Source of the DNA: an uncultured virus (IMG/VR IMGVR_UViG_3300017814_000173)
Taxonomy: Duplodnaviria; Heunggongvirae; Uroviricota; Caudoviricetes
Length of the DNA stretch: 20,000 nt
Strand: one strand, 5' to 3'
Virus record (IMG/VR): IMGVR_UViG_3300017814_000173
The position numbers and the translations under genes are program-made. The notes beneath the pieces were generated by a model that made no database searches, was not told the DNA's origin, and saw nothing but the letters and a program-made list of their open reading frames with translations. Numbering within the stretch: position 1 is the first letter of the stretch; every line of letters starts with the position of its first letter. Positions 1 through 20,000 of this stretch are shown piece after piece.

Positions 1-278
1 CGATAATCGCCATCCCAATTGAAAAAATCCAATATTAACCTTTCCGGAATGGACCAGGAATAATTTTCCGCCGGAAGATTCATTAAATCAGTTTCGAAGA
101 CGGTGACTAAACTGGATTTTCCCGACTGAACAATGCGAACGATAATTTTATTGCGATAATTTTCTACCCGTCCGATAACCTCGACCGGCTGCGGCGTATG
201 AATTTTGCCGCAGTAAATAGCCCGCATGTGGTCATTCTTGCATTGCTGATAATCAAATTCTCCATTCGCATGATTCAT
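1..278 (-). CDS. Hypothetical protein, runs off the left edge of the window
   Basis: Not in the ORF track. ATG at 278 preceded by GCAGGAG SD; open frame MNHANGEFDYQQCKNDHMRAIYCGKIHTPQPVEVIGRVENYRNKIIVRIVQSGKSS... to position 1. Confidence 0.75.
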   Translation of the reverse strand, partial: MNHANGEFDYQQCKNDHMRAIYCGKIHTPQPVEVIGRVENYRNKIIVRIVQSGKSSLVTVFETDLMNLPAENYSWSIPERLILDFFNWDGDY

Positions 279-283
279 AGTTT

Positions 284-745
284 TCAATCTCCTGCTTTCA
301 TGATGTTGGAATTTTCAATGGTTACCTCGAACAATCGTAACTGGCCTTTCAACGGTATAAACGGTAATGCTCGTCCTCCGCTGACCTGCCAGTGCCAGCA
401 GCCCGGCTGCGCCCAGCGGCTGGGATGATGGCGGACGATCCTGTCCAGACATACCGTGCCGACAATGCCGCCGAGCGTGGACTGGTCGCAGCCGACCGGC
501 CGGCACGTGCTTTCATCAAAGCGGATGTGAAAGTGTTGGCATACCGGCGCCACGGCTTCCGGCACGTAATCGCCCAACCAGAGCAACGCATCGTAATCGA
601 AGCGCAGACTGGCGTGAATCAGCAATGGACCCCGATACTTATCGCACCAGGTGCGGTTCTCGATATCCTTGCGGATTTCCAGCGGCGCTCCGGTCATCAG
701 CCACGCCCATGGTTCCCGGACCGACAGACATTTCATGGTGATCAT
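284..745 (-). CDS. ASCH domain protein
   Basis: LSVREPWAWL...KDIENRTW..YRGPLLIHAS N-terminus, GGIVGTV and C-terminal PFIPLKGQLRLFEV are ASCH hallmarks; ATGA overlap with the upstream HNH gene. Confidence 0.9.
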   Translation of the reverse strand: MITMKCLSVREPWAWLMTGAPLEIRKDIENRTWCDKYRGPLLIHASLRFDYDALLWLGDYVPEAVAPVCQHFHIRFDESTCRPVGCDQSTLGGIVGTVCLDRIVRHHPSRWAQPGCWHWQVSGGRALPFIPLKGQLRLFEVTIENSNIMKAGD

Positions 746-1122
746 GATTTATTTTCCTCCGCTTGAAACAAATCCGGGCAATTCCGGAGTTTGTTGTTAT
801 GCCGGGTCTGCCGGTGCTGCTCGGCATCGAGCGTCAAATGACACTTCTGACAGAGCGCCTTGAGATTTTCCGGCCGGTTGTCGGTTACATCGTGATTCAA
901 GTGCGCCACGGTCAACACAATCGTTGTCGTTTTTGTTCTCTCCAGAGCGGCAACTTCCAATTCCATACCGTCCAGACGATGGAAGACGCCCTGTTTGTCG
1001 CGGTAACCAGTGGCGCCGTTTTCGACCCCGCAGAACTCGCAGCGGTTGCCGGCGCGTTTCATAATCGCCGGACGAATCACCGTCTTCCAATTTGCCGGAT
1101 AGCGATGATAATCAATCGGCAT
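742..1122 (-). CDS. HNH endonuclease (phage type)
   Basis: RAGNRCEFCG ... LTVAHLNHDVTDNRPENLKALCQKCH: CxxC plus H-N-H plus CxxCH. Confidence 0.9.
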   Translation of the reverse strand: MPIDYHRYPANWKTVIRPAIMKRAGNRCEFCGVENGATGYRDKQGVFHRLDGMELEVAALERTKTTTIVLTVAHLNHDVTDNRPENLKALCQKCHLTLDAEQHRQTRHNNKLRNCPDLFQAEENKS

Positions 1123-1291
1123 GATAAATTTCCTTATGGGCTTCCTCGGTCTTTTCTTGTTGTTCGGCTTTCTTCAGCAGTGACCAAACGGATCGGGCGA
1201 ATCGAAGATTGCTCGGCCAGTAATGCCGGGCGAACTCTTCCCGGTCAGGATAGGTTCGATAGATCCGCACCACGTCGTCACTGATTTTCAT
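1112..1291 (-). CDS. Small hypothetical protein (59 aa)
   Basis: Internal ATG at 1291 (MKISDDVV...) with GGAGG SD just after the upstream stop at 1297; fills the gap to the HNH gene. Confidence 0.65.
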   Translation of the reverse strand: MKISDDVVRIYRTYPDREEFARHYWPSNLRFARSVWSLLKKAEQQEKTEEAHKEIYHAD

Positions 1292-1296
1292 GATGC

Positions 1297-2145
1297 TCAA
1301 TCCTCCACGGGAAGGAGTTCGCCGCAGGGAAAACCATTTTTCTGCATGACCTTGGAATGAATAAGCCCTTCGAATGATTTCCATGAGCTTGTCTGCAAAC
1401 AATAAAAGCCCCAGACGTTTTTTCTGTTATCGGATGGGTGATGAATTCCCATTTCCCAAATTTTGCCGTCTTGATCTTCAAACCAGTCCGGGGCTCCTAA
1501 TATTCGCCAAGGCACAACTTTGGCCGCCCGAACCTGTGCTTCATCCGGATCCAGTACTATTTCAGTACCCTGATGATCTTGAACTTTGGTAGAGTGGTTA
1601 TCCGGACAGGAAATGACTCTTGCCGGATATTCCACCCCGTTTTTTTCGCGATAAAAGATATAATCGCCGACCTTGAAACGGTAAAGAGGATGCTGTTCGA
1701 GAATGGTTTTACAGATCGGACACGTTACTATCGCCAGATCGTTGCTCCATTTTTTTGGCATGCTGCATTTACACAACGAATCCAGCCCGAGTCTGCTGAA
1801 ATGAACAATCGCCAGATGTCCGCCGGTCGGTTCCTCCGCCAGCCGAAAAATTTTCATGGTATCGGGACGTTGAGCCATACAGCCCAGCAAATTTTTTGCA
1901 TCGCTCAAAAAGGATTTTTCCCATTTATGGCTTTCGGGGTTCAAACATTCCAGATTGGAACAATCGTTGTTCAGCAGTTTGGCAAATTCGATCAGCGTCA
2001 GCCCATCGGCGGTCTGATGAAAATTTACACTTGTGCAGTCTTCAATAGCTTGCGTACCAAATTTGAACTTGCCGTCTTGGTCTGATCCGGTCCATGCAAG
2101 GTGTTCTGCCCAATCCGGTATGTCGATTATAATAGTCTTACTCAT
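1297..2145 (-). CDS. Hypothetical multi-domain phage protein (282 aa)
   Basis: AGGAG SD; contains CPIC, an SH3/KOW-like FKVGDYIFY...PARVIS segment and two PDW...DQDGK motifs. Confidence 0.8.
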   Translation of the reverse strand: MSKTIIIDIPDWAEHLAWTGSDQDGKFKFGTQAIEDCTSVNFHQTADGLTLIEFAKLLNNDCSNLECLNPESHKWEKSFLSDAKNLLGCMAQRPDTMKIFRLAEEPTGGHLAIVHFSRLGLDSLCKCSMPKKWSNDLAIVTCPICKTILEQHPLYRFKVGDYIFYREKNGVEYPARVISCPDNHSTKVQDHQGTEIVLDPDEAQVRAAKVVPWRILGAPDWFEDQDGKIWEMGIHHPSDNRKNVWGFYCLQTSSWKSFEGLIHSKVMQKNGFPCGELLPVED

Positions 2146-2232
2146 TGGAATAATTCTCCTTGTTCTGTCTTTTCATATTCTGCCACTCCCTGTTTATTAT
2201 TCGCCCTGCCGTTCCGTTTTGCTTTCTCTCTC

Positions 2233-2284
2233 CTTCACGTTCCACGGGAACGCTTCACTCTTCACGTGCTCCGCACACTTCACT
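2233..2284 (+). repeat. Degenerate copies of the cttcac(t/g) / GTGAA(A/G)AGTGAA motif
   Basis: cttcactcttcacgt (2253-2267) differs by one base from 5478-5492; ttcacgttcc (2234-2243) is identical to 5486-5495; cttcact at 2278-2284. Confidence 0.8.
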
Positions 2285-2852
2285 CGTTTCCCTTTCCGCT
2301 TCTGCATTCCCCCAGCATGGCGGCAATCGACCGGGAGCGTTCCTCCGCATCGTAGTCTGGACATTTCAGGAACTTCATTCGGCGGCAGTTTGGACATTGT
2401 TTCTCTTCGTCCGTCATCAACTGTCCGCACTTGGCACAATATTTCCGCTTCAGAATGTCCGCCTCGATCAGCTGTTCGCGGGAACGGACGATTTCAGATT
2501 CTTCCGTTTTTTGCCAGACCCCGCCGTCGGCATCGATCACCGTGTAGCCCAGACGCCGCATGAGCTGAATAACCGGTTCGATATTCTGTCCGTCGCGCAC
2601 GATCACCGACATGGCGATTTGCTGGTCGGCCATGCCCAAGATCCGCCGTATGCCGAACGGTTCCAGGCTTCGCGCCTTGCCGGTGCGCGTGAGCTTGCCC
2701 TTGCGCTGCAAGGCCCGCAGGTGAGCGAAGATCGTCGAGGTCTTGATGTGAAATCGATCGGCCAGTTCGTACACGGTCGGCACGTTGCCTTGAAAATATC
2801 CGGCATGAATGGCGTCGAGCATTTCGATTTGTTTCTGCGTTAACTTTTTCAT
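2280..2852 (-). CDS. LexA-type winged-helix DNA-binding protein with C-terminal Zn-ribbon and no peptidase domain
   Basis: MKKLTQKQIEMLDAI...PTVYELADRFHIKTSTIFAHLRALQRKGKLTRTGKARSL matches the LexA DBD pattern; CAKC...CPNC near the C-terminus; start at 2852 chosen for the AAGGAA SD. Confidence 0.8.
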   Translation of the reverse strand: MKKLTQKQIEMLDAIHAGYFQGNVPTVYELADRFHIKTSTIFAHLRALQRKGKLTRTGKARSLEPFGIRRILGMADQQIAMSVIVRDGQNIEPVIQLMRRLGYTVIDADGGVWQKTEESEIVRSREQLIEADILKRKYCAKCGQLMTDEEKQCPNCRRMKFLKCPDYDAEERSRSIAAMLGECRSGKGNE

Positions 2853-2877
2853 GATTCTATTTTTTCCTTGTTTTGGG

Positions 2878-3123
2878 TCAATCGGTGATTTCCTGCCCAT
2901 TTTCCGGATCCGTTCCAATCAAAGTTTCCCGTCGCGGTTCCGCGCTGATGATATAGTCATATTCACCGGTGGGATCGGCATGTTGGTAACCGGGTTGACA
3001 ACTCATACAATCGCATTCGCAGCAGCCCAGATCCTCGATCGTGCAGCCGCAGACACCCGGATTGAACAATCCGTCGTAGCCGTGCTGCCGAAGGTAGTCG
3101 GTGATAATTTCTTTTGCTGTCAT
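2878..3123 (-). CDS. Small Cys-rich phage hypothetical protein
   Basis: ATG at 3123 overlaps the upstream stop (ATGA), GAGGAG SD; YLRQHGYDGLFNPGVCGCTIEDLGCCECDCMSCQPGY. Confidence 0.8.
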   Translation of the reverse strand: MTAKEIITDYLRQHGYDGLFNPGVCGCTIEDLGCCECDCMSCQPGYQHADPTGEYDYIISAEPRRETLIGTDPENGQEITD

Positions 3124-3647
3124 GGCTGTTTCTTCTCCGCAAACAGATCGTTTTTCTGGCTGTCGTTCCAGCGCTTGACGTCTTCGTGGGTAATTTTCAG
3201 GATTTTTACCGGGTTGCCGTTGCGCCACCGGTTATCGGCATACTGACAAGCCCGGAACGTTTTCTTCTTGTCATCGAAACTGGTGCAGGTCAGCTGCATG
3301 CCGCCGAACCAGATGAAATCGCGGCCGACATACATTCGGTCCGGCGTCTGCTTGCCTGGTTCACGGACTAGGAACGGCTTACGGCCCCAGTAATTTTCCA
3401 TGGCCATGGCGGCCGACCGGTTGCCAACACTATAAGTACGGCTTCCATGGCATGCCCGGGTATAAGTTCCTTCATTCGGAACCGGTAACCGGGCTTTGAA
3501 GTCGTCTGCAAAAAACTTGACTCCATAATCGATGGCATAATTGATTATTCCCCATTTGGCGTGAGCCCGCTGAATGGTGCTTTGAGTATTGACGCAGTAC
3601 AGTGCAGCGCAGTACAATTCTACTGCCGGGCTGATTTTTTCATCCAT
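3120..3647 (-). CDS. Hypothetical protein (175 aa)
   Basis: ATG at 3647 (MDEKISPAVELY...) with AAAGGA SD, downstream of the stop at 3671. Confidence 0.8.
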   Translation of the reverse strand: MDEKISPAVELYCAALYCVNTQSTIQRAHAKWGIINYAIDYGVKFFADDFKARLPVPNEGTYTRACHGSRTYSVGNRSAAMAMENYWGRKPFLVREPGKQTPDRMYVGRDFIWFGGMQLTCTSFDDKKKTFRACQYADNRWRNGNPVKILKITHEDVKRWNDSQKNDLFAEKKQP

Positions 3648-3670
3648 AATTATTATTCCTTTCTCTGGTA

Positions 3671-4390
3671 TTATTTCGGATTTTCCGGCGTGCCGTAGAT
3701 TTCTTCGCGCAAGGCATTGTCGCGTTCGGATCTCGCGGCGTCTTCCTGATATTGCCGGGCAATATCGCGTTGTATTTCTTCGTCCCATCTTTCCTCGACC
3801 GAATGGATTCGCTGTTGAATTTTGGCGCGAAGATCAGCCGCCACGCCCGGATATTCTTTTTCGCAGAGTGTGGCATACAGGGTCATTAAAGGAATCGTGA
3901 ACGGATCGTGCTCCCAGTCCAGCACAAAATATTCGCAATGTTCGTGTTTGCCGCCGGGAAGCGATGAGTCGTCCGTCCGGAACACCAGGTATTTAAGATA
4001 GAGCTGATCGCGGTTGAGTTCCGCTTCGTGTTCGCGTAGCCATGCATCATGACCGCGAAGCACGGCCGCCATCACCGCTTCATGCAAATCATAGGCCGTC
4101 AGGGACGTGTTTTCCAACGCATGGGTGAAAACCCGAGCCAGATGGTTGAACATGGCATCGTTTTTATATTTATCGACAATCTCCTGTTCGGTCGTCCGCT
4201 GGCCGTGATCGAGCAGCACGTCACGAAACAAGGTCAGGGCGCGAATCCGCTGGGTGTTCGGCGGCATAATCATCGGAATAGAGCCGAAAGTTTCCCGGCC
4301 GATCATTTCGCCAAGCTGTTTGGGATCGTCGGTTTTCAATAGCAAGGTCAGCGCCTTTTCCAGTTTCTCGATCTTTTCACCGTCCGTCAT
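3671..4390 (-). CDS. Phage hypothetical protein (239 aa)
   Basis: GGAG SD; segment KYLVFRTDDSSLPGGKHEHCEYFVLDWEHDPF...YPGVAADLR resembles a small domain I recognise from phage early genes, function unknown. Confidence 0.8.
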   Translation of the reverse strand: MTDGEKIEKLEKALTLLLKTDDPKQLGEMIGRETFGSIPMIMPPNTQRIRALTLFRDVLLDHGQRTTEQEIVDKYKNDAMFNHLARVFTHALENTSLTAYDLHEAVMAAVLRGHDAWLREHEAELNRDQLYLKYLVFRTDDSSLPGGKHEHCEYFVLDWEHDPFTIPLMTLYATLCEKEYPGVAADLRAKIQQRIHSVEERWDEEIQRDIARQYQEDAARSERDNALREEIYGTPENPK

Positions 4391-4394
4391 GGTT

Positions 4395-4940
4395 TTATTC
4401 TCCCTTGGCGGCGGCTTGCCGCAGATGCGTTTCCGATTTGAAATCCGATGCCGGCAGCGGCCAGCCGAGTTTTGCCGTCACCGCCTGGCGCAGATAGGGA
4501 TAGGCGATCTTGCGGTTGATTGCGTTGCTGATGTCGCTGGCATAGACGCCGAGCGCCTGAGCCAGCGCCGTCCGCGTGCCCATGATCCCGGCCGCCATTT
4601 CCAGCAGTTCGCCGATGGTTTTAATCTGCTTGAGATCGACGGCTTGCCGGACGTCTTCCAGCGTCTTGCCGGTGACTTTGGTATGTCCCGGACGACGCGC
4701 CGGATGTTCCGGGTTCCGCGCCGCTTCCAGTGCCCGCGCCGACTCCAGTTCCAGCCGCGTTGCCTCGGCTCGAATTTCCGGAGCGGGGCGCTGCGGTGGA
4801 AACGTCGGCGGAACGCCGGACGGCAGATGTACGGGCGGTTCAGACATCACCCGCTGGACGGCGGACCAGAAGCAGTCTTCCTCCACGTTCAATTCCCGGC
4901 ACAGCCTGCTCCATTCTTTGGCGGTAAATCCCAGTATCAT
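4395..4940 (-). CDS. Protein with C-terminal Cro/XRE-like HTH
   Basis: GGAGG SD; Pro-rich linker, then TRTALAQALGVYASDISNAIN HTH pattern. Confidence 0.7.
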   Translation of the reverse strand: MILGFTAKEWSRLCRELNVEEDCFWSAVQRVMSEPPVHLPSGVPPTFPPQRPAPEIRAEATRLELESARALEAARNPEHPARRPGHTKVTGKTLEDVRQAVDLKQIKTIGELLEMAAGIMGTRTALAQALGVYASDISNAINRKIAYPYLRQAVTAKLGWPLPASDFKSETHLRQAAAKGE

Positions 4941-4969
4941 TTTGCTTCCTCCCGAATTTAAAAGGGTTT

Positions 4970-5398
4970 TTATCTTTTCACTTCTTCACTTTTCACTGCG
5001 CCAACCCGGTCATTTTTTTTGAGGAAAAATCCGTCCTTATCCGGATAGGAGTCAAAAATCAATTGTCGATCCCGATTTAGTTCGGCAAGGCTTTTCGTCC
5101 GGAGCGTTGCGCACGGAAATTCATACGTTGTTTCCCCGTTAAATGGCAACAGCCTGAGCTTTTTTGCCGCAGAATCATGCGATACGATTTTCTGAATTCC
5201 AAATTGATTGATGGAATCGGCCGGAATTTTAACCGTCAGGTGAACCCCGGTAACGATGCGCTTTACCTGCTCGTTTGTCTTTTTTACATCAACGGTATCC
5301 ATATTGACATTGATTTTGCTTCCGTCCCCACTGGTTCCGATTTCGATCCCGCCGAATTCCACCCGGCACGGCCCGATTTTTAAATCGTCATTATTCAT
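4970..5398 (-). CDS. Siphovirus tail-tube-like protein (short, divergent)
   Basis: LKIGPCRVEFGGIEIGTSGDGSKINV...IVTG...VKIP...AKKLRLLP...YEFPCA...FDSYPD follows the motif order of a major tail tube family; ATGA overlap with the upstream gene. Confidence 0.6.
   Translation of the reverse strand: MNNDDLKIGPCRVEFGGIEIGTSGDGSKINVNMDTVDVKKTNEQVKRIVTGVHLTVKIPADSINQFGIQKIVSHDSAAKKLRLLPFNGETTYEFPCATLRTKSLAELNRDRQLIFDSYPDKDGFFLKKNDRVGAVKSEEVKR
4985..5002 (+). repeat. 18-bp direct repeat, copy 1 (ttcacttttcactgcgcc)
   Basis: Exact match to 5449-5466. Confidence 0.95.
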
Positions 5399-6033
5399 TT
5401 TTCCACTTCTTTCAGATTTTGTTCTTTGGCTCTTTCCTGCCGCCCTCTTTCACTTTTCACTGCGCCGTTCGACGCAACTTCACTTTTCACGTTCCGCAGG
5501 AACTCTTCACTTGGATTGTAGTCCACCACGTCGCCGCGCCGAGAGGTCGCGATCTTCAACTGCCGTTCGCGGATCCAGTTGTACCAATGCCGATTAGTGA
5601 CTTCCGGCGGACAGAAGCCGGTGACAATCGCGGTACGACGGTATTCCGCCAGTTCGCCGGTCAACCAGGCGCGAGGCAGATAGAGCCACCACGGGTCGAA
5701 CTTGATGCTGGCTTTGTCCGCCCAGCACAACATGGACGGTTCCATGCCGTTCTGTCGGGAATAATGCCGGGAATGGCACAGACACAGGTTGGCGTAATAC
5801 TTGTCGTCAAACAGACAATCAGCCAGCGCGGCGCCCAGTTCCGGATGCCGTTCGCCGCATTCATCGTCCATATGCCTTTTTCCGAGATAGCCCCAGTCAT
5901 GCATAACAATGCAGATGGTTTCCCGCCAGTTCGGCAACTGGTGAAACAGCCAGATCCACGCCAGCCAGACGGTGAACGGATGCCAGAATACCTGGTGTAC
6001 TCCGAATAACAGTGATTTGGTTCCGGTCTTCAT
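5395..6033 (-). CDS. HD-superfamily phosphohydrolase-like protein
   Basis: H...H near the N-terminus, then MHDWG, HPELGA, HSRH and WADK give the H/HD/H/H/D metal-ligand layout. Confidence 0.7.
   Translation of the reverse strand: MKTGTKSLLFGVHQVFWHPFTVWLAWIWLFHQLPNWRETICIVMHDWGYLGKRHMDDECGERHPELGAALADCLFDDKYYANLCLCHSRHYSRQNGMEPSMLCWADKASIKFDPWWLYLPRAWLTGELAEYRRTAIVTGFCPPEVTNRHWYNWIRERQLKIATSRRGDVVDYNPSEEFLRNVKSEVASNGAVKSERGRQERAKEQNLKEVEK
5449..5495 (+). repeat. 18-bp direct repeat, copy 2 (5449-5466), plus related copy cttcacttttcacgttcc (5478-5495)
   Basis: Read directly; encodes AVKSE and NVKSE at the C-terminus of the HD protein. Confidence 0.95.
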
Positions 6034-6037
6034 GCTC

Positions 6038-7927
6038 TTAGTTTTCCCTTTTTTTGTGAGTTATCAGGTTTTCAATCATTTCAATTCTTCGGCCGATCCA
6101 GCGCATGACATTGACGCCTATCGAATTGCCGCAAGCTTTATAGCGGGGTGAATCTGGGGTGAATGCCAACACGGCGGCAGCTTCCGCCGTGAAGCCGTGC
6201 GAAAGCAGATAGCGAAAGTTCTGTGACCATTCCGGCTTTTGCAGTTGCTTGGGCAGATCAATCTTTTTGGGCACGCGCCATGGAATGAGGGTGTGAAAAT
6301 CGGGAAAACCCATTAATCTCTCACATTCGAGCGGAGTCAACCGGCGTACCACTGTATCCAGAACCATGCCTTTATCCGAACCGCCTTGACCATTGCGCAA
6401 CGCGTTGGCAACTTCGCCGCCCAGCTCCGGCACGTTGTCGCCATCGCGGCCGCGCATCGCCAACGCGACTACCGGCATTTTTTTGCAATCGTGACCGGTC
6501 GAAAGTGTCTGTCCGACTTCGCCGGATGTACAACCGTTGCGGAGATCGTAAGCAATGATCGGCGTTCCGCGTCCGGTGCCGTCTTCCGAACCGTCGAACG
6601 CTTCGCCTTTCAACGTTTGCGCCACGGCACCGGCGATGCCGACCACGGTCGACGCTTCCCGGCCGTTCGTCTTCACCGTGCCGGAAACATTTTCATCCCG
6701 CCAGAATCCCGGACCGGATTCATAGCAGATAATATTACTCGGTCGACTTGGACGATTTTTTCCTTCTGCCCGAATTGTGCCGGATATTTCATCCTGATTC
6801 CAGAATCCTTGGCCGGTTTCCACTCCGATCAGAACCGCCGGTTCGGCGCAACGCGACGCCTTGAGCGTATCGGTGACATGTTCGTCGACGTTCATGGTCT
6901 GCCGGGATGACTTGTTCCAGCCGAACGACATCACCACCGGAGCTTCATGGTCGCAATTCAGCGTGAGGGAAAATCCGGAATTAACCTCGGAATTCCCCTG
7001 TCCGGTGGACATAATCAGCGGGAAAAAATCGCCAACGCGTTCCATGGCGTCGGACATCAGCGCCGGACTGGTGATGCCGTTCCCATACCCGCGACCATCA
7101 TAACCCAATGCGAGATTTTGCCGGTGCATCTCCTCGCCGGCGTCTACCGTTCCGGCAACCTCGGAGTGGTCATAACCGCCGAGAAAATTGCGAGACATGG
7201 TCAGTGTGTTCAGCGGTCCGGCGGCGCCGACAAAAGTTTGCTGCTGCTCTTTCCCGCTTGCGCCTCCAGTGCTCGCCGTAACGCTTCTGGCAACTCCCGT
7301 CCCCGCCTGGCGGCACGGCGCAGGATCCCCGCGCAGGCCGCAGATGTCAAATAATACCGCTGCGGCAGATCTCCGGTCTCCAAGATATCCGACAACGAAC
7401 ACACGCCGGCGTCGTTGAGGGACAGCCCGGCCAAACCCGTCCACTCGCACATACTGAACGTCCAGGACTCGCCACGCCAGACCGTACCCGCACTCCGCAA
7501 GCCCTGCGGTAAACTGGTCGAAATCGTTTGTGGCTTCCCATTCTTCCGCTTCATCTTCCGGTTCGCCCGACCAGCTGGAAAAGACGCCGGGAACGTTTTC
7601 CCAGACGATCCAGCGAGGCCGGATCGATTTAACCAGTCCGATAAAGTTTCTTGCGAGTCCGGAGCGCTGGTCAGCGAGTCCGCCGCGTTTCCCGGCGAGG
7701 CTGAATCCTTGGCAGGGGGTTCCTCCAACGAGAAGGTCAATTGATCCACGATAATCGTCTCCGTTAATTTTAGTCATATCTCCCAAATTCGGCACTTTGG
7801 GCCAGCGATAGGCCAGCACCGCGCACGGAAACGGCTCGATCTCGCTGAACCATGCCGGTTGCCAGCCCAGCGGTTCCCAGGCCAGCGTGGCGGCTTCCAC
7901 GCCGCTGCATAACGATCCGTATCTCAT
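6038..7927 (-). CDS. dcm: DNA (cytosine-5)-methyltransferase, phage type, with long repetitive variable region
   Basis: Motif I SLCSGVEA, IV GGTPCQGFS, VI WENVPG, VIII QRRRRVF, IX RRLTPLECERLMGFPD, X YKACGNS. Confidence 0.97.
   Translation of the reverse strand: MRYGSLCSGVEAATLAWEPLGWQPAWFSEIEPFPCAVLAYRWPKVPNLGDMTKINGDDYRGSIDLLVGGTPCQGFSLAGKRGGLADQRSGLARNFIGLVKSIRPRWIVWENVPGVFSSWSGEPEDEAEEWEATNDFDQFTAGLAECGYGLAWRVLDVQYVRVDGFGRAVPQRRRRVFVVGYLGDRRSAAAVLFDICGLRGDPAPCRQAGTGVARSVTASTGGASGKEQQQTFVGAAGPLNTLTMSRNFLGGYDHSEVAGTVDAGEEMHRQNLALGYDGRGYGNGITSPALMSDAMERVGDFFPLIMSTGQGNSEVNSGFSLTLNCDHEAPVVMSFGWNKSSRQTMNVDEHVTDTLKASRCAEPAVLIGVETGQGFWNQDEISGTIRAEGKNRPSRPSNIICYESGPGFWRDENVSGTVKTNGREASTVVGIAGAVAQTLKGEAFDGSEDGTGRGTPIIAYDLRNGCTSGEVGQTLSTGHDCKKMPVVALAMRGRDGDNVPELGGEVANALRNGQGGSDKGMVLDTVVRRLTPLECERLMGFPDFHTLIPWRVPKKIDLPKQLQKPEWSQNFRYLLSHGFTAEAAAVLAFTPDSPRYKACGNSIGVNVMRWIGRRIEMIENLITHKKREN
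7210..7749 (-). CDS. Nested +1-frame gene inside the C5 methyltransferase (putative second subunit)
   Basis: GTG start preceded by GGAGA SD (ACGGAGACGATTATC-GTG); 179 aa; C-terminal SLSDILETGDLPQRYYLTSAACAGILRRAARRGRELPEALRRAL looks like a real conserved domain. Confidence 0.7.
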   Translation of the reverse strand: MDQLTFSLEEPPAKDSASPGNAADSLTSAPDSQETLSDWLNRSGLAGSSGKTFPASFPAGRANRKMKRKNGKPQTISTSLPQGLRSAGTVWRGESWTFSMCEWTGLAGLSLNDAGVCSLSDILETGDLPQRYYLTSAACAGILRRAARRGRELPEALRRALEAQAGKSSSKLLSAPPDR

Positions 7928-7975
7928 ATTACTTTCCTTTCTTCACACCTTGCAAATCAATCAATTCAAATGCAT

Positions 7976-10471
7976 TCAATACTGCGTCACATCGAACAGC
8001 GTCGGCACCGTGCGCTCGTCTTCCGCATCCTGCAGATAGCGCACGCCTTCGTCGAACGAGATCGGATCGAGTTCGAAGCCGATTCCCGATCGCCCCAGCT
8101 TGACCGCCATGTAGGGCACGGTCATCAACCCGCCGAACGGGTCCAGCACCGTTTCTCCCGGGTTGGTGTAACGGGTGATGATCCGCTCCGGAATATCGAA
8201 CGGCAGCGGACAGATATGCTGCTGGCGGTTGTGTTGGCTCTGCAGCGTGTTCAGCGTCCGGCACCTGGTCACGTCGGTCCAGACGTCCGGATGCAAACTT
8301 TCCGGCGTCAGCATCGCAAACTTCTTCGAAATCCGGTCCGCCTGTTCCAGCCGGTCGCCGATCGCCACATGGTCGTGGTAGTCGTAGACCGTCGATCTGG
8401 AATAGGCTTTGAACTGTTCCTGCACCGAGCTCATGTCCAGTCCCTGCAATTCGTCCGCCGTCGGAAAACGGTTTCCGCTGGACCGCCAGTAACCGGCGGC
8501 GTCGATCTGCCACCGCGCCAGACTGTAATCCGCCGCGTCGCGGATCACCGGAACGTCGGCATAGGAGCGGCCGGTGTCGGTCGGCAGCTTACGGAACAGC
8601 AGCACGTATTCCGGCAGGCCGACGCCCATCTTGGTCCCGTCTTTCCGCATCTCGGAATAACCCAGCCGGTAAGTCTGGTTGTTTTCGCGGACCACGTCGG
8701 TCACGATGGTGATGCGGCCGCAATAGATGAAGCCGTGTTTGCAGAACGCCGCCCGGGTGTCGTCGCTGAACGGGTACAGACTGGCCATGCCCAGACCGGA
8801 AAAATTGCCGGGGACGATCCGATCCTTGACGTGCACCGCGCAGATCCGGCCCGGCATCAACACCCGCAGCAGCTCCGGAATCAAAAAATCCAGCTGCCGG
8901 AAAAAATCCGCGTTGGTCAGATTGTGGCCGAAATCGAAATAGCTGTTGCTGTACTCATATTGAATACTGAACGGAAACGACGAGCAGATCAGGTGCACGG
9001 AATTTTCCGGCAATGCCGCCGTTTCCACCACGCAATCATGGTTGACCGCCCGGAAAAACTGGCCTTTGACTTCGCGGCGCTGAAGCTGCAACGACCGGCC
9101 GCTGCGGATTGTGTCGGCATTGGATAAGCCGTATTGTTTAATCAACGCGCTCATCTTCTCCTGCAACGCGTCATACTTGCGCCACTTTTCCTTGAAGCGC
9201 GAGACGATCTCGCTTTCGCTTTCCGCATAGATGAAATAGATGTTGACTTCCCGCGTCTGCAGATAGCGGTAAATCCGGTGCACCGCCTGAATCGCGTCGC
9301 GGAATTTGAAACCGACGCCGAGAAAGATCGCCGTTGCGCAATGGCGCTGAAAATTGGTCCCGGCGCCGCTGATGCTTGGCTTGGTCGCCAGGTACTGGAA
9401 TTCACCGTCGGTGAACTGCTCCGTCAGCAGTTCCCGGGTGTCGAGATCAAGCGAGCCGTAGACTTCCCGGCAGGACGGTACCGCCTTTTTTACCGCCCGG
9501 CGCTCTTCTTCCAGATCGTGCCAGAGAATAACGTGTTCGTCGGGATGGGCTTGCAAAATCTGCTTCATCCGCGTGATGCGATCGGCCAGCGTCCAGTGTT
9601 TTTCGTGGGCGGCGTCTTCCAGACTGAGCGCGGCGTCGCGATAGAGCTTACCCTGACCGTCCCGGTCGAACCCGGCGGACCGGTGATCGACGTTGACGCA
9701 TTCCCAGTGAATTTTCAGCGGCGGCAGTTCGTAACCTTCGTCGGAATAGCCCAGTTCGGACGGCTTTTGCAGAAACAGTCCCCAGCTCCGGCACCAGAGC
9801 CAGAAATCTTTCTCCTTGCCCGGCAGCAGCGTCAGATGATCGGCCTTGCTGGAGTCGCGGCGAAAGAACCGGGTCTTGGCCTGGTTCTTATCCATCACGC
9901 CGAGAAACGCGGCATAAAAGATCAGTTCGATATAATCGTTCGGACTTGGCGTCGCGGTGGCGATGAACCGGTACGGCACCTTCTGCGCCCGGGTGATAAA
10001 CTCATGGTGGGTCTTGCTGTCGTCGGACCGCAACACGTCGCCTTCGTCCAGCGTGATCGCGGTAAACTGGTCCAGCGTGATGGCGCCGTCGCGCACCCGT
10101 TCGTAGTTGGTCAGCAGAATATCCGCGTCGGACGCCTGGATTTCCGCGTCGCAAGTCACATAAGCGGTCGTCAGGCGCAATTGCCGGTCGCCGGCGGTCC
10201 GGAACTGGGAACGCACGCCCAGCGGACACACTACTAACACTTTGCCGCCGCAATGCTGCTTGATCAGCCGCAGAATTTCCATCTGCATCAGCGTTTTGCC
10301 GAGGCCGAACCGCAGGAACAGCGCCCGGCATCCGCCGCCCACCGCCCAGATCACGCCGTCCGCCTGATGCGGTTTCAGCAGCGGATTGATTTCCGCGCGC
10401 GTCACCGCAAAGCCCCGGTCCTGCGCCAGCGTGATCTTGTTCCGGATGAATTGTTGATAATCGGCGTTCAT
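7976..10471 (-). CDS. SNF2-like helicase fused to an N4-C/N6-A DNA methyltransferase
   Basis: FGLGKT (Walker A), LDEGD, TATP, QAVHRIYR helicase motifs; C-terminal SSFPF (motif IV-like) ... HICPL ... VLDPFGGLMT (motif I), beta-class order. Confidence 0.92.
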   Translation of the reverse strand: MNADYQQFIRNKITLAQDRGFAVTRAEINPLLKPHQADGVIWAVGGGCRALFLRFGLGKTLMQMEILRLIKQHCGGKVLVVCPLGVRSQFRTAGDRQLRLTTAYVTCDAEIQASDADILLTNYERVRDGAITLDQFTAITLDEGDVLRSDDSKTHHEFITRAQKVPYRFIATATPSPNDYIELIFYAAFLGVMDKNQAKTRFFRRDSSKADHLTLLPGKEKDFWLWCRSWGLFLQKPSELGYSDEGYELPPLKIHWECVNVDHRSAGFDRDGQGKLYRDAALSLEDAAHEKHWTLADRITRMKQILQAHPDEHVILWHDLEEERRAVKKAVPSCREVYGSLDLDTRELLTEQFTDGEFQYLATKPSISGAGTNFQRHCATAIFLGVGFKFRDAIQAVHRIYRYLQTREVNIYFIYAESESEIVSRFKEKWRKYDALQEKMSALIKQYGLSNADTIRSGRSLQLQRREVKGQFFRAVNHDCVVETAALPENSVHLICSSFPFSIQYEYSNSYFDFGHNLTNADFFRQLDFLIPELLRVLMPGRICAVHVKDRIVPGNFSGLGMASLYPFSDDTRAAFCKHGFIYCGRITIVTDVVRENNQTYRLGYSEMRKDGTKMGVGLPEYVLLFRKLPTDTGRSYADVPVIRDAADYSLARWQIDAAGYWRSSGNRFPTADELQGLDMSSVQEQFKAYSRSTVYDYHDHVAIGDRLEQADRISKKFAMLTPESLHPDVWTDVTRCRTLNTLQSQHNRQQHICPLPFDIPERIITRYTNPGETVLDPFGGLMTVPYMAVKLGRSGIGFELDPISFDEGVRYLQDAEDERTVPTLFDVTQY

Positions 10472-10866
10472 GCTTTAATCTCACCTTTGTTTTCCACGTG
10501 CTGACCATCATCCGTTGCGGCGAAATGCTTCAGCGGATGATCGCCTTCACCGAACTCCAGCATACACAGATTGGCCACGTCGACCAGGTGTTCAGTGTTG
10601 CCGGATTGTCGGTAATGCTCTAACCGCCGAATCATTGATGTCACCCGGTCGTATTGCCGCTTTCGTTCCAGATTGACAAAGTTCAACCCGTAACGGAATG
10701 CGCCTATCACCAGCCGATTCCGCATCAGCCGTTCGAATTCCGGCAACCATTCCGACTGCCGCAACCGTTCCGGATTCAGACGGCGGGAATCGGTATATTC
10801 CGAACCGTCCGGCTTCATGCCGCGCGAAACAAAGAAGTGGGCGCGGATTACATCATGATCGAACAT
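10468..10866 (-). CDS. Putative all-alpha NTP pyrophosphatase (dATP/dGTP diphosphohydrolase / MazG-like)
   Basis: GAFRYG ... SMIRRLEHY ... EHLVDVANLCMLEF resembles DUF5664/MazG-like helical motifs. The gene is solid; the function is inferred. Confidence 0.55.
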   Translation of the reverse strand: MFDHDVIRAHFFVSRGMKPDGSEYTDSRRLNPERLRQSEWLPEFERLMRNRLVIGAFRYGLNFVNLERKRQYDRVTSMIRRLEHYRQSGNTEHLVDVANLCMLEFGEGDHPLKHFAATDDGQHVENKGEIKA

Positions 10867-10868
10867 GG

Positions 10869-11705
10869 TTATTCCTCCAGTAACGCCGCGTCATATTGAA
10901 TAGCGGACGGGAAGTCCGGCAGGATAACCAGCATCTTCATGATCTGCCGCATCTGCGGATGGGCTGCTTTAGACAACCGCAACTTCAAAACATCTTCCCA
11001 CTGACTGAACGTTGCGGTCATGATGATTTCCGTTTTTAGCGAGTTCGGCAAAAGCGACCGCGCTTCCTGCGGTGAGCAACCGACTTCGGTCATGCGCTTG
11101 TACCGAATGGCCGAATCATCCATTTGCGCCAGCCAATCGCAGGCCGCCGGAAAAATATCTTCCGCCCCTTGCAAATCATCGGCATCATAAATACCGACCG
11201 GAATGCTCTCTGCCCAGTCAAAACACGGTTTGATGAAAGTCATCTCGCTGGAGTAGTTGCAATACCGGGTAGATTCCTGACTGGGAGATACAACACGCGA
11301 ACGAACCAATTCATGACTGACGCCCCGATCACAGATGAAGCGTACAGTCAGATAATCATCGGCTTCATGACATTCGGCAAGTTCATCGATCGTGCCGCCA
11401 AAGAAAATGAAATCGCGGGCGTTCATTGCTACCATCGCGCCGTTGTCTTTGCACCGCGACTCAAAACCATAAGGAACGCTTTCTCCCCATGTGATATTTT
11501 CATCAACCCATTCTCGAGGAACCTGAATTCGCGCATGTTCCAGCACCGACGTATGGCCGCGCTGAATAATGCGTTCGACAAAGCCGCGTGCGCTGTCGGT
11601 GGTAATTTTGTCCTCGCTCTTGTAGCAGACCCGGCCGCACAGCTCAATTTTCTTAAGCGGATCCGGTTCGTGAATAATTTCCGCACTCGGTTCAATGATT
11701 CTCAT
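10869..11705 (-). CDS. thyX: FAD-dependent thymidylate synthase
   Basis: IELCGRVCYKS, GHTSVLEH, DRGVSHELVRSRVVSPSQESTRY, PQEARSLLPNSLKTEI, LRLSKAAHPQMR. Confidence 0.95.
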   Translation of the reverse strand: MRIIEPSAEIIHEPDPLKKIELCGRVCYKSEDKITTDSARGFVERIIQRGHTSVLEHARIQVPREWVDENITWGESVPYGFESRCKDNGAMVAMNARDFIFFGGTIDELAECHEADDYLTVRFICDRGVSHELVRSRVVSPSQESTRYCNYSSEMTFIKPCFDWAESIPVGIYDADDLQGAEDIFPAACDWLAQMDDSAIRYKRMTEVGCSPQEARSLLPNSLKTEIIMTATFSQWEDVLKLRLSKAAHPQMRQIMKMLVILPDFPSAIQYDAALLEE

Positions 11706-11730
11706 AGTTTTTGCTTTCCTTGTTGGCGAA

Positions 11731-11970
11731 TTAAAGTGCTTCGAGTTCTGCTTCGAGTTTAGCTTTATGGGCTTTTAAATTATCGATGTGATAAAGCTTT
11801 AACATCTTAGTTTCCAGATCATCGCTGAAAAAATAAAAGGACCGACTATCATCATTATCTCTGACCTCAAGATAAAATCGTTTGCAGGATTCGAGTTGTT
11901 TCAAGCGATTTTCTGTACTTGCAAGTAAATCTGCTATTTCTTTGGCCCGGTTAACATTTTCTCGTTTCAT
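11731..11970 (-). CDS. Small hypothetical protein (79 aa), AT-rich
   Basis: AAGGA SD; helical/coiled-coil character; visibly lower GC than its neighbours. Confidence 0.8.
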   Translation of the reverse strand: MKRENVNRAKEIADLLASTENRLKQLESCKRFYLEVRDNDDSRSFYFFSDDLETKMLKLYHIDNLKAHKAKLEAELEAL

Positions 11971-11988
11971 CTTTTTTTATCCTTGAGT

Positions 11989-13821
11989 TTAAAATGGAAT
12001 GTCGTTTTCACTCATATCGATATTGAAAGCACTATCATACTTTTTCAGCGGCGTCGAAGCGGAATCCTGAATATTGTTTTCCCCATGCCCCGTCCGCATG
12101 GCCGCCAGGATGCCCGAACCCCGTTTAGCCGGAACGGGATTGGCCGGAATGGAATCCAGAATCGCATCGTTCCAGCCCGGCTCCGGCGTGAATTCCGGGA
12201 TCGGCCCGAACTCGTAGCCGGTCACCCGGTCGAACTTGTCGCCGGTCACGGTCTTGACCGTAATTTTTTTGACCGGAGCCAGCGCGCCTTCCCGAATGAA
12301 CACCAGCGCGGTAATCACATCGTTCGGCACCGGCGCTTTCGACCGCTCTTTCCACCAGCGCACGAACTTGTCCCGGGCATAGCCGGTGTGCTGCGGGCAA
12401 ACCCATTCCGACTGAAACCGGTTGAACCCGATCTCATAGTCGACCTGCACGGTCGGCGGCGCGGACGGGTCGGAATATTTCTCGTGCTCGGAGAACAGCG
12501 TCTTGTAGACCGGATACTCCACGTAGCTCACCTGGCCGCTGATAATCCCGGCCGTGGTGGCCTTGCCGTCATGCGGGACCACGGTCACTTTGGGGAACTC
12601 GTAGCCGCAGTCCGGGCAGATCTGATAGCATACGTGGATCACCGAATTGCACTTCGGACACTTCTTGACCGCCGGCGGCCCCGGTTCCCGGTCGCGGTCG
12701 CCGCGATGCCGCCGCTGCTCCGCCTCCAGCATGTCCACCGGACCGTGCCGCATGATGTTGCCACCGAAGTCCAGAATCAGACAATTTTCCTTGCCCGGCG
12801 ACCGCCGGAAGCCGCGGCCCACCATCTGGTAATACAACCCCGGCGAATGGGTCGGCCGCAACAGCGCCACACAATCGACATTCGGCGCGTCGAAACCGGT
12901 GGTCAGGACATTGACGTTTAACAGATACTTGATTCCGCCGGCTTTGAACTGCTCCAAGTTCTCCGCCCGTTCCGCCGCCCCGGTTTCACCGCTCACGGTG
13001 CGGATGACCGCGCCCGGCGCTTGCGCCTGCAGCAGTTCCGCCACGTGGCGCATATGTTCGACCGAGGCGCAGAAAATCAGAATCGACCGGCGCGACGCCG
13101 TGTATTCGCCAATCTCCCCGACCGCCTGCCGGATCACCGCGTCGTTATCCATCAGCGCCGCCACCTCGGTATTGATGAATTCGCCGCCGCGAACGTGCAG
13201 GTTGCCGGTATCGACTTCGCCTTTTGCAGCTTTGGAAGCCAGCGGCGACAGGTAGCCTTTGACGATCAGCTCCTTGACGCCGATCTCATAACAGATATGA
13301 TTCAGCAGGTTGCCGTCTTCGCAGATTTCGCCGGAACTCATCCGGTACGGCGTGGCGGTCAGGCCGATCATCCGCACGTTCGGATTGACCGTCTTGGCAT
13401 CCTGCAGAAACTGCCGGTACATGCCTTCGCCGTCCGGCGGGATCAGGTGGGCCTCGTCGATGACGACCAGATCGAACTTGCCGACCTCGCAGGCGTGCCG
13501 GAAAATACTCTGAATCCCGGCGATCACCACGTCGCCGTCGGCATCCTTGCTGCCCAGCCCGGCGGAATAGATGCCGGTCCGGTTCAGCAGCTCCGGCGCC
13601 ATGACGGTCAGTTTGTCGGCCGCCTGTTCCAGCAATTCCTTGACGTGCGCCAGCAGCAGCACCCGGCCATGCCATTTCAATACGGAATCTTTGATCAGCG
13701 TGGCAATTACCGGCGTTTTGCCGCCGCCGGTGGGAATGACCACGCACGGATTGTCGGTCCGCGTCCGCAGATGTTCATAGACCGCGTTGACCGCGTCCTG
13801 CTGATAATAGCGCAATTCCAT
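11989..13821 (-). CDS. DEAD/DEAH-box SF2 helicase (RadD/YejH-like) with Zn-finger
   Basis: LRYYQ, PTGGGKT, DEAH, GLTATP, LTTGFDAP, QMVGRGFR, CPKC...CPDC. Confidence 0.95.
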   Translation of the reverse strand: MELRYYQQDAVNAVYEHLRTRTDNPCVVIPTGGGKTPVIATLIKDSVLKWHGRVLLLAHVKELLEQAADKLTVMAPELLNRTGIYSAGLGSKDADGDVVIAGIQSIFRHACEVGKFDLVVIDEAHLIPPDGEGMYRQFLQDAKTVNPNVRMIGLTATPYRMSSGEICEDGNLLNHICYEIGVKELIVKGYLSPLASKAAKGEVDTGNLHVRGGEFINTEVAALMDNDAVIRQAVGEIGEYTASRRSILIFCASVEHMRHVAELLQAQAPGAVIRTVSGETGAAERAENLEQFKAGGIKYLLNVNVLTTGFDAPNVDCVALLRPTHSPGLYYQMVGRGFRRSPGKENCLILDFGGNIMRHGPVDMLEAEQRRHRGDRDREPGPPAVKKCPKCNSVIHVCYQICPDCGYEFPKVTVVPHDGKATTAGIISGQVSYVEYPVYKTLFSEHEKYSDPSAPPTVQVDYEIGFNRFQSEWVCPQHTGYARDKFVRWWKERSKAPVPNDVITALVFIREGALAPVKKITVKTVTGDKFDRVTGYEFGPIPEFTPEPGWNDAILDSIPANPVPAKRGSGILAAMRTGHGENNIQDSASTPLKKYDSAFNIDMSENDIPF

Positions 13822-13823
13822 TT

Positions 13824-14210
13824 CTACAGTAACGTTCCTTGAGTTGGGGATTGAGTTTTGTTGTCGCGTTCGCTGATTTTAAGGTAGAGCAGCCCGGCCG
13901 GGGCCATCGGCTCCCGCATTTCCGCCTCGATCCGCTTGACCTGCACGTCATCGTCATAGGCGTTGGCGTGAGTCAAGGCATCGAGCAACGGCTTGAACAG
14001 GTTGTCCAGGTCCCGGCGCCGCCGGTCCGGCGGATAGACGTCCACCGCCAGCAGCAGCGGCCCTTGCAGTTTGGGCTGGCCGCGAATCGAGCCGGCCACC
14101 TGCTCCCGGTACCGCAGACCCTCTTTGCTGATCAGGGTCTGCGGCCCGACGCGCCGCCAGTAGTGGTTAACGCTGGGCGGATAGGGCAATTCGGCTTCGA
14201 TCCGGTTCAC
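13824..14210 (-). CDS. rusA: RusA-family Holliday junction resolvase
   Basis: LPYPPSVNHYWR...PPDRRRRDLDNLFKPLLDAL...DDVQV; GTG at 14210 overlaps the upstream stop (alternative GTG at 14222). Confidence 0.93.
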   Translation of the reverse strand: MNRIEAELPYPPSVNHYWRRVGPQTLISKEGLRYREQVAGSIRGQPKLQGPLLLAVDVYPPDRRRRDLDNLFKPLLDALTHANAYDDDVQVKRIEAEMREPMAPAGLLYLKISERDNKTQSPTQGTLL

Positions 14211-14653
14211 TTTCTGGCCCACGGCGCCGCGTCATTGACCGGCTGCGGCGGCCGGGCGTTGGCCTGGCGCGACGCATAACCCTTGATCTCGTTGCGGATA
14301 TCGCCGTTGGCATCCTTGCTCAACTTGACCTTGATCACCATCGGCAGATTGTGCAGTTCAACCGAATCTTTCGGTTGCATCACGCCCACCGCCCGGCAGA
14401 CGGCGGACAACTCGCCCCGGGCAATTCGGACCGCGTCGCTGTTCGGATTGTCGAGATTGAGATTGTTGAACAGCTTCCGGCCTTTGTGGTCGCCGGCGAT
14501 GATCTCGAACGTCAGTTTCAGAAAATGGCCGTTCTTGTTTTTGTTCTCCTTCATTTCCGATTCGGTGATGACAGCCTCGTAATCGCCTTCGGGGATCGGG
14601 TCGAACCCCACGTTCGGTTCCACCGTGTTCGCATCGAAATTCAGCGTTGCCAT
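14207..14653 (-). CDS. DUF669-family phage single-stranded DNA-binding protein
   Basis: FDPIPEGDYEAVITESE...LKLTFEI...GRKLFNNLNL...NEIKGY; located directly after the Sak4-like gene. Confidence 0.88.
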   Translation of the reverse strand: MATLNFDANTVEPNVGFDPIPEGDYEAVITESEMKENKNKNGHFLKLTFEIIAGDHKGRKLFNNLNLDNPNSDAVRIARGELSAVCRAVGVMQPKDSVELHNLPMVIKVKLSKDANGDIRNEIKGYASRQANARPPQPVNDAAPWARK

Positions 14654-14681
14654 ACTTATGGTTCCTTTCTAATTTGGGAAG

Positions 14682-15431
14682 TTATTTCTGCGGCGCGAGG
14701 GCGGCCATGAATGCCGACCACGACAGCGGCAGTTCGTCCGGCAGGTTGTAGCGGTTCTTGGCCATCACGTCGGGCCCGCCGACCGTCCGCATGATCCGTT
14801 CGCCGCCGTTCGCGCCGATCGCGTGAGCAATCGTCCGGTCGCCTTCCTTTTCCAGCCGGATGCGCCGGGTGGCGTAAAAGATCGCGTCCACCCATTCCGT
14901 CAGCATGGTCATCGCCAGCTTCTGCATCCGTGGCACCATCTGGTCGTAGGTCGAAGCGGTCGGGTCGCGGAACGGCCGGATGTCCGAGTGGGCCAGGAAG
15001 ATCACCGCCATATTCTTCTGCTGGCGCAACATGCCCAGTTTGTCCAGCAGTTCCGACCAGCAGTTGAGCGCGTTCTTGTAACCGTTGCCCCAGCCGCCGT
15101 CGGCCTTTTCAATCACCGAGACGCCGAATCGCTTGCAGACCGCGTCGAAAATCAGTTTTTCCAGCCAGTCGGCGCTGTCGATCACCACCGTTTGAAACTG
15201 GTGATCTTCGCGCAACAGCGTGTTCAGATAGTCATCGATCTGCTCGAGACTGGTCGCTAGCGGAAAACGGCTGCAGTCCACCTGATTCTGGCCGTCTTCG
15301 GTCGGGATAAAGATCGGGTTGGGCGCACTGGCGCCGAACGTGGTCTTGCCGATGCCTTCGGGACCGTGCAGCAGAATCCGCGGCGGCGGAAACTGCTTGC
15401 CGGTAATAATCGTTTTCAACAATGATTCCAT
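14682..15431 (-). CDS. Sak4-like ssDNA-annealing P-loop ATPase (AAA_24)
   Basis: LLHGPEGIGKTTF, TVVIDSADWLE, FLAHS, EWVDAIFYA, AKNRYNLP. Confidence 0.9.
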   Translation of the reverse strand: MESLLKTIITGKQFPPPRILLHGPEGIGKTTFGASAPNPIFIPTEDGQNQVDCSRFPLATSLEQIDDYLNTLLREDHQFQTVVIDSADWLEKLIFDAVCKRFGVSVIEKADGGWGNGYKNALNCWSELLDKLGMLRQQKNMAVIFLAHSDIRPFRDPTASTYDQMVPRMQKLAMTMLTEWVDAIFYATRRIRLEKEGDRTIAHAIGANGGERIMRTVGGPDVMAKNRYNLPDELPLSWSAFMAALAPQK

Positions 15432-15443
15432 GCTTTCTTATCC

Positions 15444-15704
15444 TTATTTTGCGGGGTTAAAGTTTTTGTGTGAGGCGGCCGGACGGGTTATGATCCATTT
15501 CCGCAACCGCCGGCGCATCCAGATTCCGGTATAGCGGCCGGTGTGATGATGATATCCCGTGGCGCGATCAATGGAAACAATTTCCCGACCGCCGACGGTT
15601 CGATGAAAACATTCCGGTATATTTTTCGTCAGAATCTGCACGCTGCGCGGATTTTCCGTGCCGTGCCGCAACGCGGTTCGAATTGTTTTGCGAAAAAACT
15701 TCAT
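15444..15704 (-). CDS. Small basic hypothetical protein (86 aa)
   Basis: ATG directly follows the upstream TAA; GGAG SD; fills the gap between the two ATPase genes. Confidence 0.6.
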   Translation of the reverse strand: MKFFRKTIRTALRHGTENPRSVQILTKNIPECFHRTVGGREIVSIDRATGYHHHTGRYTGIWMRRRLRKWIITRPAASHKNFNPAK

Positions 15705-16970
15705 TTATTGCTGCTCCGTTTTAGGTTGAGTTTGAACGGACGGCGCGACCATGCCGTCCTCGATGATGACCGAGCATTCCGCGCCCTTGGAAACGCGGGT
15801 GGTGATGGCCTGCATGCCTTGATCCTGCAGCCACCGGCCAAACTGGTCCAGCGTGGTCATATCCATCTGTTCCAGACCGTCGATCAGCACAAAGCCGCAG
15901 TCCGGGTTCATCTGCCGCACGATCGAGGTGGCCACGACCAATTGATCGGATCCGCTCAGACAGTCCCATTGACGATTCTGATAGAGCAGTTCGCCGTTGG
16001 CAATCGTCAGCCCGTCGAGCGGCAGCTTAACGCTGCTCAGTAACGCCAGCCGGGCGGCGCGCACGTCGTCGATCTGCTTGCCCAAGGTTTGATAGCGGGT
16101 GGTCAAATCAAGCGCGTCCTTGGCCGCTTTGGCCTTATCTTCGTTGGCGCGAATTTTGATGTTCAGCGCTTCGTTGTCGGTCAGTTGTTTTTCGATTGCC
16201 GCCAGATCGGGCAACGCCGACTGTTCGGCCAGAAACTTGGTTCCGGCCTCCACCGTTTCGCGCAACTTGGCTACTTGTTCCGTCAGCCGGACCAGCGCCG
16301 CTTCCTGATCGGCCAACTGCTTCTGATCGGCTTCGTGCATCGCGGTCAGGCGCTGGCGTTCGGCAATCGTTTTCGCGGCGGTATCGCGACGTTGCAGCAA
16401 TTCGGACAATGTGACCGGAACGGCGGGGACATCGTCATATTTCGGCAAGCTCTGGGCGTACGCCGTTTTGCTCTTGTTTTCGCGTCCGGTCAACGTCCGT
16501 TCGTTTTCCAGATACTGTTCCTGGGCATCGAATTGCAGCAGTTCTTTTTCGTGGCCGATCACCTGCAGCAGATACGATGCCTTTTCCTTGGCCGAGGCGT
16601 TGATGAATTTGGAGAGATCGAGCGACAGCAGATTGATAATCTGGCGCAGGTCGCTTTCTTTGCCGCTGGTGAAGCCGTTCGGCGCGGTGATTTTCAGGTA
16701 GCCCGGTTCGCCGTGCCGTTCCACGATCAACCCGTTCGACAACGCAACTTTGACTTGCGGATCGGCTTCCGAGCCTTCGCGTTTGACCGAACTCGGCGCG
16801 GCGGTCTTGCCGATCAGCGCCCACTTGATGGCGTCCAGCACGCTGCTCTTGCCCTGACGGTTGTCGCCGCCCAACACCAGCAGCGCCTTGCCGTCGCAGG
16901 ACACTTCCACCACTTTAACGCGCTTGACGTTCTCCACTTCAAAGCTGATAATTTTCGTCGGATCGCTCAT
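15705..16970 (-). CDS. SMC/Rad50-like ABC ATPase with central coiled coil
   Basis: VENVKRVK, GDNRQGKSSVLDAI (Walker A), coiled coil, LSGSDQ signature, VLIDGLEQMD (Walker B). Confidence 0.9.
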   Translation of the reverse strand: MSDPTKIISFEVENVKRVKVVEVSCDGKALLVLGGDNRQGKSSVLDAIKWALIGKTAAPSSVKREGSEADPQVKVALSNGLIVERHGEPGYLKITAPNGFTSGKESDLRQIINLLSLDLSKFINASAKEKASYLLQVIGHEKELLQFDAQEQYLENERTLTGRENKSKTAYAQSLPKYDDVPAVPVTLSELLQRRDTAAKTIAERQRLTAMHEADQKQLADQEAALVRLTEQVAKLRETVEAGTKFLAEQSALPDLAAIEKQLTDNEALNIKIRANEDKAKAAKDALDLTTRYQTLGKQIDDVRAARLALLSSVKLPLDGLTIANGELLYQNRQWDCLSGSDQLVVATSIVRQMNPDCGFVLIDGLEQMDMTTLDQFGRWLQDQGMQAITTRVSKGAECSVIIEDGMVAPSVQTQPKTEQQ

Positions 16971-16996
16971 CTTTTCCTTATCCTTATGATTTGTTT

Positions 16997-17296
16997 TCAG
17001 TTCAGGCCGTGGCCGATCGCTCGGCGCAACTCGTCGGCATCGATCCCGCTGCGGCTGCCGATTTTGACCTTGTGCAGCCGCCCGGCATTGATGTGCCGGT
17101 ACAGCGTCATGGTCGAGATGTTGAGTCGCCGGGCCGCTTCGACGATTGACACCAGTTTTTCCGCCGGAGCCGGTTTCACTTCAAACTGTTCCAGCGCGTC
17201 AACCAGTCCCGCCGGACTCAATTCGCGCACATACTGCTGCAATAACGCCGTCGCCGCGTTGATGATGGAGGGAGGAATGCTGCCGTTTATTTTCAT
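16997..17296 (-). CDS. Excisionase-like HTH DNA-binding protein
   Basis: ATG at 17296 with AGGAG SD; C-terminal LVSIVEAARRLNISTMTLYRHINAGRLHKVKIG..GIDADEL. Confidence 0.85.
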   Translation of the reverse strand: MKINGSIPPSIINAATALLQQYVRELSPAGLVDALEQFEVKPAPAEKLVSIVEAARRLNISTMTLYRHINAGRLHKVKIGSRSGIDADELRRAIGHGLN

Positions 17297-17298
17297 GG

Positions 17299-18105
17299 TT
17301 AGCTCCTGCTCAGATAGCCGACACGTTCGTAATTGGTCGGCCAGAGTCCGGCGGCCTTGCATTCCCGCAGCCGACGAATCCCCGCCTGGTTTTCCATGAC
17401 CGTGGACACCAGATCGTCTTCCACCAGCCGGTCGACCCGCACCCGCCATGGGGCTTTTTTCTCGACCGCGATGATGTAGAATGGATACCGGATCCGGCTG
17501 ACCTGCAGCACGATATCCCAGTAGAAAGCCATTTGGCTCCAATACCCGTATTTCTTGGCGTCGAACGGGAAAAAATCGACGTCGTCGCACGTTTTCAAGT
17601 CGATGATCCCACGGTCCGGATGGAACTTGTCCATCCGAATCTGGCACGGCACGCCGCAGTATTCGGCGCGAACCACCGCTTCCGGAAAACCGCCGTCGAT
17701 CAGCTTCATTGCCTCGGCGTGACGCTGCACCGCGTTGAACAGAATTTTCACCTGTTCATAATCCGCCGGCCGGACGATTTCTTTCGTCTGCGTCGCCGCC
17801 CAGAGCTGGTAGGCTTGCGAATCCGGACCGTAGGCCTTACCCGTTTTCGGATTGACCGGTTCGTCGACCGTGAACTCATGGTCAAACGCTTCGCGGCCTT
17901 CCAGAATCAGACAATGCGCCGACCGACCCAACGCATAGGACGGTTTATCTTCGTCCACCACCTCGCCGGTCAGTTTCATCTGATAGAGCCGCGGACATTT
18001 CATGAAATCTTTCAGCATATGACTGCTGAGATATTCGCCGCGCCGCGTCCGGGCGTGATATTCGGCCTGATCCTCGATAATCAGCCAGTCGGGACGGTTA
18101 TTCAT
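17299..18105 (-). CDS. RecE/exonuclease VIII-like PD-(D/E)XK nuclease
   Basis: EYHA...LSSHMLKDF..CPRLY, LGRSAHCLILEG, CQIRMD...IIDLKT, YGYWSQMAFY, IAVEKKAPW; ATG at 18105 with GGGAGG SD. Confidence 0.9.
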   Translation of the reverse strand: MNNRPDWLIIEDQAEYHARTRRGEYLSSHMLKDFMKCPRLYQMKLTGEVVDEDKPSYALGRSAHCLILEGREAFDHEFTVDEPVNPKTGKAYGPDSQAYQLWAATQTKEIVRPADYEQVKILFNAVQRHAEAMKLIDGGFPEAVVRAEYCGVPCQIRMDKFHPDRGIIDLKTCDDVDFFPFDAKKYGYWSQMAFYWDIVLQVSRIRYPFYIIAVEKKAPWRVRVDRLVEDDLVSTVMENQAGIRRLRECKAAGLWPTNYERVGYLSRS

Positions 18106-19153
18106 GACGCGCCCTCCCGTTGATCCAGGCGCGCCGCCGTTCGGAATAATCCGGCTTTTGATAATCGCGCCAGAAATCGGCGAACCGGTCATGGACCAGC
18201 TTGATCATTTCGGCAATGGCCTGAATCCGTTCGCCGATGCGTTCGTCATCGGTGTCGCCTTCTTCTTTGGGCAGCTTCAATCCCGACCAGACCATCCGGT
18301 TTGCCTCAAACCGGCCTTCCCATAGGTCTTCATGGTTCGGCGCGATTCGCAGCATCGCCTTGCTCAATGTTTTGCCGCCCAGCAACGCCGCCTGCAACTC
18401 ATCGCAGACCGGCGCTCCATAGCCTTTCGCCGCTACCGTGGTGGACACCCGGGCTTCGTCCTGATGTTCGTCGTCATAATAGAGTTCGATCGGGTCGGCC
18501 ACATAGAATGCCGGGTCGCCGTCCAACTTCCAGACTTCACCCTGCCACAGACACCAGGTCAGGAACTCCCGGCCGATACCGTCCGGCGGCGGGACATTCG
18601 TATCCAACGCCTTGGCCCATCCCCACGGCGTCAACTGTTCCAGTTCCACACCGAAGGTCTTATAGAACTGCACGATCAAGGTATCCGAACTGGCAGACGA
18701 GAAGTTCAACGCATAGACGCGCCGTTCGGCCGGGACAACGATCACCTGTATCCAGGTCAGCGTCGGCAATGCCTTGTGCGACAGCTCGTCCGCAACCTCG
18801 GCTTGGATGTCCCGGCGGATTTTCCGGGGTACGCGACTGGAATCGGTTTGTTTCTTCCAGAGTTCAACCTTGCGCTCGACCGCCGCCGCCATCAGCTTGG
18901 ACGACGCCTTGCGTTCGGCGGCGCGTAGATGCAGCAGATAATAATCGCCGCACCGGCAGGTCTCGTCGTTGAAATCGCAACTCAACACATCGCGTCCGGT
19001 AGACCATCCCAACTGCTTTTGATCGGGCTGAACACTGTCCAGAACGCCGGCTTTATTGTTTGCCAGTTGTTGATAAGCATCGTCCCAGTCCGGCGGAAAG
19101 TCGCCGAGCATCTGAAAGACGGTCAGCGCCATGCTTGGTTTCAAGATATCCAT
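18098..19153 (-). CDS. rdgC: RdgC-like recombination-associated protein
   Basis: LGW...YYLLHLRAAERKASSKLMAAAV...RKIRRDIQAEVADELSHKALPT matches the RdgC N-terminal pattern; ATG at 19153. Confidence 0.75.
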   Translation of the reverse strand: MDILKPSMALTVFQMLGDFPPDWDDAYQQLANNKAGVLDSVQPDQKQLGWSTGRDVLSCDFNDETCRCGDYYLLHLRAAERKASSKLMAAAVERKVELWKKQTDSSRVPRKIRRDIQAEVADELSHKALPTLTWIQVIVVPAERRVYALNFSSASSDTLIVQFYKTFGVELEQLTPWGWAKALDTNVPPPDGIGREFLTWCLWQGEVWKLDGDPAFYVADPIELYYDDEHQDEARVSTTVAAKGYGAPVCDELQAALLGGKTLSKAMLRIAPNHEDLWEGRFEANRMVWSGLKLPKEEGDTDDERIGERIQAIAEMIKLVHDRFADFWRDYQKPDYSERRRAWINGRARHE

Positions 19154-19155
19154 AA

Positions 19156-19431
19156 TTACTTTGATCCTTCGGGCGGTTCGCCCCATTCCGCGACCGCCAG
19201 CGCCCGATACCGCTGCAACTGGGCGATCATCAGATCGATTTTTTCAATCATTTTGTTTCCGGCTACGGCTACGCTTGGGCCGACGCCGACCGGGATGACC
19301 GGCTCACACGCTTCTTCGGTAGACAGCACATACAAGTTACGGCCGGCGTCCCGGCTCAACTCCCAATGGCCGTCTTCGGAAATCATAACTTCCGGGCCGA
19401 TCGGCAACTTTTTAGGTTTCCAGTGAATCAT
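19156..19431 (-). CDS. Hypothetical protein (91 aa)
   Basis: Lies in the gene train and ends 2 nt before the RdgC-like start. Confidence 0.75.
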   Translation of the reverse strand: MIHWKPKKLPIGPEVMISEDGHWELSRDAGRNLYVLSTEEACEPVIPVGVGPSVAVAGNKMIEKIDLMIAQLQRYRALAVAEWGEPPEGSK

Positions 19432-19534
19432 GTTCTTCGCGCCTTATTAATAGTTGGGTGATTCTGGCCTTGGCATAGGCCAGAAAGGTAACCACGGCAA
19501 TGGCAATATGCAGAAAATCGCCGCCGTCCATCAT
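19412..19534 (-). CDS. Putative 40-aa single-pass membrane peptide
   Basis: Not in the ORF track. ATGA overlap with the upstream stop, GAGGA SD; MMDGGDFLHIAIAVVTFLAYAKARITQLLIRREEHDSLET. Confidence 0.55.
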   Translation of the reverse strand: MMDGGDFLHIAIAVVTFLAYAKARITQLLIRREEHDSLET

Positions 19535-19764
19535 GCCGGATCCTCGCTGGACTCCGAAGCCGCTTGCTGCTGCCGTTTGGCGCGGACGCGCCGCAGCGCT
19601 ACGGCTAGCGCCGCCAGATTCTCCAGCTCATGGTCGAAGTCGGTTGCCGGATCGGCAATGCGTTCCGTCAACCGGGAAATCATGTTCCGCTGCGCCTGAT
19701 CGGCCAGTGGGATTTCCGTTTCGTAAGCCTGCCGCAATTTCTCGATTTCATTGTAGACGTTCAT
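19531..19764 (-). CDS. Small helical hypothetical protein (77 aa)
   Basis: ATG at 19764 (MNVYNEIEKLRQ...) with AAGGA SD. Confidence 0.75.
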   Translation of the reverse strand: MNVYNEIEKLRQAYETEIPLADQAQRNMISRLTERIADPATDFDHELENLAALAVALRRVRAKRQQQAASESSEDPA

Positions 19765-19793
19765 GTTCCTTGGCCGCCTTATGTTGGTTTGGG

Positions 19794-20000
19794 TTAATGC
19801 TGCTCGATCAGCCACGCGACGAACTTCGCCGGTGAAATCCGTCCGTCCGCTTCAACGGGAGCCCCGGCATTGATCGCTTGCCCGATCTTGGCGCCGTAAT
19901 CGGTTCCGGTCGCGGTTTTCAGTTCCTGCCCGAGTTCCGCCGGCGTCATCCGGCAGTCCGCCAGAGCGGACAAATTTTTAAATACCTTTGCTTTTTTCAT
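19794..20000 (-). CDS. Small hypothetical protein, possibly DNA-binding (the start may lie beyond the window)
   Basis: MTPAELGQEL...AINAGAPVEADGRISPAKFVAWL has the look of a small winged-HTH fold. Confidence 0.6.
   Translation of the reverse strand: MKKAKVFKNLSALADCRMTPAELGQELKTATGTDYGAKIGQAINAGAPVEADGRISPAKFVAWLIEQH

Follow-up and report, generated by a model that had tools for sequence, protein, structure and literature searches.

The provirus record G000 comprises 66,880 bp, and the window analyzed here, a stretch of 20,000 nucleotides, is its final 20 kb. The genes of the window lie on the minus strand and are of replication and recombination kinds (Table 1). Judging from the relatives of a 142-aa open reading frame (ORF) in this window, the host of G000 is probably a Lentisphaeria bacterium. 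The structural gene nearest to the ORF is the terminase, about 10.7 kb off, beyond which the record carries a full module with portal, capsid-protease, head decoration, major tail protein, and tape measure genes; the initial annotation, made from the sequence of the window, was thus right that no morphogenesis genes lie near the ORF. The gene immediately upstream encodes an HD-like protein without a Pfam match that belongs to a widespread, unnamed phage family (270 relatives at an E value of ≤0.001), with residues H13, H45-D46, H63, H87, H90, and D106 invariant in 20 relatives. Its stop codon overlaps the start of the 142-aa ORF (positions 5395 to 5398), an arrangement that had been described as translational coupling; the overlap is there, but we judge the coupling to be a by-product, as is the altered end of the HD-like gene. 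The cassette carrying the ORF is AT-richer than its surroundings, as first noted, with a GC content of 0.45 against 0.55 to 0.56 in the flanks, although low GC is not unique within the window (0.46 at 1297 to 2145 and 0.36 at 11731 to 11970). A search for sigma-70-like promoters, the one type covered, found none between positions 4300 and 6300, where 1.1 would be expected by chance, and no terminator was found behind the ORF.

Table 1. Positions of the insertion, its flanking genes, and other features of the 20-kb window
Feature	Position	Strand	Remarks
Downstream gene	4395..4940	(-)	Follows the HD-like gene directly in G001; far side of the empty site
142-aa ORF, predicted trimmed tail-tube homologue	4970..5398	(-)	Core, residues 1-131
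Repeat, downstream copy (exact, 18 bp)	4985..5002	(-)	Within the last codons of the 142-aa ORF
Inserted unit (464 bp)	5003..5466	(-)	Made up of 446 foreign bp and one copy of the repeat; G001/L002 lack it
HD-like gene	5395..6033	(-)	Conserved His/Asp pattern; tail past about residue 175 not conserved
Purine-rich leader (50 nt)	5399..5448	(-)	Entered with the gene; read through as the final residues of the upstream ORF
Repeat, upstream copy (exact, 18 bp)	5449..5466	(-)	
Third copy of the repeat core (12 bp)	5479..5490	(-)	Recipient DNA; diverged in G001
SSB-like gene	14207-14653		With the Sak4-like and exonuclease VIII-like genes, candidate short-homology recombination machinery (context only)
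Sak4-like single-strand annealing protein	14682..15431	(-)	Candidate short-homology recombination machinery (context only)
Exonuclease VIII-like gene	17299-18192		Candidate short-homology recombination machinery (context only)
Window gene content			RdgC-like, exonuclease VIII-like, Sak4-like annealing protein, SSB-like, RusA, helicase, ThyX-family, methylases

The 142-aa ORF has no Pfam match, and an Atlas feature search with it was empty. No close relatives were found among 5.8 billion proteins (nine candidates, one of which was the ORF itself) or in viral, metagenome, and genome DNA collections. Matches to rhinovirus VP1 in PDB sequence searches (E, 0.8 to 1) were set aside as chance, and the family profile had no PDB sequence match. 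Weak matches to PHROG 1280 and 2175 and to SSU5-like phages led to a tail-tube family. The genes of these two PHROGs lie between tail completion and chaperone/tape-measure genes, and their proteins have a predicted tube fold. Both PHROGs are labelled “Ig domain containing protein” in the category “other”; their position and predicted fold identify them as major tail (tube) proteins. Compared with 62 SSU5-type tubes, the ORF gave an hhalign value of 93% (E, 3.3e-7; 130 columns), and it scored 23.5 bits against a 51-member hidden Markov model (HMM) built without it, the highest of 500 shuffled sequences reaching 4.2 bits. A closer subfamily occurs in Lentisphaeria, where the tube family is present in 53 of 351 genomes of the class; its member L128, located in a canonical tail module of a Lentisphaerota genome, is 27% identical over 154 columns. 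Against an HMM of 25 Lentisphaeria tubes the ORF scored 59.5 bits (top shuffle, 6.6), a value inflated by the finding of this set with a profile that contained the ORF. The top single relative among the 147 best representatives of 1.84 billion proteins was 27.5% identical, identity to family members ranged from 20 to 30%, and the ORF keeps nine columns that are invariant in alignment A3. The Atlas model of the ORF (pLDDT, 0.36) gave no tube match. An alignment-guided model, which leans on the alignment of tube proteins, reached a pLDDT of 74.5 and had the YSD1 major tail protein as its best solved match (Z, 9.8; rmsd, 2.8; 119 aligned residues); its top solved matches were tail tubes or Hcp, and Foldseek agreed. 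By profile comparison and predicted fold, the 142-aa ORF is genuinely homologous to tail tubes, which bears out the siphovirus tail tube homology first proposed from motif recall.

The homologue is strongly diverged. In each of two trees its end branch exceeds all others (2.19 and 1.58 versus medians of 0.29 and 0.39); the placement of the ORF, unresolved in one tree and weakly beside the SSU5-type tubes in the other, is not relied on given the long branch. The shortening that had been reported is real: 20 residues are lost relative to the Lentisphaeria profile, namely, 3 at the tip of the hairpin, 13 following the helix, and 4 within a late loop, and among 124 full-span relatives 1 is equally short. 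As large a deletion at the hairpin tip was seen in 2 of the 124 relatives, and the hairpin itself is present and still long in the model (strands 27 to 40 and 43 to 59), with its DQ motif lost. The net charge is +3 versus a median of −9 in the 62 SSU5-type tubes, the one set for which this comparison was made; DNA-conducting tubes have an acidic lumen, according to the accessible part of PMC10973363. Its place outside the tail module, its branch length, its three deletions, and its charge argue that the ORF is not a normal tube. Hydrophobic columns were kept in 24 of 32 cases versus 10 of 74 for polar columns (P = 1e-9), and an open frame at about 25% identity would have a chance of about 0.5% under neutral drift. 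On such sequence evidence, selection maintained the fold of the ORF through most of its past, whatever the setting, and the signal may date from life as an ordinary tube or host gene. P0274, which is nested in the host-lineage clade, carries nearly the same three deletions, lost independently. The trimming therefore marks release from tube duty rather than being a signature of the decoy function considered below. Both features of the “stray and trimmed” tube of the initial annotation hold, but their value as a pointer to a weapon is weakened, since stray shortened tubes are not rare in the host lineage.

The prophage also has a separate full-length tube gene of its own, an arrangement on which the first reading of the locus had depended. 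This gene (C1:23693-24346, phrog_1407) stands in a full tail module 27 kb from the 142-aa ORF, and its comparison with the SSU5-type family (hhalign, 0.2%) places it in a different tube family. It is 93% identical in the closest relative, provirus G001, which lacks a homologue of the 142-aa ORF. The ORF itself lies outside the tail operon (terminator to chaperone/tape measure) and thus not in the position of a structural tube. Because the prophage's own tube is of another family and is kept at 93% identity in G001 without the ORF, the 142-aa gene is foreign and not needed for the virion in this lineage.

In G001 (L002), one copy of the repeat core separates the HD-like gene from a homologue of the gene at 4395 to 4940 that comes after it. 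BLAST matches of G001 to the window cover positions 2511 to 4996 (93%) and 5449 to 6033 (72%) and meet on the same 12 bases, and both flanks of this empty site can be aligned base by base between G000 and G001. A contig of run X5 makes the same jump as G001, and one of run X6 leaves the window at 4996 with empty-site sequence (right end). Among eight metagenome matches to the start of the downstream gene, one (L161) is the G001 empty site and seven are unrelated chance matches. Since L002, L005, L161, and probably X5 and X6 represent one phage lineage, the empty site is counted once. At this locus 464 bp have been inserted, with 18 bp exactly duplicated at the ends, and the insert amounts to almost exactly one gene and its leader; the allele lacking the gene that the initial annotation had anticipated in relatives is found in G001/L002, X5, and X6, that is, in one lineage. 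An assembly artifact was ruled out, single contigs spanning the cassette in source runs X1, X2, and X3. Run X7, from another study (depth, 2.6; not taken as evidence), contained a single identical piece, 179 bp long and lying within the ORF; no further part of the window had a long, near-identical counterpart there. The cassette DNA had no match in the loci compared, and no tube homologue was found beside 41 other HD-like genes. Microhomology with a donor through a Gly-Ala-Val end, as in tube L130, was considered and is weak, with 1 of 25 relatives having this end.

The 18-mers at 4985 to 5002 and 5449 to 5466 are, as first stated, identical; they cannot be extended and are spaced by 464 bp. 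Exact repeats of at least 18 bp within 1 kb occurred in 0 of 60, 0 of 60, and 1 of 60 Markov-random 20-kb sequences of orders 2, 4, and 5, respectively. Since the 66.9-kb record holds four further exact repeats of 18 to 33 bp and the site is locally repetitive, the length of the repeat alone proves nothing, and the proof is the empty site. The initial annotation had regarded the repeats as a device through which recombination would remove the gene. We infer instead that the second copy is a recent duplication made at insertion, which is the better fit because the two copies agree even at bases not shared with G001 and the cargo is foreign and one of a kind. No deletion joint was found in the contigs of source runs X1 to X4, assembled contigs being prone to drop rare variants. 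The statement that the repeats enclose almost the whole gene holds in that the repeat-bounded unit contains most of the ORF; the stop codon lies outside, the last codons and stop being recipient DNA beyond the repeat. Likewise, the arithmetic by which a deletion would leave the HD-like gene with an in-frame end is right, both repeats lying in frame 0 of their ORFs, but the point is immaterial, since the conserved domain stops near residue 175 and the G001 gene ends at 190 aa, ahead of the repeat, which is intergenic there.

Morons are extra genes between adjacent genes, with deviating GC content and with their own promoter and terminator. Like morons and other accessory insertions, the locus has one extra gene of deviating, low GC between genes that are adjacent in a relative; it differs from them in that no promoter of its own was found, in that the exact 18-bp end duplication is preserved, and in that the cargo is a structural-gene homologue. 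With the SSU5/Cyrano-type major tail proteins (PHROG 1280 and 2175) and the Lentisphaeria subfamily, the ORF is collinear over about 130 residues and shares the predicted fold, but it is set apart from these tubes by its position outside a tail module, its identity of 20 to 30%, its positive charge, and a length 20 residues below that of the Lentisphaeria profile. Another phage accessory protein, the anti-DSR2 protein DSAD1 of SPbeta, imitates the tube and occupies the pocket of the sensor (PMC10973363, accessible part); the mimic described there has eight strands and one helix, whereas the ORF is a recognizable tube-gene descendant and a candidate by analogy. PDB sequence searches gave no sequence link between the two. 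Ccm of SaPIbov5 and P-FimU of Pseudomonas prophages are structural-subunit homologues kept apart from the module and used against phages, and the ORF, too, is homologous to a subunit of a candidate target assembly and encoded apart from it. As far as the available portions of their reports go, Ccm and P-FimU relate to capsid and pilus and are conserved families with tested effects, whereas the ORF relates to the tail tube. The tail-assembly inhibitors Tab, Tai, and Rta are also accessory genes of prophages or satellites, and theirs is a block of tails; in the available portions of those reports, Tab and Rta target the tape measure protein and none of the three is described as a tube homologue. 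By analogy, any function of the ORF would resemble that of DSAD1, Ccm, or P-FimU, but the ORF is a member of none of these groups.

Our preferred reading, drawn by analogy and given a probability of about 0.32, is that the foreign trimmed tube homologue in the insert acts as a nonassembling decoy that engages the host immune sensors which recognize phage tail tubes. The unit would have entered by short-homology recombination or template switching, duplicating 18 bp, plausibly via the Sak4-like system. Since no promoter of its own was found, and judging from gene content, it would be transcribed with the replication/recombination operon in lytic growth, ahead of the prophage's own tube, and this presumed timing fits a decoy for tube sensors better than a defense of the lysogen. 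The protein is predicted to fold as a tube monomer or ring that would stack poorly, the hairpin tip and two loops being cut, and, much as DSAD1 does with DSR2, it would engage tube sensors of the DSR2 or Avs16 type without activating them. Rings are stacked through the hairpin, which is also the element bound by DSR2 (PMC10973363, accessible part); the same hairpin is bound by Avs16 (PMC13581612, accessible part). That the hairpin cut in the ORF is the element bound by both sensors supports a decoy, and the single occurrence of the ORF weakens it. Ring stacking by the ORF is conceivable, since the hairpin is still long in the model, and a tube fold made early could trigger the sensors instead of blocking them. 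The literature covered, which took in PMC13728456 and a minority of subscription papers, contained no tube homologue used as a decoy or poison.

More generally, it is possible, if doubtful, that phages recruit entire tube genes of a competitor family, blunt the stacking hairpin, and carry them as mobile one-gene cassettes against tube-sensing immunity (Avs16, DSR2) or for capping rival tails. If this is true, counterdefense would be made out of just the pattern recognized by the sensor. Tube-sensing receptors read fold rather than sequence, so that escape by point mutation would be hard. A naturally occurring tube derivative, trimmed at the hairpin that is sensed, would be a ready-made reagent, and one small gene is cheap to test. 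Should the ORF block sensors, it would point to a general route of counterdefense and to a search rule (foreign structural homologues at filled and empty sites); should it do nothing, the locus would be a clean snapshot of phage gene gain through an 18-bp duplication.

Nearly as likely as the decoy is that the gene has no role. It would then be a tube gene of a coresident prophage, or a stray Lentisphaeria chromosomal copy, captured by chance via short homology and tolerated because the insertion is nonpolar and leaves both neighbors intact. The gene occurs once and borrows its stop codon from recipient DNA, and the event looks recent, as the repeats are identical at 18 of 18 positions while the flanks differ from G001 at about 1 base in 5 to 6. 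Donors are plentiful, given the 53 of 351 genomes of the class with the tube family, and many such tubes lie beside housekeeping genes or in small capsid/tail remnants. The GC and GC3 values of the gene match those of Lentisphaeria tube genes, the window is highly mosaic relative to G001, and the trimming recurs in P0274. Chance capture is harder to reconcile with the lack of a donor above about 28% identity over the full length, whether among the 147 best representatives of 1.84 billion proteins or in the 351 genomes, and with insert ends that take in one gene and its leader, which random capture would seldom produce.

An assembly poison is less probable than either the decoy or chance capture. 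The protein would join, and cap or distort, the tails of rival phages or host tail-like particles with a Lentisphaeria- or SSU5-type tube, sparing the prophage's own tube. It is indeed related to the rival family rather than to the own tube (hhalign, 0.2%), the target family is common in the host class, and in the predicted structure the ring-forming strands are kept while the tip of the stacking hairpin is cut. Ccm (PMC8569155) and P-FimU (PMC12952977) offer precedents for interfering structural homologues, as far as the accessible parts of these papers go. Identity to possible targets, at 16 to 30%, is low for coassembly, and without a promoter of its own in the region searched, expression in the lysogen, where such a defense would be most useful, is doubtful; Tab is constitutive (PMC10884400, accessible part). 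A minor component of the prophage's own virion, or a helper of tail assembly, could share the predicted tube fold, but this is very unlikely for a gene 27 kb from the tail module and of a different tube family, given that G001 has the 93% identical tube and no such gene. Least likely of all, and largely refuted, is that the repeat is a recurrent cassette-exchange motif, a dedicated boundary sequence of the phage group rather than a one-off duplication: its core occurs three times at the site and once, with one mismatch, at 2254 to 2265 before another low-GC orphan gene, but G001 (63 kb) has one copy and G002 none, the 2 of 44 HD-gene loci with the repeat are both the same G001 site with none at the 41 others, the viral collection contains no exact copy of the 18-mer, and no other insert was found at the insertion site.

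Other parts of the window also differ from the relatives. At 2197 to 2290, degenerate copies of the repeat core are clustered ahead of a low-GC singleton gene (1297 to 2145) that is absent from G001. The gene at 2280 to 2918 encodes a LexA-type DNA-binding domain; its C-terminal half is wholly unlike that of the G001 homologue, and identity breaks at 2511. G001 and G002 carry a different allele of the methylase (6038 to 7927) that lies upstream of the HD-like gene, which marks a second swap point beside the insertion.

The tube family was also often seen outside intact prophages on chromosomes of Lentisphaeria, the class of G003 (L131 to L159 and L169 to L173). Lone tube genes stand beside housekeeping genes in several species (L152, L154, L155, and L159), and others form mini-modules with chaperone-like genes (L133 to L135, L137, and L138), tandem diverged pairs and scaffold-capsid-adaptor-tube mini-clusters (L171 and L173), or 300-aa tube fusions (L143, L146, and L150). 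We found nothing in the literature on these scattered genes, which look like domesticated virion genes and possibly belong to a gene-transfer-agent-like system. At L168:8759-18808 (G147:C2), genes for a repressor, a RecE-like exonuclease, an initiator, and a DnaC-like protein are directly followed by tail-module genes; with no capsid, portal, or terminase gene seen in the 20 kb examined, this locus is possibly a tail-only element or a decayed prophage.
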